Shown in pieces: positions 1 through 64,000 of a DNA stretch of 64,000 nucleotides. Numbering within the stretch: position 1 is the stretch's first letter; every line of letters starts with the position of its first letter. The stretch is taken from NCBI GenBank assembly GCA_965203675.1, contig CBDBDE010000002.1, positions 600,990-664,989 of the forward strand, in the 5' to 3' direction. The notes below the pieces were generated by a model. It did no database searches. It saw only the letters and a program-made list of their open reading frames with translations, and had not been told where the DNA came from. The DNA is from Dehalococcoidia bacterium. Lineage in GTDB: Bacteria > Chloroflexota > Dehalococcoidia > Lucifugimonadales > UBA3495. A program made the position numbers and the translations under genes.

Positions 1-9460: not shown

Positions 9461-11755
9461 CTATCCCCGCGCTTCCTCTATCGCCTCCATGATGTTGGTT
9501 GGGGAAAGGGGAAGCTTGGTCATGCGGACGCCGGTGGCGTGGGACACCGCGTTGGCTAGGGCCGCCAGCGGCGGAATGATGGGGCCTTCGCCGACTCCGC
9601 GCAGTCCGAAAGGATGGCGGGGGTTGGGCACCTCGATAATCACCGCTTCGATCATGGGAAGGTCCAACGCTGTGGGCATCCGGTAGTCCAGGAAGCTGGA
9701 GTTGGCCATCGTCCCGTCGGGCTGGTAGAAGTATTCCTCGTTCATAGCCCAGCCGATCCCCTGCACCGTCGCACCCTGGATCTGCCCCTCCACGAAGTCG
9801 GGATGGACCGCCTGCCCGGCGTCCAGAAAGGCGGTGTACCGGAGGATCTGCACCTTTCCGGTGTCCGGGTCAACCTCCACGTCCACGATGTTGCCGCCGA
9901 AAATGGGGCCCACGCCGGTGGACGGGGCCGAGGCGGAACAGGTCACCGGCCCGCCGGTTCGCATCAAGCGGGCGGCCAGCTCCTTGAAGGTAAAGCGGTC
10001 CTCGGAGTTCTTGGTGCAGATGAAGTTCCCCTTCTCGAACTCCACGTCCTCGTCCTGCACCTCCCACAGCAGCGCCGCTCGGCCCTTCATCCGCTCGATG
10101 ACCTCCTCGGCGGCGGCGATGGCGGCCAGTCCGGTGTCGAAGGCGGTGCGGCTTCCGCCGGTGTTGGCGGTGTAGCCAACGGCGTCGGTGTCTCCCACCG
10201 AGGGATTGACGTCCTCGGAGTCGATTCCCAGGATCTCGGCGGCCTGCATCGCTACCGCCGTGCGCGTCCCGCCGATGTCCACTGATCCGGTTATCAGGTT
10301 GATGGTTCCGTTGCTGTTCACGTTGATGGTCGCCGACGACATCTGGCCGCCCTGGGCGCGGAAGGACACCGCGACGCCCCGGCCTTGGTTGGGGCCGGTC
10401 AGCGGGGTGTTGTAGTGGGGATGGTTCTTCATCGCCTCTTCCAGCTCAATGCATCCGAAAACGGCGTGGGGGACGCCGTTGGGCATCCGGTCGCCCACCT
10501 CGACCGCGTTCCTCAGGCGCAGGTCCATGGGGTCTATCCCCAGCTTCCCCGCCAGTTCGTCCATGGCGGACTCGACGGCGAAGGCCGCCTGGGGCTGGCC
10601 CGGGGCCCGGTAGGCTTGGGCCTTCTGCTTGTTGCAGACCACGTCGTAGCCGTTTACCAGCATATTCTCGCACTTGTACGACCCGAAGGTCGTCACCGCT
10701 CCGCCGCCCACCGGCGACCCGGGGAAGGCTCCGGCCTCGTAGACCATGTACGCTTCGGCAGCGGTCATGGTGCCGTCGTTCTTTGCTCCCAGCTTGACCC
10801 GGATGAAGGTGGCCGACGCGGGGCCGCTGCCCTCGAAAACCTCTTTCCGGCTCATGGCTATCTTCACCGGGCGGCCCGCCTTCTGGGCCAGCACCGCCGT
10901 CACCGGGGCCAGGTAGGTCACGCCCTTGGCGCCGAACCCGCCGCCGATCTCCATGGGCACCACCTTGCACATGGACTCGGGGATCTGCAGGATGCCGCAG
11001 GTGGTGGCCCGCACTCCGAAGGCTCCCTGCGTACTGGTCCAGATGGTCACCCGCCCGTCGGTGGACCAGGAAGCGGTGGAAACGTGGGGCTCGATATACC
11101 CCTGGTGGACGGTCTGCGTCTCGTACTCGTTCTCGAAGATGACATCCGCTTCCCGGAACCCCTTTTCCACATCCCCCAGCCGGTGCTGCAGGTGTCCGGC
11201 GATATTGCCCTTCTGCCCCGTGTCCTCGCCGGGGCCGGCCCGGTCCATGCGGAAGCGGGTGGTCATGTCCTCGTGGAGCACCGCGGCGTCGTCCGCCATC
11301 GCCTCACGCCATCCCAGGACGGTGGGCAGGACCTCGTAGTCCACCTCGACAAGCTCCAGGGCCTGCTCGGCGACGTGGGGGTTCACCGCCGCCACGGCCG
11401 CCACCGCGTGTCCCTTGTACAGCACCTTCTGGTTAGCCAGGATGTTCTCGGCAATCAGGCGGGGATTGCCCTGGAAGTTCTCGTAGTCCAGCGGACGCGC
11501 CTTGATAACCGGGAAGTCCGCCGACGTAGCCACCGCCAGCACCCCGGGCATGGCCTCCGCCTTGGATGTGTCAATGGCGCGGATGCGGGCATGGGAGTAG
11601 GGGCTGCGCAGGACCTTCCCGTGGAGCATCCCCGGGAGGTTCAGGTCGGCGCCGAACCTGGCCGCTCCGGTAACCTTGTCGTAGGCGTCGTGACGCATGG
11701 GACGGGTTCCCAGTACCCGGTACTCGCCGCTGCTCGGTTGCGCGGTAGTAGTCAT
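9461..11755 (-). CDS. Xanthine dehydrogenase family protein, molybdopterin-binding (large) subunit
   Basis: 'RHDAYDKVTGAARFGADLNLPGMLHGKVLRSPYSHARIRAID' plus an aldehyde oxidase/XDH-type C-terminal region ('GVGEGPIIPPLAALANAV'). Start set at ATG 11755 with a GAAGGAGG RBS. Confidence 0.85.
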   Translation of the reverse strand: MTTTAQPSSGEYRVLGTRPMRHDAYDKVTGAARFGADLNLPGMLHGKVLRSPYSHARIRAIDTSKAEAMPGVLAVATSADFPVIKARPLDYENFQGNPRLIAENILANQKVLYKGHAVAAVAAVNPHVAEQALELVEVDYEVLPTVLGWREAMADDAAVLHEDMTTRFRMDRAGPGEDTGQKGNIAGHLQHRLGDVEKGFREADVIFENEYETQTVHQGYIEPHVSTASWSTDGRVTIWTSTQGAFGVRATTCGILQIPESMCKVVPMEIGGGFGAKGVTYLAPVTAVLAQKAGRPVKIAMSRKEVFEGSGPASATFIRVKLGAKNDGTMTAAEAYMVYEAGAFPGSPVGGGAVTTFGSYKCENMLVNGYDVVCNKQKAQAYRAPGQPQAAFAVESAMDELAGKLGIDPMDLRLRNAVEVGDRMPNGVPHAVFGCIELEEAMKNHPHYNTPLTGPNQGRGVAVSFRAQGGQMSSATINVNSNGTINLITGSVDIGGTRTAVAMQAAEILGIDSEDVNPSVGDTDAVGYTANTGGSRTAFDTGLAAIAAAEEVIERMKGRAALLWEVQDEDVEFEKGNFICTKNSEDRFTFKELAARLMRTGGPVTCSASAPSTGVGPIFGGNIVDVEVDPDTGKVQILRYTAFLDAGQAVHPDFVEGQIQGATVQGIGWAMNEEYFYQPDGTMANSSFLDYRMPTALDLPMIEAVIIEVPNPRHPFGLRGVGEGPIIPPLAALANAVSHATGVRMTKLPLSPTNIMEAIEEARG

Positions 11756-11800
11756 CGAATGGCCCTCCTTCAATACGCGTAAGGTACGCAAAAATAAGTG

Positions 11801-11826
11801 GGAAAAGGCCGGAACAAGCCCCGGCC
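11801..11826 (-). terminator. Candidate rho-independent terminator after the PIN gene
   Basis: The minus strand reads GGCCGG-GGCTTGTT-CCGGCC-TTTTCC. A second 8-bp hairpin (ggttgccg/cggcaacc) lies at about 11828-11855. Confidence 0.5.
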
Positions 11827-11890
11827 CGGTTGCCGTGTACGCTATACCGGCAACCCGGCGGCGTCAAGTGCGGTATGGCTTTGGCAACCG

Positions 11891-12367
11891 TTACAGCAAC
11901 CCCAACGCCCCTTCCGGTGGGACTACGAAGAGGTTGTATTCCGACCGAATCCCGGAGGACTCCAAATCCTTGCGAAGCGGCGTATCTGTTGTTACAAGGA
12001 TCGCCCCTGTTTCCACCGCTAACCTGACGAGATACGTGTCGTCTTGGCTTCCTGAAGGGATATCCAGTTCTTCGTCAAATGGGGAAGAGGTATGCCCGAG
12101 TCCAACGATCTTTCCGTCGATTTGGAGCGCGTTCAGAAATGCCCTCAAGAGAGAAGGTCCTGGTTGCGGATAATAATGCTCCGGGCGATTTAGTTGGGCA
12201 AACATTTTGTCCCATAGGACATCATCCACCACTATCGTGTGGCAAATCTCGATTATCTGTTGGATTAGGTCAGCGCAAACAGGGCTGGGGTTTCCGTGCT
12301 CATCCAATCCTTGTTGCGCCAGGATGACCACGTTTTCGTCCAGGATGAAGCGGGGAGCGGGAGTCAT
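11891..12367 (-). CDS. PIN-domain-like nuclease (putative effector/toxin)
   Basis: 158 aa. N-terminal 'RFILDENVVILAQ' (first acidic residue), 'IQQIIEICH' (E), 'QDDTYLVRLAVETGAILVTTDTPL' (third and fourth acidic residues in the typical '..A.A...ga.LvT.D' context). Its ATG overlaps the ATPase stop (ATGA). Sampled lines are low GC (about 45-50%). Confidence 0.65.
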   Translation of the reverse strand: MTPAPRFILDENVVILAQQGLDEHGNPSPVCADLIQQIIEICHTIVVDDVLWDKMFAQLNRPEHYYPQPGPSLLRAFLNALQIDGKIVGLGHTSSPFDEELDIPSGSQDDTYLVRLAVETGAILVTTDTPLRKDLESSGIRSEYNLFVVPPEGALGLL

Positions 12368-13605
12368 GCCTTGGCGCGCAGGGCGTCGACATACCTCCGC
12401 ATCTCATCCAGGTCTGTTTCGAAGAAGCTCTTCAACCCTCCGGTAACCTGTCCCCGCTCGTTCACCTCGATCTCGCTGGCCGAGCAAACTCCCTCGTCGT
12501 CTTTCTCGAAGGAGTATATTGCCAGTTCGTCGGAGGACAGCTTCCCCTCCGCCACCGAGGTCAGAAGCCTCCCCACGATGTGTTCGCTATGGGTTGTCAT
12601 GATCAGTTGTTTTTCATCGGCCTTGGCCTGCTCCACCAGCACCGATGCCAGATCCGCCTGTGCTTTCGGATGCAAATGAATCTCCGGTTCCTCAATCAAC
12701 ACCGTCGCCCCCGGCACGGCCCTCACTGCCTCAAACAAAAGGTGAACCAGAGCGTTAGTTCCGAACCCTTCCATTGACAAACTGAAGTCACCCAATTTCG
12801 ATTCGGAGACCGGCTTTGCAGATTGCGGCGGAACTGTATCCGTTCTGAACCCGACTCCGGTCACCCTCTTCATTAAACGAGAAACCTTCTCAACATCGCG
12901 GCGGGAATATGCCAGCGTCGTGGCGGTCTTATCTTCCTGCGATCCTAACCCCTTGGCCCCAGATATATCCGTTGTAGCTTCAATCCCTAATGGGTAGACT
13001 CCACGGGTCAACCCCCTGCCAACTGGAACCGTTTTCATGTTGGACAAAAATCGTGTTGGCGCATTGGAAAGTTGATCCCAAATTGGTTGGTTTGGATTTT
13101 CACCTCCCGATCCATAACTAACCCTGAATCTATTGATTCCTCGCAATACCTCGTATCCAATTGAACCGTTTGGCGTTCTCGCTTCAAGGTTTCTACGATT
13201 CCGGGAGAACCGAATTTGGTGTTGTTGATCAGTGGTTTCCCATGTTGTGGATCCACGATCTTCCAGAAGGTCTGCCTTGCCAGAATACTCCAGGTTCACC
13301 TCAAATTTTATTGGTTTTTCGAGAACTTCCGTATCTGGAGAGAAGTATCCTGCGAACGACAACTTTGATTTGTCTTTGGCAGGGTTAATTGCACGAAAAG
13401 CAAGTGCTTCCGAATCGAAGGTTACCAACTCCCCTTCCAACCGCAACGGGTCAACGTCGTCCCTAGACTGCTTCAGTAACAACAACGCCTGCAAGACGCC
13501 AGACTTCCCGGTGCCGTTCGGGCCGATGAACACCGTAATCAGCTTGGGGTCGATGCTGACATGGCGGAAGCACTTGAAATTTTCCAGGGTGATGTTCGTT
13601 ATCAT
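12364..13605 (-). CDS. ABC/SMC-like AAA ATPase (AAA_15/AAA_21 type; C-terminus possibly DUF3696-like)
   Basis: 'MITNITLENFKCFRHVSIDPKLITVFIGPNGTGKSGVLQALLLLKQS' (Walker A), 'MEGFGTNALVHLL' (signature-like), 'ATVLIEEPEIHLHPKAQ' (Walker B/D-loop), 'IMTTHSEHIV' (H-loop). Start trimmed to ATG 13605 (GGAGAGG RBS). The 513-aa track ORF runs into the upstream gene. Confidence 0.8.
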   Translation of the reverse strand: MITNITLENFKCFRHVSIDPKLITVFIGPNGTGKSGVLQALLLLKQSRDDVDPLRLEGELVTFDSEALAFRAINPAKDKSKLSFAGYFSPDTEVLEKPIKFEVNLEYSGKADLLEDRGSTTWETTDQQHQIRFSRNRRNLEARTPNGSIGYEVLRGINRFRVSYGSGGENPNQPIWDQLSNAPTRFLSNMKTVPVGRGLTRGVYPLGIEATTDISGAKGLGSQEDKTATTLAYSRRDVEKVSRLMKRVTGVGFRTDTVPPQSAKPVSESKLGDFSLSMEGFGTNALVHLLFEAVRAVPGATVLIEEPEIHLHPKAQADLASVLVEQAKADEKQLIMTTHSEHIVGRLLTSVAEGKLSSDELAIYSFEKDDEGVCSASEIEVNERGQVTGGLKSFFETDLDEMRRYVDALRAKA

Positions 13606-13639
13606 GGCGACTGTCCTCTCCGCCAATTGTACACCAGGC

Positions 13640-14704
13640 CTACTCCACCAACTCCACCGCCCTCTGCGTCGCCGACCAGGGCAGCAGCCACGAGGAGTGC
13701 CGTCCGTCGCCGCCGGCCACCACGATGACGAACTTGTCCGGGTCCGTCGCCATGGGGATGAGAAAATCGTCGTCCTGAGTCTCCCACTCTTCTGGCCAGG
13801 CCCGCTCTCCGTAATGGCCCCGCCCCCGCAGTTGGCCCAAAGGCAAGCGGGCGTTTTCAAAGATGTACTGCTTGAGGCTGGAGCGGGTGTAACCCGCGGC
13901 GGCAATTTCGGCGGCGTGTTCCGGTCCGAGGACCAGGATGGGGGATGATCCCCGTCCCTGGTAGTGGTAGGCCGAAATGCCGACCGACCTCACCGAGTTG
14001 ACCAGAGTCTCCAGTACCCCTTGTCCGGTCTCCTGGGTGGCCTCGACAAAGGAGTAGATGCCCCGAACGGCGGACACTGTCACCGTGCTCTGCGAAGGTT
14101 CGTATCCTTGCTCAACGTGGAGCGGCTCCCAGGGATTGGCCTCCTGGTTTTCCGAGAAACAGAGGGTGTACTTGCCCGGCCAGCCCTGGGTGGACTTCTC
14201 CATCGTACGCACCGTTGCCCCGCCCATGTTCCGCATCGTCAGTCTGAGCGCGCGCCCGATGGTGGCGTTGGCTTGGTAGCCGGACCCGAAAACCGCCGTC
14301 CCCCCGTGGATGCCCAGCCGGTCCGCCGCCGGCCCGCTCACGATCACAGCCGGAGCCGCCCCGCCGGTGGTCGTGGTGATCGAGCCCACGTTGAACTGGG
14401 GCTGCATCACCGCGCGCACCGCCGCCAGGACCACCGGCATGTAGTCTGGAATGCAGCCAGCCATTACTGCATTGATGGCAACCTTTTCCGCCGTCACCGT
14501 CCCGTTGGCCGGCGGCATCCGCCCCAAGCTGTGCTCGGCGGACACCGGACAGGCTTCCAGCATGTCCAGCACCAGGTCCTCGGTGGGCGGGATGATGGGC
14601 AACCCATCTGTCCAGCCCTGTTCATAGAAGTGCTGGTTAATGTCGATGATGGAGCCGGAAACTTCCAGCTTGCTGGCCCGCGGGGCTGCGCTCTCCGAAC
14701 TCAA
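13640..14704 (-). CDS. Conserved hypothetical protein co-oriented with the UGSC selenoprotein gene
   Basis: 354-aa ORF with high GC3 and coherent sequence ('GWTDGLPIIPPTEDLVLDML', 'INAVMAGCIPDYMPVVLAAV', 'GSITTTTGGAAPAVIVSGP'). I recognise no family. TTG start at 14704 is uncertain. Confidence 0.6.
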   Translation of the reverse strand: MSSESAAPRASKLEVSGSIIDINQHFYEQGWTDGLPIIPPTEDLVLDMLEACPVSAEHSLGRMPPANGTVTAEKVAINAVMAGCIPDYMPVVLAAVRAVMQPQFNVGSITTTTGGAAPAVIVSGPAADRLGIHGGTAVFGSGYQANATIGRALRLTMRNMGGATVRTMEKSTQGWPGKYTLCFSENQEANPWEPLHVEQGYEPSQSTVTVSAVRGIYSFVEATQETGQGVLETLVNSVRSVGISAYHYQGRGSSPILVLGPEHAAEIAAAGYTRSSLKQYIFENARLPLGQLRGRGHYGERAWPEEWETQDDDFLIPMATDPDKFVIVVAGGDGRHSSWLLPWSATQRAVELVE

Positions 14705-14814
14705 ACCTTACCCCCGTATTCCCTTGTAACCCGCATTCCCTGGTAAACGGATAAACGGGCCGGAGGCAGCAAGTCCGTCCGGCCCGTCTTGTTCCATCCA
14801 TCAATGGTCCTTGA

Positions 14815-15354
14815 TCAGCGGATCAGCCCCTCGGCTATCTCCCCCGCCCGGTCCCGCGCCGTGGCCTGTATCTGGCCCCGGGTCTTGCTGGCGATGGGAT
14901 GCTCAATTACCACCACCGGATGGTCCGTCATCCCCAGCGTCCGCGCGCGGATTTCCGCCGAGCGGACAAACGCCTGGGTGATTACCGTCACCGCCGGGCG
15001 GCCCCGCTTTTCCGACTCTACCCCGTCGTGGAGACCCCACGTCGTGCAGGACCCTCAATCCGCAACGGCATGGATGATTGCGTCGCACTTGGCGGCCATT
15101 TCATCCAGCACCGAGGGTGGAGTGGGCATGCTCTGGCTGATCTTGCGGTAGGCCATGACCTCGGCCACGCCGTACTGCTCTTGCAGCACCCGGCCCAACT
15201 CTTCAAGGAACACGTCGGAGTTCTTCTTCCGGTTGTCGATCAACCCTATCTTCATCCCCTCCAGCCCGGACAGGCGGCTGGCGACGCCGTGGGTTTCGGC
15301 AACGTCCTCCGCCGCCGGATGCAGCAGCGCGTTCATCTGGGCAGCAGCCATCAT
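14815..15354 (-). CDS. UGSC-family selenoprotein (in-frame UGA read as selenocysteine at codon 100)
   Basis: The track ORF 15055-15354 stops at TGA (15055-15057). The same frame stays open for 79 more codons to TGA 14815-14817. I checked this codon by codon. The junction reads '...IIHAVAD-U-GSCTTWGLHDG...RPAVTVITQAFVRSAEIRARTLGMTDHPVVVIEHPIAS...'. AGGAGG RBS before ATG 15354. Confidence 0.75.
15022..15046 (-). promoter_or_regulatory. Candidate bacterial SECIS hairpin
   Basis: The mRNA after UGA is GGGUCCUG-CACGACGUGG-GGUCU-CCACGACGGG. The apical stem CGUGG/CCACG carries a GGUCU loop (compare the GGUC-containing loop of E. coli fdhF SECIS). It starts about 13 nt after UGA and the lower stem is imperfect. 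Confidence 0.45.
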
Positions 15355-15846
15355 CGTTCCTCCTGTGCTCCTTCCGCCGGAGCGGTCGTCCCTGCGATCT
15401 GAGCCGAGTGTATTGGCCGGGTGGAGGGGCAGTCAAGCGGCCCGCCGTTGCGGTGAAGCCGGAAAAAGGCTAAATGTGTGTCATAAGTGCCATTGGAGCG
15501 ATATTGAGCACGAAAATAGGGGGTTTGATGGCTCGCGGCGTGTCGCCAAGGGTCTTTGTTGTGCCATGGTCGCCGCATAATTGTGTCATTTTGTAGCAAA
15601 TTGTCGCATGAATGTCGCATCCTTCTCTGCAACTTCTGGAAGGGGCGACGGCATGAGGGGATCCGGTTGGAATATCACGTTCTAATGATACGTGGTAAGC
15701 CGGGAACTGGTAAGGGGCCGAGTGTCAGCCGCCGCCCTTGCACCCGACAACCCGGTGACAATTCCCGCCCGCCAATTGGGAAATTCGGCAGGCGGATAAT
15801 ATACTGTCACCAGCTTCCCTTGACTAAACCCAGCGGGGAGGACGAG

Positions 15847-16548
15847 GTGCCCAACGAAAGCGTACTGGTCATCGAGGACGAGGAGAACCTGGTCGAGGCG
15901 TTGCGGTACAACCTGGAGCGGGAGGGTTACCAGGTGGAAGCCTGTCTCGATGGGGCGGAAGGGCTGGACTCGGCCCGCCTTTCCCCTCCCGACCTCATTA
16001 TCCTGGATGTGATGCTGCCCGGTCTGGACGGCTTTGAAATCTGCCGCATCCTCCGCCGCGAGTCCGACGTCCCCATTCTCTTCCTGACCGCCCGGGGTGA
16101 GGAGATAGACAAGGTGGTGGGGTTGGAACTGGGAGCCGACGACTACGTCACCAAGCCCTTCAGCGTCCGCGAGGTGGTGGCCCGGGTCAAGGGAATGCTT
16201 CGCCGGTCCCGGGCCGCCGCCAGGGAGGGCGCCGCCGAGCCGGCCCGCCGCGTAATCCGGGCCGGCGACCTGGAGCTGGACTTGGACGGCCATTCCGCCA
16301 CTCTTCAGGGTGAGCCCTTGGGCCTGAAGCCGAGGGAGTTCGACCTGCTGGCCATGCTTGCCTCCAACCGGGGCCGCGCTCTCACCCGCGACCAGATGCT
16401 GGAACAAGTCTGGGGCCACGACTACTATGGCGACACCCGCACCGTGGATGTCCACATCCGCTGGCTTCGGGAAAAGATCCAGCATTACCCCCAGGCCCCC
16501 CAGCGCATCATCACCATTCGGGGAGTGGGCTACCGCTTCGAGGCCTAG
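15847..16548 (+). CDS. OmpR/PhoB-family response regulator
   Basis: 'VLVIEDEENLVEALRYNLEREGYQVE...DLIILDVMLPGLDGFEICRILR...DDYVTKPFSVREVVARV' receiver domain plus winged-helix domain ('TRTVDVHIRWLREKI...IITIRGVGYRF'). GTG start 15847 after GGGGAGGA. The longer track ORF is an upstream extension. Confidence 0.9.
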   Translation: MPNESVLVIEDEENLVEALRYNLEREGYQVEACLDGAEGLDSARLSPPDLIILDVMLPGLDGFEICRILRRESDVPILFLTARGEEIDKVVGLELGADDYVTKPFSVREVVARVKGMLRRSRAAAREGAAEPARRVIRAGDLELDLDGHSATLQGEPLGLKPREFDLLAMLASNRGRALTRDQMLEQVWGHDYYGDTRTVDVHIRWLREKIQHYPQAPQRIITIRGVGYRFEA

Positions 16549-16584
16549 CCCATCCCTCTAAACAGCAGCCGGACCGGCGTCAAC

Positions 16585-17856
16585 GTGGAAATCCTCGGCT
16601 TCGCTGCGGGCGTCATCGGATTGGCCCTCGCTGCCCTCGTCTTCCTCGTCTGTCGCGGCGCAGTCAGGGAACGCCGCTCCAACCGGGCCGTCCTGGAGGC
16701 TTCCCGGCGCTTGTCCCGGGGCGAACTCGACTTTCGGATACTCGGCCAATGGGACGGACCGGCGGGCCAACTCCCTGAAGCCTTCAACACCATGGCCCAG
16801 CGGCTGGAAGACGCCCACCGGGCCCTTTCTGCCGAGCGGGACAAGCTGTCCCGGGTGGTGGCCTCCATGGCCGAGGGGGTGGTGGTCATTGACGCGGCCG
16901 GGCGGATCGTCATCTCGAACCCGGCGGCATCGGCCGCTCTTGGATTGCGGCCCGGCCAGCTTCTTGGGCGGGACTTCTCCGAAGCGGTCCCTGAACACCG
17001 CCTGCAGGAGATCGTTGCTCACTGTGCGGCCGGCGGTGAGGTACAGGCCGCCCGAATCGAACTTCAGCGGCCCCGCAAAGCGCTGAACGTAGCGGCCATA
17101 CCCCTGTCCGAACCCCCGTCCGCTGATATCCTTCTCACCATCCACGACTCTACGGAGGTGGTGCAAGCCGAGACCAGCCGGCGGGAATTCGTCAGCAACG
17201 TCTCTCACGAACTCCGCAATCCCCTGGCCGCCATCCGGGCGATGGTCGAAACCCTGGAAACCGGCGAGGTGGACGACCGGGAGGTCGTGCGAAACTTCCT
17301 GGAGCGCATCAGCCGGGACGTGGACCGGATGTCCACCCTGGTGGACGACCTGTTGGAACTCTCCCGTCTGGAGAGCGGTCAGATCCCCCTCCAGTTGGCG
17401 GAAGTATCCCCGGCCACCCTGCTGCGGGACGCATCGGCCCGGTTTGAACCGCTGGCCAGGGAACGGGACATTACCCTGACCCTCGCTCCTCCTCCGCCCC
17501 TGCCCTCCCTGAACGCCGACCCGGACCGGCTAAATCAGGTGCTGATCAACCTGTTGGAAAACGCCCTGCGGTTCACCCCGCCCGGCGGCCGCATCACCCT
17601 GTCAGTGTCAGAAGCCGATAACTTGGTGGAATTCCGGGTCGAGGACAGCGGGGTTGGCATCGCCCGCGAACACCTGCCCCACCTCTTTGAACGGTTCTAC
17701 AAGGTGGACCGCTCCCGCCGGGACACCGGCACCGGGCTGGGACTGGCCATCGTGCGCCAGATCGTCGAGGCCCACGATGGCGCCGTGTCCGTCACCAGCG
17801 ATGAGGGCGTCGGCAGCGTGTTCTCCTTCGTTCTTCCGTCAGCCCGGCTTCCCTGA
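16585..17856 (+). CDS. PhoR-like sensor histidine kinase
   Basis: N-terminal TM, HAMP/PAS-like region, H-box 'FVSNVSHELRNPL', and HATPase_c N/G boxes ('LINLLENALRFTP', 'DSGVGI', 'GTGLGLAIV'). Adjacent to the response regulator and the pst operon. Confidence 0.85.
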   Translation: MEILGFAAGVIGLALAALVFLVCRGAVRERRSNRAVLEASRRLSRGELDFRILGQWDGPAGQLPEAFNTMAQRLEDAHRALSAERDKLSRVVASMAEGVVVIDAAGRIVISNPAASAALGLRPGQLLGRDFSEAVPEHRLQEIVAHCAAGGEVQAARIELQRPRKALNVAAIPLSEPPSADILLTIHDSTEVVQAETSRREFVSNVSHELRNPLAAIRAMVETLETGEVDDREVVRNFLERISRDVDRMSTLVDDLLELSRLESGQIPLQLAEVSPATLLRDASARFEPLARERDITLTLAPPPPLPSLNADPDRLNQVLINLLENALRFTPPGGRITLSVSEADNLVEFRVEDSGVGIAREHLPHLFERFYKVDRSRRDTGTGLGLAIVRQIVEAHDGAVSVTSDEGVGSVFSFVLPSARLP

Positions 17857-17937
17857 ACTGCCCCGGGGCGTCCCGGGAATGTACTGTTTCCGTCATCCGG
17901 TGAACGTCCCGAGTCTCAGGCCATCCGATGTGGTCCG

Positions 17938-17954
17938 TTAACAATCCGTTAATC
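17938..17954 (+). promoter_or_regulatory. Candidate Pho box (direct hexamer repeat, 11-bp period)
   Basis: 'TTAACAatccgTTAATC' lies about 115 nt upstream of pstS. It matches the Bacillus-type PhoP repeat TT(A/T/C)ACA-N5-TT(A/T/C)ACA in 10 of 12 positions. Confidence 0.35.
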
Positions 17955-18069
17955 TTTTCATAATCGGGGGTTCAAAATCGGGGAGTAACCTACCGGCGTT
18001 GCCCAAGGTAAGCGGAGCCGCCCAAAAGCGGCGACCCTTGTAAGGTAAAGCTAGGAGGTATCTTTCGAT

Positions 18070-20271
18070 ATGAGTGTCCCCGGAGGGAATACCAACCCAC
18101 AGAGGAAACAGCAGCGTCGGCTGCTCATGTTTTCCATACCAACGGCCCTCGTCGCCATTACCCTGGTGATCGTCCTCATTGCCTGCGGCCCGTCCGCCGG
18201 GTCCAATGAACCGGCCGGAGCCACGGACTCAGGTTCTGCGCCTGCCGCCAGTTCCGCGTCTGAGACCTCGTCTTCTGCGGGAATGTCTTCTTCCAGCGGC
18301 GGTTCCTCCTCGATGGCGGCCGGTTCCAGCGGCGGCGCCACCGCCCCCAAGCCCGCTCCGGTTGAGGCCCCCAGCCCCAGCCTCAGCGGCGACATCGCTA
18401 TCGACGGCTCCAGCACCGTCTTCCCCATCACCGAGGCGGTGGCCGAGGAGTTCGGCAACCTGACCGGCGGCAACGTCCGGGTCACGGTGGGCGTCTCGGG
18501 CACCGGCGGCGGCTTCAAGAAGTTCTGCAACTCCGAAACGGTAGTCTCCGACGCCTCCCGCCCGGTCAAGGCCAAGGAAGTCACAATGTGCGGCGACGCC
18601 GGAATCGAGTTCATCGAGCTTCCGGTGGCCATCGACGGGCTGACCGTCATGGTCAACCCCGGCAACGACTTCGTCAGCTGCGTCACCGTCGACGAGCTTC
18701 ATACCGTCTGGGCCCCGGAGGCCGAGGGCGTGGTCACCAACTGGAACCAGGTGCGGGACAGCTTCCCTGACATGGAGCTGGACCTGTACGCTCCCGGAAC
18801 TGCCTCCGGCACCTTCGACTACTTCACCGAGACGGTGAACGACGAAGCGCAGGCCTCCCGGGCGGACATGACCTCCTCCGAGGACGACAACGTCCTGGTG
18901 CAGGGCATCGCCGGCAACAAGGGGAGCATGGGCTACTTCGGATATGCCTACTACGCAGAGAACACCGGCAAGCTCAAGGCCCTGGGCATCGACGGGGGCA
19001 GCGGCTGTGTGGTTCCCACCGACGAGACCATCAACAACGGGAGCTACGCGCCCCTGTCGAGGCCGCTGTTCATCTACGTGCGGAGCGACGTGGCGCAGGA
19101 GCCGCACATCAAGAGCTTCATCGAGTACTACCTGAGCCCGGAGGGGCGGCAGTTGGTGTCCGAAGTTGGGTACATACCCTACCCGGACGAGGTGTACGAC
19201 CTGGCCCTGGTGCGCTTCCAGCAGGGCATCACCGGCACCCTGTTCGGCGGTGAGAACCCACAGAAGGGTCCCGTGGCCGACGTTCTGGCCGGCCGTACCA
19301 CCGCCATGATGGACAAGCCCGCCGGAGAGGCCATGATGATGGACTACTCCAGTCTGAAGGGCGACATCGCTATCGACGGCTCCAGCACCGTCTTCCCCAT
19401 CACCGAGGCCGTGGCCGAGGAGTTCGGCAACCTGACCGGCGGCAACGTCCGGGTCACCGTCGGCGTCTCCGGCACCGGCGGAGGTTTCAAGAAGTTCTGC
19501 AACTCCGAGACGGTTGTCTCCGACGCCTCCCGCCCGGTCAAGGCCAAGGAGGTCGCCATGTGCGGCGACGCCGGCATCGAGTTCATCGAGCTTCCGGTGG
19601 CCATCGACGGACTGACCGTCATGGTCAACCCTGACAACGACTTCGTGAGCTGTGTCACCGTCGACGAGCTTCACACCGTCTGGGCCCCCGAGGCCGAGGG
19701 CGTGGTCACCAACTGGAACCAGGTGCGGGACAGCTTCCCCGACATGGAGCTGGACCTGTACGCTCCCGGAACTGCCTCCGGCACCTTCGACTACTTCACC
19801 GAGACCGTGAACGACGAAGCGCAGGCCTCCCGGGCGGACATGACCTCCTCCGAGGACGACAACGTCCTGGTGCAGGGCATCGCCGGCAACAAGGGGAGCA
19901 TGGGCTACTTCGGATATGCCTACTACGCAGAGAACACCGGCAAGCTCAAGGCCCTGGGCATCGACGGGGGCAGCGGCTGTGTGGTTCCCACCGACGAGAC
20001 CATCAACAACGGGAGCTACGCGCCCCTGTCGAGGCCGCTGTTCATCTACGTGCGGAGCGACGTGGCGCAGGAGCCGCACATCAAGAGCTTCATCGAGTAC
20101 TACCTGAGCCCGGAGGGGCGGCAGTTGGTGTCCGAAGTCGGGTACATACCCTACCCGGACGAGGTGTACGACCTGGCCCTGGTCCGCTTCCAGCAGGGCA
20201 TCACCGGCACCCTGTTCGGCGGTGAGAACCCTCAGAAGGGTCCCGTGGCCGACGTTCTGGCCGGCGGCTAA
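18070..20271 (+). CDS. pstS: Phosphate ABC transporter substrate-binding lipoprotein, tandem double PstS domain
   Basis: AGGAGG RBS. Signal/lipobox '[10 protein letters not shown]', then a low-complexity S/A/G linker, then two complete PstS-like domains ('[23 protein letters not shown]...[12 protein letters not shown]...RPLFIYV') in one 733-aa ORF. Confidence 0.85.
18388..19293 (+). repeat. PstS-domain repeat copy 1 (906 nt)
   Basis: Aligns without gaps to 19360-20265 at an offset of exactly 972 nt (324 codons). By eye there are roughly two dozen mismatches, most in the first ~385 nt. Confidence 0.95.
19360..20265 (+). repeat. PstS-domain repeat copy 2 (906 nt)
   Basis: See copy 1. Only two amino-acid differences were noted (T/A in 'KEV[T/A]MCG', G/D in 'NP[G/D]NDF'). 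Confidence 0.95.
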
Positions 20272-20287
20272 ATCACTGCTTGCTAGT

Positions 20288-20345
20288 ATGCCGGGAGGCG
20301 GCACCGGAGCGTCGGAGCTCCCGCTTGATGCCCGCCTCCCGGCAT
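20288..20345 (+). promoter_or_regulatory. Intercistronic stem-loop between pstS and pstC
   Basis: Perfect 14-bp stem, 'atgccgggaggcgg' (20288-20301) with 'ccgcctcccggcat' (20332-20345), enclosing a 30-nt loop. No U-tract follows. Confidence 0.6.
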
Positions 20346-20415
20346 CCCATCCCCCGGGTTGTGCGATAATCCGTCCATGCCAACTCCAAGGCCCGGGAAT
20401 ACTCGAGGAAACGAA

Positions 20416-21375
20416 ATGAGAGTTGACACTGCGGGACGAGCGGAGGATGCCGCCGGCATCAGCCGGATGCTCGATGCCCGGAGCGGCCATCGCTGGCGAC
20501 AGCGGCTCATAGAGAGCGCCATCAAGACGGGCCTCTTTTTCTGCGCCATCCTGTCCATCTTCACCACCGTTGGTATCGTTTCGGTCCTGCTCTTTGAGGC
20601 GATCCTCTTCTTCCAGGAAGTATCCATCCTTGAGTTCCTGGGAAGCACCCGTTGGACCCCGCTGTTTGCATCCAAGCAGTTCGGAATCTGGGCCCTGGTG
20701 TCGGCCACGCTGCTGACCTCCATAGGAGCCATGTTCATCGCCCTTCCCCTGGGACTGCTCAGCGCCATCTATCTTGCCGAGTATGCTCCTGACCAGGTCC
20801 GGAAGGTCGTCAAGCCGGTCCTGGAGGTGCTGGCCGGCATCCCCACCGTGGTCTACGGTTACTTCGCCCTCCTGTTCGTTACCCCCATCCTGCGGGCCAT
20901 CTCGGACGACATTTCCATCTTCAACGGCCTCAGCGCCTCCATCGTCATGGGCATCATGATTCTACCCATGGTCTCCAGCCTCAGCGAGGATGCAATGCAG
21001 GCGGTCCCTCGTTCCCTGCGGGAAGGGGCCTACGCCCTGGGAGCCACCAAGTTGGAGGTTGCCACCAAGGTTGTGGTCCCGGCCGCCCTCTCCGGCATCG
21101 TCGCCGCCTTCATTCTTTCCATGTCCCGGGCCATCGGCGAAACGATGATCGTGACCATCGCCGCCGGACAGAACCCCAAATTCACCTTCAATCCCTTCGT
21201 CCCCATCGAGACCATGACCGCCTACATCGTGCAGGTCAGCATGGGAGACGCTCCCACCGGCAGCCTGGAGTTCAAGACCATCTTCGCGGTGGGATTGAGC
21301 CTCTTTGTCATAACCCTGGCAATGAACCTGTTGAGCCAGTACTTCGTCCGCAGGTTCCGGGAGGAGTACGAATGA
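20416..21375 (+). CDS. pstC: Phosphate ABC transporter permease PstC
   Basis: Multi-TM protein with the ABC permease EAA-type loop ('[25 protein letters not shown]') and operon position after pstS. Start set at ATG 20416 (GAGGAAA RBS). Confidence 0.85.
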
Positions 21376-21463
21376 TTTCTTGCCTGATCTCCCGCCGCCT
21401 TCGCTCCCGGCGTGGGCAACTTGTCTTTGGGCAGCTTGTTTAAGGAAGCTGGAGGCTCGACTA

Positions 21464-22348
21464 ATGGCCATAATCACCCAGGCCGAGTTTCAGAGGCGCA
21501 AGCGTTCCCGGCAGGTCAAGGGGCAGATTTTCTACGTCCTCTGCCTGCTCTCAATTCTAATCGGCGTCGGGATGCTGGCCGCCCTGCTGTACAACATAAT
21601 TTCCGACGGGATAACCCGGGTCAACTGGGACTTCCTCAACAGCTTCCCCTCCCGCCACGCCGATCAGGCCGGCATCAAGGCCGCCCTGCTGGGCAGCATC
21701 TACGTCGTGGGCCTGGCCGGAGTGTTGGCCTTCACCCTGGGGGTCGGAGCTGCCATCTATCTTGAGGAATACGCGGCCCGCAGTTGGTTCGCCCGGATCA
21801 TCCAGGTGAACATCGCCAACCTGGCCGGCGTCCCGTCCATTGTCTACGGCATCCTGGGGCTGGAAATATTCGTCCGCATCATGATGATGGGCAAGAGCGT
21901 CCTGGCTGGAGGCCTCACCCTGGCCCTGCTGGTTCTGCCCATAGTGATCATCGCCGCCCAGGAAGCCATCCGCGCCGTTCCTCCGTCCCTCCGGGAGGGA
22001 GGCTTCGCCCTTGGGGCCACCCGGTGGCAGGTGATCCGCACCCTGGTGCTGCCCTACGCCTTCCCCGGGATCCTTACCGGAGTCATCCTTGCCGTCAGCC
22101 GGGCTGTGGGCGAGACGGCTCCTCTCATCGTAATGGGAGCCTTGACCTTCGTTCCCTTCGCTCCCGACGGCCCGTTGAGCCCCTTCACCGTCCTTCCCAT
22201 CCAGATTTTCAACTGGGTTTCCCGGCCCCAGGAAGACTTCCACACCGCCGCCGCCGCGGGAATCATCGTCCTGCTGGTGGTCCTGCTGACCATGAACGCA
22301 TTGGCGGTATTCCTGCGCAACAAGTTCCAGAAGCGGTCCGAGATCTAA
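21464..22348 (+). CDS. pstA: Phosphate ABC transporter permease PstA
   Basis: 'QEAIRAVPPSLREGGFALGATRWQVI' permease loop and operon position. Start at ATG 21464 with GGAGG RBS. Confidence 0.85.
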   Translation: MAIITQAEFQRRKRSRQVKGQIFYVLCLLSILIGVGMLAALLYNIISDGITRVNWDFLNSFPSRHADQAGIKAALLGSIYVVGLAGVLAFTLGVGAAIYLEEYAARSWFARIIQVNIANLAGVPSIVYGILGLEIFVRIMMMGKSVLAGGLTLALLVLPIVIIAAQEAIRAVPPSLREGGFALGATRWQVIRTLVLPYAFPGILTGVILAVSRAVGETAPLIVMGALTFVPFAPDGPLSPFTVLPIQIFNWVSRPQEDFHTAAAAGIIVLLVVLLTMNALAVFLRNKFQKRSEI

Positions 22349-22379
22349 CTTAGAAGCGTAATTCAGAGGTCTAAACTTC

Positions 22380-23159
22380 ATGATTCAAGCAGCCACCGAC
22401 CTGATCATCGAAGCCAGCGGCGTTTCCGTCTATTACGCCGAGAAGCCGGCGGTCAGGGACATCAACCTGAATATCGAGCGCAACAGGATAACCGCCCTCA
22501 TCGGCCCATCCGGGTGCGGCAAGACCACCCTGCTGCGGTCCTTCAACCGCATGAACGACTTGGTCCCCATCGCCCGCACCGAGGGCCGGATTCTATTCGA
22601 GGGCGAGGACCTCTACTCGCCCTTCGTCGACCCTACCGAAATCCGGTACAAGATTGGCATGGTGTTCCAGCGCCCCAACCCCTTCCCCAAGAGCATCTAC
22701 GACAACATTGCCTTCGGGCCCCGCATCAACGGGTTCCGGGGCAACATGGACGAGCTGGTGGAACGCTCGCTGCGGGGAGCCGCCCTGTGGGACGAGGTCA
22801 AGGACCGCCTCCGTGCCAGCGGCCTGTCTCTGTCCGGCGGTCAGCAGCAGCGGCTGTGCATCGCCCGCACCCTGGCGGTGGAACCCACCGTCATCCTGAT
22901 GGACGAACCCTGCTCGGCCCTGGACCCCATCGCCACCCTGGCCATCGAGGACCTGATGCGGGAGTTGTCCCAGCAATACTCCATCATCATCGTCACCCAC
23001 AACATGCAGCAGGCGGCCCGCGTGTCCGACTACACCGCCTTCATAACTGCCGACGAGAGGCGCATCGGAGAGCTGGTGGAGTACGGGGAGACCGGGCAGA
23101 TTTTCACCAATCCCAGGGATGAACGCACCGAGGCGTACATAACGGGAAGATTCGGATAA
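22380..23159 (+). CDS. pstB: Phosphate ABC transporter ATP-binding protein PstB
   Basis: 'GPSGCGKTT' Walker A, '[16 protein letters not shown]' signature, '[12 protein letters not shown]' Walker B. PstB-typical '[19 protein letters not shown]'. Confidence 0.9.
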
Positions 23160-23201
23160 TCTATTGGGGCCGAAAGCGGCGGGATTTAGGAAGGAAAGGC
23201 T

Positions 23202-23396
23202 ATGTTCAAGTTGAAGGGATGCCCCCGCTGCGGCGGTGATTTGCGGGAAGAACGGGACAAGTACGGGGCCTATGACATCTGTCTCCAGTGCGGGTTTCAC
23301 CAGAGCGACAGCGCCGATGTGTCCCCTCCCGTTCTTCCCCTGGTTAGCAGGCGGGGGCGGCCCAGGAAGGTAGCTTCCGAACCCGTGGCAAACTGA
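23202..23396 (+). CDS. Small zinc-ribbon protein with AT-hook-like tail
   Basis: 64 aa. Two CxxC knuckles ('CPRCGG' and 'CLQCGF'), C-terminal 'RRGRPRK' (GRP core of AT-hooks), reasonable GC3, GGAAGGAAAGG RBS. Located between pstB and phoU. Confidence 0.5.
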   Translation: MFKLKGCPRCGGDLREERDKYGAYDICLQCGFHQSDSADVSPPVLPLVSRRGRPRKVASEPVAN

Positions 23397-23494
23397 CCCC
23401 GGCACTCTGGCGTTGGCCGGACATTCGGCCTGGGAAACCGGCGGCTCCCCATAACATGCCATTGGATTTGAAACGGGTCTCCTGAGGAGTAGTT

Positions 23495-24187
23495 ATGATT
23501 AGGGCAGATTTCAACCGCAGCCTGAAGCGACTGGAAAGCGAACTGATTGTCCTGGGCAAGCTGGTTGAGGGAGCGGTGGAAAAGTCCGTTATCTCCCTTA
23601 AGGACAGGGACCTGGAGACATCCAAGGTCGTCATCGCTGAGGACGACATAATCGACCTGAAGCGCTTCGAGCTGGAGGACCAGTGCGTCCATCTCGTGGC
23701 TACCCAGCAGCCTCTGGCCACCGACCTGCGTACCATAATCACCGTCCTCCACGTTTCCGTGGAGCTTGAGCGCATCGGCGACTACGCTGAGGGCATCGCC
23801 AAAATCAGCCTGATGATGGGCAACGAGCCTCCCCTCAAGCCCCTGATCGACATCCCCCGCATGGCCAACTGTTCCATCGATATGATGCACCGGGGCATGG
23901 ACGCGCTGATCCGTGCCATCGACGCCGAAGAAGATGTGGAGTCTATCAAGCAGGACGCCTTGAAGGTCTGCGACGACGATGACGAGGTGGACAGCCTCTA
24001 TGACCAGGTCTACCGGGAACTCTTGCTCTTCATGATGCAGGACCCCCAGGCCATCCAGCGGGCCACCTACCTGCTGTGGGTAGCCCACAACCTGGAGCGC
24101 ATCGCCGACCGGGCTACCAACATCGCGGAACGGGTCATATATCTCGTTACCGGCAGCCTTTCCAAGGTCAATGCCTCTAGGTACTAG
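23495..24187 (+). CDS. phoU: Phosphate signalling complex protein PhoU
   Basis: 230 aa with two PhoU repeats carrying the conserved 'ERIGDYAEGIAK' and 'LERIADRATNIAE' motifs. GAGGAG RBS. Confidence 0.9.
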   Translation: MIRADFNRSLKRLESELIVLGKLVEGAVEKSVISLKDRDLETSKVVIAEDDIIDLKRFELEDQCVHLVATQQPLATDLRTIITVLHVSVELERIGDYAEGIAKISLMMGNEPPLKPLIDIPRMANCSIDMMHRGMDALIRAIDAEEDVESIKQDALKVCDDDDEVDSLYDQVYRELLLFMMQDPQAIQRATYLLWVAHNLERIADRATNIAERVIYLVTGSLSKVNASRY

Positions 24188-24238
24188 CCCCGGTACCGGG
24201 ACTTCCCTTCCTGCTCGGCTTCCTGACGCACCTTGACC

Positions 24239-24967
24239 ATGCTCAGACGCTGCCTCGCCGAATTCGTCGCCACCTTCGGCCTCGTCTTCGTCTCCGCCGG
24301 CGTCGTGATGGCCGACGCCCTCTCTGTAGGCGCCGTCGGACACCTGGCCATTAGCCTGGCCCCCGGATTGATGGTCGCCGCCATGATCTACGCCACCGGG
24401 CACATCTGCGGGGCCCACATGAATCCCGCCATCACCCTTGCCTTTGCCCTGTCCGACCGCTTCCCCTGGCGTGACGTCCCCGTCTACTGGGCCGTGCAGT
24501 TTGCCGCCGGAATCGCCGCCGGCCTGGCCCTGCGGGGAATCATGGGGGACGTGGGAGGAATGGGAGCGACGCTGCCGTCCGTCGACGTTTTCCGCGGTGC
24601 GGCGGTGGAATTTGGGTTGACCTTCTTCCTCGCCCTGGTGGTCATGGCCGTCGCCACCGACAGTCGGGCCGAGGGCCCCGGCGCCGCCTTCGCCATTGGA
24701 GGCATCGTCGCCCTGGAGATTATGGTCGCCGGACCGGTTTCCGGAGCTTCCATGAACCCGGCCCGCTCCCTCGGCCCTGCCCTGGCCGCCCTCAACTGGG
24801 AAGCCCACTGGATCTACTGGGTGGGCCCCACCGCCGGGGCTGCCGCTGCGGCCCTCTTCTACCGCTTCGTCCGCCAACCTGAGCCCCGCAGCGAAACGGT
24901 TGCACCCCAGCCTGCTCCTGGACCCTCGGGCGCACCCACACCCGATCCAGTCCCCGGCGAGGACTAG
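24239..24967 (+). CDS. MIP/aquaporin family channel
   Basis: Two NPA boxes ('GAHMNPAITLAF', 'GASMNPARSLGPA') in a 6-TM protein. ATG 24239 was preferred over the TTG at 24233. Confidence 0.85.
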   Translation: MLRRCLAEFVATFGLVFVSAGVVMADALSVGAVGHLAISLAPGLMVAAMIYATGHICGAHMNPAITLAFALSDRFPWRDVPVYWAVQFAAGIAAGLALRGIMGDVGGMGATLPSVDVFRGAAVEFGLTFFLALVVMAVATDSRAEGPGAAFAIGGIVALEIMVAGPVSGASMNPARSLGPALAALNWEAHWIYWVGPTAGAAAAALFYRFVRQPEPRSETVAPQPAPGPSGAPTPDPVPGED

Positions 24968-25716
24968 CCCTTGGGCATGAAGAACTCCCGCGTCCCGTCC
25001 TCGAATCCCGGGATAACCGTGGGAGTCACCCCTTCGCTGCCCAGCGCCGCCGTCACGATGCTCTTGTTGAAGACGCTGACTTCCTCGGAGCCAAGGAAGT
25101 CGTCCACCGGCAGCCACCGGCAGTCCTCGATCTCGTCTTCCTGCATCGTGATGTCCTGGCTCAGTGGGTGCAGCCGGCACACGAAGTAGATGTCCGACTT
25201 GCCGTACCGGTAACCGTGCCAGTGCCGGAAGCACACCAGCGCATCGAACCGGGTGTGTACACCCGTCTCCTCCAGCACCTCCCGGATGACCGCATCCTCC
25301 AGATGCTCCCCGGGCTGCAGCGCCCCTCCCGGCAGCTTGTAGAAGGGAGGCTGCCCCGGATTGCGATGCCTCTCGCACACCACCAGCAGCTCCCGCTGCC
25401 GGTTCAGCACCACTCCCCCGGCGCCTATGTAGTGTGTCGCGTAGGGCGGGATGAAGGCGCTATCCACCAGCCGCAGCGACATCATCACATATTCTTCCCC
25501 GGAATGATGGAACCGGAAGCCGGCTGCCGCGGCCGCTGGAATAACCGCCGTCCTGGCCAGGGGGACCTCCAGCCACACCGCCAGCAGCCCCTGGTCCCGC
25601 CACGCCGCCAGGGACTCCTCCAGCCGCGCTCCAAACTCCCCCGCGTCCTCCGGCAGCCACTCCGGGTCCACCACCACCCCCCGGAATTGATTGACGGCCG
25701 CCGCGAGAATAGCCAT
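24964..25716 (-). CDS. NUDIX hydrolase with N-terminal accessory domain
   Basis: Nudix box 'GGALQPGEHLEDAVIREVLEETG'. Convergent 4-nt overlap with the aquaporin gene. Confidence 0.8.
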   Translation of the reverse strand: MAILAAAVNQFRGVVVDPEWLPEDAGEFGARLEESLAAWRDQGLLAVWLEVPLARTAVIPAAAAAGFRFHHSGEEYVMMSLRLVDSAFIPPYATHYIGAGGVVLNRQRELLVVCERHRNPGQPPFYKLPGGALQPGEHLEDAVIREVLEETGVHTRFDALVCFRHWHGYRYGKSDIYFVCRLHPLSQDITMQEDEIEDCRWLPVDDFLGSEEVSVFNKSIVTAALGSEGVTPTVIPGFEDGTREFFMPKG

Positions 25717-25943
25717 TGCCGGACCTCCGAGTTAACCCTGGCGGGCGGGGAAATTGCCCTGGAACACTTGCTCCCGGGGACGGCCAAGTATAGCACGGGT
25801 CAGCCTGGACTCTGCCGGAACACTGCCGCACTTGCTCATCCCTCCAACTCGACCGTCGCCGCTTGGGACACGCTCCCGCCCAACCCGTATAATTGGAATT
25901 AAATGTCCTTTCTACACTGATTAACCCCGACCAAGTGATTGCC

Positions 25944-26936
25944 ATGACTACCAAGCCCGACATCAAGTCCCAACCTCAACCCTCGGAACGGCCCCGCCCG
26001 AAATATCTCTGGCACGGCGGCGAACTCGTTGAATGGGACCAGGCCACCGTCCACATCTCCATGATGGGCTGGACTTCCATCTCCTCCGTCTTCGAAGGAA
26101 TCCGCGCCTACTGGAACGAGGAACAGGAGCAGCTCTTCGTCTTCCACCTCGACGCCCACCTCAAGCGCCTGTACCAGTCCATGAAAATCATGCGGATGGA
26201 CTGCCTCTATTCCCTGGAACAGCTCACGGATGCCATTACCGGACTGCTGGAGGCCAACGACTTCCGCGCCGACGCCTACGTCCAGCCCTTGGCCTACTTC
26301 ACCGGCGGCATCCCAGGCTACCAGGCCGTCTGGGAAGACCCCGCCGAGGTCGTTATTACCCCCCGTCTTGCCCCCTCCAACCTGGGATCGGGGAAGCTGG
26401 CCCACTGCAACGTCAGCAGTTGGAACCGCATCTCGGACAACGTGATGCCGCCCCGCGCCAAGGCCATCAGCAACTACCAGAACAGCCGCTACGTCTCCAC
26501 CGAGTCCAGGGTCAACGGATACGACTACGGCATCATCCTCAACCAGCAGGGCAAGGTGGCCGAGGCCAGCTACGCCTGTATCTTCATCATCCGGGACGGC
26601 GTCGCCATCACCCCGCCCGTCAGCGCCGGTATCCTGGAAAGCATCACCCGCGAGACCGCCCGCGAGCTGCTGGAAAACGAACTCGATGTGCCCGTCCTGG
26701 AGCGGGATGTGGAGCGCACCGAGCTCTACATCGCCGACGAGGTCTTCCTCTGCGGCACCGCTGTTGAAGTCCAGCCCGTGGTCAGCGTCGACCGCTACCG
26801 GGTCGGAGACGGGGAGACCGGTCCCATCGTCTCCCGTCTGGAAGCGCTGTTCCACCAGGTGACCCGGGGCAATCACCCCACTTACTCCCACTGGCTCCAC
26901 CCCGTTTATTCCCCGGGCATGAAGGAGACGCCATGA
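25944..26936 (+). CDS. Class IV aminotransferase (branched-chain amino acid aminotransferase-like)
   Basis: 'EGIRAYWNEEQEQLFVFHLDAHLKRLYQS' and 'EASYACIFIIRDGVAITPP..AGILESITRE' are typical fold-type IV PLP enzyme segments. Confidence 0.8.
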   Translation: MTTKPDIKSQPQPSERPRPKYLWHGGELVEWDQATVHISMMGWTSISSVFEGIRAYWNEEQEQLFVFHLDAHLKRLYQSMKIMRMDCLYSLEQLTDAITGLLEANDFRADAYVQPLAYFTGGIPGYQAVWEDPAEVVITPRLAPSNLGSGKLAHCNVSSWNRISDNVMPPRAKAISNYQNSRYVSTESRVNGYDYGIILNQQGKVAEASYACIFIIRDGVAITPPVSAGILESITRETARELLENELDVPVLERDVERTELYIADEVFLCGTAVEVQPVVSVDRYRVGDGETGPIVSRLEALFHQVTRGNHPTYSHWLHPVYSPGMKETP

Positions 26937-27817
26937 AGCCCGCCGACCTGGACGCCTTCTGGCAGGACACCCTGGACGAGTTGGGGAAGACCGCCCCCAA
27001 CCCGAGGCTCACCGAGTTGCCCGATCAGACCCACCGCGAGTTCATCACCAGCGCCGTCACCCTGGACAGCTTCGGTGGACAGCGCATCCGGGGCTGGTAT
27101 TCGGTCCCGGCCCACTCTTTCGGCCGGCCGGCCCCCGCCATCCTCGCCGTCCCCGGCTACGGCGGCGCCAAGGCCATTCCTTTAAACCTGGCCCTGGCCG
27201 GATACGCCGTCCTCACCCTCTTTCCCCGGGGTCAGGGGGAGAGCCTCCAGGACTGGCAGGTGGACCCGGGAACAACCAAGCTGACTCACCGGCTGGGCGA
27301 CAAGGACCGGTACTACTACCGGGCCGCTTTCATGGACTGCGTCCGGGGCATTGACTTCCTCAGTTCCCGCGCCGAGGTTGACTCTGCCCGCATCGGGATG
27401 TGGAGCCGTAGCCAGGGAGGCGGGTTCACCCTGACCACGGCCTCCCTCGACCCTCGCCTGAGCGCGGCTGTGGCCGAGGAACCCTTCCTCTGCGACTACC
27501 CTGAGTCCGTCGGAATCACCACCAGCCCCTACTGCGAACTCACCGACTACATGGCCGCTCACCCGGACCGCCGACAACAGGCAATGGAGATGCTGGCCTA
27601 CTTCGACCCCATCAACCTCGTGGATCGGATAACCTGTCCCACCCTGGTCAACATCGGCATGGATGACCCGGTGTGCCCCTTCCGCACCATCATGCCGGTG
27701 TTCGAGCGGATTACCTGCCTCAAGTCCCTGTCCGTTTACCCGGGCTTGGCCCACTCTCCCTGCGCCGACTTCAACCAGCAGGCCATGGACTGGCTTCGCC
27801 GCCACCTCGGCGGCTAG
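26933..27817 (+). CDS. Acetylxylan esterase / cephalosporin-C deacetylase family (AXE1) alpha/beta hydrolase
   Basis: N-terminal 'PADLDAFWQDTLDEL', 'VPGYGG' and nucleophile elbow 'WSRSQGGG'. ATGA overlap with the upstream gene. Confidence 0.75.
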   Translation: MKPADLDAFWQDTLDELGKTAPNPRLTELPDQTHREFITSAVTLDSFGGQRIRGWYSVPAHSFGRPAPAILAVPGYGGAKAIPLNLALAGYAVLTLFPRGQGESLQDWQVDPGTTKLTHRLGDKDRYYYRAAFMDCVRGIDFLSSRAEVDSARIGMWSRSQGGGFTLTTASLDPRLSAAVAEEPFLCDYPESVGITTSPYCELTDYMAAHPDRRQQAMEMLAYFDPINLVDRITCPTLVNIGMDDPVCPFRTIMPVFERITCLKSLSVYPGLAHSPCADFNQQAMDWLRRHLGG

Positions 27818-27860
27818 CCTTTCATCTTCCGCCCCTGACCCGAACGGAGGCCATTTCGCC

Positions 27861-29318
27861 ATGCCAGCTCGCACCGGAAACGACTACCTCAACGGCCTCC
27901 GGGAAACGCCCCGGGAAATCCACATCGCCGGGCAGCAGGTTGATGACGTAACCACCTTCCCCGGGCTTGCCGGCGGCGCCCGTTCCATCGCCGCGCTGTA
28001 CGACCTCCAGTGCGATCCCCAGTTCCGCGATGAGATGACCTACCCATCGCCCACCAGCGGCGACCCGGTGGGCCTGTCCTTCATCATTCCCCGCACCGGC
28101 GAAGACCTGGACCGTCGTCGCCTGATGATGTCCCGCTGGGCCCGCACCAGCTACGGCATGATGGGCCGCACTCCCGACTTCCTCAACGTCAGCATGGCCG
28201 CCATGGCCGGCGCCGCCGATTACTTCGCCCGGAACCGTCCCGAGTTCAGGGAAAACATCGTCAGCTACTACCAGCACGTCCGGGAAAACGACCTTACCCT
28301 GACCCACACCCTCGTCAACCTCCAGCGCAATCGCGCCCCCGCCGCCACGTCTATGAATTACAGCACCGACGTCGCCCTAGCCGTCGTCAACGAAACGGAT
28401 GAGGGGCTTGTGGTGCGCGGCCCCCGGGTGCTGGCTACCCTCGGCCCCCTGTCCGATGAGATTGCCGTCTATCCCACCAGCCGCTCCCTCCTCGGTGGCG
28501 GGGACGAGTCCCGCCGCTACGCCTTCGCCTTCGCGATCCCCTGCTCCACCCCCGGCCTGAAGTTCCTCTGCCGGGACAGCCTCGACCTGGGAAAGTCCAG
28601 CTTCGACCATCCCCTGGGCTCCCGGTTCGAGGAAATGGACGCCATCGTCTTTTTCGACAACGTTCTGGTGCCCTGGGAGCGGGTCTTTCTCTACGGCGAC
28701 CAGGAGCTGTGCAACAACCTGGCCGTCGCCACCAACCAGTACACCCATTCCGGTCACCAGGTGGTGACCAAGAACGTGGCCAAGTGCGAGTTTGTCGCCG
28801 GACTGGCCAGCCTGGTCACCCACACCCTCGGCTCCGGCAGCATCCCCCAGGTGCAGGCCCTGCTGGCCGAAACTCTGGAAAACCTGGAGATAATGAAGGC
28901 GTTGCTCCAGACTGCCGAGGCCAACGCCGAACTCGACCAGTGGGGGGTGATGTGCCCGGCCCGCATCCCCATCGTCGTCGCCCGCAGCCTGTTCATTCGG
29001 ATGTATCCCCGGATGGCGGAGATAGTTCAGTTGCTCGGTTCCAGCAGCCTCATGGCCCTTCCCTCCGAGGTGGACTTGGACGGCCCTTTGGCCGAGCACA
29101 TCGAAAAGTACCTGGACACCGACACCGCTTCCGCCCGCGACCGTATCCACCTTTTCCACCTGGCGTGGGACCTGGCCTGCAGCGCCTTCGGTTCAAGGCA
29201 GGTGCTCTACGAAAGGTTCTTCCAGGGCGACTGGATGCGCAACGCCGCGGCCCTCTGCGCCGCCTACGACACCGCCCCGCTGCGCCGGCAGATAGAGGAC
29301 TTCCTGGCGGACGCCTGA
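27861..29318 (+). CDS. 4-hydroxyphenylacetate 3-monooxygenase oxygenase-component (HpaB) family protein
   Basis: 'RTGNDYLNGLRETPREIHIAGQQVDDVTTFP' is a typical HpaB-family N-terminus. 485 aa. Start trimmed to ATG 27861 (GGAGG RBS). Confidence 0.8.
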   Translation: MPARTGNDYLNGLRETPREIHIAGQQVDDVTTFPGLAGGARSIAALYDLQCDPQFRDEMTYPSPTSGDPVGLSFIIPRTGEDLDRRRLMMSRWARTSYGMMGRTPDFLNVSMAAMAGAADYFARNRPEFRENIVSYYQHVRENDLTLTHTLVNLQRNRAPAATSMNYSTDVALAVVNETDEGLVVRGPRVLATLGPLSDEIAVYPTSRSLLGGGDESRRYAFAFAIPCSTPGLKFLCRDSLDLGKSSFDHPLGSRFEEMDAIVFFDNVLVPWERVFLYGDQELCNNLAVATNQYTHSGHQVVTKNVAKCEFVAGLASLVTHTLGSGSIPQVQALLAETLENLEIMKALLQTAEANAELDQWGVMCPARIPIVVARSLFIRMYPRMAEIVQLLGSSSLMALPSEVDLDGPLAEHIEKYLDTDTASARDRIHLFHLAWDLACSAFGSRQVLYERFFQGDWMRNAAALCAAYDTAPLRRQIEDFLADA

Positions 29319-29465
29319 GTCCTCTTTCGCCCGGGTCCTCGCTGGTCTCAACGCCTCGAATGGCCCAGGCGGAGTGCTACTGACAGGTTGGCCCTTCCCA
29401 ACCTCGTCCTTCGTCCGGTACCATGAATCCAGGGAGGGTTTCCGGCCCGGCCTTCTCCTCAGAAA

Positions 29466-29484
29466 TGCATCAAATTGCATCAAA
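29466..29484 (+). repeat. Direct repeat TGCATCAAA x2 at 10-bp spacing
   Basis: Read directly: 29466-29474 and 29476-29484, in an AT-rich intergenic region. Confidence 0.9.
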
Positions 29485-29586
29485 ATGTAGCAGGAAAAAT
29501 TCTCCCTGCCCGGTAACAACGTTCCAACACCCGGTTTCCAATGGTGATAAAACCGGACAAAAACGTGACATCCGGCGGAAAAACGA

Positions 29587-29676
29587 GGACATTTAGCGGA
29601 CATTTCGGGGACAGAATCCTCCGGCCCCACGCTCGAATGTCCTGGAATGTCCGGTTTTGGGAGATCCGGCATGTCC
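29587..29676. repeat. Phased GGACAT / ATGTCC word array (3 + 3 copies in opposite orientation)
   Basis: GGACAT/GGACAG start at 29587, 29598 and 29609 (11-bp steps). ATGTCC starts at 29637, 29647 and 29671 (10 and 24 bp). A further ATGTCC lies at 29842. Confidence 0.85.
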
Positions 29677-29872
29677 CGGTCGCTGCCGGGCAGTCGGCCT
29701 CCGCCCTCGCCGGTTGATCGACGGTAGTTCATTGACGGTATTCGTTGCCCAAATCTATACTCGACTTGTGTCCCTGCTCGTCCGGTCCGGCGGTGCGTCA
29801 CCCGTAGCCCGCCCGTCAACCCGGACTTCGCAGCAGGTTCCATGTCCCGCAACAACTTGAGGGGGTAAAGTC

Positions 29873-30808
29873 ATGCCGCTAGACCCGCAAGCCCAGGCCG
29901 TTATGGATGCCGTCGCGGCCCTCGGATTCCCGGCCAACCACACCGTCTCTCCTGAAGAGGCCCGCGCCAACGGACGCGCCCGTCCCCGCGCCCCGGGCCC
30001 CGATGTCGCCCGGGTTGAAGACCGCACCATCCCCGGGCCGGACACCGAGCTTCCCGTCCGCATCTACACCCCGGAAGGGGAGGGCCCCTTCCCCATCCTG
30101 GCCTGGTTCCACGGCGGCGGCTGGGTGGTCGGAGATCTGGACTCCGCCGACGCCACCGCCCGCAGCCTGACCGTCGGCGCTCAGTGCGTCGTTGTCTCCG
30201 TGGACTACCGCCTGGCTCCCGACACCAAGTTCCCCGGCCCGGCCGAGGACTGCTACGTTGCTACCCAGTGGTGCTCCAACCACGCTGCCAGCCTGAACGC
30301 CGACCCGTCCCGGCTGGCCGTTGGCGGCGACAGCGCCGGCGGGAATCTTGCCGCTGCCGTCAGCCTTATGGCCCGGGACAGGGGCGGTCCTGACATCGGC
30401 TTCCAGTTGCTGGTCTACCCGGTGACCGAACGCAACTTCGACACTGTGTCCTACACCGACAACGCCGACGGCTACCAGTTGTCCCGGGACGGGATGATTT
30501 GGTACTGGGACCATTACCTGGCCTCCGACGCCGACGCTTCCAATCCCTACGCCGCTCCCCTGCAGGCCGGCGACCTTTCCAACCTGCCCCCGGCCCTGGT
30601 CATCACCGCCGAGTACGATCCATTGCGGGACGAGGGAGAGGCCTATGCGAAAGCGTTGGAAGCTGCGGGCGTTCTCACCACCTGCACCCGCTACGACGGC
30701 ATGATCCACGGCTTCTTCGGCATGGCCGCGGCGGTGGACAAGGGACGGCAGGCGGTGGACCAGGCGTCGTCGCTGCTCCGGTCTGCCTTTTCCCAGCCCG
30801 TCGCCTAG
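29873..30808 (+). CDS. Alpha/beta hydrolase, hormone-sensitive-lipase-like esterase
   Basis: Oxyanion 'FHGGGW', nucleophile 'GGDSAGGNLA', C-terminal 'DPLRDEG' and 'MIHGF' catalytic motifs. Confidence 0.85.
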   Translation: MPLDPQAQAVMDAVAALGFPANHTVSPEEARANGRARPRAPGPDVARVEDRTIPGPDTELPVRIYTPEGEGPFPILAWFHGGGWVVGDLDSADATARSLTVGAQCVVVSVDYRLAPDTKFPGPAEDCYVATQWCSNHAASLNADPSRLAVGGDSAGGNLAAAVSLMARDRGGPDIGFQLLVYPVTERNFDTVSYTDNADGYQLSRDGMIWYWDHYLASDADASNPYAAPLQAGDLSNLPPALVITAEYDPLRDEGEAYAKALEAAGVLTTCTRYDGMIHGFFGMAAAVDKGRQAVDQASSLLRSAFSQPVA

Positions 30809-30821
30809 AAATCCCCTGCCG

Positions 30822-31517
30822 CTATTCGGCGGCGGACGGCTCCCCGGATACTTCTGTTGCGCCGCCGCCGGGTTCCCCCGGGTTCTGGGACACCATTTCC
30901 GCCTGCTGTCGGGCCATCCACGCTTGGAGCCACCGCCGGAATTCGTCCAGCGCGGGCGGCGCAACGTAGAACACTTCGATGTCGTTGGCGAACTGGACCT
31001 GGTGCCGCTCCCCTATCAGCAGCAGCCCCGTCTCATCGGCCTGCAACGTCGAGTCAATCCTCTGGCCGATGGCCTCGTAGCGGCTGCGGTTGGCCTCAGT
31101 GAACCACTCCTGGATGCGGGACGCCACCCGCTCGCTGATCATCGGCCCCATCAGGATGCGCTGCAGGTCTATGATCTCGAACAGGACTTCCGGGTCTTCC
31201 GTGGGTTCCAGCGCCGCCCCTCTCTCAGCCTTCTCCCTCACCAGCCCGGCGCTGTGGAGGTCGGCCCCTTCCAGGTACTTGATGCCCTCGTCTCCGCCTT
31301 CCACCAGGCTTTCGCAGTAGATCCGGTGCAGGCCGCCCAGGCTGGACTCCAGCGCCGCGGTCTGGGCTTGGACCTGTTCCCAGTACCGGCCCACGATTGC
31401 TGCCCCGTCTCCATCTTCGGCATGGGGAGCGTAGAGCAGAGGCACCAGCAGCAGCTTGCGCTTACCTTGGTACTGGTCGGCGGTCGGTCGTTCGACCTGG
31501 CCTAGATGCTGGGTCAT
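30822..31517 (-). CDS. Hypothetical protein
   Basis: 231 aa from ATG 31517 (GGAGG RBS) with coding-like composition. No family recognised. Divergent from the fur-family gene. Confidence 0.5.
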   Translation of the reverse strand: MTQHLGQVERPTADQYQGKRKLLLVPLLYAPHAEDGDGAAIVGRYWEQVQAQTAALESSLGGLHRIYCESLVEGGDEGIKYLEGADLHSAGLVREKAERGAALEPTEDPEVLFEIIDLQRILMGPMISERVASRIQEWFTEANRSRYEAIGQRIDSTLQADETGLLLIGERHQVQFANDIEVFYVAPPALDEFRRWLQAWMARQQAEMVSQNPGEPGGGATEVSGEPSAAE

Positions 31518-31594
31518 GTCCTGCCTCCAAGCGGATTCGCTGTCACAATTTCCGGTCTTAAAGTATAGACAAGCCGCTGGCCTGTCGAGAACAT

Positions 31595-31645
31595 TTGACA
31601 CCGAAATTGCGCCGTGTTAACTTCACTTTTAGATACTAAGTATCT
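31595..31645 (+). promoter_or_regulatory. Candidate promoter plus operator palindrome upstream of the Fur-family gene
   Basis: -35 TTGACA (31595-31600), 17-nt spacer, -10-like TAACTT (31618-31623), then the 6-3-6 inverted repeat AGATAC-taa-GTATCT (31631-31645), 14 nt before the ATG. Confidence 0.35.
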
Positions 31646-31658
31646 TGTAATTGGAGCG

Positions 31659-32105
31659 ATGATGTCCAAGCGTGACTCTCCCATCGTAGCCCATATGTTG
31701 GATGCCCTTGGAGAGAAAGGGTACCGCGACACTGCCCCTCGCCGGGCCATCGTGCAGGCCGTCGCGCAGACGGAAAGGCATTTCACCGCCGAAGACCTGC
31801 GGGCCCAACTTCCGGAAGTGGGACGTGCCACCATCTATCGTTCCCTGAAGCTGCTGCTCGATGCCGGCGTCGTCTGCCGGGTGCTGCTGGAAGACGGCAA
31901 CCTCCACTACCAGTTGAGCCACCGCGGCCACCACCACCACCTGCTGTGCGTGGAGTGTGGCGCGTCGGAAGACCTGACCGGCTGCGATATAGAAGACCAG
32001 CTCAAGACCGTCGCCGCCGCCCACGAATTCCAGGTCAGCGGACACTGGCTTGAGATTTACGGCCGTTGCCTCAACTGCGCTATTCCTGCCGCCGCTTCGC
32101 TATAA
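31659..32105 (+). CDS. Fur-family transcriptional regulator (Zur/PerR/Fur type not resolved)
   Basis: 'RRAIVQAVAQTERHFTAEDL...ATIYRSLKLLLDAGVV' winged helix, 'HHHHLLCVECG' and 'CLNC' metal-site cysteines. Confidence 0.85.
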   Translation: MMSKRDSPIVAHMLDALGEKGYRDTAPRRAIVQAVAQTERHFTAEDLRAQLPEVGRATIYRSLKLLLDAGVVCRVLLEDGNLHYQLSHRGHHHHLLCVECGASEDLTGCDIEDQLKTVAAAHEFQVSGHWLEIYGRCLNCAIPAAASL

Positions 32106-32309
32106 CCCGCCTGGCCGGGTTATAGTCTCCTGTCCCTATAGTGCGGAGTCCTTCCTGTCGGGCTTGGCTTGCCAAGTCCGCAGTCCCGGCTCCACAATTT
32201 CCGCACACTTCCCGCATACTATTGCTTGTGCCCCCTTGCCACGAGGACAACCGCCCGGCTGGCCTCGTGATAAGGTGAGCCCGAATGTTGATGCTTGGAG
32301 GCCCGGCTG

Positions 32310-33206
32310 ATGGAACAGCGGCAATACCCTAACCCTTGGACCCCTGCCCGGTCCCGGCCAGCGGGCATCCTGGCGCCTCTGACCCTGATGTTGCTCGTGG
32401 CGTCCCTCTTGGCCTTGGGGTGCAGCGCATCCGCCACGCCTGAGGAGCCTACGGAACCAAGTCCTGCCGCAACTCCCACTGCCCCCGTCGCCGCCGCAGC
32501 TTCTCCCCTGCCAACGTCTGCAATGCCGGAAGCTTCTGGTTCCACCGACGCCCCCGCTGCCACCGCCGTCCCCGTGCCTGCCGACACGCCTGAGCCCACG
32601 AACACTCCGGCTCCGGCGGCTGCTCCAACGGAGGAAGCCGGCTCAGGCTCCGAAACCACCGTTGCCGGCGGGACCGAATTTGCAATTCAGGCCGGGGCCC
32701 GGGCCCGTTACCTCATCAGGGAACAACTGGCCAGTCTGGACTTTCCCAACGACGCCATCGGAGAAACCGGCGACGTGTCCGGCTCGATCATCTTCGACGC
32801 CGGCGGAGGGATAGTTTCTCCCGGCTCGAAAATCGTGGTCGACCTGCGGGGCCTGAGGAGCGACTCGGACCGGCGGGACGTGTACGTTAGGAACCGTTCC
32901 CTGGAGACCGACACCTATCCGAATGCCGAGTTCATTATCCGCGAGGCCGCCGGTCTGTCCTGGCCGTTGCCGTCCCAGGGGGAAGCGTCTTTCCAATTGC
33001 TGGGCGATATGACGGTGCATGGGGTGACCAGGCCCCTGACTTGGGATGTAGCCGGAAGTTTCGACGGAGATTCCTTCACCGGCCAGGCCAAGACCAATTT
33101 CACCTTTGAAGAGTTTGAAATAGACGTTCCCCGGGTGCGGGTAGTCCTCAGCGTGGACAACGACATCCGCCTGGAAGTCGACTTCACGGCGGCTGCTTCT
33201 CCTTAG
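32310..33206 (+). CDS. YceI-family lipoprotein
   Basis: Lipobox 'LLALGC', a Pro/Ala/Thr-rich linker, then a YceI-like domain ('ARYLIREQLASLDFPNDAIGETGDVSGSI', 'LLGDMTVHGVTRPLTWDV'). Confidence 0.75.
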   Translation: MEQRQYPNPWTPARSRPAGILAPLTLMLLVASLLALGCSASATPEEPTEPSPAATPTAPVAAAASPLPTSAMPEASGSTDAPAATAVPVPADTPEPTNTPAPAAAPTEEAGSGSETTVAGGTEFAIQAGARARYLIREQLASLDFPNDAIGETGDVSGSIIFDAGGGIVSPGSKIVVDLRGLRSDSDRRDVYVRNRSLETDTYPNAEFIIREAAGLSWPLPSQGEASFQLLGDMTVHGVTRPLTWDVAGSFDGDSFTGQAKTNFTFEEFEIDVPRVRVVLSVDNDIRLEVDFTAAASP

Positions 33207-33232
33207 TTCGTAAAAAGGCGGAATAAGGCGCA

Positions 33233-35335
33233 ATGATGTGGGGGCTCCAGCAGATACTGCGTCCGGTGCAATGGCTCGTCTCGTCCCTGGCTTCCCTCGG
33301 ATTCTGGCGTTACCTGGCCCTCCTGGCAATCCTGCTTGGCTCCGCCGCCGGGACTTTCGCCGTTTACGACGACTATACGGCTCCTGAGCCCAGCGCCCTG
33401 TCCGAGGAGGAACAGTTAATTCCGGTCCGCATGGGAGACCTGGTCAACAAGGTCTCCACCAGCGGCAGCCTGGCTTTCCCGGAAAGAGAGTCGGTCGCGT
33501 TCAACTCCGATGGCCGCCTTGGACGCCTTGCCGTCGCCGAGGGGCAGTGGGTTGACCGGGGCGACGCCGTGGCACGTCTGGACGATTCGTCGTTGGCCTA
33601 CCTGGGGGATGCCGTGTTGCGGGCCGAGGCCGAGCTCTGGGAGGCCGAGGATGCCCTGGGCGGCCAGGAGTTCGAGTTTGCCGTCGAGGTGCTGGCCGCC
33701 GAGGAGAAGGTACTGGCCGCCGATTCCGCCCTGGAGCAGGCTAGGGAAGCGTTGGCCGACGCCCAACAGCCCTACACCAATGATCAACTGCAGGCCCAGT
33801 ACGAGGTGGTAGCCGCGGCGGAGCTCGATTGGCAGGATGCCCGGGATGCCCTGGAAGCCCTCATCATAGACAATTCCCAGGAGCTGATCGTGGCTCTGCG
33901 GGAAGTGGCCGGGGCCGAGCTTGCCCTGGACACTTCGCGGACCAGCCTGTCCGAGTATGCCGCCGACCTGGAGTTCCAGATCCCCGAAGCTTCTCAGGCA
34001 TTCATCAACGCCACCATCGCCTTGAACGATGCGGAAAATGCTTTCGAGGAGTACGAGGACAGGAATCAGGAATGGTTGGTCCTGCGCCTCCGGGAGCTGG
34101 AAGAAATCCAGGATGACCTGGCCTCCACCCGGGGCGATCTCCAGCGCTTCCGCGCCTACGAGGAAGACCATCCCAACGCTTTCAGCCACCTGGTCAGCCA
34201 GTGGGAATTCTTCGTCGAAACCTACGAGGAGGATGAGGAGGGTCTGCTGGACCTGCTGGTGGAGCACCGCCGCTTGAAGGCCAACGTGGTGGTGGCGCGG
34301 GAAGAGTTGCGCCGCGCTGCCGAGAACCTGGGTGAGCTGCAACAGGGGCCGGACCTGCTGATGTTGGGGGATCTGGAGGCGGCCGTACAGTTGGCCGAGC
34401 TGGAGTTGGAGCAGGCCAGAGACCGGGTAACGGAGCTGGAGGAAGGCGTCGACCCTCTGCTGGTCGGCCTCCGGCAGCGCCAGGTGGAAGCGGCCGGGGC
34501 CGCTTGGGAACAGGCCCGCACCGACCTGGACGAGATGCTCGCCGGTGGAGACCCAATTGACATAAGCCTGAAGGAGAAACAGGTACAGTTGGCCGAGACC
34601 ACCCTGGAGCAGGCCCGGTACGAGTTGTCCCTGCTGTCTCAGCGGGACCGGGATCGGGAACTGGCCCTGCTGGAAGCCGACATTGCCCTGGCCCGCCAGA
34701 AGATCGCCGACGCCCGCCGGGCGTTGGAAGAGGCAACCCTGCTGGCGCCCATCGCCGGCATCGTCTCCGCAGTACACCTGGAGGAAGGGGATAACGTGGA
34801 GGCGGAGACCGTGGTAGCCGAAATCGTGGATACCAGGGTGGTGGAGATTGACGGGGTGGTGGACGAGATCGATGTGCTGTCCATCGCGGTCGGGACGGAG
34901 GCCGGGGTGACTTTCGACGCGCTCAAGGGGGAGGTGTTCGACGGGGTCGTTACGGAGATCGCCGAGGAAGGAGCCAACCAGCAGGGGGTGGTGACCTATG
35001 CGGTGAAGTCCCGGGTGGACCTCCCTGAGGGAATCGAGCTGCGGGAGGGTCTGACGGCCGTGGTGGAAATGGTGCTGAACGAGGAACGGAACGTCCTCCT
35101 GGTCCCGCAGCAGGCCCTCTATGGAACGTTCGATTCGCCAACGGTGCGGGTCATGACGGACACTGGCGCGGTGGAGCGTCCAATAACGCTGGGCAACAGC
35201 GACGATTTCTGGGTGGCGGTGCGGACCGGTCTGCAGGAGGGCGATACCATAGTCATGGAAACCGCCGAGGTGACCACCTCCGGCGCGGGGTTCCGTCAGC
35301 TCCGCACGGTATCCGGTGGGGGCCGCCGCCGTTAG
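33233..35335 (+). CDS. HlyD/MacA-type periplasmic adaptor with very long coiled coil
   Basis: N-terminal TM, barrel-sandwich segments ('GQWVDRGDAVARLDD', 'TLLAPIAGIVSAVHLEEGDNV'), about 400 aa of E/A/L/Q-rich heptad-like sequence in between. Precedes the MacB-like ABC genes. Confidence 0.75.
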   Translation: MMWGLQQILRPVQWLVSSLASLGFWRYLALLAILLGSAAGTFAVYDDYTAPEPSALSEEEQLIPVRMGDLVNKVSTSGSLAFPERESVAFNSDGRLGRLAVAEGQWVDRGDAVARLDDSSLAYLGDAVLRAEAELWEAEDALGGQEFEFAVEVLAAEEKVLAADSALEQAREALADAQQPYTNDQLQAQYEVVAAAELDWQDARDALEALIIDNSQELIVALREVAGAELALDTSRTSLSEYAADLEFQIPEASQAFINATIALNDAENAFEEYEDRNQEWLVLRLRELEEIQDDLASTRGDLQRFRAYEEDHPNAFSHLVSQWEFFVETYEEDEEGLLDLLVEHRRLKANVVVAREELRRAAENLGELQQGPDLLMLGDLEAAVQLAELELEQARDRVTELEEGVDPLLVGLRQRQVEAAGAAWEQARTDLDEMLAGGDPIDISLKEKQVQLAETTLEQARYELSLLSQRDRDRELALLEADIALARQKIADARRALEEATLLAPIAGIVSAVHLEEGDNVEAETVVAEIVDTRVVEIDGVVDEIDVLSIAVGTEAGVTFDALKGEVFDGVVTEIAEEGANQQGVVTYAVKSRVDLPEGIELREGLTAVVEMVLNEERNVLLVPQQALYGTFDSPTVRVMTDTGAVERPITLGNSDDFWVAVRTGLQEGDTIVMETAEVTTSGAGFRQLRTVSGGGRRR

Positions 35336-35364
35336 GTCCAAGTCTGCCGACAGGGATTCGCAGC

Positions 35365-36048
35365 GTGATCGAACTGCAGGACATAACCAAGGTCTACCGG
35401 ATGGGAAACGTCGAGGTGGCGGCCCTGCGGGGGGTCAGCCTGTCGGTGGCGGCCGGCGAGATGACGGCCATCATGGGGGCGTCCGGCTCGGGCAAGTCCA
35501 CGCTGATGAACATACTGGGCTGCCTGGACGTGCCGACTTCCGGCGCCTACTTGCTGGAAGGCGAGGACGTGGGAAAGCTGGGGGACGACCGGCTGGCGGG
35601 GATCCGCAACCACAAGATCGGGTTCGTGTTCCAGACCTACAACCTGCTGCCCCGCCTGTCGGCCCTGGCCAACGTGGAGCTTCCCCTGCTCTACGGCAAC
35701 GGCTCCAACCGGCGCCGCCGGGCCATGGAAGCGCTGGAGCGCGTGGGCCTGGGAGACCGGGTCCACCACAAGCCGACGGAGCTTTCCGGAGGACAGCAGC
35801 AGCGGGTGGGCATCGCCCGGGCCCTGGTCAAGGACCCGTCCCTGCTGATGGCCGACGAGCCAACGGGCAACCTGGACAGCCAGTCCAGCGAGGAGATCGT
35901 CCGAATCCTGCAGGGGCTGAACCGGGAGCAGGGACTAACGGTGGTCATCATCACCCACGAAGCGGACATCGCCGCCGCCACCAGCCGGGTGATAACCCTG
36001 CGGGACGGCCTGGTGGTGGAGGACCGGGCGCGAGCGGAGGCGGCTTGA
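35365..36048 (+). CDS. ABC transporter ATP-binding protein (MacB/LolD type)
   Basis: 'GASGSGKST', 'FVFQTYNLLPRLSALANVELP', '[15 protein letters not shown]', 'LLMADEPTGNLD'. Confidence 0.9.
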   Translation: MIELQDITKVYRMGNVEVAALRGVSLSVAAGEMTAIMGASGSGKSTLMNILGCLDVPTSGAYLLEGEDVGKLGDDRLAGIRNHKIGFVFQTYNLLPRLSALANVELPLLYGNGSNRRRRAMEALERVGLGDRVHHKPTELSGGQQQRVGIARALVKDPSLLMADEPTGNLDSQSSEEIVRILQGLNREQGLTVVIITHEADIAAATSRVITLRDGLVVEDRARAEAA

Positions 36049-36123
36049 CGGTTGACACGGCGCCGGGGAGCCGGGGAATATCCGCTACAGGATACGGGGT
36101 ATGAATCAGGCCAACGGGTGGGA

Positions 36124-39027
36124 ATGATGCCGCACCAGACGGAACCCAGCGCCAATAACGCCCTGGGGAACCTGCTCCGCAAGATGATGCGGGGCAGCGG
36201 GATTTACTCGGAAACAACGCAGACTTTCCCCGATTATCCGGGGCGGCACGCCGACGTGCTGCTGACGGCGCCGGGGCGGTCGCCGGTGGCCATCGAGGCG
36301 GAGTACCTGCCGGCGCCGGAGGCAGAAGACGACGCGAGGGCCCGGCTGGGCCTTCGCGTGGGCGGAGAGCCCCGGACAATAGAGGCGGCCGTCGCCGTGC
36401 GGTACCCGGCGGAGGTGGAGGGTGCCTACGACCTGGAAAAGACCCTGGCGGAGTGCCGCCTGTCCTACTGCGTGCTGTACGAGGACGGCAGCCGCTTCCC
36501 CGAATCCGGCTGGCTGAAAGGCGGGGTAGAGGACCTGGCCGACCTGGTGCGGCTGGTGTCGGTGCCCCAGAAGGAGGTGGACCTGGCGGCGGACAACTTG
36601 CAACAGGGCATCGAGACTGCGGCAACGGTCTTTGACCAACTGGACGGGACCTCCCCGGGGATTCCGCAGTCGCTGGCGCGGACGCTGGGCATGGCCAACG
36701 TGCCGCAGACCCGGCGGATGGCCTGCGCCATCATCGCCAACGCCCTGATTTTCCACGAGCGCATCGCGGGGATGTACGAGGGCATCAGGCCGCTGAACCT
36801 GGTGTGCGGGCCGGGAGTGGCTAATCCGCAGACCGTCACGCTGGCGGCGTGGGCGGACATCCTGAAAATCAACTACTGGCCGATCTTCGCCATCGCCCGG
36901 GACCTGCTGGGACAGGTATCGGCGGGAACGGCGGCGGAGATCCTGGCCACGCTGCGGGAGACGGCGCAACAGGTGGACTCGGCGGGAGTGACCAACGCCC
37001 ACGACCTGACGGGCCGCATCTTCCAGCGGCTCATCGCGGACCGGAAGTACCTGGCGACCTTCTACACCCTCCCCGCCTCGGCGGCCCTGCTGGCCCGGCT
37101 GGCGGTGGCGAAGATGGACGGGGTGGACTGGTCGGACGCAGAGGCCATCGGCAAGCTGCGGATTGGGGACTTCGCCTGCGGCACCGGGGCGCTGCTGTCG
37201 GCGGTGTACGAACAGATAGCGGCCCGCCACGAACGGGCCGGGGGAGACCCGGCGGCGTTGCACCGGGTGATGATGGAGGAAGTGCTGTACGGGTGCGACG
37301 TAATGCCCTCGGCGGCCCACATCACCAGCGCCACCCTTTCGGGGGTCCAGCCCGGCGTGGGATTCGGCAAGTCCCGGGTCTACACCATGCCCTACGGACG
37401 GCAATCGGACGGCACGGTAGCCATCGGGTCGCTGGAACTGCTGCAATCGTCCAACACGATGACGCTGTTCAACACCAGCGATCCGGCCTTGCAGACCGGG
37501 AGCCAGGGGGAAGAGACGGCGGCGCAGGTAAACGTGGACATTCCCGACGAGGGATTTGACCTGGTGATAATGAACCCGCCGTTCACCAGTAATACAAAAC
37601 ATCACGATGCTGACGACGGTGTGTTGAATGCTGCTTTCGCCGGCTACAACTCATCGGAAGTTGACCAGAACGAAATGGCTAACCGGCTCAGGAGATTGGC
37701 CCGCGGCATGACCTATCATGGGCACGCTGGGTTGGCGTCAGCTTTTGCATCGTTAGCACACCGAAAGCTCAAGCTAGGGGGTGTGATTGCTTTGGTTTTG
37801 CCCTTCACTGCTATCAACGGGGCATCATGGGGCAAGTTCAGAGAATTATTGGCAAAAAATTATTCTGAACTGGAGATTCTAAGCATCACCGCATCCGGGA
37901 ATGACATGTCATTTTCATCGGATACCGATATAGCGGAATGCCTAGTCATTGGTAGAAAGAATGTGGAGATCGAAAAAGAGTCTGAACTCCCACGAGCAAA
38001 TTTCACTTCTCTACGGAGACGGGCACAGGGATTCGCTCATGCGGCAACAGTTGCAAGCAGGGTAATTGGGAGAATATCCGCGCGTAGTATAGAGGATGGA
38101 CCATACGGCGGGACACCGTTAATGGTCGGAAATGAAATGGCAGGAGAGACGATTGCAGCACCTCTTTCGGATTACGAAAGCGGTTGGGGAACAGCCCGTC
38201 TAGCCGATGCCACCGTGTCACAAGTGGGACATTACCTAGCTGTTGGCAAGCTTTGGCTACCAAATATGCAGTCAGGCTTAGAGGTTCCCATGGTGCAGCT
38301 GGGCGAAATAGGACAATTAGGCGTCCACGACTCCATGTTGACATTGGCCACCCATCTTGGCCCGTTCACGAAAGAGCCACCCAGTCCGACGGCAACATAC
38401 CCAGCCCTTTACAACCACAATGCAAAGAGAGAAACCAGGCTGATTTGCGAACCTGATTCACAAATGCGTGTAAAGCAAGGGATGGAGGAAAGGGCTATCA
38501 AGCTTTGGGATACAGCCTCACGGTGTCTGATCAGCAGGGGGTTCCGTTTCAATTCACAACCTCTTGCAGTAGCTTTTGCGCAAAGCATTTGCCTCGGCGG
38601 GAGGGCATGGCCAAATGTAAAGTTGTCGAGCGAAAGGTTCGACTACGCATTTTCTATTTGGTGCAATAGCACCTTGGGGGTTATGGGCTATTGGCGCCAC
38701 TCGACCCGTCAGCAAGCAGGCCGAGGAGAAATGACTCGCGGTGGAATACGTCTTTTGCCCGTCCTGGACTTCCGCGAATTAACCGATTCGCAGTTGGCGA
38801 AGGCGGAGGAAATCTTCAACGAGTTCCGGGACAGGGAGCTGATGCCGGCCTACCTGGCGGATGCGGACCCGAACCGGGCCCTGCTGGACCGGCGGGTGGT
38901 GTGCGATCTGCTGGGGTTCGGGGAGGATGTTTACCAGGGGGTGCGGCGGCTGGCGGCCAAGTGGTGCGCCGAGCCATCGGTCCACGGCGGGAAGGCACGC
39001 CCCAAGGACGCGGGGCTGGTGATGTGA
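36124..39027 (+). CDS. Large gamma-class N6-adenine DNA methyltransferase, MmeI-like (type IIG-style) architecture
   Basis: 'ATFYTLPASAALLARL', motif I 'IGDFACGTGALLSAV', 'LYGCDVMPSAAHITSATL', motif IV 'FDLVIMNPPFTS', 'GGVIALVLPFTAI'. N-terminal 'HADVLL...VAIEAEY' resembles a PD-(D/E)xK core but lacks the Lys. About 400 aa of C-terminal TRD-like region. ATG 36124 preferred over TTG 36052. Confidence 0.8.
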   Translation: MMPHQTEPSANNALGNLLRKMMRGSGIYSETTQTFPDYPGRHADVLLTAPGRSPVAIEAEYLPAPEAEDDARARLGLRVGGEPRTIEAAVAVRYPAEVEGAYDLEKTLAECRLSYCVLYEDGSRFPESGWLKGGVEDLADLVRLVSVPQKEVDLAADNLQQGIETAATVFDQLDGTSPGIPQSLARTLGMANVPQTRRMACAIIANALIFHERIAGMYEGIRPLNLVCGPGVANPQTVTLAAWADILKINYWPIFAIARDLLGQVSAGTAAEILATLRETAQQVDSAGVTNAHDLTGRIFQRLIADRKYLATFYTLPASAALLARLAVAKMDGVDWSDAEAIGKLRIGDFACGTGALLSAVYEQIAARHERAGGDPAALHRVMMEEVLYGCDVMPSAAHITSATLSGVQPGVGFGKSRVYTMPYGRQSDGTVAIGSLELLQSSNTMTLFNTSDPALQTGSQGEETAAQVNVDIPDEGFDLVIMNPPFTSNTKHHDADDGVLNAAFAGYNSSEVDQNEMANRLRRLARGMTYHGHAGLASAFASLAHRKLKLGGVIALVLPFTAINGASWGKFRELLAKNYSELEILSITASGNDMSFSSDTDIAECLVIGRKNVEIEKESELPRANFTSLRRRAQGFAHAATVASRVIGRISARSIEDGPYGGTPLMVGNEMAGETIAAPLSDYESGWGTARLADATVSQVGHYLAVGKLWLPNMQSGLEVPMVQLGEIGQLGVHDSMLTLATHLGPFTKEPPSPTATYPALYNHNAKRETRLICEPDSQMRVKQGMEERAIKLWDTASRCLISRGFRFNSQPLAVAFAQSICLGGRAWPNVKLSSERFDYAFSIWCNSTLGVMGYWRHSTRQQAGRGEMTRGGIRLLPVLDFRELTDSQLAKAEEIFNEFRDRELMPAYLADADPNRALLDRRVVCDLLGFGEDVYQGVRRLAAKWCAEPSVHGGKARPKDAGLVM

Positions 39028-39046
39028 TGACGGGCCGGGGTAAGCC

Positions 39047-40270
39047 GTGAACCCGCTGGCGACCCTCAGCGTCGCACTGGCTTCCCTGGCAGCGAACAAG
39101 CTGCGGGCGGCGCTGACCCTGCTGGGGATAATCATCGGGGTCTCGGCGGTGATAACGCTGATGGCCATCGGCCGGGGCGTCCAGGACTCGATTACGGAAA
39201 ACCTGCGCTCCCTGGGGACCAACCTGCTGTTCGTGCAGCCCGCCGCATCAGGGGATGCAGCCGGAATGCTCACCCTGGAGGACGCTCTGGCCCTGGAAGA
39301 CCCCCTGTTCGCCCCCTCGGTGGTGGGGGTGGCCCCGGAACTCCGCAACAGCGGAACGGCCGTGGCGGGAAGGAACAACACCAACACCCAGATCGTGGGC
39401 GTCACCCCGCCCTACCAGGAGGTGCGCAACTTTCCCGTTGCCTCCGGCCAGTTCATCACCCACGGGCACGTTGACCAGATATCCCAGGTGGCGGTGCTGG
39501 GCTCCGAGGTGGCGCAGACGCTGTACGGCTTCCGCGACCCGGTGGGCCAGGCCCTGCGGCTGAACGGCCGGCAGTTCCAGGTGGTCGGGGTGCTGGAAAG
39601 CAAGGGCGGGTCCTTCCTGGGGTCCTTCGACGAGCAGGTGCTGGTGCCGATCACGACGGCCTACTACCGGCTGGGCGGAGAGCGGACGCCCCACGGCGGA
39701 GTCCAGGTGGGCAACATCAACGTCCAGGTTGCCAGCGTTGAGCAGGTGGACCAGGCAGTCCAGGAGGTCGCCACCGTGCTCCGGCTGCGGCACCGCATCA
39801 CCCGGGAGGACGACTTCGTCATCACCAGCCAGCAGGACACGGTGGAGGCGCTGACCGAGACCACCGACACCTTCATCATGTTCCTGGGCTCCATCGCCGG
39901 GATTTCCCTGCTGGTCGGCGGCATCGGGATCATGAACATCATGCTGGTGTCGGTGACGGAGAGGACCAGGGAAATCGGCATCCGCAAGGCCGTGGGGGCC
40001 AAGCGCCGGGACATCCTGCTCCAGTTCGTAGCCGAAGCGACGCTGCTGAGCCTGGGCGGGGGGGCCGCCGGGGTGGTGCTGGGCTGGCTCCTGGCCAACG
40101 CGCTGAACGGATCGGCTATCCTGGGAGGGCGTCCCACGCCCACCGCGGCCAGCCCGGACATCGCCATCCTGGCCTTGGCGGTGTCGGCGGGCATCGGGCT
40201 GTTCTTCGGGATTTACCCGGCCATCCGCGCGGCGTCGCTGCATCCCATCGAAGCCCTGCGGCACGAGTAG
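39047..40270 (+). CDS. ABC transporter permease (MacB/FtsX type)
   Basis: N-terminal TM, MacB periplasmic domain, and FtsX-type C-terminal 3-TM bundle with 'VSVTERTREIGIRKAVGAKRRDILLQF'. Confidence 0.85.
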   Translation: MNPLATLSVALASLAANKLRAALTLLGIIIGVSAVITLMAIGRGVQDSITENLRSLGTNLLFVQPAASGDAAGMLTLEDALALEDPLFAPSVVGVAPELRNSGTAVAGRNNTNTQIVGVTPPYQEVRNFPVASGQFITHGHVDQISQVAVLGSEVAQTLYGFRDPVGQALRLNGRQFQVVGVLESKGGSFLGSFDEQVLVPITTAYYRLGGERTPHGGVQVGNINVQVASVEQVDQAVQEVATVLRLRHRITREDDFVITSQQDTVEALTETTDTFIMFLGSIAGISLLVGGIGIMNIMLVSVTERTREIGIRKAVGAKRRDILLQFVAEATLLSLGGGAAGVVLGWLLANALNGSAILGGRPTPTAASPDIAILALAVSAGIGLFFGIYPAIRAASLHPIEALRHE

Positions 40271-40290
40271 GCCCGGCGAGGGAGGGAAAG

Positions 40291-40995
40291 GTGACCAAGT
40301 CATTCATAGCCCTGGCGATCATCGCAGCATTCCTGGGAGCAAGCTGGGGAGGAGCATTCATCGGCGGCATCGTCTACGGGGAGTACAGATCGGATGGCGG
40401 CCAACCCCAGGCCGCTCCCCGGTCGCCGGGCGGAGGACAGTTCACCCAGGCGGGGCGGAGCGGCGATGGGAGTGGTGGTGCAGGCGGAAGCGCGGGGCAA
40501 TCGCGCCAGGCCGGTTCAGGCCGTGGCGGGCCGAGCAACGGGGTGTTTACCCGGCAGGACGGGCGTACCGGCCAGCCGGGCGCCCAACCCGCACCGGGAC
40601 AGGACCGGGGCCCGGGATCAGATGCTGGAATGGATGCCCAGTCCTCCGCAGATGAGGCCGGCGGGCCTCCGACCCGTCCGGGTGCGGGACGGGGCGGCGT
40701 CCTGATGGGAACGATCAAGGGCGTGGCGGAAGGGAGCGTTCTCATCGTGACGGAGAGCGAAATGGAAGGCGGGACGGTATCAGCCGCCCTGTCGGAGGAA
40801 ACGGTGATCGTGACCGTGCGGAAAGCTGGGATTGATGACCTTTCCGAAGGAGTCCAGGTTGTGGCGCTGGGGCGGCGGGCCGGCGAGGAACTCACCGCAC
40901 GAGCCCTGCTTCTCAACCCGGATGGTGTGGACGTTTCCTTCCTGGGAGGGAAGCTATCCGGAGGGAGAGAGGACAGGGGAGTGCCGCAACCGTAG
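40291..40995 (+). CDS. Membrane-anchored Gly/Pro/Ser/Gln-rich hypothetical protein
   Basis: GTG start after GAGGGAGGGAAAG. One N-terminal TM, about 110 aa of low-complexity sequence, then a roughly 90-aa C-terminal globular-looking segment. Confidence 0.5.
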   Translation: MTKSFIALAIIAAFLGASWGGAFIGGIVYGEYRSDGGQPQAAPRSPGGGQFTQAGRSGDGSGGAGGSAGQSRQAGSGRGGPSNGVFTRQDGRTGQPGAQPAPGQDRGPGSDAGMDAQSSADEAGGPPTRPGAGRGGVLMGTIKGVAEGSVLIVTESEMEGGTVSAALSEETVIVTVRKAGIDDLSEGVQVVALGRRAGEELTARALLLNPDGVDVSFLGGKLSGGREDRGVPQP

Positions 40996-41043
40996 GGGTG
41001 GTACAATCCCGGTCACATTCTGGCCGGTTTTTCAGGTGATGCG

Positions 41044-42573
41044 ATGCGATACGACGTGGTGATTGTGGGAGCAGGTTCGGCTGGATGCGTCCTGGCGTCC
41101 CGGTTGTCCGAGGACCCGAACCGGACGGTGCTGCTGCTGGAAGCTGGGCCGGACTATCCCGACCCGTCGGCGGTGCCGGACGAGATCCGGTACGACATGA
41201 ACCAGGCGGCGTCCCAGGTGGACGCCCCGCACAACTGGTCTTTCGTGGGGCAGGCCACGCCGCAGGCGCGCGGACACGCCGCCGTGGCCCGGGGGAAGGT
41301 GGTCGGCGGGACCAGCTCCATCAACCACCAGATTTTCCTGCGGGGCGCCCCGGAGGACTACGACAACTGGGCGGCGCTGGGCAATGATGAATGGTCCTAC
41401 GTGAAGGTGCTGCCCTTCTTCCGCAAGCTGGAGACTGACACGGACATAACGGACGACTTTCACGGCTCCGACGGGCCGATCCCGGTGAGGCGGCACCCGA
41501 GGGAGTCGTGGCTGCCCATCCACGCGGCTTTCCACCGCGCTTGCATCGACGCCGGCTTCCCCGAGGACCCGGACATGAACCATCCCGACGGGACCGGGGT
41601 TGGGGCCGTTCCGCTGAACAACCCGGGCGGCGTGCGGATGAGCACGGCCCTCACCTACCTGAACGACTGCCGCCACCGCCTCAACCTGACCATCCGGGGC
41701 GGCGTCATGGTACACCGGGTGCTGTTCCAGGGCGAGCGGGCCGTGGGAGTGGAGGTGGGCAGCGGGGAAGAGACCTTCATCGTGGAGGGGCAGGAGATTA
41801 TCCTGAGCGCGGGGGCCATCCAGTCGCCGCAGCTATTGATGCTGTCCGGCGTGGGGCCGGCCGCCGAGCTGGAGCGGGTGGGGATTCCTCTGGTGAAGGA
41901 CCTCCCCGGGGTGGGGCAAAACATGAAGAACCACCCATCCGCGTCCATCCGGTTCCAGCCCGCCGAGGGCTTGACCCTGGACCCGGGAGCGCCCCGCAAC
42001 CAGGTGGCGCTCCGGTTTGCGCCCGCCGGATCGCGCACCCGCAATGACGTTCAGGTGCAGACCACATCGTCCAATCCGGTGGGCCAGCAGACGGTGGACA
42101 TTCGCATCGGCTGCCGGTTGGAGCTTCCCGACAGCCAGGGGAGCTTGACCCTGGAATCGGCCGACCCGTACCAGCAGCCCCGCCTGGACTACCAGTTCCT
42201 GTCCGAGCCGTGGGACCGGGAGCGAATGAGGGACGCGGTGCGTCGGATGGTGGAGCTGTTCAATCATCCGGCCTTCGAGGGCATCACCGGGGCGCGAATG
42301 GAGCCGGCGGAGGAGACCCTGGCCTCGGACGATGCCCTGGACCTGTGGCTGCAGCAGACGGTGTCCATCGCCGGTCACACGGCCTGCACCTGCCGGATGG
42401 GGCCGGAGGATGATCCGATGGCGGTGGTGGACCAGCACTGCCGGGTCTACGGCGTGGAGGGACTGCGGGTCGTCGATGCGTCGATAATGCCCGACTTGGT
42501 GCGGGCCAACACCAACGCGACGGCAATAATGATCGGAGAGAGAGCGGCGGATTTGATCCGGCAGGGGAAGTAA
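41044..42573 (+). CDS. GMC family oxidoreductase (choline dehydrogenase-like)
   Basis: 'YDVVIVGAGSAGCVLASRLSEDPNRTVLLLEAG' FAD fold, 'GKVVGGTSSINHQIF', and C-terminal 'GHTACTCRMGP...VVDASIMP'. Confidence 0.9.
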   Translation: MRYDVVIVGAGSAGCVLASRLSEDPNRTVLLLEAGPDYPDPSAVPDEIRYDMNQAASQVDAPHNWSFVGQATPQARGHAAVARGKVVGGTSSINHQIFLRGAPEDYDNWAALGNDEWSYVKVLPFFRKLETDTDITDDFHGSDGPIPVRRHPRESWLPIHAAFHRACIDAGFPEDPDMNHPDGTGVGAVPLNNPGGVRMSTALTYLNDCRHRLNLTIRGGVMVHRVLFQGERAVGVEVGSGEETFIVEGQEIILSAGAIQSPQLLMLSGVGPAAELERVGIPLVKDLPGVGQNMKNHPSASIRFQPAEGLTLDPGAPRNQVALRFAPAGSRTRNDVQVQTTSSNPVGQQTVDIRIGCRLELPDSQGSLTLESADPYQQPRLDYQFLSEPWDRERMRDAVRRMVELFNHPAFEGITGARMEPAEETLASDDALDLWLQQTVSIAGHTACTCRMGPEDDPMAVVDQHCRVYGVEGLRVVDASIMPDLVRANTNATAIMIGERAADLIRQGK

Positions 42574-42636
42574 GCTTATAGAAAGGTGGTTGGGGGCTTT
42601 GGCAGTATATCCAGCCGGGTGAATGAGGTCCAAAAC

Positions 42637-43023
42637 ATGGTCGCGACGGAAGAAGCTAGAAAAGTTTTCCAAGATGCGCGGGCGTTATATGAAGACGCCC
42701 TCGAAATGCTGGCCCAGGACAGAATCCGCAATGCCGCGGAAAAAGCGTGGGGAGCCACCAAGAGAGCAACGGACGCGCTGGTTCTGGCACGTACCGGGGA
42801 GTTGCCTGAACTACCGGCAGAGACGGCTCATGGCCTGCGCCTCCTACAGGCAGAGGATGAATCTGTTGAGGAAGCCCGTCTCGTTGCCAGGTACTACACC
42901 CGCCAGGGGTCACTCCACGGCCACTGTTTCTACATGGGTCTCTGCGACCCTATTGCAGACACGGAGCGCCGGATACGCGAGACAATTGACTATATCCGGG
43001 ACGCTGAGAACTTGGCATCATAA
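42637..43023 (+). CDS. Small helical protein, PaREP1/HEPN-like (tentative)
   Basis: 128 aa. 'AAEKAWGATKRATDALVLA' and 'GSLHGHCFYMG' align with 'ASEKVWGAANYALKAVAVQ' and 'ARAIHFNFYEN' of the paralog at 54819-55346. Confidence 0.5.
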   Translation: MVATEEARKVFQDARALYEDALEMLAQDRIRNAAEKAWGATKRATDALVLARTGELPELPAETAHGLRLLQAEDESVEEARLVARYYTRQGSLHGHCFYMGLCDPIADTERRIRETIDYIRDAENLAS

Positions 43024-43049
43024 ACTTGAGATTTCCCAAAGGAAGCAGA

Positions 43050-45281
43050 ATGGTTGTCACCAAGAACATCGGCCTGGCGACGCCCCGGCAGGACGGTGAG
43101 GCCAAGGTGACCGGGGCCACGCGGTACACCCAGGACCTGTCCCTCCCCGGGACGCTGTGGGGACGGTGCCTGCGCAGCCCGTTACCCCACGCGCGCATTA
43201 CCAGTATCGATACCTCGGCGGCGGAAGGACTGCCCGGCGTCCACGCCGTAATCACCGGGGCCGACGTGCGGGGACTGCGCTACGGCCGGCGCCTGCACGA
43301 CGTTCCGGTGCTGGCGGATGACCGGGTCCGGTTTGTGGGGGAGCGCGTGGTGGCGGTCGCGGCTGAGGACCGGGAAACGGCGGAGGCGGCGCTGCTGCTC
43401 ATCGACGTGACCTACGAGGAGCTTCCTGCCGTCTTCGACCCGAAGGAAGCCCTGGCCGGCGGAGCACCGGTCCTGCATCCCGACTATAACTCCTACGCGG
43501 GTATTCCCCGTCCTCTGGAGACGCTGTCCAACGCCTTTGTCACGGATACCTGGGGCAAGGGCAACGTGGAGGTCGGTTTCCTGGAAGCGGACCTGATCTT
43601 GGAGGGGACCTACTCGGTGCCCAGGCAGCACCAGGCCTACCTGGAAGGACACTCCTGCCTGGTGTGGGTCGACGAAGACGACCGGATCCAGGTGTGGGCC
43701 TCCAACAAGGTCCCATTCCAGGTGAAGGAACAGTTGACCATCGGGCTGGGCTTGCCGGAGGGCCGTATCCGGCTGAACCCGGTGGACATCGGCGGCGACT
43801 ATGGGGGGAAGGGCTCGCCGATGGACATTCCCGTGGCCTACTACCTGGCGGCGAAGACGGCGCGTCCGGTGCGGATGGCTATGGACTCGCTGGAGGAGTT
43901 CACCGCGGGCAATCCCCGTCACGCTGCGACCATCCACCTGAAAACAGGAGTCAAGCGGGACGGAACGCTGACCGCCCAGGAATCCCAGGTTTGGTTCAAC
44001 AGCGGCGCCTACGGGGGGTTCAAGCCGGCCCCCGGCTGCAACCTGGGCGGAGCGGCCAAGGCCGGCGGCCCTTACCGGATTCCCCACGTCCGGCTAACCG
44101 GCACCCAGGTCTACACCAACACCGTACCGGGCGGGTTCATGCGGGCGCCGGGGGAGCCCCAGGTAGTTTTCGCCGCCGAGTCGCACATGGACGAGATTGC
44201 CGCTCAACTGGGGTTGGATCCGGTGGAGTTCCGGCTCAAGAACCTGCTGCGTGAGGGGGACGTTGATCCGGTGGGGATGAGGTACCAGAACATACGGGCG
44301 CGCCAGACGGTGGAATCGGCGGTGGGGGCGTCCGGCTACCGGTCGCCCAAGCCTGACAACGTGGGCCGGGGGATAGCGGTGGGCGAGCGCACGACGGCCG
44401 GGGGCGAGTCCCACACGGCAGTAACCCTCCACCTCGACGGGTCGGTGGTGGTCAACTCATCCATCTTCGAGCCGGGCACCGGGACCTACACGGTCCTGAG
44501 CAAGATCGTGGCGGAGGAACTGGGCCTTCCGGTGGACCGGGTCTCGGTGGAGGTCTGGGACACCGACGCCGTTCCCTTCGACACGGGAGTGGGCGGCAGC
44601 CGGTCAACGCGCATGGCGGGAATGGCGGCCCTGGAGGCGTCGGCGGATGTGTCCCAGCAGTTGTACCGGGTGACCGGCGACCTGTTGGGGTGGCCGGAAG
44701 GCGAACTGTCCATCGAGGGGGACGACATCGTCCGGCGGGATACGGGAGAACGCTCACCGTGGGTAGACATCCTGGCTCGGATCGGCGGTCCGGTTTCCGG
44801 GCGGGGGACGGCGATGGATCCGGACCGGTCGCCGATAACGTCGTTTACGGCCCAGGTGGCGGAGGTGTCGGTGGACCCGGAGACGGGAGCGGTGCGTCTG
44901 GAGCGGCTGACCACCGCGCACGACGTGGGAACGGTGCTCAACCCGCTAGACCACCAGGGCCAGATAGAAGGCGCCGTGATCCAGGGAGTCGGGTTTGCGC
45001 TGACGGAAGAGCTGGGCGTTGAAGAGGGAAGGGTCTCCACTGTCAGCTTCGGGGACTACAAGATTCCGAATGTAGCGGATGTTCCTGTGCTGGATACGGT
45101 GGTGCTGGAGTCGGGTATGGGTTCGGGTCCGTACAACGCGAGGGGGATCGGGGAGAACCCCAGCGGGTGCGTCGCTCCCGCCATCGCCAACGCCGTAGCC
45201 GACGCGGTGGGGGCGCGGGTCAAGGAGCTGCCGGTGACGGCGGAGAGGGTGTACCGGGCCTTAAATGGTGAGGGCAGCTAG
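43050..45281 (+). CDS. Xanthine dehydrogenase family protein, molybdopterin-binding (large) subunit
   Basis: 'RQDGEAKVTGATRYTQDLSLPGTLWGRCLRSPLPHARITSID' and the XDH/aldehyde oxidase C-terminal region ('RGIGENPSGCVAPAIANAV'). Confidence 0.85.
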   Translation: MVVTKNIGLATPRQDGEAKVTGATRYTQDLSLPGTLWGRCLRSPLPHARITSIDTSAAEGLPGVHAVITGADVRGLRYGRRLHDVPVLADDRVRFVGERVVAVAAEDRETAEAALLLIDVTYEELPAVFDPKEALAGGAPVLHPDYNSYAGIPRPLETLSNAFVTDTWGKGNVEVGFLEADLILEGTYSVPRQHQAYLEGHSCLVWVDEDDRIQVWASNKVPFQVKEQLTIGLGLPEGRIRLNPVDIGGDYGGKGSPMDIPVAYYLAAKTARPVRMAMDSLEEFTAGNPRHAATIHLKTGVKRDGTLTAQESQVWFNSGAYGGFKPAPGCNLGGAAKAGGPYRIPHVRLTGTQVYTNTVPGGFMRAPGEPQVVFAAESHMDEIAAQLGLDPVEFRLKNLLREGDVDPVGMRYQNIRARQTVESAVGASGYRSPKPDNVGRGIAVGERTTAGGESHTAVTLHLDGSVVVNSSIFEPGTGTYTVLSKIVAEELGLPVDRVSVEVWDTDAVPFDTGVGGSRSTRMAGMAALEASADVSQQLYRVTGDLLGWPEGELSIEGDDIVRRDTGERSPWVDILARIGGPVSGRGTAMDPDRSPITSFTAQVAEVSVDPETGAVRLERLTTAHDVGTVLNPLDHQGQIEGAVIQGVGFALTEELGVEEGRVSTVSFGDYKIPNVADVPVLDTVVLESGMGSGPYNARGIGENPSGCVAPAIANAVADAVGARVKELPVTAERVYRALNGEGS

Positions 45282-45402
45282 TCAAGGGAAGCACTGGCTT
45301 GCCTTCCGTCGACAGAGTGTATAATTCCTGCAAGTCCCCTCCGAATGGGGAATCACGAGTTGGCCCATGTTTGGGCCGAGATTATGGAAGGAGGAACCTG
45401 GC

Positions 45403-45945
45403 ATGGGTATTCAGATTAAGCGTGTTGGACATGTGGGGATCCTGGTATCCGATTTCGAGCGGTCATTCAAGTTCTACACCGAGGTCCTGGGCTGCAAGGT
45501 GACCTCGCGGCGCCGCCGGCCCGACGGAGCGGAGACGGCCTTCCTGCGGTTTGAAGAGACCCACCACGACTTCGTCATCGCCACCGCTCCCGACGACGTG
45601 GACGTTTCCGAGAACGTTGCCGCGCGGGCCCGTTTGGTGCAACAGGTGGCCTTCGAGGTGGAGAACCGGGATGAGTTCATGAAGGCTCTGGCCCACATCC
45701 ACACCCACGGCGCGGAGATTGTCAGCGGTCCCCTCACCCACGGCATCGAGTCCGGCGGGAACCTGGAGGGCAGCGGCAGCCGTTCCTTCTACTTCCTGGA
45801 CCCGGACGGCAACCGGCTGGAGATCTTCTGCGACGGAATGAAGGTGCCCAACGGGGAGCAGTTCCCCCGGGCCGAGTACGCCGACGCCATCAAGGACTTC
45901 ATGGACAAGAAGGCGGGCAAGGTCCCGGTCTCCGCGGACGACTAA
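45403..45945 (+). CDS. VOC-family protein (glyoxalase / extradiol dioxygenase fold)
   Basis: 'IKRVGHVGILVSDFERSFKFYTEVLG' and 'FYFLDPDGNRLEIF' are VOC beta-alpha-beta-beta-beta module signatures. GGAAGGAGG RBS. Confidence 0.8.
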   Translation: MGIQIKRVGHVGILVSDFERSFKFYTEVLGCKVTSRRRRPDGAETAFLRFEETHHDFVIATAPDDVDVSENVAARARLVQQVAFEVENRDEFMKALAHIHTHGAEIVSGPLTHGIESGGNLEGSGSRSFYFLDPDGNRLEIFCDGMKVPNGEQFPRAEYADAIKDFMDKKAGKVPVSADD

Positions 45946-45986
45946 ACAAAGCCGGCCGGACCTTCCGGCAGTCAGGCCAAAGAATG

Positions 45987-46018
45987 GACGGCGGGGAATT
46001 TCCCCGCCGTCCTGTTTT
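45987..46018. terminator. Rho-independent (probably bidirectional) terminator between convergent genes
   Basis: Perfect 10-bp stem gacggcgggg/ccccgccgtc with loop aattt, followed by ctgtttt. Confidence 0.7.
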
Positions 46019-46050
46019 CATGGAATGTCGTTACGGGAGCGCCGGAGTGG

Positions 46051-47397
46051 CTAGAAGCCCGCTTTCTCTGTCGCCCCCAACCCGGGGAGGTCGGCGTTTG
46101 CAGGGGCTGAGCCGTTGCCGTTGGATGGATACATCTCGTCCAGGATGGCGTCCCGCCACTCCACGCCGGGGCCGAGGAGCCGCTCGATGGCTCGAATGCG
46201 GTAGTAGCTGGTGCCGGTCCCGGGAGGGTCGCCTCCGTCGGCCACGGTGCGGGTGGCTTCCAGTAGCAGGCGGCGGGCGTGGACGATGGCCATGTCGCTG
46301 CGGGACAGGTTCTCCAGGGAGCGGTCCACGATGGAACCCATGCTCTCCTGCACCGCCACGTCCTGGGCGTTGATGCCCTCGATGCCGGTGAAGGTCTCGT
46401 GCTTCTGGACGGTCCTGTCTATCAGCCAGTCGTTGCCCCGGTTGCCCACGGTGCGGTAGTCGGGGAGGATATGCTGCGCGCCCCGGCCGTATCCTTCCTC
46501 CATCGCCACCCATTCCTCCTCGGTGATGGGCTGGTCGTCATAGCTGTAGGTGAAGTTGTAAATCATGCAATTGTGGTCGTCCATGGGGACCCACATGTGG
46601 CCGGAGATGATGGCGTGGGCGGAACGTCCCCGGAAGGCTGACTGGCTGGGCCGCAACTGGTGGAAGGGCATGACATAGTGGTAGCCCCGCACGATGCTGC
46701 CCCGCTCTCCCAGTGAGCGGACGCCGGAATAACGGTAGCCGTAGTCGGTGACATCCACCTCGACCAGGGGAGCACCCCCCTTGACCAGGTCGGAGTCAAT
46801 GCGGATGCCCGCCTTGTCGGTGTCTGAGGTTATGGTGCGGTGCAGGATGGGCGCGTGGGCGGTGTCGATTCCGCCCTCCAGTCCCTGAAGCCAGTTGCAT
46901 TCCTGCATGTTCTTGGAGACGTGGCGGTGGGTCTCGGGAAGCAGGGTCCACTCGAAATTGGGCGGTGGGGGCTGCTTGCCCGGCCCTCCCAGGTAGGCCC
47001 AGATGACGCCGCCCTGCTCGATGGTGGGGTAGTTCTTGATGGTGACCTTGTCCTTGAAATCGCTGTCCGTCGGCTCATTCATCATGTCCAGGCACCTGCC
47101 CTCCACGTCGAACTTCCACCCGTGGTAGACGCAGCGGATGCCGCACTCCTCGTTGCGGGCCAGGAAGAGGGACGCCCGCCGGTGGGGGCAGTATTCGTCC
47201 AGCAGCCCGATGCGGCCCTCGGAGTCGCGGAAGGCGATGAGGTCCTCACCCAGCAGCCGCACCCGCACCGGGGCCCCGTCGGGTTCCGGCAGCTCGACGG
47301 ACAGGGCTGCGGGCATCCAGTACCGGCGCATGGTCTCGCCCATAGGCGTGCCGGCGTCGGTCAGGGTCAGGGTCATGTTGTCCATCCGGGTAAGCAT
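46051..47397 (-). CDS. Rieske (2Fe-2S) aromatic-ring-hydroxylating oxygenase, alpha subunit (phthalate/KshA-like family)
   Basis: Rieske motif 'CPHRRASL...GIRCVYHGWKF' and a mononuclear-iron region ('NWLQGLEGGIDTAHAPILH'). No beta-subunit gene is adjacent. AGGAGG RBS. Confidence 0.85.
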   Translation of the reverse strand: MLTRMDNMTLTLTDAGTPMGETMRRYWMPAALSVELPEPDGAPVRVRLLGEDLIAFRDSEGRIGLLDEYCPHRRASLFLARNEECGIRCVYHGWKFDVEGRCLDMMNEPTDSDFKDKVTIKNYPTIEQGGVIWAYLGGPGKQPPPPNFEWTLLPETHRHVSKNMQECNWLQGLEGGIDTAHAPILHRTITSDTDKAGIRIDSDLVKGGAPLVEVDVTDYGYRYSGVRSLGERGSIVRGYHYVMPFHQLRPSQSAFRGRSAHAIISGHMWVPMDDHNCMIYNFTYSYDDQPITEEEWVAMEEGYGRGAQHILPDYRTVGNRGNDWLIDRTVQKHETFTGIEGINAQDVAVQESMGSIVDRSLENLSRSDMAIVHARRLLLEATRTVADGGDPPGTGTSYYRIRAIERLLGPGVEWRDAILDEMYPSNGNGSAPANADLPGLGATEKAGF

Positions 47398-47592
47398 GGT
47401 CTCCTCCTACAAGGGCCCGGCGTTGAGCGTGATGCGCCTGCGGAATTTCAAGGGAGTATAGGATTGGCCCCATCGGGCGTCAATCGGCCCATCAGGAGCG
47501 GTGCCGGATAACGAGACTGGCCGGAGCATTTTCGCTCCGGCCGGTTTTCTTTCCCTTGGCCGGTCGTGGGTACGGCCTGACGCCGGCCGGGG

Positions 47593-48471
47593 TTACCCCT
47601 GCCGCACGAACTTGTCGATGCCGGTGCCGTCGCTGAGGCCGACGTAGATATCGCCCCGTGAGTCCACCCAGCTGCCGTGCCCCGGGCCGCGGCAGGGGAA
47701 GCGGGCCAGGACGTTGCCCGATGTGTCCAGTACGCTGACCCTGGCCGAGGAGTCTTCAACCGGACCCTCGCTAATGACCAGGACGCCCTCGCTGTCCACG
47801 GAGATGTCCATGGGCCGCTGGATGTCGTCCCAGATGGCGATGAACTCGCCGTCCAGGGTGAAGAGCTGCATCCGGTGGTTCTCCCGGTCGCAGAGGAAGA
47901 TGGTGTCGTTGTGGATCAGAAGGCTGTGGGGCAGGTGGAAGTGCCCCGGCTCGGTCTTCCCCGGCGCTCCCCAGGACTGCTTGAGCTGGCCGTCCCAGGT
48001 GAAGCGATGGATGCGGGCGTTGCGGTACCCGTCGGAGACGTAGAGGTCGCCGGAGGGGGAGGGGATCATCTCGGTGGGATAGTTGAAGGGTCCGGCGGCC
48101 CGGGGGCACAAGTCCCCGGGGTTCTCGCAGCCGGTGTCCGAGTGGACGCCGTGGCGTCCCAGCATCTGGATGGGCTTGCCGTCAATGGTGTAGACCAGGC
48201 ACACGGAGTTGTCCCGGTCGGTGAGATAGACGGTGTCGTCTTCGATGTAGATGCCGTGGGCGAAGGAAAAGGCCCCGTTGCCCCAGCTGTCCAGCAGGTT
48301 CCCGTCCCGGTCGAAGATGAGGATGGGCGGGTCTTTGCGCTGGAAGGCGAATACCCGGTCCTGGGAGTCCGCGGCCATGGCGCTGACCATGGCAAAGGTC
48401 TCGCCCTCGGGCAGCTTGGCCCAGTTTTCCACCATCTCATAGGTATACTTGCCGCTTCCTACCGTGGTCAT
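47593..48471 (-). CDS. NHL-repeat / PAL-like six-bladed beta-propeller protein
   Basis: Repeated 'D..G.(I/V)YV.D..N.R(I/V)..F' blades ('DTVYLTDRDNSVCLVY', 'GDLYVSDGYRNARIHRF', 'DTIFLCDRENHRMQLF'). AAGGAGG RBS. Confidence 0.7.
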   Translation of the reverse strand: MTTVGSGKYTYEMVENWAKLPEGETFAMVSAMAADSQDRVFAFQRKDPPILIFDRDGNLLDSWGNGAFSFAHGIYIEDDTVYLTDRDNSVCLVYTIDGKPIQMLGRHGVHSDTGCENPGDLCPRAAGPFNYPTEMIPSPSGDLYVSDGYRNARIHRFTWDGQLKQSWGAPGKTEPGHFHLPHSLLIHNDTIFLCDRENHRMQLFTLDGEFIAIWDDIQRPMDISVDSEGVLVISEGPVEDSSARVSVLDTSGNVLARFPCRGPGHGSWVDSRGDIYVGLSDGTGIDKFVRQG

Positions 48472-48543
48472 GCTTCTGGCCTCCTTATAGGTGGGTTGGA
48501 TGGGGTGACTTGGATGACGCTATTGTAACGCGGGAGCCTGTGT

Positions 48544-49587
48544 TTATTTCAGGTGGGGCATTACCTCTTCGGAAAACAGCTTCATGGAACGCAAAACCTT
48601 TTCGTGCTCCATGCCGCCGAAGTCGAAATTGCAGCCGAAGTATTCGATGCCCTCGGCGCGGAGGGCGTTGATCCTGTCCAGGCATTGCCGGGGAGTGCCG
48701 ATGATGGCCCGGTTGTCGGCCAGGTATTCGTAGCTGAGGGGAAGCTGGTGCCGGGAGCGGCGCCAGTTGTCCATCTGCTGGTAGACTTCGCTGCCTTCTT
48801 CGATGTTGTTGCGCCACTGCATGATGTCGATTACCCAGTTAAGCTTGTCCAGGGTGTCGCGCCGGGCCTCATCCTCGCTCTCGGCAACGTAGAAGTAGCG
48901 GAAGAAGGGAATCTCCGACTTGGGCAGGTTGAATCCCGTATCGGCGGACTTGTCCACGAACCGTTGGCACAGGTCCAGGGCCTCCGAAGTGTCCTGCACC
49001 ACGGCGATGCAGAGGCTGTGTCCCGTGGATACCACGAAGTCCAGCGTGACCGGATTCCTGGTGGCGGCCAGGTAGATAGGGGGATGGGGTTGCTGGGCCG
49101 GTGTGGGCACTAGGTTGGCATGGCTGGCCTGGAAGTGCTTCCCGTCCATGGTGAAGTCGGGGGTCGTCCACAGGCCCTGGATCATTCTCACTGATTCCTG
49201 GAACCGGCTCTGGCTCTCGTCGGGGTCGACGTTGTATCCCCGGTACTCGTAGCCCGAGCCGGAGCCTCGCCCGAAGCCCACGTCCAGCCGGCCGCCGCTG
49301 ATCAGGTCCAGTGTGGCGGTGTCCTCGGCCAGGCGGAGTGGGTTGTGCAGCGGGGAAACGAGGACCGCGGTGCCGAGGCGTATCCGCTGGGTTCGGGCGG
49401 CGAGATGGGTGGCGACGATGAGCGACGAGGAGCCGATGCAGTAGCGGGTAAAATGGTGCTCGGCCAGCCAGGCGCTGTGGAATCCCAATTCCTCGGCATA
49501 CTGGACCTGCTCCGTGGTGTCGGCGATTACAGCGGCGGCCTCCCGGCCCTCGGGCCAGGGCAGGTGGGTGAAAAAGGCGAACTTCAT
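48544..49587 (-). CDS. LLM-class flavin-dependent oxidoreductase
   Basis: 'LGFHSAWLAEHHFTRY...ARTQRIRLGTAVLVSPLHNPLRLAEDTATLDLISGGRLDVGFGRG'. Confidence 0.85.
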   Translation of the reverse strand: MKFAFFTHLPWPEGREAAAVIADTTEQVQYAEELGFHSAWLAEHHFTRYCIGSSSLIVATHLAARTQRIRLGTAVLVSPLHNPLRLAEDTATLDLISGGRLDVGFGRGSGSGYEYRGYNVDPDESQSRFQESVRMIQGLWTTPDFTMDGKHFQASHANLVPTPAQQPHPPIYLAATRNPVTLDFVVSTGHSLCIAVVQDTSEALDLCQRFVDKSADTGFNLPKSEIPFFRYFYVAESEDEARRDTLDKLNWVIDIMQWRNNIEEGSEVYQQMDNWRRSRHQLPLSYEYLADNRAIIGTPRQCLDRINALRAEGIEYFGCNFDFGGMEHEKVLRSMKLFSEEVMPHLK

Positions 49588-49675
49588 GAGGGGAGTTTAA
49601 GGGGTGCGGGTTGCTTGCGCCAGTGTCTTTTCGGTCCATGACCGGAACCGGTCTGGGTTGACCCGCCGGCCGGCG

Positions 49676-51715
49676 TTAACCCAATGCGAACCATCCCAGG
49701 TGCCGGTGGCTCAGCAACCCGGCGTAAATCACGACAATGCCTATCCCGACGATGATGGAAAGCCACCGATCCGAGAGTTGGTGGCGGGTCTCGGGGAACA
49801 CGACCACATAGGGGGCTTGGGCCTCCGGTTCGTCCTGCCGGGGTTGTTGTTCCAACTGTCTCATGCCGCGCTCGTGGTGCAGGTCCCAAACGTTAATGGT
49901 TAGGAAAATGATGACGGCGGAGATCAGCATGGCGAACACGTCGATGAGGAACATGGAAAACGGTTGCTTCTCAGCATCGAATTCGGGACGGGAGAGCAGC
50001 GCGAAGAAAATAGTGATCCCGGCGAAGATGATCAGGGCGAACAGTTCTCCGAGGACCAGTCCCAACTGCTTGGAACGGGCCATGGCATCCAGGTCTGCTT
50101 CAGCCTCGTTGAAGGCTAACCGTTCCTCGACGTCGTTCAGAAAGACGGCGGAATTGAAGTAGCCCCGGGCTTGGGAATACGCTTCTTTGAGATCGGCCTG
50201 ATTCCTGGGTGCGTCGATGCGGATAACGCACTCCAGGATAGCGCGGTCTATGACGCCTCTCTTGGCAAACATGTCGAGCCTTCGGAATAGACTGAAGGCC
50301 TGCGCTTCTTCCGCGTGGCTGCGGGACACCAGGGTTGCGATTCGAAAGGCCAGCAACAGGGTGAATATGGTGGCCGAGAGTCCAACCACTTCGAAGTAAT
50401 GATCGGTCACCCAGGAATTATCACCATTGCTCAGGAAACCCTTGAATAGACTGCTCCGAAAATACACAAAAGTGCCACACGCGCCCAGCGCGATCATGAG
50501 CGCTTTGAATCCCCAGCGGATCTCGGCTTCGAAAATGAGGAGCAGGTTGGCGATGATGATGGCGACAACGCCGATGATTAGGTAATCTCCTGCGACCGAG
50601 ATTTTTTCGATCAGATACTCCCCGTTGACCACGGTTAACGAGAGAGCCAGGAGCCACAGCAGGGTCAATATGGGCCTCATGTGTTCCAGCGCGTTTATCC
50701 CGGGGTTGTGGGCCAACAGAATGCTGGACTGTCTCCAGGCTATCCCCGCGATGGGCTGGATCAATGCTCCCCCAATGATGATGAGTACTAGCGCACTGAC
50801 GGGAATAATTTCATTGATGGAAACGCTCTTGTCGAGAATGGTCTCACCGGAGTTGATGCCGATCAGCAGGCTCAGGGGAACTATCAGCAAGGTGGCGATG
50901 AGACCGGCGGCTGTGGCGCAAAACAGATCTATTGAGCGGGACTCATAGCCGCTGCGTTCGATCAAGTCGTCGGGCAGGGCTCCCCTCAAGCTGGCCCCCC
51001 AGGCCAGCGAACGCCTGTTGAGGCCGTAGATGATCGCTGAACCAACGGCGAGCAAAATACCCAGGGCCAATAGCCAGAGGGTCGGGTCCGCCGAGGAAGA
51101 TGCCGACCCCTGCAATGTGTCGGCGAGTTGTGTGACCCAGGCCGTCGGGCCAACTGAAGATGGCGTGGCCTCCCGCACTCCAGCTACGAGTTGGCCGGAT
51201 AGCACGAAGGCAGTGCCAACCACCCCTAGACCGATGAAGAGCACCTTTGCCGGGGTCATCGTCACGGAAGTCTCGTTGCCTTCCAGATCATGGTGCGACA
51301 GCCAGCTTGCCAGAATCGCAACGATTGGCGCGATTTCAAACAGGATAACGGCCACGGCCACGTCCAGATACCTCAGGGACATGGCGAACAGGGCTATGTT
51401 GAAATACGAGATGGCTATCAGCAGAATCTGAAAGCTGAACATCCTGCGGAAGACTGTTTTCCACACTGTCCAGTTGAAGAACAGCTTCGAAAAGCACGCC
51501 GCCAGGAACAGCGCGTATACAATGGCGATGCCGCCCCTCCACCCCATGGTGAACAAGAAGGGGTGGTCCTTGCTGTCGGTCAGCACGACGGCCACTGGTA
51601 TGAAGGAGTAGCAAAGGACGGCGAAGAGCATAAGCCCGGCGCTCTTCAGGTTGCTCTCCGGCCCTTCGGCATCCGCGCCTCTCGGAGTTAGGGCTGTTGT
51701 CAGATCTAATGCCAC
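49676..51715 (-). CDS. Large polytopic membrane protein, N-terminal half EamA/DMT-like (tentative); low GC
   Basis: 679 aa with more than 14 hydrophobic segments. A sampled line is about 50% GC versus about 65-70% in neighbours. GTG start at 51715 is uncertain. Confidence 0.55.
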   Translation of the reverse strand: MALDLTTALTPRGADAEGPESNLKSAGLMLFAVLCYSFIPVAVVLTDSKDHPFLFTMGWRGGIAIVYALFLAACFSKLFFNWTVWKTVFRRMFSFQILLIAISYFNIALFAMSLRYLDVAVAVILFEIAPIVAILASWLSHHDLEGNETSVTMTPAKVLFIGLGVVGTAFVLSGQLVAGVREATPSSVGPTAWVTQLADTLQGSASSSADPTLWLLALGILLAVGSAIIYGLNRRSLAWGASLRGALPDDLIERSGYESRSIDLFCATAAGLIATLLIVPLSLLIGINSGETILDKSVSINEIIPVSALVLIIIGGALIQPIAGIAWRQSSILLAHNPGINALEHMRPILTLLWLLALSLTVVNGEYLIEKISVAGDYLIIGVVAIIIANLLLIFEAEIRWGFKALMIALGACGTFVYFRSSLFKGFLSNGDNSWVTDHYFEVVGLSATIFTLLLAFRIATLVSRSHAEEAQAFSLFRRLDMFAKRGVIDRAILECVIRIDAPRNQADLKEAYSQARGYFNSAVFLNDVEERLAFNEAEADLDAMARSKQLGLVLGELFALIIFAGITIFFALLSRPEFDAEKQPFSMFLIDVFAMLISAVIIFLTINVWDLHHERGMRQLEQQPRQDEPEAQAPYVVVFPETRHQLSDRWLSIIVGIGIVVIYAGLLSHRHLGWFALG

Positions 51716-52092
51716 GTTGGGATTATAACACGCCGGTATGCTGACGCCTTTCGGCGGTTTGGCCCCTCAGGATGATTGTAAAGTGCCTTATAGCACCTCT
51801 ACATCCAGTAACCTCAGTCCAGACCTTTCGTCCCGTCTCTTTCCCGCGCATGAGGGAATCCACACCCCCATCACCCCTCCCTGGTTCCCCGCCGCCGTCG
51901 GCGTTAACTTACCCGTTTACACTTCCCAGTCAATTGGTTAGTCCCTTGCCGCTCCTTTCCTAGAGTGCACGTTGCGGCTATAATCTACGGGTAAATTAAC
52001 GCCGTTCGCCGGGCTGGGTATGTGCGGAAAGAGGGCGTCGGAAATTCCGGCGGAACGGCAAGCCCTAAACATTTGGAAGCGGAGGGCGTGCA

Positions 52093-53496
52093 ATGCCAGG
52101 CAAGGAAGACATTGCCCTGATGGCCCACCTGATGCGCCGCGCCGGGTTCGGTGCGGGGCGCGACGAACTGGAGGCCAGGGCGGAGCAGGGCTATGAAGCC
52201 ACTGTGGAGGACCTGCTGAATCCCGACAATCACCCGCCGGTGGACGACGACGTGCTGTTCCGGTACTTCCCCAACTACGAAGGTGGGATGGCGCCGGTGC
52301 AGTCCCAGGCCCACTGGCTCTACCGCATGGTCAACACCCAGCGGCCGCTGGAGGAGAAGATGGTCCTCTTCTGGCACCAGCTTTTCGCCACCGGCAACTC
52401 TAAAATCGACAATCCGCCGGAGATGGTGCAGCAGATCGCCATGTTCCGCAGCCATGCCCTGGACCGGTTCCCCGACATCCTGGTCGAGCTGGCGAAAAAT
52501 CCGGCGATGATCTACTGGCTGGACAACAACGGCAACCACAAGGGTGCCATCAACGAGAACTGGGGACGGGAGCTGCTGGAGCTCTTCTCCATGGGCGTCG
52601 GCAACTACTCCGAGGACGACATCAAGGAAGCGTCCCGGGCCTTCACCGGCTGGACCATCGCCCCCAAGATTCCACGCCTGCCCCTGGGACGGTTCTACTG
52701 GGAGTTCGAGTACGATCCCGCGGACCACGACTTCGAGGAAAAGACCTTCCTTGGCGAGAAGGGAAACTTCAACGGCGACGACATCATCAATATCATTGTG
52801 CGGCAGCCGGCCACGGCCAGGTTCCTCTGCCGCCACCTGTACAACTTCTTCGTGGCTGACGAGGTCCAGGTGCCGGCGTGGAATGACACCCCGCCCAAGG
52901 ACCCCGAGGCAATCGAAATCCTGACCCAGTCCTACTTCGAGTCGGACTACGACCTGAAGGCCGTCCTGCGGACTCTGTTCAACTCGGACTTCTTCAAGAA
53001 TTCCCGCTTCACCCGGGTCAAGAGTCCCGCCGAGCTGGTGGTCAGCACCCTGCGGCTGTCGGGCGGCTTCAACGGGCCGCGGGAAGGCTATCAGGCCGCC
53101 GCCGCCGAGTGCGCCTTCCAGGGACAGGAACTGCTGAATCCCCCCAGCGTGGAAAGCTGGCACACCGGCGAGGAGTGGATTGACGGCGGCGCCCTGGTGC
53201 GCCGGGTCAACTTTGCCGCCAGGTACCTTTCCGACACCCGTATGCCGGGCATCAGCGCCATCGTCCAGCGCCTGAGGGAGCAGGGCAGCCTGACCCCGGA
53301 GCGGTTCGTGGACGAGTGCCTGGACCAGATGGGCCCTCTGAAAGTCGAGGAACCCACCCGCCGGGAGTTGGTCAACCAGGTCAGCGACGGCGGCGATATC
53401 CGCTGGGACAGCGACGAGGCCGCAGCGGACGCGGAGCGCCGGGCGGGAATAACGCTGGCGCTGGTGGCCGCGTCGAGAGAGTATCAGTTTGCCTAA
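52093..53496 (+). CDS. DUF1800 domain-containing protein (cassette A)
   Basis: 'HLMRRAGFGAGRDELE', 'MVLFWHQLFAT', 'PAMIYWLDNN...NENWGRELLELFSMGVGNYSEDDIKEASRAFTGWT' are hallmark DUF1800 segments. No signal peptide is evident. Confidence 0.8.
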   Translation: MPGKEDIALMAHLMRRAGFGAGRDELEARAEQGYEATVEDLLNPDNHPPVDDDVLFRYFPNYEGGMAPVQSQAHWLYRMVNTQRPLEEKMVLFWHQLFATGNSKIDNPPEMVQQIAMFRSHALDRFPDILVELAKNPAMIYWLDNNGNHKGAINENWGRELLELFSMGVGNYSEDDIKEASRAFTGWTIAPKIPRLPLGRFYWEFEYDPADHDFEEKTFLGEKGNFNGDDIINIIVRQPATARFLCRHLYNFFVADEVQVPAWNDTPPKDPEAIEILTQSYFESDYDLKAVLRTLFNSDFFKNSRFTRVKSPAELVVSTLRLSGGFNGPREGYQAAAAECAFQGQELLNPPSVESWHTGEEWIDGGALVRRVNFAARYLSDTRMPGISAIVQRLREQGSLTPERFVDECLDQMGPLKVEEPTRRELVNQVSDGGDIRWDSDEAAADAERRAGITLALVAASREYQFA

Positions 53497-53568
53497 ATCC
53501 CCCTGAGCCGGTGCGCCGGCTCTCCCCAACCAGTTTGCCCAAACAGCAAACCGCGGCAGGAGGAGATA

Positions 53569-54705
53569 ATGACCGCAACCAAGAAAGACCCCGTCCTGGT
53601 GATCCTGCAGCTCACCGGGGCCAACGATCCGCTGAGCACCGTCGTTCCCTACACCAATCCCCACTACCATGACGCACGGCCCAACGTGGGCATCGCCGCC
53701 GACAAGGTGCTGCCCATCAACGACACGCTGGGATTCAACCCCCACGTCGGAGCAGTCAAGCACCTGTGGGACCAGGGCAAGGTCGCCATCATTCAGGGCA
53801 TCGGCTACGAGAACTCGCCCCGATCCCACTTCCGCTCCATGGACATTTGGCACACCTGCGAGCCGGACAAGGTGGGGACGGAGGGCTGGGTCGGACGGGT
53901 CATCCGCGACCTGGACCCCAACGGATCCAACGTGCTCAAGGGAATCAACGTGGGACAGGGGCTGCCCCGGGCCATGGCCCTCAAGGGCGTTCCGGTGACG
54001 TCGGTGTCCGACCTGGAGTCCTACGGCGTGCTTACAGACGTTCCGGTGGTGGACAATCAGGCCGAGCGGGAACGGATGCTGGACATCTTCTCCCGCATTT
54101 ACTCCCCGACCATCGGCTCCGGCCCGGTAATGGACTACCTGAGCCAGACCGGGCGGAACGTGCTGGACGGAGCGGACGTCCTCAAGACCGCTCCCGATAA
54201 GTACAGCTCCAACGTGGAGTACGCTGCCTCTCCCATCGCCCAGGCTCTAAAAACCGTGGCGCAGGTGCACCTGGCCGATCTCGGGGCGCAGGTCTTCTAC
54301 ACCCAGCATGGCAGCTTCGACACCCACTTCAACCAGGTCATGATGCACACGCGCCTGTGGACGGACGTGGGGCAGGCCATCGGCAACTTCTTCGATGACC
54401 TGCGGGAGCACGACGCAGCGGACAACGTCATCATGATGCTGTTCACCGAGTTCGGGCGCCGGGTCAAGGACAACGGCACCGGCACCGACCACGGCGCAGG
54501 CGGTGTCGCCTTCGTCATCGGCGATCCGGTCCAGGGCGGGCTGTACGGGACCTATCCCTCGCTGGCTCCTGAGGATCTGACCCAGGGCGACCTTGCTCCC
54601 AGCTACGACTTCCGCGGCTTCTACGCCTCGCTGTGCGAGCGTTGGCTGGGGCTGGATTCGGCGACCATCGTCGGCGGAACCTACGAGCAGATGGCCTTCG
54701 TCTAG
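53569..54705 (+). CDS. DUF1501 domain-containing protein (sulfatase/alkaline-phosphatase-like fold) (cassette A)
   Basis: 'YTQHGSFDTHFNQ' and 'FTEFGRRVKDNGTGTDHGAGG' are typical DUF1501 motifs. GGAGGAG RBS directly before ATG, with no Tat or Sec leader. Confidence 0.8.
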   Translation: MTATKKDPVLVILQLTGANDPLSTVVPYTNPHYHDARPNVGIAADKVLPINDTLGFNPHVGAVKHLWDQGKVAIIQGIGYENSPRSHFRSMDIWHTCEPDKVGTEGWVGRVIRDLDPNGSNVLKGINVGQGLPRAMALKGVPVTSVSDLESYGVLTDVPVVDNQAERERMLDIFSRIYSPTIGSGPVMDYLSQTGRNVLDGADVLKTAPDKYSSNVEYAASPIAQALKTVAQVHLADLGAQVFYTQHGSFDTHFNQVMMHTRLWTDVGQAIGNFFDDLREHDAADNVIMMLFTEFGRRVKDNGTGTDHGAGGVAFVIGDPVQGGLYGTYPSLAPEDLTQGDLAPSYDFRGFYASLCERWLGLDSATIVGGTYEQMAFV

Positions 54706-54818
54706 CCGAGGACCGAACACGGCAGGATACTCGGGCAGACCGCTGGCGGCCAAGCTGGGAATCAGGGCTGGCGCTGCGGTCTGCTTCTTCAGTGTGCTTC
54801 TGGAAATGGGCGAACCCC

Positions 54819-55346
54819 ATGAGGGTGGATGACTTGACCACGGAATTACCTGATCCCGGCTCCGCTTCGTCGGAAGACTACGCGGCCATTAGCCGGCGTT
54901 TCGCTGCCCATGCCCGGGATGAATTGAGCCTGGGGAACCGGCTGCAAGCGTCCGAGAAGGTTTGGGGAGCGGCCAACTACGCTCTCAAAGCCGTAGCCGT
55001 CCAGCGGGGCTGGCGGCACCGCGGCCAGCGAAACGTGTTTGCCGTGGCTGACCAGTTGGCGGCGGAACGCAACCGCCCCGCCTTCAAGGAATACCTGATG
55101 ATGGCGCGTGCGATACACTTTAACTTCTATGAGAATGACCTGGAAGCTTCGGATGTTGAAGAAGGGATTGATGCCGTCGATCGGTACCTTGCCGACCTGG
55201 ACGCGGTAAGGGCTTCTCCACCGCAGCCGTTCCGAATCTCCGACAGGAGAGACCAAAACCGGATTGCCCGCCTGGTAGGGGAAACCTTCCCCATCGGCAC
55301 TTACTCGGAAGAGGGGTTTATTCAACCGCTTGGTTCAACGAACTGA
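54819..55346 (+). CDS. Small helical protein, PaREP1/HEPN-like (tentative), paralog of 42637-43023
   Basis: 175 aa from ATG 54819. Contains 'ASEKVWGAANYALKAVAVQRGW' and 'ARAIHFNFYEN'. Confidence 0.5.
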   Translation: MRVDDLTTELPDPGSASSEDYAAISRRFAAHARDELSLGNRLQASEKVWGAANYALKAVAVQRGWRHRGQRNVFAVADQLAAERNRPAFKEYLMMARAIHFNFYENDLEASDVEEGIDAVDRYLADLDAVRASPPQPFRISDRRDQNRIARLVGETFPIGTYSEEGFIQPLGSTN

Positions 55347-55373
55347 ATTCTCTGATTACCTTTCGGGGGGATC

Positions 55374-56372
55374 ATGCTTACAACCATCGCGGCGGGCCGC
55401 GTAATCAACTTCAGCCACTGCTTAGGGATGTACTCCATGGGCGGCCTGGGTTTCTGGGACCCGGTGGACTTCGCCTTCGGCGCCGACGACCGGCTGTACG
55501 TGGTCAACCGGGGCGCTGAGGAATTGGGACAGCGGGTCAGCATCTGCACCCGGGACCATGAGTTCATCTCTCAATTCGGCTCCTTTGGATACGGAGACGG
55601 ACAGTTCATCTGGCCGTCATCCCTGGACATCGACGGCGACGGCAACGTCTACGTTTCCGACGAGAACCTGCACCGCATCAACATCTACGACGCCGGCGGG
55701 CAGTTCCTGTCCAGGTGGGGCGAGGCCGGGTCCGGGGAAGGCCAGCTTCAGGGCCCCTCCGGCGTGGCAGTTGCCCCGGACGGCAATGTCTACGTCGTAG
55801 AGAGCGGAAACAACCGCATCCAGAAGTTCACCAGGGATGGGGAGTTCCTCGGCGGATGGGGCGAAGCCGGTGACGGCCGTGGCCAGTTCAACATGCCCTG
55901 GGGCATCGCCATGGACCAATCTGGCAACGTCTACGTGGCGGACTGGAAGAACAGCCGAGTCCGGAAGTTCAGTGCCAACGGGCTTTTCCTGGCCTCCTTC
56001 CAGGCCGATGCTCAGGGACTGGGGGAGCTTAACCGTCCCACCAGCGTTGCAGTGGACAGCGACGGCGACGTTTACGTAACTGACTGGGGCAGCCACGTCG
56101 TGCAGATTTATGCGCCGGATGGGTCATTCATCACCTCCCTGGTCGGCGACGCCCAGGAGCCCTCGCCCTGGACCCAGACATACCTGGACGCCAACCCGGA
56201 GATCCTGAAGCAGCGGCGCCGGGTTGACCTGACCCCGGAGTGGCGGTTCCGCCGTCCCGTGGCCATCAACGTAGATGAGCAGGACAACATCTACGTCCTG
56301 GAGTCGGTGCGGCACCGCTTTCAGATCTACCAGAAGGAAAAGGACTACGAGGAAGCGGCCCTTAACCTGTAG
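55374..56372 (+). CDS. NHL-repeat beta-propeller protein (cassette A)
   Basis: Six blades of 'G.G.GQF..P.G(I/V)A.D..GN(I/V)YV.D..N.R(I/V)QKF', e.g. 'GNVYVVESGNNRIQKF' and 'GNVYVADWKNSRVRKF'. Confidence 0.8.
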   Translation: MLTTIAAGRVINFSHCLGMYSMGGLGFWDPVDFAFGADDRLYVVNRGAEELGQRVSICTRDHEFISQFGSFGYGDGQFIWPSSLDIDGDGNVYVSDENLHRINIYDAGGQFLSRWGEAGSGEGQLQGPSGVAVAPDGNVYVVESGNNRIQKFTRDGEFLGGWGEAGDGRGQFNMPWGIAMDQSGNVYVADWKNSRVRKFSANGLFLASFQADAQGLGELNRPTSVAVDSDGDVYVTDWGSHVVQIYAPDGSFITSLVGDAQEPSPWTQTYLDANPEILKQRRRVDLTPEWRFRRPVAINVDEQDNIYVLESVRHRFQIYQKEKDYEEAALNL

Positions 56373-56419
56373 TCTAGGCTCGAATCCCGCAACGGCGGCA
56401 ACCCATCATCGGAGTTTTC

Positions 56420-57592
56420 ATGTCTTTGGAATTTGGCGTTTTCGACCACATCGAACCCGTCCCTGGCCTGCCACTGGACGAGATTTACCGTCTAAGGCTG
56501 AAACAACTGGAGCGGCTGGACTCGGCCGGGTTCTACTCCTACCACTTGGCGGAGCACCACACTCCGGCAGTCCACAGCCTGGCCCCGTCGCAGAACATAT
56601 TTCTGGCGGCGGCGGCCCAGCGCACCAGCCGCATCCACTTGGGGCCGTGTATCTACGTCCTGCCCCTGCATCACCCGCTGCGACTCATCGAAGAAATCTG
56701 TATGCTGGACAACCTGTGCGACGGTCGGATGGAGATTGGCGTCGGCCGTGGCGGAGTCCTGGAAGCCTACTTCTGGGGGCAGGAGTCCGACGTCGAGATC
56801 AACTTCGCCCGTTACCGGGAGAACCTGGATATCATCCAGTACGGTCTGAGCCACGAGGAACTGGACTACGATGGGGAGTTCTTCAAGTTCGAGAGGCTTC
56901 CCATGCGGCTGCGTCCCAAGCAGACACCCTATCCGCCCTTCTGGTACATGAGGAACGTGGAGACCGCGGCGATGGATGGGATGAACACCATCATCGTCGG
57001 CGGACTGGACAGCTTCGAGGCCAACGTCCGCAGATACAAGGAGCTTTGGGAGGAGTACCAGGGCAAGGGCGCACTGACCCTCCAGGGTACCAAGCCCAAG
57101 ATTAGCCTGGTGAACCACCTGGTCCTGGCGGAGACGGACGAGGAAGCCCGCCGCATCGGCGAGCCGGCCTGGGATCACTACAAGTGGAACCTGGGAACGC
57201 CGCGCCGCCTGGAGGCGGAGAGCCGGGGGCTGACCCAGTTCCTGGTGCCCAATGACCAGATGCGTCCCCGGGGCGCGCCGGACCGGGAGGCCCGCCGCGA
57301 CCTCTACTGGGAAATGGAGCAGCGTTCCGAGGAACAGCAGCGGCGGCGCCAGGCCCCCGGCGGTCTGGGAGGTGTGGCCGGACAGGGCGCCGGTTTCGGA
57401 GTCATCGCCGGCTCACCGGCCAGCGTGCGCGAGTACATGGATGAGTACGTCAGCACCGGGGCCAACTACTTCGTCTGCTCCTTCCAGTGGGGCGACCTGA
57501 CCCACGAACAGGCCATGCAGTCCCTGGAGCTGTTCGTCCAGGAGATAATGCCCCACTACTCCGGGACGGTTGAGGTAGCCGCCTCAGTCTGA
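56420..57592 (+). CDS. LLM-class flavin-dependent oxidoreductase (cassette A)
   Basis: 'AGFYSYHLAEHHTPAVHSLAPS...QRTSRIHLGPCIYVLPLHHPLRLIEEICMLDNLCDGRMEIGVGRG'. Confidence 0.85.
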   Translation: MSLEFGVFDHIEPVPGLPLDEIYRLRLKQLERLDSAGFYSYHLAEHHTPAVHSLAPSQNIFLAAAAQRTSRIHLGPCIYVLPLHHPLRLIEEICMLDNLCDGRMEIGVGRGGVLEAYFWGQESDVEINFARYRENLDIIQYGLSHEELDYDGEFFKFERLPMRLRPKQTPYPPFWYMRNVETAAMDGMNTIIVGGLDSFEANVRRYKELWEEYQGKGALTLQGTKPKISLVNHLVLAETDEEARRIGEPAWDHYKWNLGTPRRLEAESRGLTQFLVPNDQMRPRGAPDREARRDLYWEMEQRSEEQQRRRQAPGGLGGVAGQGAGFGVIAGSPASVREYMDEYVSTGANYFVCSFQWGDLTHEQAMQSLELFVQEIMPHYSGTVEVAASV

Positions 57593-57631
57593 GCGGTCGT
57601 ACCCGATAACCCGGTCCAGCCAGAGAAGGGG

Positions 57632-57680
57632 GACGGGCAGGCCCAGCTTGTTGCCTGGAGCCTGCCCGTCCTTCTTCTGC
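57632..57680. terminator. Hairpin between convergent genes (candidate bidirectional terminator)
   Basis: 11-bp stem gacgggcaggc/gcctgcccgtc with a 17-nt loop, followed by a cttcttct tract. Confidence 0.5.
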
Positions 57681-57686
57681 TGGGAG

Positions 57687-58025
57687 TTATTCCTCCGACG
57701 GCCTTATCTGGAGGGTGACGTTGTATCCGTCCGGGTAAGTGGTGGTGTGGCCCTGCCCCGTGGTGTCCTCGATCAGCCGCACGTCCCCCACCTCGAAGGT
57801 GTGCGACGTCCCGTCGGCCAGCCCGATGATCGTCCTTCCCACCAGTCCCACCTGCCAGCGTCTGAAGGGAGCGGGATGGTAGTCGGAGAAATGCCCCGGC
57901 TCCCGCTGGGACACGGCGAAGCTCATCCTCGCTCCCTCGACCCGGATCTCCTTCAGGGCATCCTCGGCCAATTCCTCAATGTGGCTCTTGCCGTCGTCGC
58001 CGGAATAAAGGCGGTAAACTCCCAT
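57687..58025 (-). CDS. Small cupin-like protein (tentative)
   Basis: 112 aa from ATG 58025 (GGAGAAG RBS). 'GDVRLIEDTTGQGHTT' resembles a cupin-type beta-barrel family. Confidence 0.45.
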   Translation of the reverse strand: MGVYRLYSGDDGKSHIEELAEDALKEIRVEGARMSFAVSQREPGHFSDYHPAPFRRWQVGLVGRTIIGLADGTSHTFEVGDVRLIEDTTGQGHTTTYPDGYNVTLQIRPSEE

Positions 58026-58371
58026 GATGCTTCTCCACGCGGTGTTTTCCCGGGTTTCACCGACCCGGCGGGGCTGTTTAGCATACCGGGAAGGGATGGC
58101 TGTCGCATTTGGATTTGGCAGGCGGCGCGGGACCCGGTGTGGAGCCGTCGCCCCATGCACCCTGTTCCCCTGGGATTGCTGACAGCAGCCCGTTGACGCC
58201 AGGCCCGGAGCAGGGTAGCGTAAATAATGTTGGACAAGATCATCCCTGCCTCTACTCGTCTTCCTCTAGTCCGTATGGCGTATCATCAGTTTTCACTGTC
58301 CTTCTTTGGGACGGCGACCCGGCCGCTGGGCCCGCCTGGTTTATCGGAATGGTTCCTGGGTACTTGCCGGA

Positions 58372-58512
58372 ATGTCTCGAAAATGTCCCAAAATGTCTCA
58401 CCATGTCCCAATTCCCGTCCCGATATGTCCCGTAGGCGGCACCAAAAAGCCTCCAAATGGCACTGAAATCACAGGAATTCAGGGGATTTACGCACAAAAC
58501 GGCCAAATGTCC
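58372..58512 (+). repeat. Phased ATGTC(C/T) word array, 6 copies on one strand
   Basis: Copies start at 58372, 58383, 58393, 58403 and 58425 (steps of 11, 10, 10 and 22 bp), plus one at 58507. AT-rich divergent intergenic region upstream of DUF1800 cassette B. Confidence 0.85.
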
Positions 58513-58740
58513 CACAAGTAAATTTTCCTCAGTTTCCCTTGGTGCGATAACCCTGGCCCGGGAGGCATTCCGGTCGGCCACCCTTCCGCGGTTGAACCCG
58601 TATTTCTGCTGGACTGAGAAGGGGCAATCGTGTACCATTTGGGGCAACATCGGGGAGTCCGGGTTTCGTAAACTTGGGCTCGTTCCGGGGAACATTTCAA
58701 GCGTCCCGGGGCGTTTGGCTCCGGGGAAAGGACAGAGAAT

Positions 58741-60150
58741 ATGCCCGGTGGTGAAGACCTGGCCTTGATGGCCCACCTGATGCGCCGCGCCGGGTTCGGC
58801 GCCAACCGCGACGAACTGGAAAGAAGGCTGGCCAAGGGATACGAAGCCACGGTGGAGGAACTGCTCAACCCGGAGCAGCAGCCGCCCTTCGACGACGACC
58901 TGGCCTACCGCTACATTCCCTACTACCGCATGGGGACGGGTGTCCCCTCCTACCAGACCTACTGGATGTACCGCATGGTGGCGACCCAGCGGCCGCTGGA
59001 AGAGAAGATGACCCTGTTCTGGCACCACATCTTCGCCACCAGCCACTCCAAGATGAACCGCAACCCGCAGATGAACCAGCAGCTGCAGCTTTTCCGCGGG
59101 TTCGCCCTGGGCAGCTTCCGCACCATCCTTATCGAGCTGTCCAAGGACCCGGCCATGATCTACTGGCTCGACAACAACGAGAACCACAACGGCGCTCCCA
59201 ACGAGAACTACGGCCGGGAGCTGCTGGAGTTGTTCTCCATGGGCGTCGGCAAGGACATGGAGTTCAACTACTCCGAGGACGATGTCAAGGAGTGCGCCCG
59301 GGCCTTCACCGGCTGGACGATGGCACCCCAGCTGCCGCGCTATCCCTATGGCGACTACTGCTGGCAGTTCGAGTACCGTTCCGATGACCATGACCACGGC
59401 GAGAAGACCTTCCTTGGCGAGAGTGGGCGGTTCAACGGCGAGGATGTCGTTGACATCATCGTCCGCCAGCCGGCCACCGCCCGGTTCGTGGCCCGCCACT
59501 TGTACAACTTCTTCGTCGCCGACGAGCCCCAGGTGCCGGCTTGGCAGACCACGCCGCCCCAGGATATGGACGCCATCCAGGCCCTGGAGGACGAGTACTT
59601 CCGCTCGAACGGAGACATCCGCTGTATGCTGCGGGTGCTGTTTAACTCGGACTTCTTCAAGGAAGCCCGCTATAAGAAAGTCAAGAGCCCGGCGGAGTTG
59701 GTGGCCGGCGTGATGCGCTTGGTGGACGACTACACGTCGCCCAAGCCCAACAGCCACGAGATCACCTTCGCCTCCGCCTATATGGGACAGGACCTGCTCA
59801 ACCCGCCGACCGTCGAAGGCTGGCACACCGGCCGCGAGTGGATCGACAGCGGCGCCCTGGTGGAGCGGGTTAACTTCGCCGCCGACCGGGTGGGCAACAT
59901 CGACAACCCCGGCGTCCGGCGGATGGTTGACCGCCTGCGGCCCGAAGCCGAGACCCTGACCGCCGAGGAGCTGGTGGACGCCTGCCTGGACCTGGCCGGT
60001 CCGGTGGTGGTTTCCGACGACCGGCGGGCGGAGCTGGTGGCCCACGTCCAGCGGGACCAGGCCGCCAAGCCCGGGGGTGACGCCTTCGAGCAGCGGGTTA
60101 CCGGCCTGCTCCGGCTCATCGTATCTTCCCGCGAATACCAGTTCGCGTAG
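58741..60150 (+). CDS. DUF1800 domain-containing protein (cassette B)
   Basis: Alignable along its full length with 52093-53496. Shared runs include 'LMAHLMRRAGFGA', 'PAMIYWLDNN', 'GRELLELFSMGVG' and 'IIVRQPATARF'. Confidence 0.8.
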   Translation: MPGGEDLALMAHLMRRAGFGANRDELERRLAKGYEATVEELLNPEQQPPFDDDLAYRYIPYYRMGTGVPSYQTYWMYRMVATQRPLEEKMTLFWHHIFATSHSKMNRNPQMNQQLQLFRGFALGSFRTILIELSKDPAMIYWLDNNENHNGAPNENYGRELLELFSMGVGKDMEFNYSEDDVKECARAFTGWTMAPQLPRYPYGDYCWQFEYRSDDHDHGEKTFLGESGRFNGEDVVDIIVRQPATARFVARHLYNFFVADEPQVPAWQTTPPQDMDAIQALEDEYFRSNGDIRCMLRVLFNSDFFKEARYKKVKSPAELVAGVMRLVDDYTSPKPNSHEITFASAYMGQDLLNPPTVEGWHTGREWIDSGALVERVNFAADRVGNIDNPGVRRMVDRLRPEAETLTAEELVDACLDLAGPVVVSDDRRAELVAHVQRDQAAKPGGDAFEQRVTGLLRLIVSSREYQFA

Positions 60151-60162
60151 GGAGGTGACAGC

Positions 60163-61152
60163 GTGACTTCGACTGCAACCAGGACGCCAACCTATCGTTA
60201 TAGCTACACCATCGGCAACCAGGCTACGCCGCCGGCTCACGGCTTTTCCGGCCCGGTCAGTGTCGCCTGCGCCGGTGACGGCCTGCTGTACGTGATGTGC
60301 AGCTACTACGAGTACCAGCCCGCCTGGAAGTTCGTCGCCAAGTGCAACATGGACGAGGACTACCTGGGTGCCTTCGGTTCCTACGGGGCGGGCGATGGCC
60401 AGTTCACTTGGCCCAACACCGTCGCCGTTGACCGCACCGGCCTGGTCTACGTTTCCGACGAATGGCTCCAGCGCATCTCTGTCTTCGACGGGGACGGGCA
60501 GTTCATCAGGAAAATGGAGCAGCAAGGATTCTCCGACGGCCAGTGGGACCGGCCCGCCGGGATCATCTTCGATGCCGACGATAACATGCTGGTGGTGGAC
60601 AGCCTGAACAGCCGCGTTCAGAAACTCACCAAGGACGGCGAGTTCATCAGCAAGTTCGGGGAGTTCGGAGATGGCGAAGGCCAGTTCAACACTCCCTGGG
60701 GCATCAACCTGGACCGGGACGGCAACATCTACGTTGCCGACTGGCGCAACGACCGCATCCAGAAGTTCGACCCCGAGGGCCGCTTCCTCCAGCAGTTCGG
60801 CGGTCCCGGGGACGGGGAAGGCGGCCTGCGCCGTCCCAGCGGCGTGGCGGTGGACTCCCAGGGCTACGTTTACGTCTCCGACTGGGGCCACGACATCGTG
60901 CAGGTCTTCGACCCCCAGGGCGCATACGTAACCAGGTTCATCGGCGACTGCCACGGCTACTCCAAGTGGGCCGTAGCCCGCATGGCCTCCGACCCGGAGG
61001 GCATGTCCAAGGAGCGGGCGGTGGTCAAGGACTTCACCGTCGAGCGCGTGTTCTTCCAGCCAACCACGGTAAGAGTTGACGACCAGGACCGCATCCTGGT
61101 CGTGGATACCGGGCGGCACCGCATCCAGATTTACGAGCGGGTCCCCGAATAG
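60163..61152 (+). CDS. NHL-repeat beta-propeller protein (cassette B)
   Basis: GTG start after GGGAGG. Blades include 'GLVYVSDEWLQRISVF', 'NMLVVDSLNSRVQKL', 'GNIYVADWRNDRIQKF', 'GYVYVSDWGHDIVQVF'. Confidence 0.8.
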   Translation: MTSTATRTPTYRYSYTIGNQATPPAHGFSGPVSVACAGDGLLYVMCSYYEYQPAWKFVAKCNMDEDYLGAFGSYGAGDGQFTWPNTVAVDRTGLVYVSDEWLQRISVFDGDGQFIRKMEQQGFSDGQWDRPAGIIFDADDNMLVVDSLNSRVQKLTKDGEFISKFGEFGDGEGQFNTPWGINLDRDGNIYVADWRNDRIQKFDPEGRFLQQFGGPGDGEGGLRRPSGVAVDSQGYVYVSDWGHDIVQVFDPQGAYVTRFIGDCHGYSKWAVARMASDPEGMSKERAVVKDFTVERVFFQPTTVRVDDQDRILVVDTGRHRIQIYERVPE

Positions 61153-61216
61153 CGTCTCCCGGACCACCAGCGCTGGCCGCCAGGCCGCGACTCTCACAAC
61201 AAGAGGAGCAAACAAC

Positions 61217-62344
61217 ATGACCTCAACCCACAAGGACCCGATCCTGGTAGTCATCCAGCTCACCGGTGGCAACGACTACCTGAACACGCTGATTCCCTAC
61301 GGTGACCCGCTGTACTACGACAACCGCAGCAACGTGGCCATCCCAGCCGAGGAAGTGCTCCCGCTGGACGGCCATTTCGGGTTTCACCCTGCAGCGGCCC
61401 CCATCAAGGGCCTGTACGACCAGGGCAAGGTAGCCATCATTAACGGCGTCGGCTACCCCAACCCTAACCGGTCCCACTTCCGCTCCATGGACATCTGGCA
61501 CACCTGCGAGCCGGACAAGGTCGGCACCGAGGGCTGGCTGGGACGGGTCATCCGAGACCTGGACCCCAAGGCGGAGAACGTGCTGACCGGCGTTAACTTC
61601 GGACGCGGCCTTCCCCGGGCCCTGGCCCTCTCCGGCGTTCCTGTTGCCTCCGTCGCCGTCTTGGAGACCTACGGCGTCCTGACAGGCATCAGCGAGGAGC
61701 CGGACCGGAGCGAGGCGCTAGACGTCTTTGCCCGCATGTACGCCCCGACGCTGGGCAGCGGTCCGGTGATGGAGTACTTGGGGCAGACCGGGCTGGACGC
61801 GCTCAAGGGAGCGGACATCCTGAAGACGGCCCCGGAAAAGTACAACACCGAGATCGAGTACGCCGACTCCCCCATCGGGCGCAACCTGCAGGGCATCTCC
61901 AAGGTCCTGACCGCCGGCCTGGGCACCCGCATCTTCTACACCCAGCACGGCGGCTATGACACCCACGCCAACCAGGGGCCGGTGCATCCCAAGCTGTGGA
62001 CCGAGCTTTCCCAGGGCGTGTCTGACTTCTACGCCGACCTCAGGGCCCACGACATGGCCGACAACGTGCTGATGTTCGTGTTCACCGAATTCGGCCGCCG
62101 GGTCCGGGACAACGGCTCCGGCACCGACCACGGCTCGGGCGGACTCGCCCTGGCCATTGGCGACCCGGTGAAAGGCGGCATGTACAGCGAGTACCCGTCC
62201 CTTAAGGACGAGGACCTGCTGGAAGGCGACCTGCACTTCAACATGGACTACCGGGGCGTCTACGGGACCATGGTAGAGAAGTGGCTGGGCCTGGACGCCA
62301 ACGCTGTCACCGGCGGCAACTTCGAGCAACTCGACTTTGTCTAG
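61217..62344 (+). CDS. DUF1501 domain-containing protein (cassette B)
   Basis: Shares 'RSHFRSMDIWHTCEPDKVGTEGW', 'GRVIRDLDP', 'YTQHGG.DTH.NQ' and 'FTEFGRRV.DNG.GTDHG' with 53569-54705. Start at ATG 61217 (GAGGAG RBS), with no leader peptide. Confidence 0.8.
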   Translation: MTSTHKDPILVVIQLTGGNDYLNTLIPYGDPLYYDNRSNVAIPAEEVLPLDGHFGFHPAAAPIKGLYDQGKVAIINGVGYPNPNRSHFRSMDIWHTCEPDKVGTEGWLGRVIRDLDPKAENVLTGVNFGRGLPRALALSGVPVASVAVLETYGVLTGISEEPDRSEALDVFARMYAPTLGSGPVMEYLGQTGLDALKGADILKTAPEKYNTEIEYADSPIGRNLQGISKVLTAGLGTRIFYTQHGGYDTHANQGPVHPKLWTELSQGVSDFYADLRAHDMADNVLMFVFTEFGRRVRDNGSGTDHGSGGLALAIGDPVKGGMYSEYPSLKDEDLLEGDLHFNMDYRGVYGTMVEKWLGLDANAVTGGNFEQLDFV

Positions 62345-62465
62345 ACCAGTCCCCCTATTGAGAAATACGGTCAAGACACCGGGGCGCACCCGACGAGGTG
62401 TGCCCCTTCTTTCTCCCCGCAAAGCGTCCCAACGTGCCAGCCCTATGTAAGGAGCCGAACCACCC

Positions 62466-63821
62466 TTGTCCCAACGCAACCCCAAGCAGATGGTTCTGGT
62501 GGGATTCATTCAGGCTTCCAACTGTTCCAACTACCCGGGTTCCTGGCGGCACCGGGACGGGTCCGGCGATTTTTTGCTCCCGGGGTACTACCAGCACATC
62601 GCTCAGACGCTGGAAAAGGGCAAGTTCCACCTGGCCTTCGTGGACGACCGGCTGGCCATGCCCGACCGCTACGGCGACTCCATCGCGGCGACGGTGGAGC
62701 ACGGCATACGGACGGTCAAGCTGGACCTGGGACCGGTGGTCACGGCCATGGTCTTGGCTACGGAGCGTATCGGGACCGGCGCTACCTATTCCACGACCTA
62801 CCACACCCCCTTCCACGTCGCCCGCCTCTTCGCCACCCTGGACCACTTCAGCGGGGGGCGCATCGCCTGGAACGTGGTCACGTCCCTGAATGATTCGGAA
62901 GCGTTGAACTTCGGGGAGGATGCCCACCTTCCCCACGACCTGCGCTACGACCGGGCCGACGAGTTCATGGAGACCGCCTTCGGCCTGTGGGACACCTGGG
63001 GCGAGGAGGCGTTGGTCCTGGACCGGGTGGAAGGGCGGTTCGCCGATCCTTCCCGGGTGCGCCGCCTGGACCACAGCGGCGAGTGGTTCAAGTCCCGGGG
63101 CCCACTGACCGTCCCACGCTGCCCTCAGGGGCGGCCGGTAATCATCCAGGCGGGACAGAGCGGCCGCGGGCGGGAGTTCGCCGCCCGGTGGGGTGAGCTG
63201 GTGTTTGTAATCGTTCCCACCCTGGAAGCCTGCCGCGTCCACCGCATGACCATCCGGGAAAAGGCCGCCGACCAGGGCCGCGACCCGGACACGGCCATCG
63301 TATCGCCGGCGGTCTACGTAGTGGTCGACGAAACCGAAGACCGGGCGCGGGACAAGCTGGAGGCGTTGAGAGCGCTGGCCCATCCGATGGACTCGGTGGT
63401 GCTGCTGTCGGAGGTCTTCAACTACGACTTCTCAGCCCATCCGCTGGACGAGCCCCTTTCCGACGACGTGCTGGGATCGATATCCGGCCTGAGGGGTTTC
63501 CTCGACCGGGTCACGCAGCGCAGCGCCGGGGGCAACCCATCGGTGCGGGACTTCATCCGATTCAGTGGGCGGGGGACGCTGGACGAGTTGCCCACCTTCG
63601 CGGGCACTTCTGCCCAAGTGGCCGATGGCTTGGAAAAATGGTTCCGGGAGGGGGCTTGTGACGGATTCGTGCTGGCGGCTACCCACATCCCGGGCGCCTA
63701 CGAGGACTTCGTGGAGATGGTGGTCCCGGAATTGCAGCGGCGGGGATTGTTCCGCACTGGCTACCGGGGAGCGACCCTGCGGGAAAACCTGGGTCTGGAG
63801 CGGCCCGAAGCCTGGAGCTAG
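62466..63821 (+). CDS. LLM-class flavin-dependent monooxygenase, NtaA/SnaA/DszA-like subfamily (cassette B)
   Basis: 'KQMVLVGFIQASNCSNYPGSWRH', 'ATERIGTGATYSTTYHTPFHVARLFATLDHFSGGRIAWNVVTS' and 451-aa length are typical of nitrilotriacetate-monooxygenase component A relatives. TTG start is tentative. Confidence 0.8.
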   Translation: MSQRNPKQMVLVGFIQASNCSNYPGSWRHRDGSGDFLLPGYYQHIAQTLEKGKFHLAFVDDRLAMPDRYGDSIAATVEHGIRTVKLDLGPVVTAMVLATERIGTGATYSTTYHTPFHVARLFATLDHFSGGRIAWNVVTSLNDSEALNFGEDAHLPHDLRYDRADEFMETAFGLWDTWGEEALVLDRVEGRFADPSRVRRLDHSGEWFKSRGPLTVPRCPQGRPVIIQAGQSGRGREFAARWGELVFVIVPTLEACRVHRMTIREKAADQGRDPDTAIVSPAVYVVVDETEDRARDKLEALRALAHPMDSVVLLSEVFNYDFSAHPLDEPLSDDVLGSISGLRGFLDRVTQRSAGGNPSVRDFIRFSGRGTLDELPTFAGTSAQVADGLEKWFREGACDGFVLAATHIPGAYEDFVEMVVPELQRRGLFRTGYRGATLRENLGLERPEAWS

Positions 63822-64000
63822 GGAGCGGTACTCTCCCGCTGCAGGCTTTCCAGGGATTCCACCGAGACGGTGTCGGGGCCGATCAATTCCTGGAGCCGCT
63901 GGTCCAGGTCGGAGCAGTACTCGGTGCTGACCACGGGAAGCTCCATCAGCACCCGCCGCCCGCCGGTGTAGATTTCCAGGTGGACCCGGTCCTTCCCGGG
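63818..64000 (-). CDS. Partial CDS (3' end only) of unknown function running off the window
   Basis: The minus frame is open from the window edge to TAG (63818-63820): '...GKDRVHLEIYTGGRRVLMELPVVSTEYCSDLDQRLQELIGPDTVSVESLESLQRESTAP*'. Its stop overlaps the stop of the convergent LLM gene. Confidence 0.3.
   Translation of the reverse strand, partial: PGKDRVHLEIYTGGRRVLMELPVVSTEYCSDLDQRLQELIGPDTVSVESLESLQRESTAP

Follow-up and report, generated by a model that had tools for sequence, protein, structure and literature searches.

Two overlapping genes within a selenoprotein operon

In the window, by which we mean the whole 64-kb stretch of Dehalococcoidia DNA analysed here, we found a two-gene module on the minus strand. 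An ABC ATPase gene (12364..13605, 413 aa) is followed by the gene of a small PIN-domain protein, a proposed RNase effector (11891..12367, 158 aa). The stop and start codons overlap in an ATGA (12364..12367), made up of the TGA of the ATPase and the ATG of the 158-aa ORF, which points to translational coupling. A previous reading of this DNA, made from the sequence alone, had reported both ORFs, their overlap and a set of motifs, and all of these are present on the minus strand. Both ORFs are real genes, with 995 homologs of the ATPase and 395 homologs of the small protein in homology searches at E<=1e-3. In related loci, the two genes overlap again by 4 bp or directly abut each other. In all 22 genome loci that were informative, the PIN homolog is directly preceded by an ATPase homolog, and the same adjacency is found in L036, L037/L038, L063 and L064, where PIN identity is 27-51%, supporting strict synteny of the two genes elsewhere. 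No conserved third gene was found among 123 neighbour ORFs at 21 loci.

The pair sits within a selenoprotein operon, between a 354-aa gene and a xanthine-dehydrogenase-type Mo subunit gene. The 354-aa upstream gene encodes a protein of the UGSC operon that has no Pfam match. The sequence-only reading had the pair appended downstream of the operon, but it is inserted inside: the two flanking genes are adjacent to each other, and the pair is absent, in four contigs (L039, L041, L042 and L045) found by a metagenome scan with the 354-aa flank gene. The ATPase gene starts only 34 nt after the upstream gene, and a search of 11600-13900 gave no sigma-70-like promoter. Thus, co-transcription with the upstream gene is likely, and the pair may be expressed by read-through from that operon. 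On the 3' side of the pair, RNA folding revealed a GC-rich hairpin followed by UUUU (11807..11826, minus strand), a weak terminator-like element with a 7-bp GC stem (z -2.1 for the 103-nt region). A hairpin and T-tract had been described as closing the pair; the hairpin is there, but the T-tract is too weak and the element is not reported by a consensus terminator scan.

The ATPase

The ATPase, which begins MITNITLENFKCF, matches AAA_15 (3.2e-31) and AAA_21 (2e-23) of Pfam, in agreement with its original assignment as an ABC/AAA_21-type ATPase. The best PADLOC model is NsnB (1.3e-46), which is matched over its full length (aa 1-400 corresponding to model positions 1-340 of 345), followed by AriA (1.2e-33), HEC-03B (8.8e-32) and PDC-M55A (1.8e-29), while the GajA, PtuA and Old models score 1e-15 to 1e-17. 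Thermus OLD (6p74, 3.3e-13) is the top sequence match in the PDB, and neither Toprim nor HNH was matched in the ATPase by Pfam or PADLOC. These matches support membership of the protein in the OLD/AriA/PtuA/GajA superfamily as an AAA_15/AAA_21 ABC ATPase, and the PADLOC profiles assign its gene to the NsnB/HEC-03 (DUF3696-type) clade. AF2 modelled the ATPase poorly (pLDDT 58, pTM 0.45), so the layout of the insert and tail domains described below is based on sequence comparison. Foldseek matches of this model to OLD, retron Eco8, PtuA, GajA and SMC heads (TM about 0.27) were taken only as a confirmation of the superfamily.

The motifs of the ABC head, all encoded on the minus strand, are strongly conserved among 38 homologs. 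The Walker A motif GPNGTGKS (aa 28-35, 13501..13524) and the H-loop TTHSEH (aa 337-342, 12580..12597) can be read directly from the sequence; G28, N30, G31, G33 and K34 of the former show no variation, and T338, H339, S340, E341 and H342 of the latter are invariant. The Walker B and D-loop region VLIEEPEIHLHP (aa 302-313, 12667..12702) has invariant E305, E306, P307, E308, H310, L311, H312 and P313, and is aligned with VIIEEPEMYLHP of OLD 6p74. The signature-motif position is occupied by EGFGTN (aa 279-284, 12754..12771), a GxG variant that is unvaried in the 38 homologs, and GFG is likewise found at the aligned signature position of the HEC-03 ATPase. The invariant R197 appears to take the Q-loop position in the alignment.

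Two regions of the ATPase differ from this conserved core. A variable, beta-rich insert (aa 41-272, 12790..13485, minus strand) is proposed as a sensor surface on the basis of conservation, dS and AF2. Family conservation of the ATPase reaches its minimum over aa 61-180, seven strands are predicted at aa 79-166 in the low-confidence AF2 model, and no PADLOC model matches the insert (aa 45-275). The C-terminal tail (aa 342-413, 12367..12582, minus strand) is DUF3696-like and is a candidate docking platform for the PIN protein. When searched alone, the last 72 residues match only the C-termini of the PADLOC models PDC-M55A (2.1e-7), NsnB (5e-5) and HEC-03B (7.2e-5). The Pfam DUF3696 model gives no match to the ATPase at E<=1, and plasmid relatives found by tblastn via the C-terminal tail region are all (17/17) annotated as DUF3696 domain-containing.

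The PIN-domain protein

The small ORF contains FILDENVV, IIEICH and DDTYLVRLAVETGAILVTTD, in which acidic residues at PIN positions had been noticed earlier. The AF2 model of this protein (pLDDT 78, pTM 0.78) confirms the suspected fold, since its best 29 Foldseek matches in the PDB are all PIN proteins, including VapC, PAE2754 and HARP (prob 1.0, TM 0.45-0.66). A profile of the family matches the PIN protein 1o4w in the PDB (1.4e-4). No Pfam or PADLOC model matches the small protein at threshold, and no single Pfam PIN family can be assigned; PF01850 and TIGR00028 are well under threshold. Of the Pfam models that the sequence-only reading had named, AAA_15 and AAA_21 are recovered, while DUF3696 and the PIN families are not. 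The PADLOC model PDC-M11A gives a weak signal in 10 of 40 PIN relatives (best 6e-4). No homolog of the PIN protein was found in the phage and plasmid collections.

Conservation among 40 relatives with 25-59% identity locates three acidic residues of the PIN site, all encoded on the minus strand. The first, D10, lies with E11 in FILDEN (aa 7-12, 12332..12349), both being at least 90% conserved, and FILDEN pairs with VIDTNV of the HEC-03 PIN family in a profile alignment. The second, D110, is at least 90% conserved, as is A117, in QDDTYLVRLA (aa 108-117, 12017..12046), whose counterparts are D(R)KF.AVA in HEC-03 PINs and GDpsLIEAA in 1o4w. The third, D128, is invariant in VTTD (aa 125-128, 11984..11995), where T126 is at least 90% conserved. 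The Glu of IIEICH, which had been counted among the PIN residues together with those that are conserved, varies in distant relatives and is probably not the catalytic Glu, judging from the alignment. The fourth acidic residue is ambiguous, with E11, D48 and E100 as candidates, and E40 is not conserved. Among the 150 representatives listed of the 299 at E<=1e-3, every full-length protein stands alone, is about 145-185 aa long and has no added effector domain. Thus, the predicted fold, the profile search and the conservation together support a PIN domain that keeps its acidic residues.

A mobile cassette with mosaic alleles

The pair has a GC content of 52.1%, compared to 64.9% and 66.1% for the flanking genes, and a GC3 of 59%, compared to 83-87% in the operon genes. 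A low GC content had been noted from the sequence, and the contrast is real, but its size was overstated. The GC of the pair is below that of its flanks in 24 of 24 loci. Homologous pairs occur in at least eight different genomic contexts, and three related backgrounds (the window, L001/L027 and L002/L007) carry the pair in the same slot, with the 354-aa gene on one side and the Mo subunit gene on the other. Disrupted copies are found in L004, L022, L028, L032 and L033. The differing contexts and the empty sites indicate an inserted, mobile cassette, and the suggestion that it was horizontally acquired is supported by the low GC in 24 loci, the variable contexts and the empty sites.

The insertion is bordered by neither direct nor inverted repeats, and hence nothing points to a transposon or integrase mechanism. 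The 64-kb window has no tRNA gene and no Rfam family. Two IS elements had been placed near the pair. Only one IS-like gene is confirmed (DDE_3, 6910-7533), and the IS-like genes lie 2.5-5 kb off, beyond the Mo-subunit gene. The neighbours at 21 loci are mostly housekeeping genes, with defence or toxin-antitoxin genes in the minority, so the pair is not typically inside a defence island. VapBC or HicB modules sometimes adjoin the pair.

A comparison with the close relative L027 revealed mosaic allele replacement in two segments, the insert of the ATPase and the core of the PIN protein. While the flanks share 93-98% nucleotide identity, the identity falls to 57-71% in the ATPase insert and 53-79% in the PIN core. 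In these two regions dS is saturated, at 3.5 and 1.6, respectively, compared to 0.12-0.25 at the gene ends and 0.25 at the ATPase N-terminus. In the same comparison, dN/dS is about 0.1-0.15.

Relationship to known systems

The closest described system is HEC-03 (Hma-embedded candidate 03) of Pseudomonas cichorii (WP_025259138 and WP_025259137), in which the gene of a DUF3696-type ABC ATPase is followed by an overlapping gene of a 157-aa VapC-like PIN protein (Payne et al. 2024, bioRxiv 10.1101/2024.01.29.577857). HEC-03 of P. cichorii defends Escherichia coli from phage, and both genes are needed (bioRxiv 10.1101/2024.01.29.577857). The window pair has the same two-gene architecture in the same order, with an ABC ATPase that ends in a candidate DUF3696-type tail and then an overlapping PIN gene of nearly the same size; the overlap is 14 bp in HEC-03 and 4 bp (ATGA) in the window. 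The GFG signature is common to both ATPases, as are the motifs E-x-PEIHLHP and SHSEH, and the two are 39% identical across 74 aa (3e-15) and 35% identical across the N-terminal 52 aa. The HEC-03B model (PDLC04148), which the true HEC-03 ATPase matches at 5.4e-231, matches the window ATPase in two stretches, the best being aa 279-403 against model positions 319-442 of 458. The next-best PADLOC models for the HEC-03 ATPase, namely NsnB (2.3e-52), PDC-M55A and AriA, are the set to which the window ATPase is related.

There are also differences from HEC-03. The window ATPase is about 50 aa shorter, its insert has no model match, and Pfam DUF3696 is undetected in it. The HEC-03A PIN model (PDLC04147, PADLOC v2) matches the true HEC-03 PIN protein at 9.4e-86, but not the window PIN protein at E<=1 or any of the 40 family members at E<=0.1. 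Profile-profile alignment with hhalign nevertheless joins our PIN family (A2) to the HEC-03 PIN family (A5) over 146 collinear columns (95%, E 3.7e-8), and by this comparison the former is a remote homolog of the latter. Plasmid relatives of the ATPase in Azotobacter, Aeromonas and Rhodococcus lie directly upstream of HEC-03-type PIN genes. In these plasmid loci, an RNA ligase gene comes after the PIN gene, whereas neither the window nor any of the Dehalococcoidia loci has one.

The ATPase is also related to that of Menshen, which consists of NsnA, NsnB and NsnC (Millman et al. 2022; Li et al. 2025, PMC12065111). In Menshen, the NsnB ATPase, which has GxG in place of SGG, is paired with NsnC, whose N-terminal domain is PIN-like, and NsnB4-NsnC2 complexes are predicted to form via the DUF3696 tail and this PIN-like domain (PMC12065111). 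The inactive PIN (inPIN) families of Menshen are all (35/35) without the catalytic acidic residues (PMC12065111). The window pair resembles Menshen in its NsnB-type ATPase (1.3e-46), with the GxG signature and an Arg at the putative Q-loop position, and in the PIN fold of the partner, as in the N-terminal domain of NsnC. However, Walker B has EE in the window ATPase and EN in NsnB, and the partner is a single 158-aa domain that lacks a C-terminal nuclease and keeps the acidic residues D10, D110 and D128. An NsnA gene (ParB-DUF262 with ParBDB) is absent from the window locus, from all annotated contexts and from the frequent neighbour families; therefore, the window pair is not Menshen.

PARIS (AriA-AriB), Septu (PtuA-PtuB), Gabija (GajA) and OLD belong to the same OLD-type ABC superfamily and follow the same logic, with a nuclease under the control of a sensing ATPase. 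Their nucleases are Toprim (AriB, GajA and OLD) or HNH (PtuB), whereas the effector of the window pair is a PIN protein. The matches to these systems span only the conserved head motifs, and the C-terminal tail of the window ATPase is DUF3696-like. In sum, the window pair is a divergent member of a described kind, distantly related to HEC-03 and to the core that ATPase and effector form in Menshen. The sequence-only reading had taken an ATPase with a PIN protein for an unnamed system, a claim that fails because HEC-03 already has the same architecture and phage defence.

A proposed mechanism and its alternatives

We propose that the locus is probably a self-contained anti-phage (abortive-infection) cassette of an ABC ATPase and a nuclease, and a divergent relative of HEC-03 borne by Dehalococcoidia. 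In this model, the overlapping ATGA would keep the ATPase and the PIN protein at a fixed ratio. The ATPase would oligomerise via its ABC heads, and its DUF3696-like tail would bind the PIN nuclease and keep it inactive or sequestered. The insert (aa ~41-272), beta-rich and fast-evolving, may be where the ATPase senses a phage-derived trigger. ATP binding or hydrolysis, for which the ATPase retains the Lys of Walker A and the Glu of Walker B, would then release or activate the PIN protein, and its putative Mg-binding acidic site (D10, D110 and D128 plus a Glu) would cleave RNA to halt translation and phage growth.

More tentatively, the Dehalococcoidia clade might be a bridge between HEC-03 and Menshen, with an NsnB-like ATPase that is independent of NsnA and a docked PIN protein that is still an active nuclease. 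If so, the 'inactive PIN' adaptor of Menshen would descend from a former effector. A second, equally tentative possibility is that recombination between alleles at one fixed position in the chromosome re-assorts specificity, with the insert of the ATPase and the core of the PIN protein swapped as two discrete cassettes.

The cassette may instead be a plain toxin-antitoxin or addiction module, a selfish element with no role in phage defence, in which the ATPase merely neutralises a VapC-like PIN toxin. The effector fold and acidic site resemble those of VapC RNases, its nearest structural matches, and a mobile, patchy and often pseudogenised cassette in mostly housekeeping surroundings, with VapBC or HicB modules adjoining some copies, would suit such an element; even AriA of PARIS has been deposited as an 'antitoxin'. 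However, the partner is a 413-aa ABC ATPase and not a small DNA-binding VapB, no VapB-like antitoxin is present, and an intact Walker A, Walker B and H-loop together with a fast-evolving insert is excess machinery for an antitoxin. Since the homologous architecture of HEC-03 gave phage defence that needed both genes, we regard this explanation as unlikely, while noting that it overlaps mechanistically with the defence model because the nuclease is sequestered in both.

The full-length match to NsnB, the Arg and GxG features that the ATPase shares with it, and the PIN-like start of NsnC, predicted to bind the NsnB tail, would also be expected of an NsnB-NsnC remnant of Menshen from which the gene of the NsnA sensor and the nuclease domain at the C-terminus of NsnC have been lost. 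This origin is largely refuted and has a very low probability: a DUF262/ParB gene is found in none of the annotated contexts, the full-length PIN proteins among the 150 listed representatives are stand-alone, and the acidic residues of the PIN domain, missing from every Menshen inPIN family, are kept. Furthermore, purifying selection (dN/dS about 0.1) and a pairing conserved down to 27% identity indicate a stable lineage and not a remnant. Least probable of all, and largely refuted by the empty sites, is a housekeeping or operon role, either RNA processing by the PIN protein with a chaperoning ATPase or an accessory function for UGSC or the Mo-hydroxylase, because the shared slot in three related backgrounds, the likely co-transcription with the upstream gene and the annotation of one homolog as an FCF1-like rRNA-processing protein in one source are outweighed by four pair-less copies of the same operon, the unrelated contexts of most homologous pairs, the foreign GC3, and pseudogenised copies and mosaic allele replacement that are unexpected for an essential function.

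Implications

The preferred reading as a HEC-03-like defence cassette does not make the pair a new principle. It extends the HEC-03/NsnB-type architecture of an ATPase and a PIN protein to uncultured Dehalococcoidia (Chloroflexota). The family comprises about 300 clusters of small PIN proteins that are recognised by no current Pfam or PADLOC model, so annotation pipelines miss the system or flag an orphan 'NsnB'. An active-looking PIN protein next to a DUF3696-like tail may offer a simple two-component model for the control of a nuclease by an ATPase, and the mosaic alleles exchanged at one fixed site illustrate, in a clean natural case, how systems of this type diversify.

An ABC ATPase gene coupled to a PIN-domain gene

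The ATPase ORF (413 aa, window 12364–13605, minus strand) starts with an ATG at 13605, just after GGAGAGG, and its TGA overlaps the ATG of the small ORF (158 aa, 11891–12367, minus strand) as ATGA. Every motif quoted in the sequence-only reading is found in the pair, and both ORFs are real genes with homologs in the hundreds. The GC content of the pair is 52.1%, compared with 64.9% for the upstream 354-aa gene and 66.1% for the downstream Mo-subunit gene; its GC3 is 59% versus 83–87% in the flanking genes. The PIN stop codon and the next ORF are 100 bp apart. RNA folding gave a GC-rich hairpin with a 7-bp stem, followed by UUUU, 3' of the pair (11807–11826), which the terminator scan did not report, its T-tract being too weak. 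No sigma-70-like promoter was found in a scan around the pair. One related lineage has a 118-aa HTH_3/HTH_26 gene that runs antisense to the PIN gene and overlaps its 3' end (locus L002, 6414–6770, minus strand; also L003–L005). This gene is absent from the window.

The ATPase matches Pfam AAA_15 (3.2e-31) and AAA_21 (2e-23). Its top PADLOC model is NsnB, the Menshen ATPase (1.3e-46, full length), followed by AriA, HEC-03B and PDC-M55A; among solved structures, the Thermus OLD nuclease is nearest to it in sequence (3.3e-13). The Walker A motif GPNGTGKS, EGFGTN at the signature position, IEEPEIHLHP, THSEH and R197 are invariant in 38 homologs; we take R197 to occupy the Q-loop position. As the sole query, the final 72 residues matched solely the C-termini of PDC-M55A, NsnB and HEC-03B. 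No PADLOC model matches residues 45–275, which include the family's lowest conservation (residues 61–180). AF2 modelled the ATPase poorly (pLDDT 58), and this model was used solely to confirm the superfamily.

The small protein has no match at threshold in Pfam, NCBIfam or PADLOC. The best 29 PDB matches of its AF2 model (pLDDT 78, pTM 0.78) are all PIN proteins (VapC, PAE2754 and HARP RNase P; probability 1.0), and its family profile matches the PIN protein 1o4w at 1.4e-4. An exhaustive profile search yielded 299 clusters at E ≤ 1e-3; among the 150 listed, the full-length relatives are stand-alone proteins of about 145–185 aa. In 40 relatives (25–59% identity), D128 is invariant, and conservation reaches at least 90% at D10, E11, D110 and T126. 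These residues fall in the hhhD, D..hh..A and T.D motifs that PIN nucleases carry. By contrast, the Glu in 'IIEICH', previously read as a PIN acidic residue, is not conserved among these relatives. The adjacent C42-H43 pair ('ICHT', window 12239–12244, minus strand) is not a usual PIN motif; within the Dehalococcoidia clade it never varies, and most distant relatives have it too. In the HEC-03 PIN family, a Cys is retained about 15 residues ahead of this point in the alignment.

The two genes form one unit. As the earlier proposal of a pair would have it, the end of an ATPase homolog meets the start of the PIN homolog in all 22 informative loci (species-representative genomes, all Dehalococcoidia MAGs). 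This adjacency is kept where the identity of the PIN protein to that of the window is 51% (L036), 38% (L064), 31% (L063) and 27% (L037/L038, with 34% for the ATPase). The 123 neighbouring ORFs at 21 loci are mostly housekeeping genes, with a minority of defence or toxin–antitoxin genes, and include no third conserved gene.

Relationship to HEC-03 and Menshen

An ATPase paired with a PIN protein had not been recognised as a named system, but this make-up is already named. HEC-03 comprises an ABC ATPase and a VapC-like PIN protein, and lowered phage plaquing in E. coli, with both genes required; that test involved just these two genes, and Table S2 identifies the system tested (Payne et al., bioRxiv 10.1101/2024.01.29.577857). 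In this system, from Pseudomonas cichorii, WP_025259138 (461 aa, 'DUF3696 domain-containing protein') precedes WP_025259137 (157 aa), and the two genes overlap by 14 bp. The HEC-03 and window ATPases share the same next-best PADLOC models (for HEC-03, NsnB at 2.3e-52, PDC-M55A and AriA) and, over the segment that begins with the signature motif, includes Walker B and ends with the H-loop, are 39% identical (3e-15). The window ATPase has 17 plasmid relatives, all annotated as DUF3696 proteins; on the Azotobacter, Aeromonas and Rhodococcus plasmids, an HEC-03-type PIN gene comes immediately after the ATPase gene. The profile built from seven PINs of the HEC-03 type aligns with that of the window PIN family over 146 columns (95% probability, E 3.7e-8), with D-x-N, Cys, hhDD, D..F..A and the final Asp in register. 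On the other hand, the PADLOC HEC-03 PIN model does not match the window PIN family, Pfam DUF3696 does not match the window ATPase, the ATPase insert is lineage-specific in the window branch, and the window lacks the RNA ligase gene found after plasmid HEC-03-like pairs. The earlier sensor–effector reading is supported. The pair represents a divergent Dehalococcoidia branch, at present without annotation, of a known kind of system, the HEC-03/NsnB-type ABC ATPase with a putative PIN effector.

The RNA ligase family gene (PF09414, 9.1e-31) is located directly 3' of HEC-03-like pairs on Azotobacter, Rhodococcus, Aeromonas and Tistrella plasmids (L066, 3528–4220; L067, 3576–4175; L069 and L070, 3026–3727; L071, 2998–3690), and an HNH gene takes its position on an Acinetobacter plasmid (L068). 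There are thus hints of RNA damage and repair in this plasmid branch. On a Bacillus pacificus plasmid (L065, 2993–5454), a DUF3696 ATPase gene is followed by an overlapping gene for a 352-aa hypothetical protein with no Pfam match. These adjoin AbiGi/AbiGii, with no DUF262 gene among the listed genes, and may be another NsnA-less ATPase–effector pair.

The window pair and Menshen have in common an NsnB-type ATPase and a PIN-fold partner, which in Menshen is predicted to dock on the tail (PMC12065111). From the precedents of HEC-03, Menshen, PARIS and Septu and the anatomy of the pair, we propose that an ATPase oligomer would hold the PIN nuclease via the ATPase C-terminal tail, and that the variable insert would detect a phage cue. 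ATP binding or hydrolysis would then free or activate the PIN protein, which would cut RNA and arrest the infected cell. The main rival explanation is a pure toxin–antitoxin module, the mechanism of which overlaps with the one proposed here. A degraded Menshen system is largely excluded: Menshen needs NsnA (ParB-DUF262), and its NsnC is an inactive PIN with a C-terminal nuclease (PMC12065111), both of which are missing at the window pair.

Insertion and allele exchange

The pair is foreign to its surroundings. Four metagenome contigs carry the UGSC/354-aa/Mo-subunit operon without it, with the flank genes 70–120 bp apart. Since these genes are adjacent there, the pair was inserted inside the selenoprotein operon, not appended downstream of it as the sequence-only reading had stated. 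Elsewhere, homologous pairs are found in a DnaA/Obg to Mrp/UvrB region, or beside a hypothetical gene and VapBC, an ABC transporter, a DDE transposase and SocA, HicB, or seryl-tRNA synthetase and an N6/N4 methyltransferase. An operon-specific function is largely excluded by these differing contexts and the four contigs. The GC content of the pair is below that of its flanks in 24 of 24 loci, and the suggested horizontal transfer is supported by this low GC, the varied contexts and the empty sites. Disrupted copies exist: the ATPase is split in L004, L032 and L033, the PIN gene is frameshifted in L028, and the PIN match is truncated in L022. The insertion is not explained by repeats at its edges, a tRNA gene or an integrase. 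Of the two IS elements reported nearby, only one is confirmed, as a DDE_3 (IS630-like) transposase fragment (6910–7533, plus strand; Pfam 4.4e-22); the other ORF (8426–9379, minus strand) has no Pfam match, and both lie beyond the Mo-subunit gene rather than adjacent to the pair.

The UGSC-family selenoprotein gene (14815–15354, minus strand) has an in-frame TGA (15055–15057) followed by GSC ('...HAVAD*GSCTTWG'), because of which the ORF list divides it into two ORFs. No SECIS element was found in the Rfam gathering scan. A second xanthine-dehydrogenase-type Mo-subunit paralog, 36% identical, is located at window 43086–45263 (plus strand).

We then compared the pair with that of L027, the genome closest to the window. 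The flanks are 93–98% identical in nucleotide sequence. Within the ATPase gene, identity is 90–96% for residues 1–40 (dS 0.25), 57–71% for residues 41–272 (dS 3.5) and 79–97% for residues 273–413 (dS 0.75). This last block extends into the first PIN codons and includes PIN residues 1–25 (97%, dS 0.12); identity is 53–79% for PIN residues 26–125 (dS 1.6) and about 90% for residues 126–158 (dS 0.22). The pattern indicates that two internal segments were swapped for divergent alleles via recombination. It does not point to relaxed or purely positive selection; dN/dS stays at ~0.1–0.15 across the ATPase segments as well as in the PIN core. Among homologous proteins (P0345, P0003 and P0001), a longest contig of 20,437 bp is listed both for the closest ATPase allele (91%) and for a PIN allele of 76% identity, and the 97%-identical PIN allele lists another contig of 5,291 bp, which fits re-assortment of the alleles of the two genes. 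The points of most interest are the annotation gap, the pairing of a predicted active PIN with an ATPase resembling that of Menshen, and the exchange of alleles as if by cassettes.

Follow-up and report, generated by a model that had tools for sequence, protein, structure and literature searches.

The UGSC locus and its features

On the minus strand of the window, the whole 64-kb stretch of DNA that was analysed, an ATG at 15354-15352 opens a frame of 99 codons that ends, by direct reading of the sequence and its translation, at an in-frame TGA (15057-15055). Past this triplet the same frame stays open for 79 sense codons (GSCTTWGLHDG...GLIR) and then reaches a TGA at 14817-14815. The junction reads ...IIHAVAD-TGA-GSCTTWGLHDG, and the peptide across the UGA in the full-length product is AVAD-U-GSCTTWGLHDGVESEK. 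Coordinates and translation agree with the initial annotation, which had described a 99-aa open reading frame ending at this TGA, 79 further open codons and an AVAD-U-GSC junction. A mechanical list of open reading frames holds two separate pieces at this place, one of 99 aa (15055..15354) and one of 58 aa (14815..14991) that starts at the GTG at 14991. The GC content of the window genome is 63%, at which an open frame is by itself unremarkable. A scan of the window for other genes with an in-frame TGA and coding signal on both sides of it returned no credible case except UGSC. The features of the locus, in the direction of transcription, are as follows.

15407..15436, minus strand: promoter-like match to the sigma-70 consensus, TTGACT-18-TACACT, some 50 nt 5′ of the start codon (by consensus alone; 1 such match versus 0.4 expected)
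15359..15364, minus strand: Shine-Dalgarno-like AGGAGG, 4 nt 5′ of the ATG, read directly from the sequence
14815..15354, minus strand: complete UGSC-family gene, most likely encoding a selenoprotein, with 179 codons, Sec among them, and a final TGA (14815-14817); PF24696, NF041046
15055..15057, minus strand: in-frame UGA, most likely read as selenocysteine (residue 100, motif D-U-G-S-C); TGA in 35/35 sequences, Cys in most full-length distant homologs
15018..15049, minus strand: SECIS-like hairpin, nt 9-40 after the U of UGA; minimum free energy (MFE) structure, invariant 5′ arm and loop, fdhF-like GGTC
14818..15054, minus strand: C-terminal half, 79 codons, reached only via decoding of the UGA; the first in-frame start after the UGA is the GTG at 14991
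14757..14785, minus strand: GC-rich hairpin (GGGCCGGA...UCCGGCCC) and then GUUUAUCCGUUUA, within the 110 nt that separate UGSC from the partner gene; the fold of this whole spacer has −39.6 kcal/mol
13640..14704, minus strand: conserved partner gene, 354 aa, directly downstream of UGSC in 35/35 loci; without a Pfam or NCBIfam family

Profile searches were carried out with the 179-aa product, in which U was written as C. The product matched PF24696 (‘UGSC family’) with 173 bits (cutoff 25; E = 8e-51) over residues 10-177, covering positions 2-170 of the 172 in the profile, and NF041046 (‘UGSC family (seleno)protein’) with 137.5 bits against a curated cutoff of 125 over residues 33-175. A family of UGSC-containing selenoproteins was described in studies of the Sargasso Sea and GOS selenoproteomes, with 255 Sec and 21 Cys forms, and is among the most abundant selenoprotein families of aquatic metagenomes (PMC2398784). 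The family with NF041046 also appears in recent reviews (PMC13188914, PMC9312934). The initial annotation had spoken of an uncharacterised family named ‘UGSC’, in agreement with this literature (PMC2398784, PMC13188914). Compared with the family of Zhang and Gladyshev (PF24696/NF041046), the window gene has the same D-U-G-S-C motif, the same length and whole-domain profile scores, and its close relatives share the predominance of Sec over Cys (255 versus 21 in PMC2398784). We find no essential difference, and regard the gene as a further member of the family in a Dehalococcoidia-like genome. Judged from its sequence, it carries every feature of UGSC-family membership that can be tested computationally. 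The finding itself is not new, since the family has been known since 2005-2008.

Conservation of the UGA and of the downstream hairpin

In a database search over 5.8 billion proteins, most hits are 98-99 aa long, being homologs ended at the same UGA by gene callers. The same search gave three full-length JGI homologs with W at the Sec position, most simply explained as an artefact of a translation table in which UGA is Trp, and one entry with a true Cys. No exact record of the window’s 99-aa product was found in public assemblies; the nearest is 96-97% identical and comes from a Dehalococcoidia metagenome-assembled genome (MAG), as do the nearest relatives of the gene in general. A tblastn scan of one genome per species gave 34 homologous loci and, with the window gene, a set of 35 sequences. 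Most of these loci are in Dehalococcoidia MAGs, others are in Rhodospirillaceae, Rickettsiales and other Alphaproteobacteria, and there is one each from Nitrospinota and Betaproteobacteria. The alignments in the 34 genomes span query residues about 1-179. The homologous codon is TGA in 34/34 loci (35/35 with the window gene), never TAA or TAG, and GSC comes next. The C-terminal half is open in all 34 loci, at 51-95% protein identity. The UGSC protein is best conserved in the 21 codons that separate the UGA from the next possible start: the residues G, S, C, W, G, L, H and D that come after the UGA are each found in 35/35 sequences, with synonymous variation at several of their codons.

More distant homologs were collected with a profile from 1.84 billion cluster representatives; there are 2,557 such relatives, 537 of them at E ≤ 1e-10. 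Among the best 150 of the 2,557 relatives, 99 are full length; Cys fills the Sec column in about 90 of these 99, and the motif is CGSC in 68. The relatives tested are all full-length members of PF24696, and the Cys forms are continuous over this position. Homologs thus extend over the UGA, both halves being covered by the Pfam and NCBIfam profiles and by tblastn in 34 genomes, and the residue aligned at this position is Sec (TGA, 35/35) or, in most of the full-length distant relatives, Cys. Because the family match spans the UGA (E = 8e-51) and the arrangement is conserved in 34 other genomes, the signal is beyond chance. The coverage of both halves by homologs and the Sec or Cys aligned at the UGA support the proposal of the initial annotation that this is a genuine 179-aa selenoprotein.

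A hairpin is found immediately after the UGA, with CGUGG at 15041-15037, the loop GGUCU at 15036-15032 (nt 22-26 from the U of UGA) and CCACG at 15031-15027. The initial annotation had reported a CGUGG/CCACG stem with a GGUCU loop at SECIS spacing, and this structure is indeed present at that place: when the segment of nt 9-40 is folded alone, exactly the proposed hairpin is the MFE structure (−11.9 kcal/mol). Over a 66-nt region, the stability of the fold is not above that of shuffled sequences (z = 0.65). Bacterial SECIS elements generally have a stem of 6-8 bp and, some 20 nt past the UGA, a conserved G in the loop (PMC4605307). The window hairpin agrees with this rule, as it follows directly on the UGA and has a loop G at about that distance.

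None of the 32 distinct 60-nt segments analysed for conservation departs from CGUGGGGUCU at nt 17-26 after the U of UGA (alignment columns 20-29), a stretch that comprises the 5′ arm and loop. The Gly of the loop is encoded by GGT in 35/35 sequences, whereas all four codons occur at three other conserved Gly positions of the gene. ACG alone encodes the Thr of the 5′ arm (20/20), the Leu codon is limited to CTC and CTA, and mean synonymous entropy is 0.87-0.95 in the hairpin zone versus 1.33 elsewhere. Since these synonymous sites (GGT, ACG, CTC/CTA) are frozen, conservation of the hairpin zone exceeds the requirement of the protein. Covariation is not above shuffles, with 78.6% of cells paired and 3 pairs showing double changes; the apical stem is invariant, so that no covariation signal is available, and mismatches are frequent in the lower stem. 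Given the alignment, RNAalifold settles on another, weak fold, and a scan of the whole window with Rfam returned no family at the gathering threshold.

The hairpin closely resembles the SECIS element of E. coli fdhF. In both, GGUC occupies nt 22-25 from the U of UGA and the next U is also common; both begin about 10-11 nt after the UGA, and their fold energies are comparable (−11.9 kcal/mol for the window hairpin versus −14.2 kcal/mol for fdhF). The fdhF element has a bulged U17, in place of which the window hairpin has an A-A mismatch at nt 16/32, and, unlike fdhF, its lower stem is poorly conserved among homologs. From its sequence and placement, we predict that this hairpin is a bacterial SECIS element.

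Decoding of the UGA and competing readings

The recoded reading frame is established by the data above. The UGA at 15055-15057 would be read as selenocysteine, with the downstream hairpin acting as SECIS. For the SelB step we infer the standard bacterial mechanism, in which SelB-GTP with Sec-tRNA(Sec) would bind the GGUCU loop and bring Sec to the ribosome, and this delivery would compete with RF2 at the UGA. The basic picture of bacterial selenocysteine decoding is unchanged by these results. A search for the machinery near the gene gave no tRNA-Sec by ARAGORN in the 64-kb window, which has no tRNA at all, or in the 35 loci; in a Pfam scan, 30 further ORFs of the window included no SelA, SelB or SelD, and E. 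coli SelA, SelB and SelD had no tblastn match in the window and the 35 related loci (about 400 kb of homologous flanks). A 2026 database paper includes Dehalococcoidia MAGs with 46-49 selenoprotein genes among the most selenoprotein-rich bacteria (PMC13326102). At the level of the organism, this lends indirect support to Sec decoding, in addition to the frozen synonymous sites of the hairpin and its fdhF-like loop. The capacity of this genome for Sec decoding is assumed here. We estimate the probability at about 90% that the gene is a genuine member of the UGSC family whose UGA is decoded, most likely as Sec.

Three other readings of the split frame can be weighed against these data. The existence of Cys forms in the family, a single base change (TGC/TGT to TGA) away from the codon seen here, is compatible with a pseudogene in which a Cys codon has mutated to TGA and from which the 99-aa fragment or nothing is made, and the lack of Sec machinery in the window points in the same direction. 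Independent nonsense mutations, however, would not persist at the same codon in all 35 sequences from four lineages; moreover, the downstream half is free of stops and frameshifts, keeps its protein identity amid abundant synonymous change, and a dN/dS near 1 is not seen. The locus could instead hold two small genes, one for a 99-aa N-terminal protein and one for a 58-aa protein from the GTG at 14991, which are exactly the pieces given by database gene callers. This interpretation is difficult to reconcile with the 21 codons from the TGA to the first possible start being the most conserved stretch, with the single continuous domain of the Cys-form homologs and of the Pfam model, and with the predicted structure of a homolog (P0001, see below), in which strand 3, the motif and helix 3 run unbroken over the junction. 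We exclude the pseudogene and two-gene readings, each of which we consider extremely improbable, because these 21 post-UGA codons are the most conserved and yet vary synonymously.

Read-through of the UGA with a residue other than Sec, either as Trp or Cys by near-cognate suppression or under a reassigned code, would account for the W recorded at this position in the three JGI homologs and would agree with the lack of Sec machinery in the window. On the contrary, TGA is a normal stop in the window, where it ends 9 of the 34 well-supported genes, UGSC included, and codon reassignment is excluded for this reason. In addition, homologs without TGA have Cys at this position, not Trp or Gly, and the conserved hairpin, with its fdhF-type GGUC at the fdhF position, points to SelB-dependent decoding. 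We thus regard non-Sec read-through as improbable, if somewhat less so than the two preceding readings, and favour decoding as selenocysteine. For annotation, this means that the fragments of 99 aa and 58 aa should be joined into a single entry for the 179-aa selenoprotein. In databases, too, most UGSC-family entries stop at the UGA, and a few are mistranslated with Trp.

Predicted fold, the partner gene and a possible two-part enzyme

An AlphaFold model was made on the homolog P0001, which is 62% identical to the window protein and was modelled with Trp written at the Sec position. The model is confident (pLDDT 81, pTM 0.79) and comprises five beta-alpha units. It places Sec where strand 3 gives way to helix 3, and strand, motif and helix are continuous over the UGA junction. 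Foldseek comparison of this model with the PDB gave generic flavodoxin-like domains only (TM 0.3-0.5, identity 10-19%), and sequence and profile searches of the PDB with the UGSC protein gave no relative. UGSC is thus predicted to be a five-stranded alpha/beta domain of flavodoxin- or Rossmann-like type. In the model, D-U-G-S-C would lie where the C-terminal end of strand 3 passes into the next helix at its N-terminus, the usual site for a redox-active or nucleophilic U/CxxC pair. Flavodoxin, lumazine synthase and RpiB have the same predicted topology as the UGSC model, with five parallel strands alternating with helices. Unlike UGSC, they have no UxxC site, and the resemblance is one of fold class, not homology.

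Our prediction contrasts with the thioredoxin-like fold suggested for UGSC in 2008 (PMC2398784). In line with that suggestion, UGSC could be a stand-alone thiol oxidoreductase of thioredoxin fold without a specific partner, for which the UxxC motif, typical of such proteins, would argue. The suggested fold is unsupported by our analysis because the predicted structure is a five-stranded flavodoxin-like sandwich and no thioredoxin fold occurs in the top 50 Foldseek matches of the P0001 model. The lack of a specific partner is likewise at odds with the gene for the 354-aa protein, which adjoins UGSC in 35/35 loci and is fused to it in at least 9 lineages. Taken together, these observations make the stand-alone reading unlikely, and we retain a flavodoxin-like UGSC protein linked to its partner as the basis for what follows.

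Beyond close relatives, no third conserved neighbour of UGSC is common among the 35 loci. The partner protein had no Pfam or NCBIfam family match and no PDB relative by sequence or profile search. Its own model is confident (pLDDT 84), and the Foldseek matches of this model are weak and mutually inconsistent. Class I fumarate hydratase, Toblerone-fold cyclic amide hydrolase and PrpD were considered as candidates, and homology was not accepted at TM values of 0.15-0.28. The partner family is large, with at least 7,980 clusters at 90% identity, and in some of its members the post-UGA half of UGSC is fused in frame at the N-terminus. Complete fusions of UGSC and partner in the Cys form, 485-657 aa in length, are found in at least 9 representatives at 50% identity. 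A fusion of UGSC with ‘Unknown_1’ has been reported (PMC2398784), and ‘Unknown_1’ would correspond to the 354-aa partner. Three distant partner homologs were examined, of which two have a split UGSC gene upstream and one (L039) has no UGSC nearby. Within the partner, C84 and C182 are nearly invariant, WTDGLP, TTGG and GGDGRHS are invariant or nearly so, with TTGG at residues 112-115 and DGRH at 333-336, and many polar residues are invariant. For one of the commonest aquatic selenoprotein families, this unclassified partner is a real lead to function.

Other genes recur around the pair. Nine loci from two phyla carry hydantoinase/oxoprolinase A+B genes in fused form, either adjacent to the pair or close by. 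In six loci, and in three different arrangements, a gene for a TrxB-like flavoprotein with a CATC/CADC motif is found near the pair, and TauD-family dioxygenases are found near it in five proteobacterial loci. The loci with TrxB-like and hydantoinase neighbours are a minority. Along with the linked and sometimes fused partner and the flavodoxin-like prediction, the recurrent TrxB-like and hydantoinase/oxoprolinase genes provide new leads on the function of UGSC.

Because of the constant adjacency, the fusions and the neighbour genes, we propose that UGSC and the 354-aa partner may form one two-part thiol/selenol redox enzyme, a proposal for which we see the chances as evenly balanced. No relative of known function was found for either protein by PDB sequence and profile searches or Foldseek. 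In such an enzyme, UGSC would be the redox subunit, cycling between selenol/thiol and selenenylsulfide, the partner would be the substrate-binding subunit, and reducing power would probably come from a thioredoxin-reductase-type system. The recurrent hydantoinase/oxoprolinase and TauD-type neighbours may hint at the catabolism of small nitrogen-containing organic compounds, and our confidence in any particular substrate class is much lower than in the two-part arrangement. A more speculative extension, which we consider possible yet rather doubtful, is that the pair constitutes an unrecognised and widespread selenoenzyme of two components, sometimes of a single chain, which would act as a reductase of small nitrogen metabolites with recycling of the thioredoxin-reductase type and would be linked to ring-opening enzymes of the hydantoinase/oxoprolinase type in aquatic Dehalococcoidia and Alphaproteobacteria.

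Among known enzymes, the closest parallel to this proposal is given by the selenoprotein B subunits of D-proline reductase and of glycine/sarcosine/betaine reductase (GrdB/PrdB, PF07355). In the GrdB/PrdB systems, a selenoprotein subunit with a UxxC motif is accompanied by a separate substrate-binding subunit and recycled through the thioredoxin system. The relation to UGSC is a loose functional analogy only: PF07355 gave no match at E ≤ 0.01 with the window protein or at E ≤ 1 with ten other family members, and Pfam does not assign the partner to the PrdA/GrdE type. The UxxC motif of GrdB/PrdB is listed in the 2008 survey (PMC2398784). A further likeness to these systems is the presence of TrxB-like genes near the UGSC module in some loci.

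The partner protein family

The 354-aa partner encoded beside the UGSC selenoprotein gene belongs to a family of at least 7,980 clusters at 90% identity, represented here by homologs P0121-P0240:

13640-14704 (-), gene of the partner protein

No Pfam or NCBIfam model covers this protein and no relative is present in the PDB; a search for structural neighbours returned none that was convincing, although the AlphaFold model is confident. Six motifs are invariant or nearly so in the family: GWTDGLPxIPPT, VEKVAxNAVMAGC, TTGG, NATIGRALRLxxRNxGG, CFAEN and VVAGGDGRHSxW. The related locus L039 (4001-5137) encodes P0237, a member of the partner family (54% identical). The 4 kb to each side of it contain no UGSC gene, so the partner can stand by itself. 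Genes for a peptidase S58 (DmpA-like) and an S15/alpha-beta hydrolase surround P0237.

In the entries for three full-length UGSC homologs from JGI metagenomes, P0001, P0002 and P0003, Trp stands in place of Sec (AVADWGSC), probably because their contigs were translated with a table that reads UGA as Trp. This annotation artefact masks selenoproteins, which then appear as normal proteins.

Genomic context of the UGSC-partner pair

In two phyla, genes for fused hydantoinase/oxoprolinase A+B proteins (~1,264 aa in L013) adjoin or approach the pair, and at six loci a TrxB-like flavoprotein with a CATC/CADC motif is encoded close to it. Neighbours of one or the other kind were noted at the related loci L010, L012, L013, L016, L021, L023, L027 and L031, partly at L026, and at L040/L041, where the TrxB-like gene lies directly downstream of the pair, with three arginase-family genes after it.

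The 110-nt spacer between the UGSC and partner genes of the window contains a strong structural element:

14757-14785 (-), GC-rich hairpin followed by a U-rich stretch

It was not flagged by a simple terminator scan. The hairpin could act as a partial terminator or attenuator that fixes the ratio of UGSC and partner products; alternatively, it could be an mRNA-stabilising element.

A low-GC island stands out with 54.5% GC compared to ~63% for the window:

11891-13905 (-), low-GC island encoding a 513-aa AAA_15/AAA_21 ATPase

The top PADLOC match of the ATPase is NsnB (157 bits, full length), its AriA/GajA/PtuA-like matches being weaker. The 158-aa ORF that follows has no match to any family. 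On one side this pair of genes is bordered by the UGSC partner gene, on the other by a gene of the xanthine-dehydrogenase family. Since only some close relatives possess the pair (loci L001/L002, L006 and L034), it has the look of an anti-phage defence cassette that was inserted here.

Stop codons and other genes of the window

Stops of 34 well-supported genes are distributed as TAG 18, TGA 9 and TAA 7; at 63% GC, a genome would not usually have TAG as its commonest stop. Two ORFs follow each other directly in the same frame and are provisionally taken as two neighbouring genes, not as a case of recoding:

35365-36048 (+), ORF ending in TGA
36052-39027 (+), 991-aa ORF with an Eco57I-type restriction-modification methylase domain

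The window also carries a DUF1800 and DUF1501 gene pair and a second DUF1501 gene (52093-54705 and 61076-62344 (+)). In both DUF1501 proteins, the Pfam profile match is confined to the C-terminal part. Four luciferase-like monooxygenase genes are dispersed across the window.

Follow-up and report, generated by a model that had tools for sequence, protein, structure and literature searches.

PstS, the receptor of the main high-affinity phosphate importer of bacteria, is in the textbook view a single-domain protein, and no described PstS protein is known to depart from this plan. In Chloroflexota, receptors of this kind are expected to be anchored at the cell membrane and not to move freely in a periplasm. 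The branch of PstS that is most relevant here is that of TIGR02136 ('ptsS_2', SphX-like), whose members are the substrate-binding proteins of the PstSCAB importer, and the closest solved structure is 4JWO, from Planctomyces limnophilus. Concerted evolution of repeated coding DNA in bacteria, driven by gene conversion or unequal recombination, is known, for example, from the tuf genes, which are duplicated in enterobacteria. A search of an open-access library for PstS in tandem, fused, or duplicated form, as well as for PstS from Chloroflexi or sponges, yielded no relevant paper. The best experimental model for a tandem receptor is GlnPQ of Lactococcus lactis, in which the substrate-binding domains SBD1 and SBD2 lie in tandem (PDB 6H30) [Ploetz et al. 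2021, PMC8025302]; a linker of 14 aa connects the two domains, ligand binding by one is independent of the other, and their docking is competitive [PMC8025302].

The window analyzed here is a stretch of 64,000 nucleotides (G000:C2:600990-664989) from G000, the metagenome-assembled genome of an uncultured Dehalococcoidia (Chloroflexota) bacterium, with 4.39 Mb in 3 contigs. Its contamination is estimated at 5.3%, and its size and contig number suggest that it is a long-read assembly. Within the window lies a phosphate-transport locus with the following genes:

15556 to 16548, + strand: PhoB/OmpR-type response regulator gene (translation; a relative's neighboring gene matches Response_reg and Trans_reg_C)
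16585 to 17856, + strand: PhoR-like sensor histidine kinase gene, 423 aa (the relatives' counterpart matches PAS, HisKA and HATPase_c)
18070 to 20271, + strand: pstS-pstS, a single ORF for a predicted two-domain phosphate-binding lipoprotein of 733 aa (ORF translation and profile matches)
20359 to 21375, + strand: pstC, permease (the relatives' neighbor, 319 aa, matches BPD_transp_1; the true start is probably further in)
21380 to 22348, + strand: pstA, permease (the relatives' neighbor, 294 aa, matches BPD_transp_1; the true start is probably further in)
22380 to 23159, + strand: pstB, ATPase (translation with Walker A GPSGCGKT and signature LSGGQQQR)
23495 to 24187, + strand: phoU (named by sequence and position alone)

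The order of the locus (phoB-like, phoR-like, pstS-pstS, pstC, pstA, pstB, phoU) is identical in relatives. As in an ordinary PstS locus, the receptor gene stands directly before pstC, pstA, pstB, and phoU and after phoB-phoR. For the regulator gene, the listed ORF start is too far upstream, and the receiver and winged-helix domains occupy the last ~230 codons. An AGGAGG sequence is found 8 nt upstream of the pstS-pstS ATG at 18070. The gene stops at 20271, and pstC is a separate ORF beyond a spacer of ~90-150 nt that contains a hairpin. Across the 4.39-Mb genome, the only matches to PF12849 are the two domains encoded by 18070-20271; consequently, this protein is the sole PstS of the genome.

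The layout of the 733-aa protein can be read along the gene as follows:

18070 to 18186, + strand: signal peptide ending in the lipobox LIAC, with lipidation predicted at Cys39, 18184-18186 (motif)
18187 to 18387, + strand: Ser/Gly/Ala-rich flexible tether, residues 40-106, ~67 residues (composition; pLDDT below 50 at 38-90)
18388 to 19293, + strand: PstS domain 1 (d1), residues 107-408 (profile, alignment, AlphaFold2 and fold match)
19294 to 19359, + strand: Met-rich 22-aa linker, [22 protein letters not shown], 66 nt (pLDDT below 50 at 411-423)
19360 to 20265, + strand: PstS domain 2 (d2), residues 431-732 (profile, alignment and AlphaFold2)

The LIAC sequence, residues 36-39, satisfies the lipobox pattern [LVI][ASTVI][GAS]C, and AlphaFold2 places a hydrophobic helix ahead of it (residues 23-36). 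In an alignment of two-domain proteins, C39 is near-invariant among homologues, and lipidation at this residue is predicted. The initial annotation had reported one ORF with two complete phosphate-binding domains, and translation and profile searches bear this out. Profile PF12849 matches the ORF in two stretches (251 bits against a cut-off of 27), as does TIGR02136 (580.2 bits against a cut-off of 206.6), with each half of the protein matching the latter profile. An AlphaFold2 model built from a 45-sequence alignment has two confident domains with pLDDT of 80-97, while the tether (38-90) and the linker (411-423) fall below 50; with a pTM of 0.47, the model fixes no inter-domain arrangement. 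The top solved structure in a Foldseek search was 4JWO (E = 1e-89), with which each half aligns at 51% identity and a TM score of 0.88. It was followed by the PstS structures 9JWY, 4GD5, 4N13, 1TWY, and others. Thus, by AlphaFold2 and Foldseek, both domains have a type-II periplasmic-binding-protein fold that resembles those of solved phosphate-binding proteins. However, all of the PstS proteins among the PDB matches are single-domain, whereas here two complete domains lie in one polypeptide and are separated by a 22-aa disordered linker.

The motifs D-G-S-S-T, S-G-T-G-G-G, A-S-R-P, S-G-T-x-D-Y-F, and D-D-N are invariant in both halves of 45 two-domain proteins, and the invariant residues of d1 are repeated one for one in d2. 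DGSST, SGTGGG, ASRP, SGTFDYF, and DDN are also conserved with 4JWO. The residues among these motifs that presumably contact phosphate (Ser/Thr-rich loops, Asp, Arg) are assigned from work on E. coli PstS. Given that both domains keep the residues that are invariant in the family, each domain may take up a single phosphate and pass it on to PstCA without involvement of the other. In such a mechanism, the lipoprotein would constitute two phosphate receptors on one anchor, its expression would be under predicted Pho regulation, and each domain would reach PstCA by means of the long tether and the linker.

The likeness to GlnPQ lies in the presence of two type-II binding domains and a short flexible linker. 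A fold search over both domains recovered 6H30 at rank 40 with 9% identity, and there is no sequence relationship past the shared fold class. In GlnPQ, however, the tandem is fused to the membrane subunit, whereas pstS-pstS encodes a separate predicted lipoprotein. In addition, the GlnPQ domains differ in specificity and affinity, while the domains here are 99.3% identical. Because of the membrane fusion of the GlnPQ tandem and the differing specificities of its domains, pstS-pstS is not a member of a GlnPQ-type group.

The two domain-coding sequences form a direct repeat (18388-19293 and 19360-20265), with 906 nt in each copy. The initial annotation had described a gap-free alignment at an offset of 324 codons, and this is correct base for base: at an offset of 972 nt, sliding identity is near 100% over 18388-19293 and falls to background beyond. 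The copies differ by 24 mismatched bases in 23 codons (97.35% identity). Single synonymous third-position changes account for 21 of the 24, and the remaining 3 lie in two codons that change an amino acid, codon 172 (ACA/GCC, T/A) and codon 198 (GGC/GAC, G/D), both outside the conserved motifs. Thus, only 2 of 302 residues differ. As had been estimated by eye, the mismatches are crowded at the 5' end: 20 of the 24, at 18438-18768, fall within the first 381 nt. One more lies at 18834, and the last three are at 19167, 19212, and 19260. The homogenized stretch, which runs from ~18770 to the end of the domain, contains 4 differences, and its core is an uninterrupted block of identity:

18835 to 19166 in d1, identical to 19807 to 20138 in d2, + strand: mismatch-free block of 332 nt (alignment)

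It had also been stated that the ~400 nt that follow the divergent segment contain one mismatch; the exact count, one or two, varies with the choice of edge.

This distribution is not random. When 23 differing codons are placed uniformly among 302, the longest identical run, 110 codons, has a probability of 4e-4, and random placement gives P = 6e-5 for the finding of 19 of the 23 within the first 130 codons. A Sawyer-type permutation of the 158 polymorphic sites in a set of 19 close domain sequences yields P = 7e-4. The direct repeat with its 972-nt spacing was also recovered by a repeat search. The assignment of the 24 variants to one copy or the other is that of the assembly.

A low mutation rate or strong constraint in the 3' part was considered as an explanation for the identity there and was rejected, because the divergence between strains is no lower there than at the 5' end: the two segments each have an inter-strain dS of 0.23-0.30. 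In contrast, the dS of d1 versus d2 falls from 0.223 over codons 1-130 to 0.033 over codons 131-302. Furthermore, orthologous comparisons with G005, G006, P0128, and P0129 over positions 391-906 give 24-43 differences. Over the gene, dN/dS between d1 and d2 is 0.027. This value, together with the mirrored invariant residues, upholds the proposal that both domains are under purifying selection.

Several lines of evidence indicate that the fusion is older than the block of identity. A cluster at 90% identity to the 733-aa protein contains 12 sequences from separate assemblies. The two-domain layout and the linker, in the form [21 protein letters not shown][KS], are present in a further five assemblies, obtained from different samples (P0123, P0125, P0128, P0129, and P0124, the last a fragment), and in four of these, the linker DNA is 0-1 base off that of G000, the last 9 nt excepted. 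The domains of these linker-sharing assemblies differ from those of G000 at 38-60 of 906 nt (4-7%). Since strains that are 4-7% apart have the same fusion and the same linker, the fusion predates the identity block. The best matches of the linker are those of another genus, g12 (scores of 52 and 51), which suggests that the junction is probably older than the genus. Against its own N-terminal tether, the linker scores 17, with the 99th percentile of a shuffled, composition-preserving null at 37. Within the genus, the G000-type linker (A) and the G005-type linkers (B and C) have a similar protein start, R-T-[TS]-A-x-x-D-[KE]-P, and 14 of their first 27 nt agree; homology between these types is ambiguous, and the argument for an old fusion makes no use of it.

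Comparison with close strains indicates that the homogenization took place within the gene. In the 3' two-thirds, d1 and d2 of G000 differ by 0.8% from each other but by ~4.5% or more from every other sequence. A block that is closer within the genome than to any other sequence points to copying inside the lineage after its divergence. Other strains have identical blocks that are placed differently, at 217-569 in P0123, 22-809 in P0125, and 1-371 in P0129. At sites with two alleles, an allele found in d1 of one genome is found in d2 of another, and such cases include the comparison of G000 with P0128, the two close assemblies that look long-read. In addition, the last 9 nt of the linker in P0125, P0128, and P0129 equal the end of the N-terminal tether, which suggests that the tract in these strains overran the domain boundary. 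The pattern resembles concerted evolution of the tuf type: copies are more alike within than between genomes, identity is found in mosaic blocks, and the repeat ends escape. Unlike the case of tuf, the repeats here are halves of one gene, so that collapse or expansion would alter domain number rather than gene number.

The quality of the assemblies sets the weight of such comparisons. P0121, P0123, P0125, P0126, P0129, and P0132 look like short-read scaffolds, in which repeat copies can be collapsed or mis-phased, and near-identical copies in these are weak evidence for conversion. P0121 and P0126, with 1 difference each between d1 and d2, were kept out of the conversion evidence due to the risk of a short-read consensus, and P0132, a one-domain scaffold that is near-identical to two-domain strains, was kept out of the copy-number evidence. 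The one-domain state among close relatives consequently rests on G006 (2 contigs) and P0085, whose contig name is of the long-read type.

Taken together, these results have led us to a model that we regard as likely to be correct. In this model, the gene is a true in-frame tandem fusion of whole PstS domains, the two 906-nt coding repeats recombine with one another, and the 3' two-thirds have recently been homogenized. A conversion tract, or an equivalent unequal exchange, would have recently overwritten about the 3' two-thirds of one copy, while the 5' third of the copies would still hold two distinct population haplotypes. The initial annotation had offered either gene conversion or a very recent partial duplication as the source of the 3' identity. 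The former stands, given the values of dS (0.033 versus 0.223), and the latter does not, as the copies are complete and the junction is old.

Other accounts of the mismatch pattern can be weighed against this model. A partial duplication of the 3' two-thirds alone, over an older duplicate, would yield a 3' part that is nearly identical and a 5' part that is not. However, there is no extra junction, length change, or gap, and a single offset aligns the copies along all 906 nt. Because duplication adds sequence, whereas a length-neutral replacement is conversion, this account is rejected as scarcely credible. An assembly artifact, either an expanded repeat or a consensus of a one-domain gene from two coexisting strains, might be suspected in a metagenome-assembled genome with 5.3% estimated contamination and a one-domain close relative, G006. 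Yet the copies are joined by a unique in-frame linker of 66 nt that recurs in five assemblies from different samples, some two-domain genes of the family come from genomes assembled into a single contig, and neither reading frame is interrupted, with a dN/dS of 0.027. An artifact is thus very improbable.

A further account reverses the order of events. If duplication of the whole domain, or its full homogenization, were very recent, then DNA from another strain could have replaced the first ~380 nt of d1 afterward. Some of the observations fit such an import. Over positions 41-300, d1 is nearest to other strains (8 differences from d2 of P0123 and 9 from P0129) rather than to d2 (17 differences). 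Furthermore, the spacer downstream of pstS occurs in two markedly different haplotypes, whose distribution does not match the domain tree, and consequently, inter-strain recombination or import happens at the locus. However, over the same positions, d2 is nearest to the one-domain relative G006 (5 differences), and d2 could equally be the imported copy. In addition, the fusion and linker that are common to strains 4-7% apart are not compatible with a recent duplication, and the import would still require intragenic homogenization beforehand, so that it differs from the model of a tract laid over an old fusion only in the order of events. We consider it unlikely that import followed homogenization in this way.

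The preferred model of an old fusion with recent internal conversion can also be set against the rest of the family. A PstS match was found in 142 of 151 species genomes, and an intact two-domain ORF in 18 of the 151, a lower bound because several short-read genomes, such as G001 of the same genus, break inside the gene. These 18 are distributed over 7 genera and are always a minority within the genus. A survey of PstS in related genomes had been suggested in the initial annotation, and the relatives are not uniformly single-domain. Most of the two-domain genes of the family sit in genomes of 1-10 contigs, some of them in single-contig genomes. Among the 18 genes, dN/dS between d1 and d2 is 0.03-0.23 despite dS values that range from 0.014 to 1.15; thus, both domains have been under purifying selection for long periods.

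The state of the repeats differs among these genes. The linker of G045 reproduces the protein's own N-terminal tether exactly, with 3 nt separating d1 from d2, and that of G126 consists of the full C-terminal tail followed by a copy of the N-terminal tether. G045 and G126 carry fresh, independent duplications, unlike the gene in G000, whose linker is old and diverged. In genus g37, five species have one linker in common, and their d1 and d2 are 79-91% identical. In close species pairs of g37, d1 groups with d1, while at the level of the whole genus, the grouping of d1 and d2 follows sub-lineage. An AU test rejects placement of all d1 sequences in one clade (log-likelihood difference of 124, p = 1.4e-5), a group that was named after the tree had been seen. 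The g37 genes are thus old fusions with episodic homogenization. Across the family, then, the mechanism would comprise episodic homogenization of old fusions, together with fresh re-duplications and one-domain genes in close relatives.

Beyond the family, 100 of the best 120 database matches are two-domain proteins and 18 are three-domain, numbers that are not frequencies, since the length filter of the search favored long proteins. The copies within one matched protein are 68-100% identical, and the proteins themselves are 38-70% identical to the query, one near relative excepted. Named examples are Chloroflexus sp. proteins of 678-682 aa, annotated as 'PstS family phosphate ABC transporter substrate-binding protein'. 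A distant homologue in the database carries the label Geodia barretti, a sponge. Two- and three-domain PstS proteins of the same architecture are common and recurrent in Chloroflexota, with some of separate origin. This recurrence lowers the surprise of the fusion in G000, and the correctness of the conversion reading is unaffected by it. Tandem duplication and gene conversion are well-known processes, and the finding is solid and moderately surprising.

A fitness benefit of the doubling may be supposed, and the suggestion in the initial annotation that it is an adaptation to phosphate scarcity is plausible. A more speculative idea, which we hold to be doubtful, is that domain number behaves as an 'accordion'. 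Unequal recombination between the 0.9-kb repeats would frequently move lineages from one number of PstS domains (one, two, or three) to another and would provide a heritable, reversible control over the dosage of phosphate-capture sites on each anchored molecule, with selection acting through changes in phosphate supply. Homogenization would then be the footprint of this process, and the recurrent Met-rich linkers might have some function as well.

Genes of this kind break short-read assemblies and can be mis-phased, and consequently, domain counts in metagenome-assembled genomes are lower bounds. With their visible conversion tracts, and with one-domain relatives and re-duplicated genes found in close strains, these genes offer a natural system for concerted evolution inside a single bacterial gene. 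They also offer a natural system for the effect of receptor number per anchor on an ABC importer, a counterpart of engineered tandems and of GlnPQ. For the organism itself, the sole PstS of the genome is a covalent double receptor, and in Chloroflexota, this design of two or three domains has arisen repeatedly and has been maintained under purifying selection.

Each PstS domain carries two invariant or nearly invariant cysteine pairs in an alignment of 45 homologues, and the two pairs of domain 1 of the window protein are mirrored in domain 2:

ORF 18070-20271, + strand, domain 1: C153/C174 and C204/C313
ORF 18070-20271, + strand, domain 2: C477/C498 and C528/C637

The pairs may form two disulfide bonds in each extracytoplasmic domain.

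The linkers that join the domains are conspicuously Met-rich across many lineages (window 19294-19359; compared loci L005, L006 and L103-L115; homologous proteins P0003-P0119). The window linker reads MMDKP...MMMDY, further examples are GEAMMDKPMVDY and ISMGLMESSSMAMM, and GDMMMDMGMF serves as the linker in PstS proteins of only ~40% identity. As in these linkers, the final residues of many N-tethers are also Met-rich. The Met-rich linker segment may pack on the domain, or it may itself be functional.

Several of the family's short-read genomes have contigs that end inside pstS (G001, on contigs C65 and C70, and G130, G132, G142, G144, G090, and G156), as expected where a near-identical tandem repeat disrupts assembly; consequently, the family counts of two-domain pstS genes are lower bounds. 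PstS proteins with three domains, ~945-990 aa in length, are also found, in locus L015 (Dehalococcoidia MAG CBDCEF010000004.1) and in P0002, P0008, P0009, P0015, P0025, and others, and the copies inside a single such protein are 78-96% identical. Locus L035 (CABHOJ010000063.1, titled 'uncultured Methylotenera sp.') has a pair of PstS domains ~300 nt apart on the same strand. These are of the Chloroflexota-like type (55% identity), the contig is binned as a betaproteobacterium, and mis-binning or transfer may account for the pair.

In the window, a further gene lies immediately 3' of phoU on the same strand:

24233-24967, + strand: putative MIP/aquaporin-family channel gene, 244 aa

The P0126 linker (L099), at 75 nt (RTSAASDEPVSSSGSEVESPSPSLS), resembles the G000-type linker of the window genome at its beginning and the N-tether at its end, and it contains AT-rich codons (AGA, TCT, GGT, GAA) that are unusual for this GC-rich genome. 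A conversion tract across the domain boundary may have produced a chimeric linker here, or the linker may represent a separate junction.

Directly 3' of the pstS stop (window 20266-20330), comparison with L004, L007, and L095-L102 reveals two unrelated spacer haplotypes among close strains. One is present in the source genome G000, its congener G005, and the strains P0125, P0129, P0126, P0121, P0132, and P0085; the other is present in the close one-domain relative G006 and in P0123 and P0128. This two-way split is discordant with the tree of PstS domain sequences, and such discordance between spacer and domain sequences points to recombination between strains at the pstS locus.

What the first reader, a model, noticed from the sequence alone, without database searches (positions are those of the whole stretch)
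36052..39046. MmeI-like N6-adenine methyltransferase inserted exactly between the ATPase and permease genes of a MacAB-type efflux operon
Seen: the HlyD adaptor (33233-35335) and ABC ATPase (35365-36048) are separated from their FtsX-type permease (39047-40270) by a single 968-codon gene. That gene sits within about 75 nt of the ATPase stop and 20 nt of the permease start, on the same strand. It has gamma-class amino-methyltransferase motifs ('DFACGTGALL', 'NPPF') and a long C-terminal region, the size and order of type IIG (MmeI-like) enzymes. Its N-terminal 'D-x13-E-A-E' segment resembles a PD-(D/E)xK core with the Lys replaced. Established: MacB-type ATPase and permease genes are normally adjacent or fused, and type IIG enzymes combine nuclease, methyltransferase and target-recognition domains in one chain. 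Inference: a restriction-modification-like or orphan methylase gene has inserted into, and is probably co-transcribed with, an efflux operon. The nuclease may be inactivated.
Basis: partly seen in the sequence, partly recalled or inferred. Interest (0 to 1): 0.7.

Follow-up and report, generated by a model that had tools for sequence, protein, structure and literature searches.

The report
Restriction-modification gene inserted in efflux operon
A 967-residue gene for a single-chain restriction-modification-type enzyme (nuclease-like domain, adenine DNA methyltransferase, swappable recognition module) has been inserted between the ATPase and permease genes of a MacB-type efflux operon, at a spot where closely related strains carry other restriction-modification systems or nothing, which is a clear but not unprecedented example of defence-gene turnover.

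Summary
ORF 36124-39027 (+, 967 aa) lies 75 nt after the ABC ATPase stop and 19 nt before the MacB_PCD/FtsX permease start. It carries DFACGTGALL, NPPF and D44-x13-E58-A-E60.

It is an insertion. Five to six relatives have an empty site where the ATPase stop overlaps the permease start by 4 nt; one of them is 95-97% identical in flanking DNA. At the same junction, other close relatives carry an m5C methylase + nuclease + Vsr system, or an N4/N6 methylase + PLD nuclease system.

A confident AlphaFold model (pLDDT 89) best matches the type IIG enzyme RM.BpuSI. Strict MmeI membership is not supported. The nuclease-like motif is conserved family-wide (E7, D44, E58 invariant; position 60 is E, K in two members), which argues against decay.

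Three orthologous copies differ only in a 1.2-kb segment (37580-38759, 52-57% identity). It starts at the NPPF codons, as expected for a recognition-domain swap.

The family is large, unnamed and concentrated in Dehalococcoidia/Chloroflexota. It is always solitary and sits in at least 53 contexts.

Verdict: a new member of a known kind. Enzyme activity and co-transcription are untested.

The parts
33233..35335 (+). HlyD/YknX-type periplasmic adaptor of the efflux operon (700 aa)
   Evidence: Pfam HlyD_3 and HlyD_D23; NCBIfam RND_mfp 1.7e-37. Syntenic in all related loci.
35365..36048 (+). MacB/LolD-type ABC ATPase (227 aa). It lacks the roughly 19-aa C-terminal tail that overlaps the permease start in empty-site relatives (240 aa there).
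   Evidence: ABC_tran 8e-34; MacB N-terminal half 4.5e-80. Tail comparison.
36049..36069 (+). Left junction sequence (CGGTTGACACGGCGCCGGGGA). It is shared with L095 (same gene) and with L088, which carries a different R-M cassette. The cassettes diverge from 36070. It contains a TTGACA hexamer.
   Evidence: Junction alignments. The promoter scan did not call a sigma-70 site here.
36124..39027 (+). Inserted gene: single-chain type IIG-like restriction-modification enzyme (967 aa)
   Evidence: Eco57I domain. AlphaFold2 model with pLDDT 89.2 and pTM 0.91. Foldseek top hit RM.BpuSI at 5.9e-16 over the whole length. Absent from orthologous loci.
36124..36528 (+). N-terminal nuclease-like domain (aa 1-135) with predicted alpha-beta-beta-beta-alpha-beta core. 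E7 is at 36142-36144, P43-D44 at 36250-36255, E58 at 36295-36297 and E60 at 36301-36303.
   Evidence: Secondary structure of the model. E7, D44 and E58 invariant; P43 and E60 at least 90%; K at position 60 in 2 of 25 members. No sequence-profile match to any Pfam or PDB entry.
36529..37158 (+). All-helical connector (aa 136-345), with the highly conserved PQTRRMACAIIANA segment
   Evidence: Model helices H135-H343; conservation. Part of it (36565-37064) is swapped in L095, at 70% identity.
37159..37983 (+). Gamma-class N6-adenine DNA methyltransferase domain (aa 346-620). Motif I DFACGTGALL is at 37168-37197 and motif IV NPPF at 37573-37584.
   Evidence: Pfam Eco57I aa 388-588. Profile hits to PglX/BrxX and DrdV. 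Motif residues D349, G353, T354, G355, N484, P485 and P486 invariant in the wide family; F487 invariant in A1 and A3.
37580..38759 (+). Exchangeable low-GC module (aa ~487-879: methyltransferase motifs after IV plus the putative target-recognition domain). There are three mutually distinct alleles in three orthologous loci.
   Evidence: DNA identity between window, L001 and L095 is 52-57% here against 84-94% on both sides, with sharp breakpoints. GC is 0.47-0.53 against 0.68-0.72. aa 620-760 is the least conserved part.
38760..39027 (+). Conserved C-terminal helical segment (aa ~880-967, ...PAYLADADPNRALLDRR...AEPSVHGGKARP) and stop codon
   Evidence: 84-90% DNA identity to L001 and L095; near-invariant in the family. 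Isolated remnants of this segment lie next to family genes in L018, L033 and L061.
39028..39046 (+). Right junction (TGACGGGCCGGGGTAAGCC). Its last ~15 nt are shared by the different cassettes and resemble the native ATPase 3' end of empty-site relatives.
   Evidence: Junction alignments.
39047..40270 (+). MacB-type permease (407 aa, GTG start)
   Evidence: MacB_PCD 2.3e-48; FtsX 1.5e-23. 96-100% identical proteins sit in loci with other inserts or none.
40291..41027 (+). Conserved downstream ORF of unknown function (234 aa), followed by the first convincing + strand terminator-like hairpin (41009-41027). This is the probable operon end.
   Evidence: The ORF is syntenic in all relatives.

Best explanation
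The gene 36124-39027 is a horizontally acquired, solitary, single-chain restriction-modification (R-M) enzyme of type IIG architecture.

Domain order:
- An N-terminal PD-x13-E-x-E nuclease-like domain.
- A helical connector.
- A gamma-class N6-adenine DNA methyltransferase.
- A target-recognition region.
- A conserved C-terminal helical segment.

Inferred action: it methylates an adenine in its recognition sequence on host DNA and cuts unmodified incoming DNA near that sequence.

Location: it sits at the junction of two genes that are translationally coupled in the ancestral state, the MacB-type ATPase and permease. The insertion replaced the 57-nt overlapping tail of the ATPase gene.

That junction is a polymorphic R-M locus within one population. 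Strains 94-97% identical in flanking DNA carry this gene, an m5C methylase/nuclease/Vsr system, an N4/N6 methylase/PLD-nuclease system, or nothing.

Specificity is probably diversified by homologous replacement of a 1.2-kb internal module. The module is bounded by the conserved NPPF codons and by the conserved 3' segment.

The permease, and probably the gene itself, must be expressed by read-through from upstream. The efflux function and the methylase are otherwise unrelated.

Shown: gene presence, domain content, fold similarity, insertion polymorphism, the alternative cassettes, the module swap, and family distribution.
Inferred: DNA methylation, cleavage, changed specificity, co-transcription, and the mechanism of insertion.
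For: Layout and domains.

Insertion:
- Empty sites with a 4-nt ATPase/permease overlap occur in L084, L089 and L094 (permease 96-99% identical) and in the more distant L087 and L090-93 (83-85%). Empty is therefore the ancestral state (sequences).
- Different cassettes occupy the same junction. L083 has C5 DNA_methylase + endonuclease-like protein + Vsr. L088 has N6_N4_Mtase + PLDc_2. PADLOC confirms them as R-M components.
- The same family gene is at this site in L001 and L095.
- By flank identity the window is as close to the empty L094 (95-96.6%) as to L083 and L088.

Enzyme type:
- The model has pLDDT 89.2 and pTM 0.91.
- Foldseek gives RM.BpuSI at 5.9e-16 over 1086 columns, then CamA, DrdV, BrxX/PglX, M.BseCI and LlaBIII, all adenine DNA methyltransferases.
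- The PDB profile search gives PglX/BrxX and DrdV.
- BpuSI has an N-terminal PD-x15-ExK nuclease joined to methylase and recognition domains (PMC3185434).

Nuclease motif conservation.

Solitary gene: no recurrent neighbour in 82 loci, which fall into 53 contexts.

Module swap:
- Breakpoints at about 37580 and 38760, with three alleles at 52-57% identity.
- The L095 module is 86% identical to those of genes in unrelated contexts, while its N-terminal part is only 80-82% identical to them.

Foreign origin:
- Codon third-position GC (GC3) is 0.78-0.84 in the conserved parts and 0.60-0.68 in the module.
- This is nearly independent of host flank GC, which ranges 0.53-0.70 (r = 0.21 and 0.32).

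Precedents: R-M insertion into operon-like clusters, allelic R-M substitution, and target-recognition domain (TRD) substitution in type IIG genes (PMC2853133); NmeDI between pheS and pheT (PMC7973814).
Against: - No activity data of any kind exist. Neither methylation nor cleavage was observed.
- The third catalytic position is Glu rather than the canonical Lys. That Glu at this position can be active, as in BamHI-type sites, is my own recollection and not a test.
- The N-terminal domain has no sequence-profile match to any nuclease family. The coordinates of the model could not be inspected to confirm that E7, D44, E58 and E60 cluster together.
- Global TM-scores to BpuSI are low (0.34-0.37), as expected for multi-domain proteins but not proof of domain-by-domain equivalence.
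- No target duplication, inverted repeats or recombinase explain how the gene arrived.
- The flanks of occupied alleles differ from the empty allele in a way that a single simple insertion does not explain.
- L095 has a 1-nt deletion in the gene, and in L001 the permease is split. Some copies or host genes may therefore be decaying, or the assemblies may contain errors.
Confidence: 0.75

Rival explanations
1. It is a solitary (orphan) DNA adenine methyltransferase. The N-terminal domain no longer cuts DNA and serves only for DNA binding or regulation. The gene would then act in epigenetic regulation, or protect the genome against similar enzymes in the community.
For: E-x-E replaces E-x-K at the third catalytic position in at least 90% of members. 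The N-terminal domain matches no nuclease profile. Orphan methylases derived from R-M systems are common; this is established knowledge and was not tested here.
Against: E7, D44 and E58 are invariant down to 31% identity, and K occurs at position 60 in some members, which indicates selection on an active-site geometry. The gene shares its site with complete R-M systems. Rapid module exchange, several paralogues per genome and host-independent composition are typical of defence genes.
Confidence: 0.17
2. It is the methyltransferase component (PglX/BrxX-, MAD2- or DrmMI-like) of a multi-gene defence system whose partners lie elsewhere.
For: The best sequence-profile matches in the PDB are PglX/BrxX (5e-6 to 8e-6), and there are weak PADLOC hits to mad2 and PglX.
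Against: No recurrent neighbour gene exists in 82 family loci. The flanking genes here are efflux-pump genes. The matches cover only the methyltransferase motifs. An N-terminal nuclease-like domain is not part of my recollection of PglX. The Foldseek top hit is a type IIG enzyme.
Confidence: 0.04
3. The three-gene arrangement is an old, functional part of the efflux operon, or the protein methylates RNA or protein rather than DNA.
For: It is on the same strand as the pump genes with very short spacers. There are weak Pfam MTS and METTL5-type hits around NPPF.
Against: Empty sites with overlapping ATPase and permease genes occur in close and in more distant relatives. The gene occurs in 53 other, unrelated contexts. 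All strong structural matches are DNA adenine methyltransferases. The MTS/METTL5 matches cover only about 22-33 residues around NPPF.
Confidence: 0.03

Closest known systems
RM.BpuSI (PDB 3S1S) and type IIG/IIC single-chain restriction-modification enzymes such as Eco57I
   Same: One polypeptide with an N-terminal PD...ExK-type nuclease domain, helical connector, gamma-class N6-adenine methyltransferase (Eco57I-type Pfam domain) and recognition domain. It is the best fold match, over the whole length. BpuSI has PD-x15-ExK (PMC3185434); here the motif is PD-x13-ExE.
   Different: Only about 11% sequence identity. The third catalytic residue is Glu, not Lys. There is an extra conserved C-terminal helical segment. 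The N- and C-terminal parts match no Pfam family. Activity is untested.
MmeI family / type IIL enzymes (MmeI, DrdV)
   Same: Same size and domain order. It is a family of highly similar proteins whose specificity region varies. DrdV is among the best fold and profile matches.
   Different: No hits to the Pfam MmeI_N, MmeI_hel, MmeI_TRD or MmeI_C models. Only 3 of 49 relatives touch MmeI_Mtase weakly. MmeI itself is absent from the listed PDB matches. The catalytic motif spacing and residue differ from my recollection of MmeI (D-x8-9-ExK).
BREX methyltransferase PglX/BrxX (8C45, 8Q56, 9EWZ)
   Same: Closest solved sequences for the motif I to motif II region, with good fold matches.
   Different: PglX works with BrxA/B/C, PglZ and BrxL. 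None of these is nearby and no neighbour recurs. This protein has an N-terminal nuclease-like domain.
Allelic restriction-modification loci and R-M insertions into operon-like clusters (Furuta, Abe and Kobayashi 2010, PMC2853133; Neisseria pheS-pheT locus with NmeDI, PMC7973814)
   Same: Different R-M systems or nothing at one chromosomal position in related strains. Insertion at the start/stop boundary of co-oriented genes. Allelic substitution of the recognition domain within a type IIG gene.
   Different: Here the host is a MacB-type efflux operon in uncultured Dehalococcoidia-like bacteria. No long target duplication or repeats were found. The junction was an overlapping stop/start.
MacAB / YknXYZ-type (type VII) ABC exporters
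   Same: The host operon has the HlyD/YknX-like adaptor, a LolD/MacB-type ATPase and a MacB_PCD+FtsX permease. ATPase and permease are adjacent and overlapping in relatives.
   Different: In this genome the two genes are separated by 3 kb of foreign DNA, and the ATPase has lost its short C-terminal tail.

Membership tests
Type IIG (single-chain) restriction-modification enzymes | Gamma-class N6-adenine DNA methyltransferase domain with motif I (xFxGxG) before motif IV (NPPF/Y) | tested here: met
   DFACGTGALL at aa 349-358 and NPPF at aa 484-487. Pfam Eco57I 1.6e-7, above cutoff. Motifs I and IV conserved across the wide family: D349, G353-G355 and N484-P486 invariant in A2; F487 invariant in A1 and A3. 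Fold matches are all adenine DNA methyltransferases.
Type IIG (single-chain) restriction-modification enzymes | Nuclease domain fused in the same chain, N-terminal, of PD-(D/E)xK type | tested here: inconclusive
   PD-x13-E-x-E lies on consecutive predicted strands after a helix that carries invariant E7. Two relatives have E-x-K. The full-length Foldseek alignment is to BpuSI. There is no nuclease profile hit, and the active-site geometry in the model could not be inspected.
Type IIG (single-chain) restriction-modification enzymes | Target-recognition region in the same chain, variable between alleles; no separate M or S gene | tested here: met
   aa 620-880 is the least conserved part. Three alleles at 52-57% DNA identity sit in orthologous loci. 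No conserved neighbour gene.
Type IIG (single-chain) restriction-modification enzymes | SAM-dependent or SAM-stimulated cleavage at or near a specific site, and methylation of that site | not testable with these tools
   Needs enzyme assays or methylome data.
MmeI family (type IIL) | Matches to the family's domain models (Pfam MmeI_N, MmeI_hel, MmeI_Mtase, MmeI_TRD, MmeI_C) | tested here: not met
   No hit for the window protein even at E<=10. Only 3 of 49 relatives hit MmeI_Mtase (best 5.8e-5) and none hit the other models.
MmeI family (type IIL) | Closest structural or sequence relative is MmeI | tested here: not met
   MmeI is not among the PDB profile hits at E<=10 and not in the 50 best Foldseek matches, which are led by BpuSI.
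MmeI family (type IIL) | Modification of one strand only, with cleavage about 20 nt away | not testable with these tools
   Needs biochemistry.
BREX (PglX/BrxX methyltransferase) | Encoded with brxA/B/C, pglZ and brxL partners | tested here: not met
   The neighbours are efflux-pump genes. No recurrent neighbour in 82 loci.
R-M gene inserted into an operon / allelic R-M locus (Furuta et al. 2010 classes) | Related genomes with homologous flanks but no R-M gene, or a non-homologous R-M system, at the same position | tested here: met
   Empty: L084, L089, L094, L087, L090-93. Other systems: L083 and L088.
R-M gene inserted into an operon / allelic R-M locus (Furuta et al. 2010 classes) | Long target duplication or flanking repeats marking the insertion | tested here: not met
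   No flanking direct or inverted repeat beyond chance-level short matches. Only about 15-20 nt junction strings are shared between cassettes.
MacB-type (type VII) ABC exporter operon (the host) | Adaptor + ATPase + MacB_PCD/FtsX permease, with ATPase and permease adjacent or fused | tested here: met
   Domains. Adjacency with a 4-nt overlap in relatives.

The most novel reading that the evidence does not exclude
The family may be an ORF-sized, self-propagating restriction-modification element. Several observations fit this:
- Homology between copies begins at the start codon and ends at the stop codon.
- Composition ignores the host's GC.
- Copies sit in at least 53 contexts, often two per genome or in tandem.
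- No recombinase or repeats accompany the gene.
- Orphan 3' remnants begin close to the 3' breakpoint of the variable module (exactly so in L033).

On this reading the enzyme's own nuclease creates the breaks that let it, or competing R-M cassettes, enter stop/start junctions of coupled genes. The conserved NPPF codons and the 3' segment would act as built-in recombination anchors for a population-wide pool of recognition modules.
Probability: 0.12. Interest if true: 0.75.

Novelty: new member of a known kind. Interest (0 to 1): 0.45.

Why it matters
- It gives a clean natural example of defence-gene turnover inside an operon. At least three unrelated restriction-modification systems and an empty state occupy one stop/start junction in strains about 95% identical.
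- It identifies a large family of type IIG-like enzymes that sources name only 'hypothetical protein' or 'N-6 DNA methylase'. The family is concentrated in Dehalococcoidia/Chloroflexota and has a modular, exchangeable recognition segment.
- If the alleles have different specificities, the family could supply new restriction enzymes with predictable module boundaries.
- It could also help explain barriers to gene flow in an abundant, uncultured soil and subsurface lineage.
- It raises a testable question: does splitting translationally coupled pump genes by 3 kb of foreign DNA cost the host anything?

Tried and rejected
- First AlphaFold run, with 30 close homologues: pLDDT 53. It was discarded. 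A 104-sequence alignment with the 38-43% identity clade fixed the model.
- Exact look-up of the window protein's own contig: not on record.
- Single-sequence PDB search: nothing useful.
- Profile of the N-terminal 140 aa against the PDB: only spurious designed armadillo-repeat hits. Against Pfam: nothing.
- Pfam scans of the N- and C-terminal thirds at E<=10: nothing.
- Search for target-site duplications or terminal inverted repeats around the insert: only chance-level short matches.
- A tempting TGACGG...GCCGGGG repeat at both junctions is imperfect and not shared by all occupied alleles. I do not claim it.
- Sigma-70 scan: no promoter called in 36049-36123 despite a TTGACA hexamer.
- Upstream regions of 86 family genes share no conserved motif.
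- Source names for ten diverse relatives: none beyond 'hypothetical protein'.
- Literature search for this family in Dehalococcoidia: nothing specific.
- Considered and rejected: ancient operon member, BREX component, RNA or protein methyltransferase (see the rival explanations).


Full report
**1. The observation**

The + strand of 33233-40270 carries four genes in a row:
- an HlyD-type adaptor (33233-35335);
- an ABC ATPase (35365-36048);
- a long ORF that ends at 39027;
- a permease (39047-40270).

Pfam and NCBIfam identify the adaptor (HlyD_3, RND_mfp) and the ATPase (ABC_tran 8e-34; N-terminal half of MacB 4.5e-80). The permease hits MacB_PCD at 2.3e-48 and FtsX at 1.5e-23. The long ORF contains an Eco57I-type methylase domain at 1.6e-7, above Pfam's threshold.

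The family-consistent start is ATG 36124, giving MMPHQTEP... and 967 aa. This leaves 75 nt after the ATPase stop and 19 nt before the permease GTG.

DFACGTGALL (aa 349-358), NPPF (aa 484-487) and D44-x13-E58-A-E60 are all present.

**2. It is an insertion, at a polymorphic site**

I searched with the permease and looked up the contigs that encode its closest relatives. All share the neighbourhood esterase / Fur / YceI / adaptor / ATPase / permease / conserved ORF / GMC oxidoreductase.

| Locus | Permease identity to window | Content of the ATPase-permease junction |
|---|---|---|
| L094 | 99% | empty; 240-aa ATPase whose stop overlaps the permease start by 4 nt |
| L084 | 97% | empty, same overlap |
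| L089 | 96% | empty, same overlap |
| L090-93 | 85% | empty; 262-aa ATPase with the same 4-nt overlap |
| L087 | 83% | empty; 241-aa ATPase with the same 4-nt overlap |
| L083 | 98% | C5 DNA methylase + 397-aa endonuclease-like protein + Vsr |
| L088 | 99% | N4/N6 methylase + PLD-family nuclease |
| L095 | 98% | same family gene as the window |
| L001 | ~95% | same family gene as the window |

PADLOC confirms the L083 and L088 inserts as R-M components.

In flanking DNA the window is as close to the empty L094 (95-96.6%) as to L083 and L088 (94-97.5%). This is therefore presence/absence and replacement polymorphism within roughly one species-level population. The more distant relatives show that empty is the ancestral state.

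The insertion reading stands.

**3. The junctions**

- All alleles are homologous up to ...GTGGAGGACC on the left and from the permease start codon on the right.
- Occupied alleles lack the 57-nt ATPase tail of the empty allele, so the ATPase is 227 aa rather than 240 aa.
- On the left, the window shares ...GGCGGCTTGACGGTTGACACGGCGCC(A/G)GGGA with L095 and also with L088, which holds a different cassette. Divergence begins at 36070.
- L001 and L083 share a second type of left flank.
- All cassettes are followed by about 15-19 nt (GGGCCGGGGTAAGCC) that resemble the native end of the ATPase gene.
- Cassette type and flank type occur in all combinations. That points to replacement by recombination after one or a few original insertions.
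- I found no target duplication, inverted repeats or recombinase. The insertion mechanism is unknown.

**4. What the protein is**

Sequence searches:
- Profile searches place only the methyltransferase core. Hits are Eco57I (Pfam), weak Alw26I/MAD2 (NCBIfam), and MTase_II, mad2 and PglX (PADLOC).
- A family profile against PDB sequences finds PglX/BrxX (about 5e-6), DrdV (1.6e-4) and LlaBIII, but not MmeI.
- No MmeI-specific Pfam model is hit, even at E<=10.

Structure:
- A first model from 30 close homologues was poor (pLDDT 53).
- Adding a 38-43% identity clade gave pLDDT 89.2 and pTM 0.91.
- Foldseek against the PDB ranks the type IIG enzyme RM.BpuSI first (5.9e-16, alignment spanning both proteins). 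CamA, DrdV, BrxX/PglX, M.BseCI and LlaBIII follow, all adenine-specific DNA methyltransferases.
- BpuSI couples an N-terminal PD-x15-ExK nuclease to methylation and recognition domains (PMC3185434).

Predicted domain layout:

| Residues | Predicted element |
|---|---|
| 1-135 | alpha-beta-beta-beta-alpha-beta domain |
| 136-345 | helical connector |
| 346-620 | Rossmann-type methyltransferase |
| 620-880 | mixed alpha/beta region |
| 880-967 | helical end |

So 'type IIG-like architecture' is supported, and 'member of the MmeI family' is not.

**5. The nuclease-like motif**

- In 49 relatives down to 31% identity, E7, D44 and E58 are invariant.
- In the N-terminal alignment, P43 and E60 are at least 90% conserved. 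Two members have Lys at position 60 (ECK, EDK), so the motif reads PD-x13-E-x-(E/K).
- D44 and E58/E60 sit on consecutive predicted strands that follow a helix carrying E7. This is the classical arrangement.
- Competence is unproven. No nuclease profile matches. That Glu can replace Lys in active enzymes, as in BamHI, is my own recollection.

**6. A swapped internal module**

Window, L001 and L095 were compared across the gene.

| Region | Window coordinates | DNA identity between the three |
|---|---|---|
| Conserved parts on both sides | outside 37580-38759 (except 36565-37064 in L095) | 84-94% |
| Internal module | 37580-38759 | 52-57%, all three mutually distinct |

- The edges are sharp. 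The 5' edge coincides with the NPPF codons (37573-37584) and the 3' edge with about aa 879.
- L095 has also exchanged 36565-37064.
- The L095 module is 86% identical to modules of genes in unrelated contexts, although its N-terminal part is only 80-82% identical to those genes. The two parts therefore have different histories.
- The module includes the least conserved stretch, aa 620-760.
- It is GC-poor, 0.47-0.53 against 0.68-0.72.

[quoted passage not shown] (PMC2853133).

**7. The family**

- Size: 6556 hits in the 90% clusters. The best 120 are about 965 aa long and 63-75% identical. In the 50% clusters, 3810 representatives reach E<=1e-3 and 1255 reach E<=1e-30.
- Names: sources offer no name beyond 'hypothetical protein' or 'N-6 DNA methylase' on plasmids. 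Partial halovirus homologues are annotated 'type IIG restriction modification enzyme'.
- Taxonomy: in species-representative genomes, the 80 best loci are almost all Dehalococcoidia/Chloroflexota MAGs. Several genomes have two copies, and tandem copies occur in L019, L046 and L051.
- Context: no neighbour gene recurs. The 82 loci fall into 53 contexts.
- Boundaries: homology between copies starts at the start codon, and upstream regions are unrelated.
- Composition: across 86 copies, codon third-position GC (GC3) is 0.78-0.84 in the conserved parts and 0.60-0.68 in the module. It correlates only weakly with host flank GC, which ranges 0.53-0.70 (r = 0.21 and 0.32). This is a signature of frequent horizontal spread.
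- Remnants: short leftovers of the conserved 3' segment lie beside complete genes in L018, L033 and L061.

**8. Expression**

- The 19-nt spacer before the permease leaves no room for a separate promoter.
- The first convincing + strand terminator-like hairpin is at 41009-41027, and a promoter-like site lies at 32169-32198 upstream of the YceI gene.
- The scan also lists one weak + strand match inside the gene at 37726-37742 (5 pairs, 3 G-C), which I take to be chance.
- Read-through transcription from the pump genes through the insert to the permease is therefore the simplest reading. It is inference only.
- The scan did not call the TTGACA hexamer at 36052-36057 as a promoter.

**9. Verdict**

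Two details are not supported, namely MmeI membership and nuclease decay.

What the tools added:
- the hotspot with alternative R-M systems;
- the sharply bounded recognition-module swap;
- the existence of a large uncharacterised Chloroflexota-centred family.

All three phenomena have published precedents (PMC2853133, PMC7973814). I therefore rate this as a new member of a known kind, of moderate interest. Enzyme activity, specificity and the insertion mechanism remain to be tested.

Noticed in passing
window 42586-43023 (+): A 145-aa PaREP1-family ORF (Pfam 1.1e-7) in a GC dip (~0.57) lies between the GMC oxidoreductase (41044-42573) and the xanthine-dehydrogenase-like gene (43026-45281). 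It is at the same place in L094 and L095 and absent in L083, L088, L084 and L089. This is a second small accessory insertion/deletion polymorphism 3.5 kb from the first.
   Followed up: partly
L001 10922-12144 and 8001-10925: In the orthologous locus L001 the permease is called as two ORFs (268 + 142 aa). The methylase gene has lost its normal stop and reads into the permease start (974 aa). This could be decay of the pump after insertion, or an assembly error.
   Followed up: no
L095 4094-6981 (window-equivalent position 37129): The same family gene at the same site is split into 364 + 602 aa by a 1-nt deletion. It also carries a second swapped segment, equivalent to window 36565-37064, at 70% identity.
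   Followed up: partly
L001 7853-8000: The left flank of L001 has about 90 extra nt containing two adjacent palindromes (GGGGGATGCATCCCCC and CCCCCTGAATTCAGGGGG). These are absent from the window.
   Followed up: no
L019, L046, L051 (tandem pairs); L039; L018 6001-6090; L033 9349-9558; L061 9741-9953: Tandem full-length paralogues of the family occur at 54-60% identity to the window protein, and one distant paralogue in L039 at 28%. Isolated remnants of the conserved C-terminal segment (aa ~878-967) lie next to complete genes. In L033 the remnant begins at the 3' breakpoint of the variable module (aa 878); in L061 it begins at aa 897 and in L018 at aa 919.
   Followed up: partly
all 86 family gene copies in L001-L082 and the window: There is a family-wide two-part composition. 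GC3 is about 0.8 in the first half and the last tenth of the gene and about 0.6 in deciles 6-9. It is only weakly related to host GC (0.53-0.70). The window copy shows the largest contrast (0.176 in GC).
   Followed up: yes
L085 and L086 (permease 86% identical): In these relatives the same operon is hit by IS elements (DDE_Tnp_1_4, IS110-type and IS1595-type transposases) in or near the adaptor and ATPase genes. The ATPase-permease spacer there is 61 nt and contains a duplicated ATGAACCCC string.
   Followed up: no
L083 15003-15224 and L088 14993-15224 (about 8 kb downstream of the permease): A gene with a faint HSDR_N (type I restriction subunit N-terminal) hit sits downstream in relatives. 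The corresponding window region (about 46-48 kb) showed a Rieske-type neighbour and an NHL-repeat protein but was not examined for this gene.
   Followed up: no

What the first reader, a model, noticed from the sequence alone, without database searches (positions are those of the whole stretch)
37590..38790. Abrupt intragenic GC drop starting right after the NPPF catalytic motif of the methyltransferase (mosaic gene / swapped specificity module)
Seen: the 5' half of the ORF is about 70-75% GC (hand count of line 36301-36360: 45/60). From about 37590, immediately after 'VIMNPPFTS', to about 38790 the sequence falls to about 45-48% (lines 37801-37860: 27/60; 38401-38460: 29/60). The last ~240 nt return to high GC, and the reading frame is uninterrupted. 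Inference: the C-terminal methyltransferase subdomain plus putative target-recognition domain came from a lower-GC donor by recombination inside the gene. This is domain shuffling that would change target specificity, as is known for TRDs of type I and type IIG systems.
Basis: seen in the sequence. Interest (0 to 1): 0.6.

Follow-up and report, generated by a model that had tools for sequence, protein, structure and literature searches.

The report
Swapped specificity cassette in restriction-methylase gene
A 1.17-kb low-GC block inside a DNA-methylase/restriction-type gene of a marine Chloroflexota genome is a real exchangeable module. It probably sets the DNA target and was replaced by recombination, which is a known way for such enzymes to change specificity, and the low GC belongs to the whole gene family's module pool rather than to one identifiable foreign donor.

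Summary
The gene at 36124-39027 has GC3 of 0.88 upstream, 0.50 in 37591-38757 and 0.89 in the tail, with the frame intact. The low block ranks in the lowest 0.5% of same-size genome windows.

A syntenic same-genus relative (L002) matches at 91% nt up to 37592 and at 92% from 38760. Between those points there is essentially no DNA similarity and 46% amino-acid identity. Trees of the two parts conflict (AU p=7e-52).

The protein is a ~967-aa type IIG-like enzyme:
- an N-terminal PD-(D/E)XK-like domain;
- a helical domain;
- a gamma-class N6-adenine methyltransferase with NPPF;
- a beta-rich putative target-recognition domain;
- a conserved helical tail.

The exchanged block is the methyltransferase C-lobe plus that putative recognition domain.

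The family has at least 498 loci in the scanned genomes, and nearly all 80 loci retrieved are Chloroflexota/Dehalococcoidia MAGs. Identity in the backbone and in the cassette is uncoupled across it. Breakpoints recur just after NPPF and near aa 880. All 87 genes examined show the GC3 trough.

The mosaic reading therefore holds. A lower-GC donor organism is not shown: the closest cassettes are only 56-65% identical, and the three whose DNA was fetched lie in high-GC hosts. This is a new member of a known kind.

The parts
36124..39027 (+). Whole gene: 967-aa type IIG-like N6-adenine methyltransferase / putative restriction enzyme. The ATG at 36124 is the start on record (P0002). The mechanical ORF opens at a TTG at 36052. 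The stop is 39025-39027.
   Evidence: P0002 100% identical, 967 aa. Pfam Eco57I PF07669 E 1.7e-7. Foldseek hits: BpuSI 3s1s E 3.7e-15, BrxX/PglX, CamA, DrdV.
36124..36522 (+). N-terminal alpha/beta domain (aa 1-133), PD-(D/E)XK-like, with invariant E7, D44 and E58-A-E60.
   Evidence: AF2 models (pLDDT 92.9 for the domain alone). Invariant residues. Fold hits are weak: DrdV nuclease-bearing chain E 0.043, then RecU, Cas4-like and Bax1.
36526..37038 (+). All-helical connector domain (aa 135-305).
   Evidence: Secondary structure of the AF2 model.
37072..37590 (+). Conserved N-lobe of the methyltransferase (aa 317-489). Motif I DFACGTGALL is at 37168-37197 and motif IV NPPF at 37573-37584.
   Evidence: (invariant F350, G353, G355, N484-F487).
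37593..38757 (+). Exchanged low-GC cassette (aa ~490-878), GC 0.511 and GC3 0.50. It has no DNA similarity to the syntenic relative L002 apart from one 93-nt, 71% match.
   Evidence: blastn, junction alignment, change-point fit aa 489/881, composition.
37591..37959 (+). Methyltransferase C-lobe inside the cassette (aa 490-612: helices 503-548, strands 549-560, 580-588 and 605-612).
   Evidence: AF2 model. Pfam Eco57I match runs to residue 612 of the 991-aa ORF translation P0001, which is aa 588 in the 967-aa numbering used here.
37993..38748 (+). Beta-rich putative target-recognition domain inside the cassette (aa 624-875). This is the least conserved stretch of the family.
   Evidence: AF2 model, family conservation profile, whole-length fold alignments to BpuSI, CamA and DrdV, which carry C-terminal TRDs.
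38758..39024 (+). Conserved high-GC helical tail (aa 879-967), which serves as the 3' homology arm. It is 88-92% nt identical to L002.
35365..36048 (+). ABC-transporter ATPase gene, forming the left edge of the site into which the whole methylase gene is inserted.
   Evidence: Pfam ABC_tran E 8e-34. Empty sites in relatives.
39047..40270 (+). MacB/FtsX-type permease gene, forming the right edge of the insertion site.
   Evidence: Pfam MacB_PCD plus FtsX. In 10 of 12 relatives' loci it lies directly after the ATPase.

Best explanation
The gene encodes a solitary single-chain type IIG-like enzyme. It has a nuclease-like domain, a helical connector, a gamma-class N6-adenine methyltransferase, a putative target-recognition domain and a conserved tail.

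Its family is built as two conserved arms around one exchangeable cassette. The arms are 1.47 kb at the 5' end and 0.27 kb at the 3' end. The cassette is about 1.17 kb and holds the methyltransferase C-lobe plus the putative recognition domain.

In the window's lineage, or in its sister lineage, the cassette was replaced by a double crossover or gene conversion within the conserved arms, using another member of the same family as donor. The arms and the flanking transporter genes continued to be inherited vertically.

The low GC3 is a property of the family's cassette pool and travels with the cassette type. It is not a mark of one lower-GC donor organism.

Shown: the mosaic structure, the breakpoints, the phylogenetic conflict, and the family-wide modularity and trough. 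Inferred: that the cassette sets the DNA target, so the swap changed methylation (and, if the nuclease is active, cleavage) specificity, and that diversity is maintained by phage-driven selection.
For: Comparison with the syntenic relative L002:
- L002 has the same Fur-YceI-MFP-ABC-methylase-permease order.
- It matches at 86.9% nt over 30020-36027, 91.3% over 36068-37592 and 92.3% over 38760-40437, with no match between the last two.
- The junctions are sharp and in frame.
- Protein identity to P0003 is 89-98% for aa 26-500, 38-58% for 501-900 and 88% for 901-991 (P0001 numbering).

Phylogeny:
- In the N-part tree, the window and P0003 are sisters (SH-aLRT 99).
- In the cassette tree they fall on opposite sides of a branch with support 100.
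- The AU test rejects holding them together (p 7e-52) and rejects the 9-member backbone clade (p 7e-95).

Family-wide modularity:
- Backbone and cassette identities are nearly uncoupled (Spearman 0.17).
- Some pairs have backbone 0.94-0.99 with cassette 0.45-0.57. Others have backbone 0.70-0.71 with cassette 0.90-0.96.
- The left breakpoint falls at aa 473-492 in 14 of 18 pairs. The right breakpoint is mostly at 876-887, with alternatives near 755-804.

Composition:
- Cassette GC3 is below backbone GC3 in 87 of 87 genes (means 62 against 80 and 82). The window has the deepest trough.
- The trough is equally deep at invariant and variable amino-acid columns.
- Cassette GC3 follows cassette type (mean difference 0.017 at >=85% cassette identity; 0.002-0.05 in the nine such pairs whose backbones are <80% identical).

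Other:
- The window protein keeps all family-invariant residues.
- The fold matches type IIG/IIL enzymes and methyltransferases with C-terminal TRDs.
- Allelic TRD diversity in type IIG genes of close relatives is documented (PMC2853133).
Against: - No donor is identified. The best cassette match is 65% identity.
- Polarity is unresolved. L002's cassette type is shared with two other members of the backbone clade, which hints that the window is the recipient, but that clade carries at least 5 cassette types.
- Specificity change is untested, and no methylome or enzymology exists.
- The nuclease motif is D..ExE rather than D..ExK, and the domain's fold hits are weak, so restriction activity is uncertain.
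- Raw reads could not be checked.
- The cause of the low GC3 in the cassette pool is not established.
Confidence: 0.85

Rival explanations
1. The cassette was imported directly from a lower-GC organism, so its composition reflects that donor's genome.
For: Cassette GC of 0.51 and GC3 of 0.50 are about 5 sd below the host gene mean of 0.82. The drop is uniform across conserved and variable codons, as expected for foreign DNA. The window has the deepest trough of the 87 genes.
Against: - Every family member examined has the trough (87 of 87).
- The nearest cassette relatives whose DNA was fetched (P0094, P0122, P0124) lie in hosts with 61-63.5% GC flanks.
- The exhaustive search found the module only in this ~970-aa architecture.
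- Of the 80 loci retrieved (the 80 best-scoring of at least 498), nearly all are Chloroflexota/Dehalococcoidia MAGs with 53-70% GC flanks.
Confidence: 0.12
2. The enzyme is a stand-alone (orphan) methyltransferase with a degenerate nuclease-like domain. Cassette exchange would then vary an epigenetic or protective methylation pattern, not a restriction specificity.
For: The catalytic lysine of PD-(D/E)XK is replaced (E58-A-E60). The N-domain fold hits are weak (best E 0.043). No partner genes are conserved nearby; the commonest neighbour occurs in 12 of 85 loci.
Against: - E7, D44, E58 and E60 are invariant or nearly invariant across the family, which suggests a retained active site. From memory, BamHI uses a D..ExE site.
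- The full-length fold match is best to the type IIG endonuclease BpuSI.
- The family shows patchy distribution, several copies per genome, and insertion at a site that holds a different RM system in a congener. All of this is typical of restriction systems.
Confidence: 0.25
3. Assembly chimera: the assembler joined reads of two family members within the conserved arms.
For: The arms are conserved enough (about 90% nt) to mislead an assembler. The exact protein is known from one contig only. Reads could not be examined.
Against: - It would need two switches, one of them in a 270-nt arm, both in frame.
- No second family copy or cassette exists in this 3-contig, 4.39-Mb assembly.
- The same mosaic pattern recurs in dozens of independent assemblies, including tandem paralogs on single chromosomes.
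- All family-invariant residues are present.
Confidence: 0.03
4. In-situ accelerated divergence of the segment (hypermutation or a diversity-generating retroelement) without any exchange.
For: The cassette is homologous along its whole length to other family cassettes and keeps scaffold residues.
Against: - Near-identical cassettes sit on backbones only 70% identical.
- The AU test rejects vertical descent.
- Synonymous composition differs even at invariant residues.
- Boundaries are sharp to within a few nt.
- There is no template copy in the genome and no flanking repeats.
Confidence: 0.02

Closest known systems
BpuSI and other type IIG (Eco57I-like) restriction-modification enzymes
   Same: Single chain with an N-terminal nuclease-type domain, a helical connector, a gamma-class N6-adenine methyltransferase (Pfam Eco57I, NPPF) and a C-terminal recognition domain. 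BpuSI is the best structural match over the full length (3s1s, E 3.7e-15).
   Different: Only about 12% sequence identity. TM-scores are modest (0.35-0.39). The nuclease motif is D..ExE rather than D..ExK. An extra conserved 89-aa helical tail follows the TRD. No biochemical data exist.
Allelic TRD diversity of type IIG genes in closely related genomes (C. jejuni, S. thermophilus; Furuta et al. 2010, PMC2853133)
   Same: Homologous genes at the same locus in close relatives, with conserved parts aligned and the recognition region unalignable. [quoted passage not shown]
   Different: Here the exchanged unit starts immediately after catalytic motif IV and so includes the methyltransferase C-lobe. 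It is bounded on the 3' side by a conserved tail. The pattern is documented across at least 87 genes, with recurrent breakpoints and a family-wide GC3 trough.
MmeI family / DrdV (type IIL)
   Same: Same domain order. DrdV appears among the structural hits for the whole protein (E about 3e-12) and is the top, though weak, hit for the N-terminal domain. From memory, specificity in that family is set by the TRD and can be re-engineered.
   Different: No Pfam MmeI-domain models were matched at E <= 0.01. The catalytic lysine is absent. The cleavage mode is unknown.
Type I HsdS target-recognition-domain shuffling
   Same: Conserved regions act as recombination arms around variable recognition modules, giving new specificities. 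This is a known driver of RM diversity (PMC3077401 and PMC5399793, listed).
   Different: Different architecture: a separate S subunit with two TRDs. No silent cassettes or invertase are present here.
BREX PglX/BrxX methyltransferase
   Same: Structural similarity of the methyltransferase plus C-terminal region (9ewz, 8c45; E 1e-14 to 1e-12).
   Different: No BREX partner genes nearby. PADLOC PglX hit is only E 1.5e-4 over 60 residues. The NCBIfam score of 12.6 is far below the cut-off of 900.

Membership tests
Type IIG restriction-modification enzymes | Gamma-class N6-adenine methyltransferase domain with motif I (xxFxGxG) and motif IV NPP(Y/F) in the same chain | tested here: met
   DFACGTGALL and NPPF are present and invariant. 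Pfam Eco57I scores 31.9 bits against a cut-off of 25.3.
Type IIG restriction-modification enzymes | Endonuclease domain fused to the methyltransferase, with a catalytic PD-(D/E)XK or equivalent site | tested here: inconclusive
   The N-terminal alpha/beta domain has invariant D44 and E58-x-E60 on adjacent strands. The lysine is missing. Fold hits to DrdV, RecU and Cas4-like nucleases reach only E 0.04-0.3.
Type IIG restriction-modification enzymes | Target-recognition domain in the same polypeptide, C-terminal to the methyltransferase | tested here: met
   A beta-rich domain at aa 624-875 follows the methyltransferase fold. Full-length alignments to BpuSI, CamA, M.BseCI and DrdV. It is the least conserved part of the family. 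DNA binding itself was not tested.
Type IIG restriction-modification enzymes | Sequence-specific cleavage and methylation by the one protein | not testable with these tools
   Needs enzymology or methylome data.
MmeI family (type IIL) | Sequence membership in the MmeI N-terminal, helical, methyltransferase, TRD and C-terminal domain families | tested here: not met
   The Pfam scan at E <= 0.01 returned only Eco57I and a sub-threshold MTS hit. No PDB sequence match to MmeI.
BREX PglX | Encoded within a BREX gene cluster and matching PglX models above the cut-off | tested here: not met
   Neighbours are transporter genes. NCBIfam BREX-6 PglX scores 12.6 bits against a cut-off of 900. No neighbour is conserved across 85 loci.
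Recombining specificity-cassette genes (TRD swapping by homologous recombination) | Conserved arms with a variable module, and phylogenetic incongruence between the arms and the module | tested here: met
Phase-variable shufflon or inverting hsdS-type switch | Silent cassettes, inverted repeats or a site-specific recombinase nearby | tested here: not met
   No second copy or cassette in the genome. Only short chance-level repeats. No recombinase among the neighbours.

The most novel reading that the evidence does not exclude
The GC3 trough is seen in every one of the 87 family genes examined, is uniform across conserved and variable codons, and travels with the cassette type. It may not reflect foreign origin at all. 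It could instead be the signature of a long-lived, balanced pool of specificity cassettes. Each cassette would be rare in its population and too divergent to recombine homologously, and so would escape the GC-biased gene conversion or selection that keeps GC3 at 80-90% in the conserved arms and the rest of these genomes. The family would then be a natural internal control for what maintains high GC in bacteria. The recurrent breakpoint right after NPPF would mark the edge of the recombining arm.
Probability: 0.2. Interest if true: 0.6.

Novelty: new member of a known kind. Interest (0 to 1): 0.38.

Why it matters
This is a clean, well-bounded natural example of specificity-module exchange in a single-chain restriction-modification-type enzyme from uncultured marine Chloroflexota. 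The family has no curated whole-protein model and no solved structure.

The conserved arms and recurrent breakpoints show where chimeras are tolerated, including inside the catalytic domain just after motif IV. That is useful for engineering methyltransferase or restriction specificities.

The family-wide synonymous GC trough cautions against reading an intragenic GC drop as proof of a low-GC donor. It may also say something about how GC content is maintained.

The same transporter spacer holds a different RM system in a congener, marking a local integration hot spot for defence genes.

Tried and rejected
- Sequence search of the PDB, with the protein and with a family profile, gave only marginal hits. 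Structure prediction was needed.
- NCBIfam and PADLOC gave no family-level assignment.
- A search for conserved neighbour genes across 85 loci found none. The commonest, a small pair of ORFs upstream, occurs in 12 loci. A multi-gene system (BREX, MADS, type I) was therefore rejected.
- A diversity-generating retroelement, shufflon or silent-cassette mechanism was rejected. The genome has no second copy, and there are no meaningful direct or inverted repeats around the cassette.
- Amino-acid composition as the cause of the GC drop was rejected. GC2 is unchanged (0.48 to 0.49), GC1 falls from 0.67 to 0.54, but by far the largest fall is at third positions (0.88 to 0.50), and GC3 is just as low at codons for family-invariant residues.
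- Faster protein evolution as the cause was rejected, because GC3 is equally low at invariant columns.
- The search for a donor found nothing above 65% identity. The word-indexed search was, and the exhaustive search of 1.84 billion representatives with the cassette alone was.
- The fold search with the N-terminal domain alone was only weakly informative.
- Literature searches for this family in SAR202 found nothing specific.
Full report
**Observation.** The ORF 36052-39027 (database start ATG 36124, 967 aa, P0002) is uninterrupted.
- GC in 200-nt windows is 0.65-0.72 up to about 37500, 0.445-0.54 from 37500 to 38800, and 0.63-0.69 afterwards.
- The change is chiefly synonymous. GC1/GC2/GC3 is 0.67/0.48/0.88 in 36124-37590, 0.54/0.49/0.50 in 37591-38757 and 0.73/0.42/0.89 in 38758-39024.
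- Host genes average GC3 0.82 (sd 0.06). Only 2 of 973 long ORFs contain a 389-codon stretch with GC3 <= 0.55, and the other one is low-GC3 along its whole length.
- The block's GC of 0.511 is in the lowest 0.5% of equal-size windows of the 4.39-Mb genome.
- NPPF (nt 37573-37584) lies just before the drop.

**What the protein is.** Pfam finds only the Eco57I-type N6-adenine methyltransferase domain. PADLOC and NCBIfam give sub-threshold methyltransferase hits, and the PDB has no sequence relative.

An AlphaFold2 model built on a 141-sequence alignment (mean pLDDT 83.6, pTM 0.86) shows these parts:
- an alpha/beta domain (aa 1-133);
- a helical domain (aa 135-305);
- the methyltransferase fold (aa 317-612), with DFACGTGALL and NPPF;
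- a beta-rich domain (aa 624-875);
- a helical tail (aa 879-967).

Foldseek against the PDB gives the type IIG endonuclease BpuSI as best match (E 3.7e-15). It is followed by BrxX/PglX, CamA, the type IIL enzyme DrdV and M.BseCI, all gamma-class adenine methyltransferases with C-terminal recognition domains.

The N-terminal domain carries invariant E7, D44, E58 and E60 on the strands where PD-(D/E)XK nucleases hold their catalytic residues. Its own fold search is weak, however (DrdV E 0.043, then RecU, Cas4-like and Bax1), and the lysine is replaced. I therefore call the protein type IIG-like and leave nuclease activity open.

**Is it mosaic?** Separate searches with aa 26-500 and aa 515-915 give different top relatives:
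- For the first part, P0003 at 94% identity, and eleven cluster representatives at 82-94%.
- For the second part, nothing above 65%.

P0003 is 89-98% identical over aa 26-500, 38-58% over 501-900 and 88% over 901-991. Its contig (L002) has the same gene order: Fur, YceI, membrane-fusion protein, ABC ATPase, methylase, permease.

At DNA level the window matches L002 as follows:
- 86.9% over 30020-36027;
- 91.3% over 36068-37592;
- nothing over 37593-38759, apart from a 93-nt, 71% match;
- 92.3% over 38760-40437.

The junctions are sharp and in frame. A three-segment change-point fit puts them at aa 489 and 881.

In a tree of the N part, the window and P0003 are sisters (support 99). In a tree of the cassette they lie on opposite sides of the deepest, fully supported split. 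The AU test rejects holding them together (p 7e-52) and rejects the nine-member backbone clade (p 7e-95).

This is allelic replacement of an internal cassette by recombination. In-situ divergence does not fit these data.

**The family.** A scan of species-representative genomes found at least 498 loci. Nearly all of the 80 retrieved are Chloroflexota/Dehalococcoidia MAGs, often with two or more copies per genome and sometimes in tandem.

Among 282 full-length members:
- Backbone and cassette identities are almost uncoupled (Spearman 0.17).
- Pairs with 94-99% backbone identity can have 45-57% cassette identity.
- Pairs with 70% backbone identity can share 90-96% identical cassettes.
- Paralogs within one genome show both patterns.

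Breakpoints recur. The left one falls at aa 473-492, mostly 487-490, directly after NPPF, in 14 of 18 pairs. The right one is usually at aa 876-887, with alternatives near 755-804.

An exhaustive HMMER search of 1.84 billion representatives with the cassette alone finds it only at positions of about 490-880 of ~970-aa proteins or their fragments, with a best identity of 56%. The cassette is therefore one allele of the family's own variable module and was not borrowed from another protein type.

**The GC trough.**
- All 87 genes for which I had DNA have lower GC3 in the cassette than in the N part (means 61.6 against 79.9, and 81.9 in the tail). The window shows the largest difference, 38 points.
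- The trough is as deep at codons for family-invariant residues as at variable ones: 0.64 against 0.61 family-wide, and 0.46 against 0.54 in the window. In the N part the values are about 0.8.
- Cassette GC3 follows cassette type. The mean difference is 0.017 for pairs with >=85% cassette identity, and 0.002-0.05 in the nine such pairs whose backbones are <80% identical and differ by 0.02-0.07 in GC3.
- The cassette relatives whose DNA I fetched (P0094, P0122, P0124) sit in hosts with 61-63.5% GC flanks and show the trough themselves.

Low GC is thus a property of the cassette pool. A specific lower-GC donor organism is neither needed nor found. Why the pool is GC3-poor is open. One possibility is rapid turnover through a wider, lower-GC host range. 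Another is escape of rare, non-recombining cassettes from GC-biased conversion or selection.

**Context.**
- The whole gene is itself an insertion. In 10 of 12 relatives' loci the ABC ATPase gene is followed within about 50 nt by the permease gene.
- Among eight same-genus genomes, the orthologous insertion is found only in the window's genome and in G005, which appears to be the genome that carries L002 (94% N-arm identity next to the same frame-shifted permease).
- In congener G006 the same spacer holds a different, low-GC module of about 3.2 kb. It encodes a C5-cytosine methyltransferase, an HNH endonuclease and Vsr.
- No neighbour is conserved across family loci, so the gene acts alone.
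- The genome has no second copy or silent cassette. The region has no meaningful repeats. This excludes a shufflon or a retroelement-driven mechanism.

**Comparison and verdict.** Allelic diversity of the recognition domain in type IIG genes of close relatives, RM genes inserted into operon-like clusters, and allelic substitution by other RM types are all documented (PMC2853133). TRD shuffling is classic for type I systems (papers listed). This case is a new member of that known kind, in an uncharacterised Chloroflexota family.

Three features are particular to it:
- The exchange unit begins right after catalytic motif IV and includes the methyltransferase C-lobe.
- A conserved 89-aa tail serves as the 3' arm.
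- The synonymous GC trough is family-wide.

The functional consequence, a new target sequence, is inferred.

Noticed in passing
window 36030-39046; L087 1444-1501; L098 8992-12197: The ATPase-permease spacer of the MFP-ABC-permease operon is occupied by this methylase gene in G000 and G005. It is empty in G001, G002, G003, G007 and more distant relatives. In congener G006 it holds a different low-GC module of about 3.2 kb (C5-cytosine methyltransferase, HNH endonuclease, Vsr). This looks like an integration hot spot for RM systems.
   Followed up: partly
L035 9349-9558; L067 9741-9953; L009 9618-9677; L052 10068-10139; L022 6001-6090: Orphan fragments of the conserved C-terminal tail (53-85% identical to aa ~880-967) lie 0.4-1.2 kb downstream of the intact family gene, or in L022 just upstream. 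They may be displaced 3' ends left by earlier replacements.
   Followed up: no
L023 2896-5787 and 6001-8874; L051 3030-5849 and 6001-8895; L057 2766-5669 and 6001-8880: Tandem paralogous copies of the family gene. In L023 the two copies share 99% identical N parts but only 57% identical cassettes. In other genomes the paralogs share the cassette and tail but not the N part (L027/L056).
   Followed up: partly
L002 10922-12144: In the syntenic relative the permease downstream of the methylase is called as two ORFs (268 and 142 aa). It also matches in two pieces in G005, so it is probably frame-shifted there.
   Followed up: no
L002 7900-7950: Upstream of the methylase start, L002 carries extra sequence with two short palindromes (GGGGGATGCATCCCCC and CCCCCTGAATTCAGGGGG) that is absent from the window.
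   Followed up: no
family loci, e.g. L008 5285-5949: A small two-ORF pair (about 91 and 122 aa, same strand), possibly a toxin-antitoxin pair, sits immediately upstream of the family gene in 8-12 of 85 loci.
   Followed up: no
window 42586-43023: A 145-aa ORF matches the PaREP1/PaREP8 family (E 1e-7), in a local GC dip after the GMC oxidoreductase gene.
   Followed up: no
genome G000, e.g. C3 1541101-1559866 and C1 435301-440666: The genome has 54 islands with GC <= 0.52 in 1.17-kb windows, several of them clustered on contig C3 at 1.54-1.65 Mb. These may be further acquired or defence regions.
   Followed up: no
L004 71-4848: One close family member (P0007) lies about 2 kb downstream of a type I-E CRISPR-Cas operon, on a contig end rich in small unknown ORFs.
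   Followed up: no
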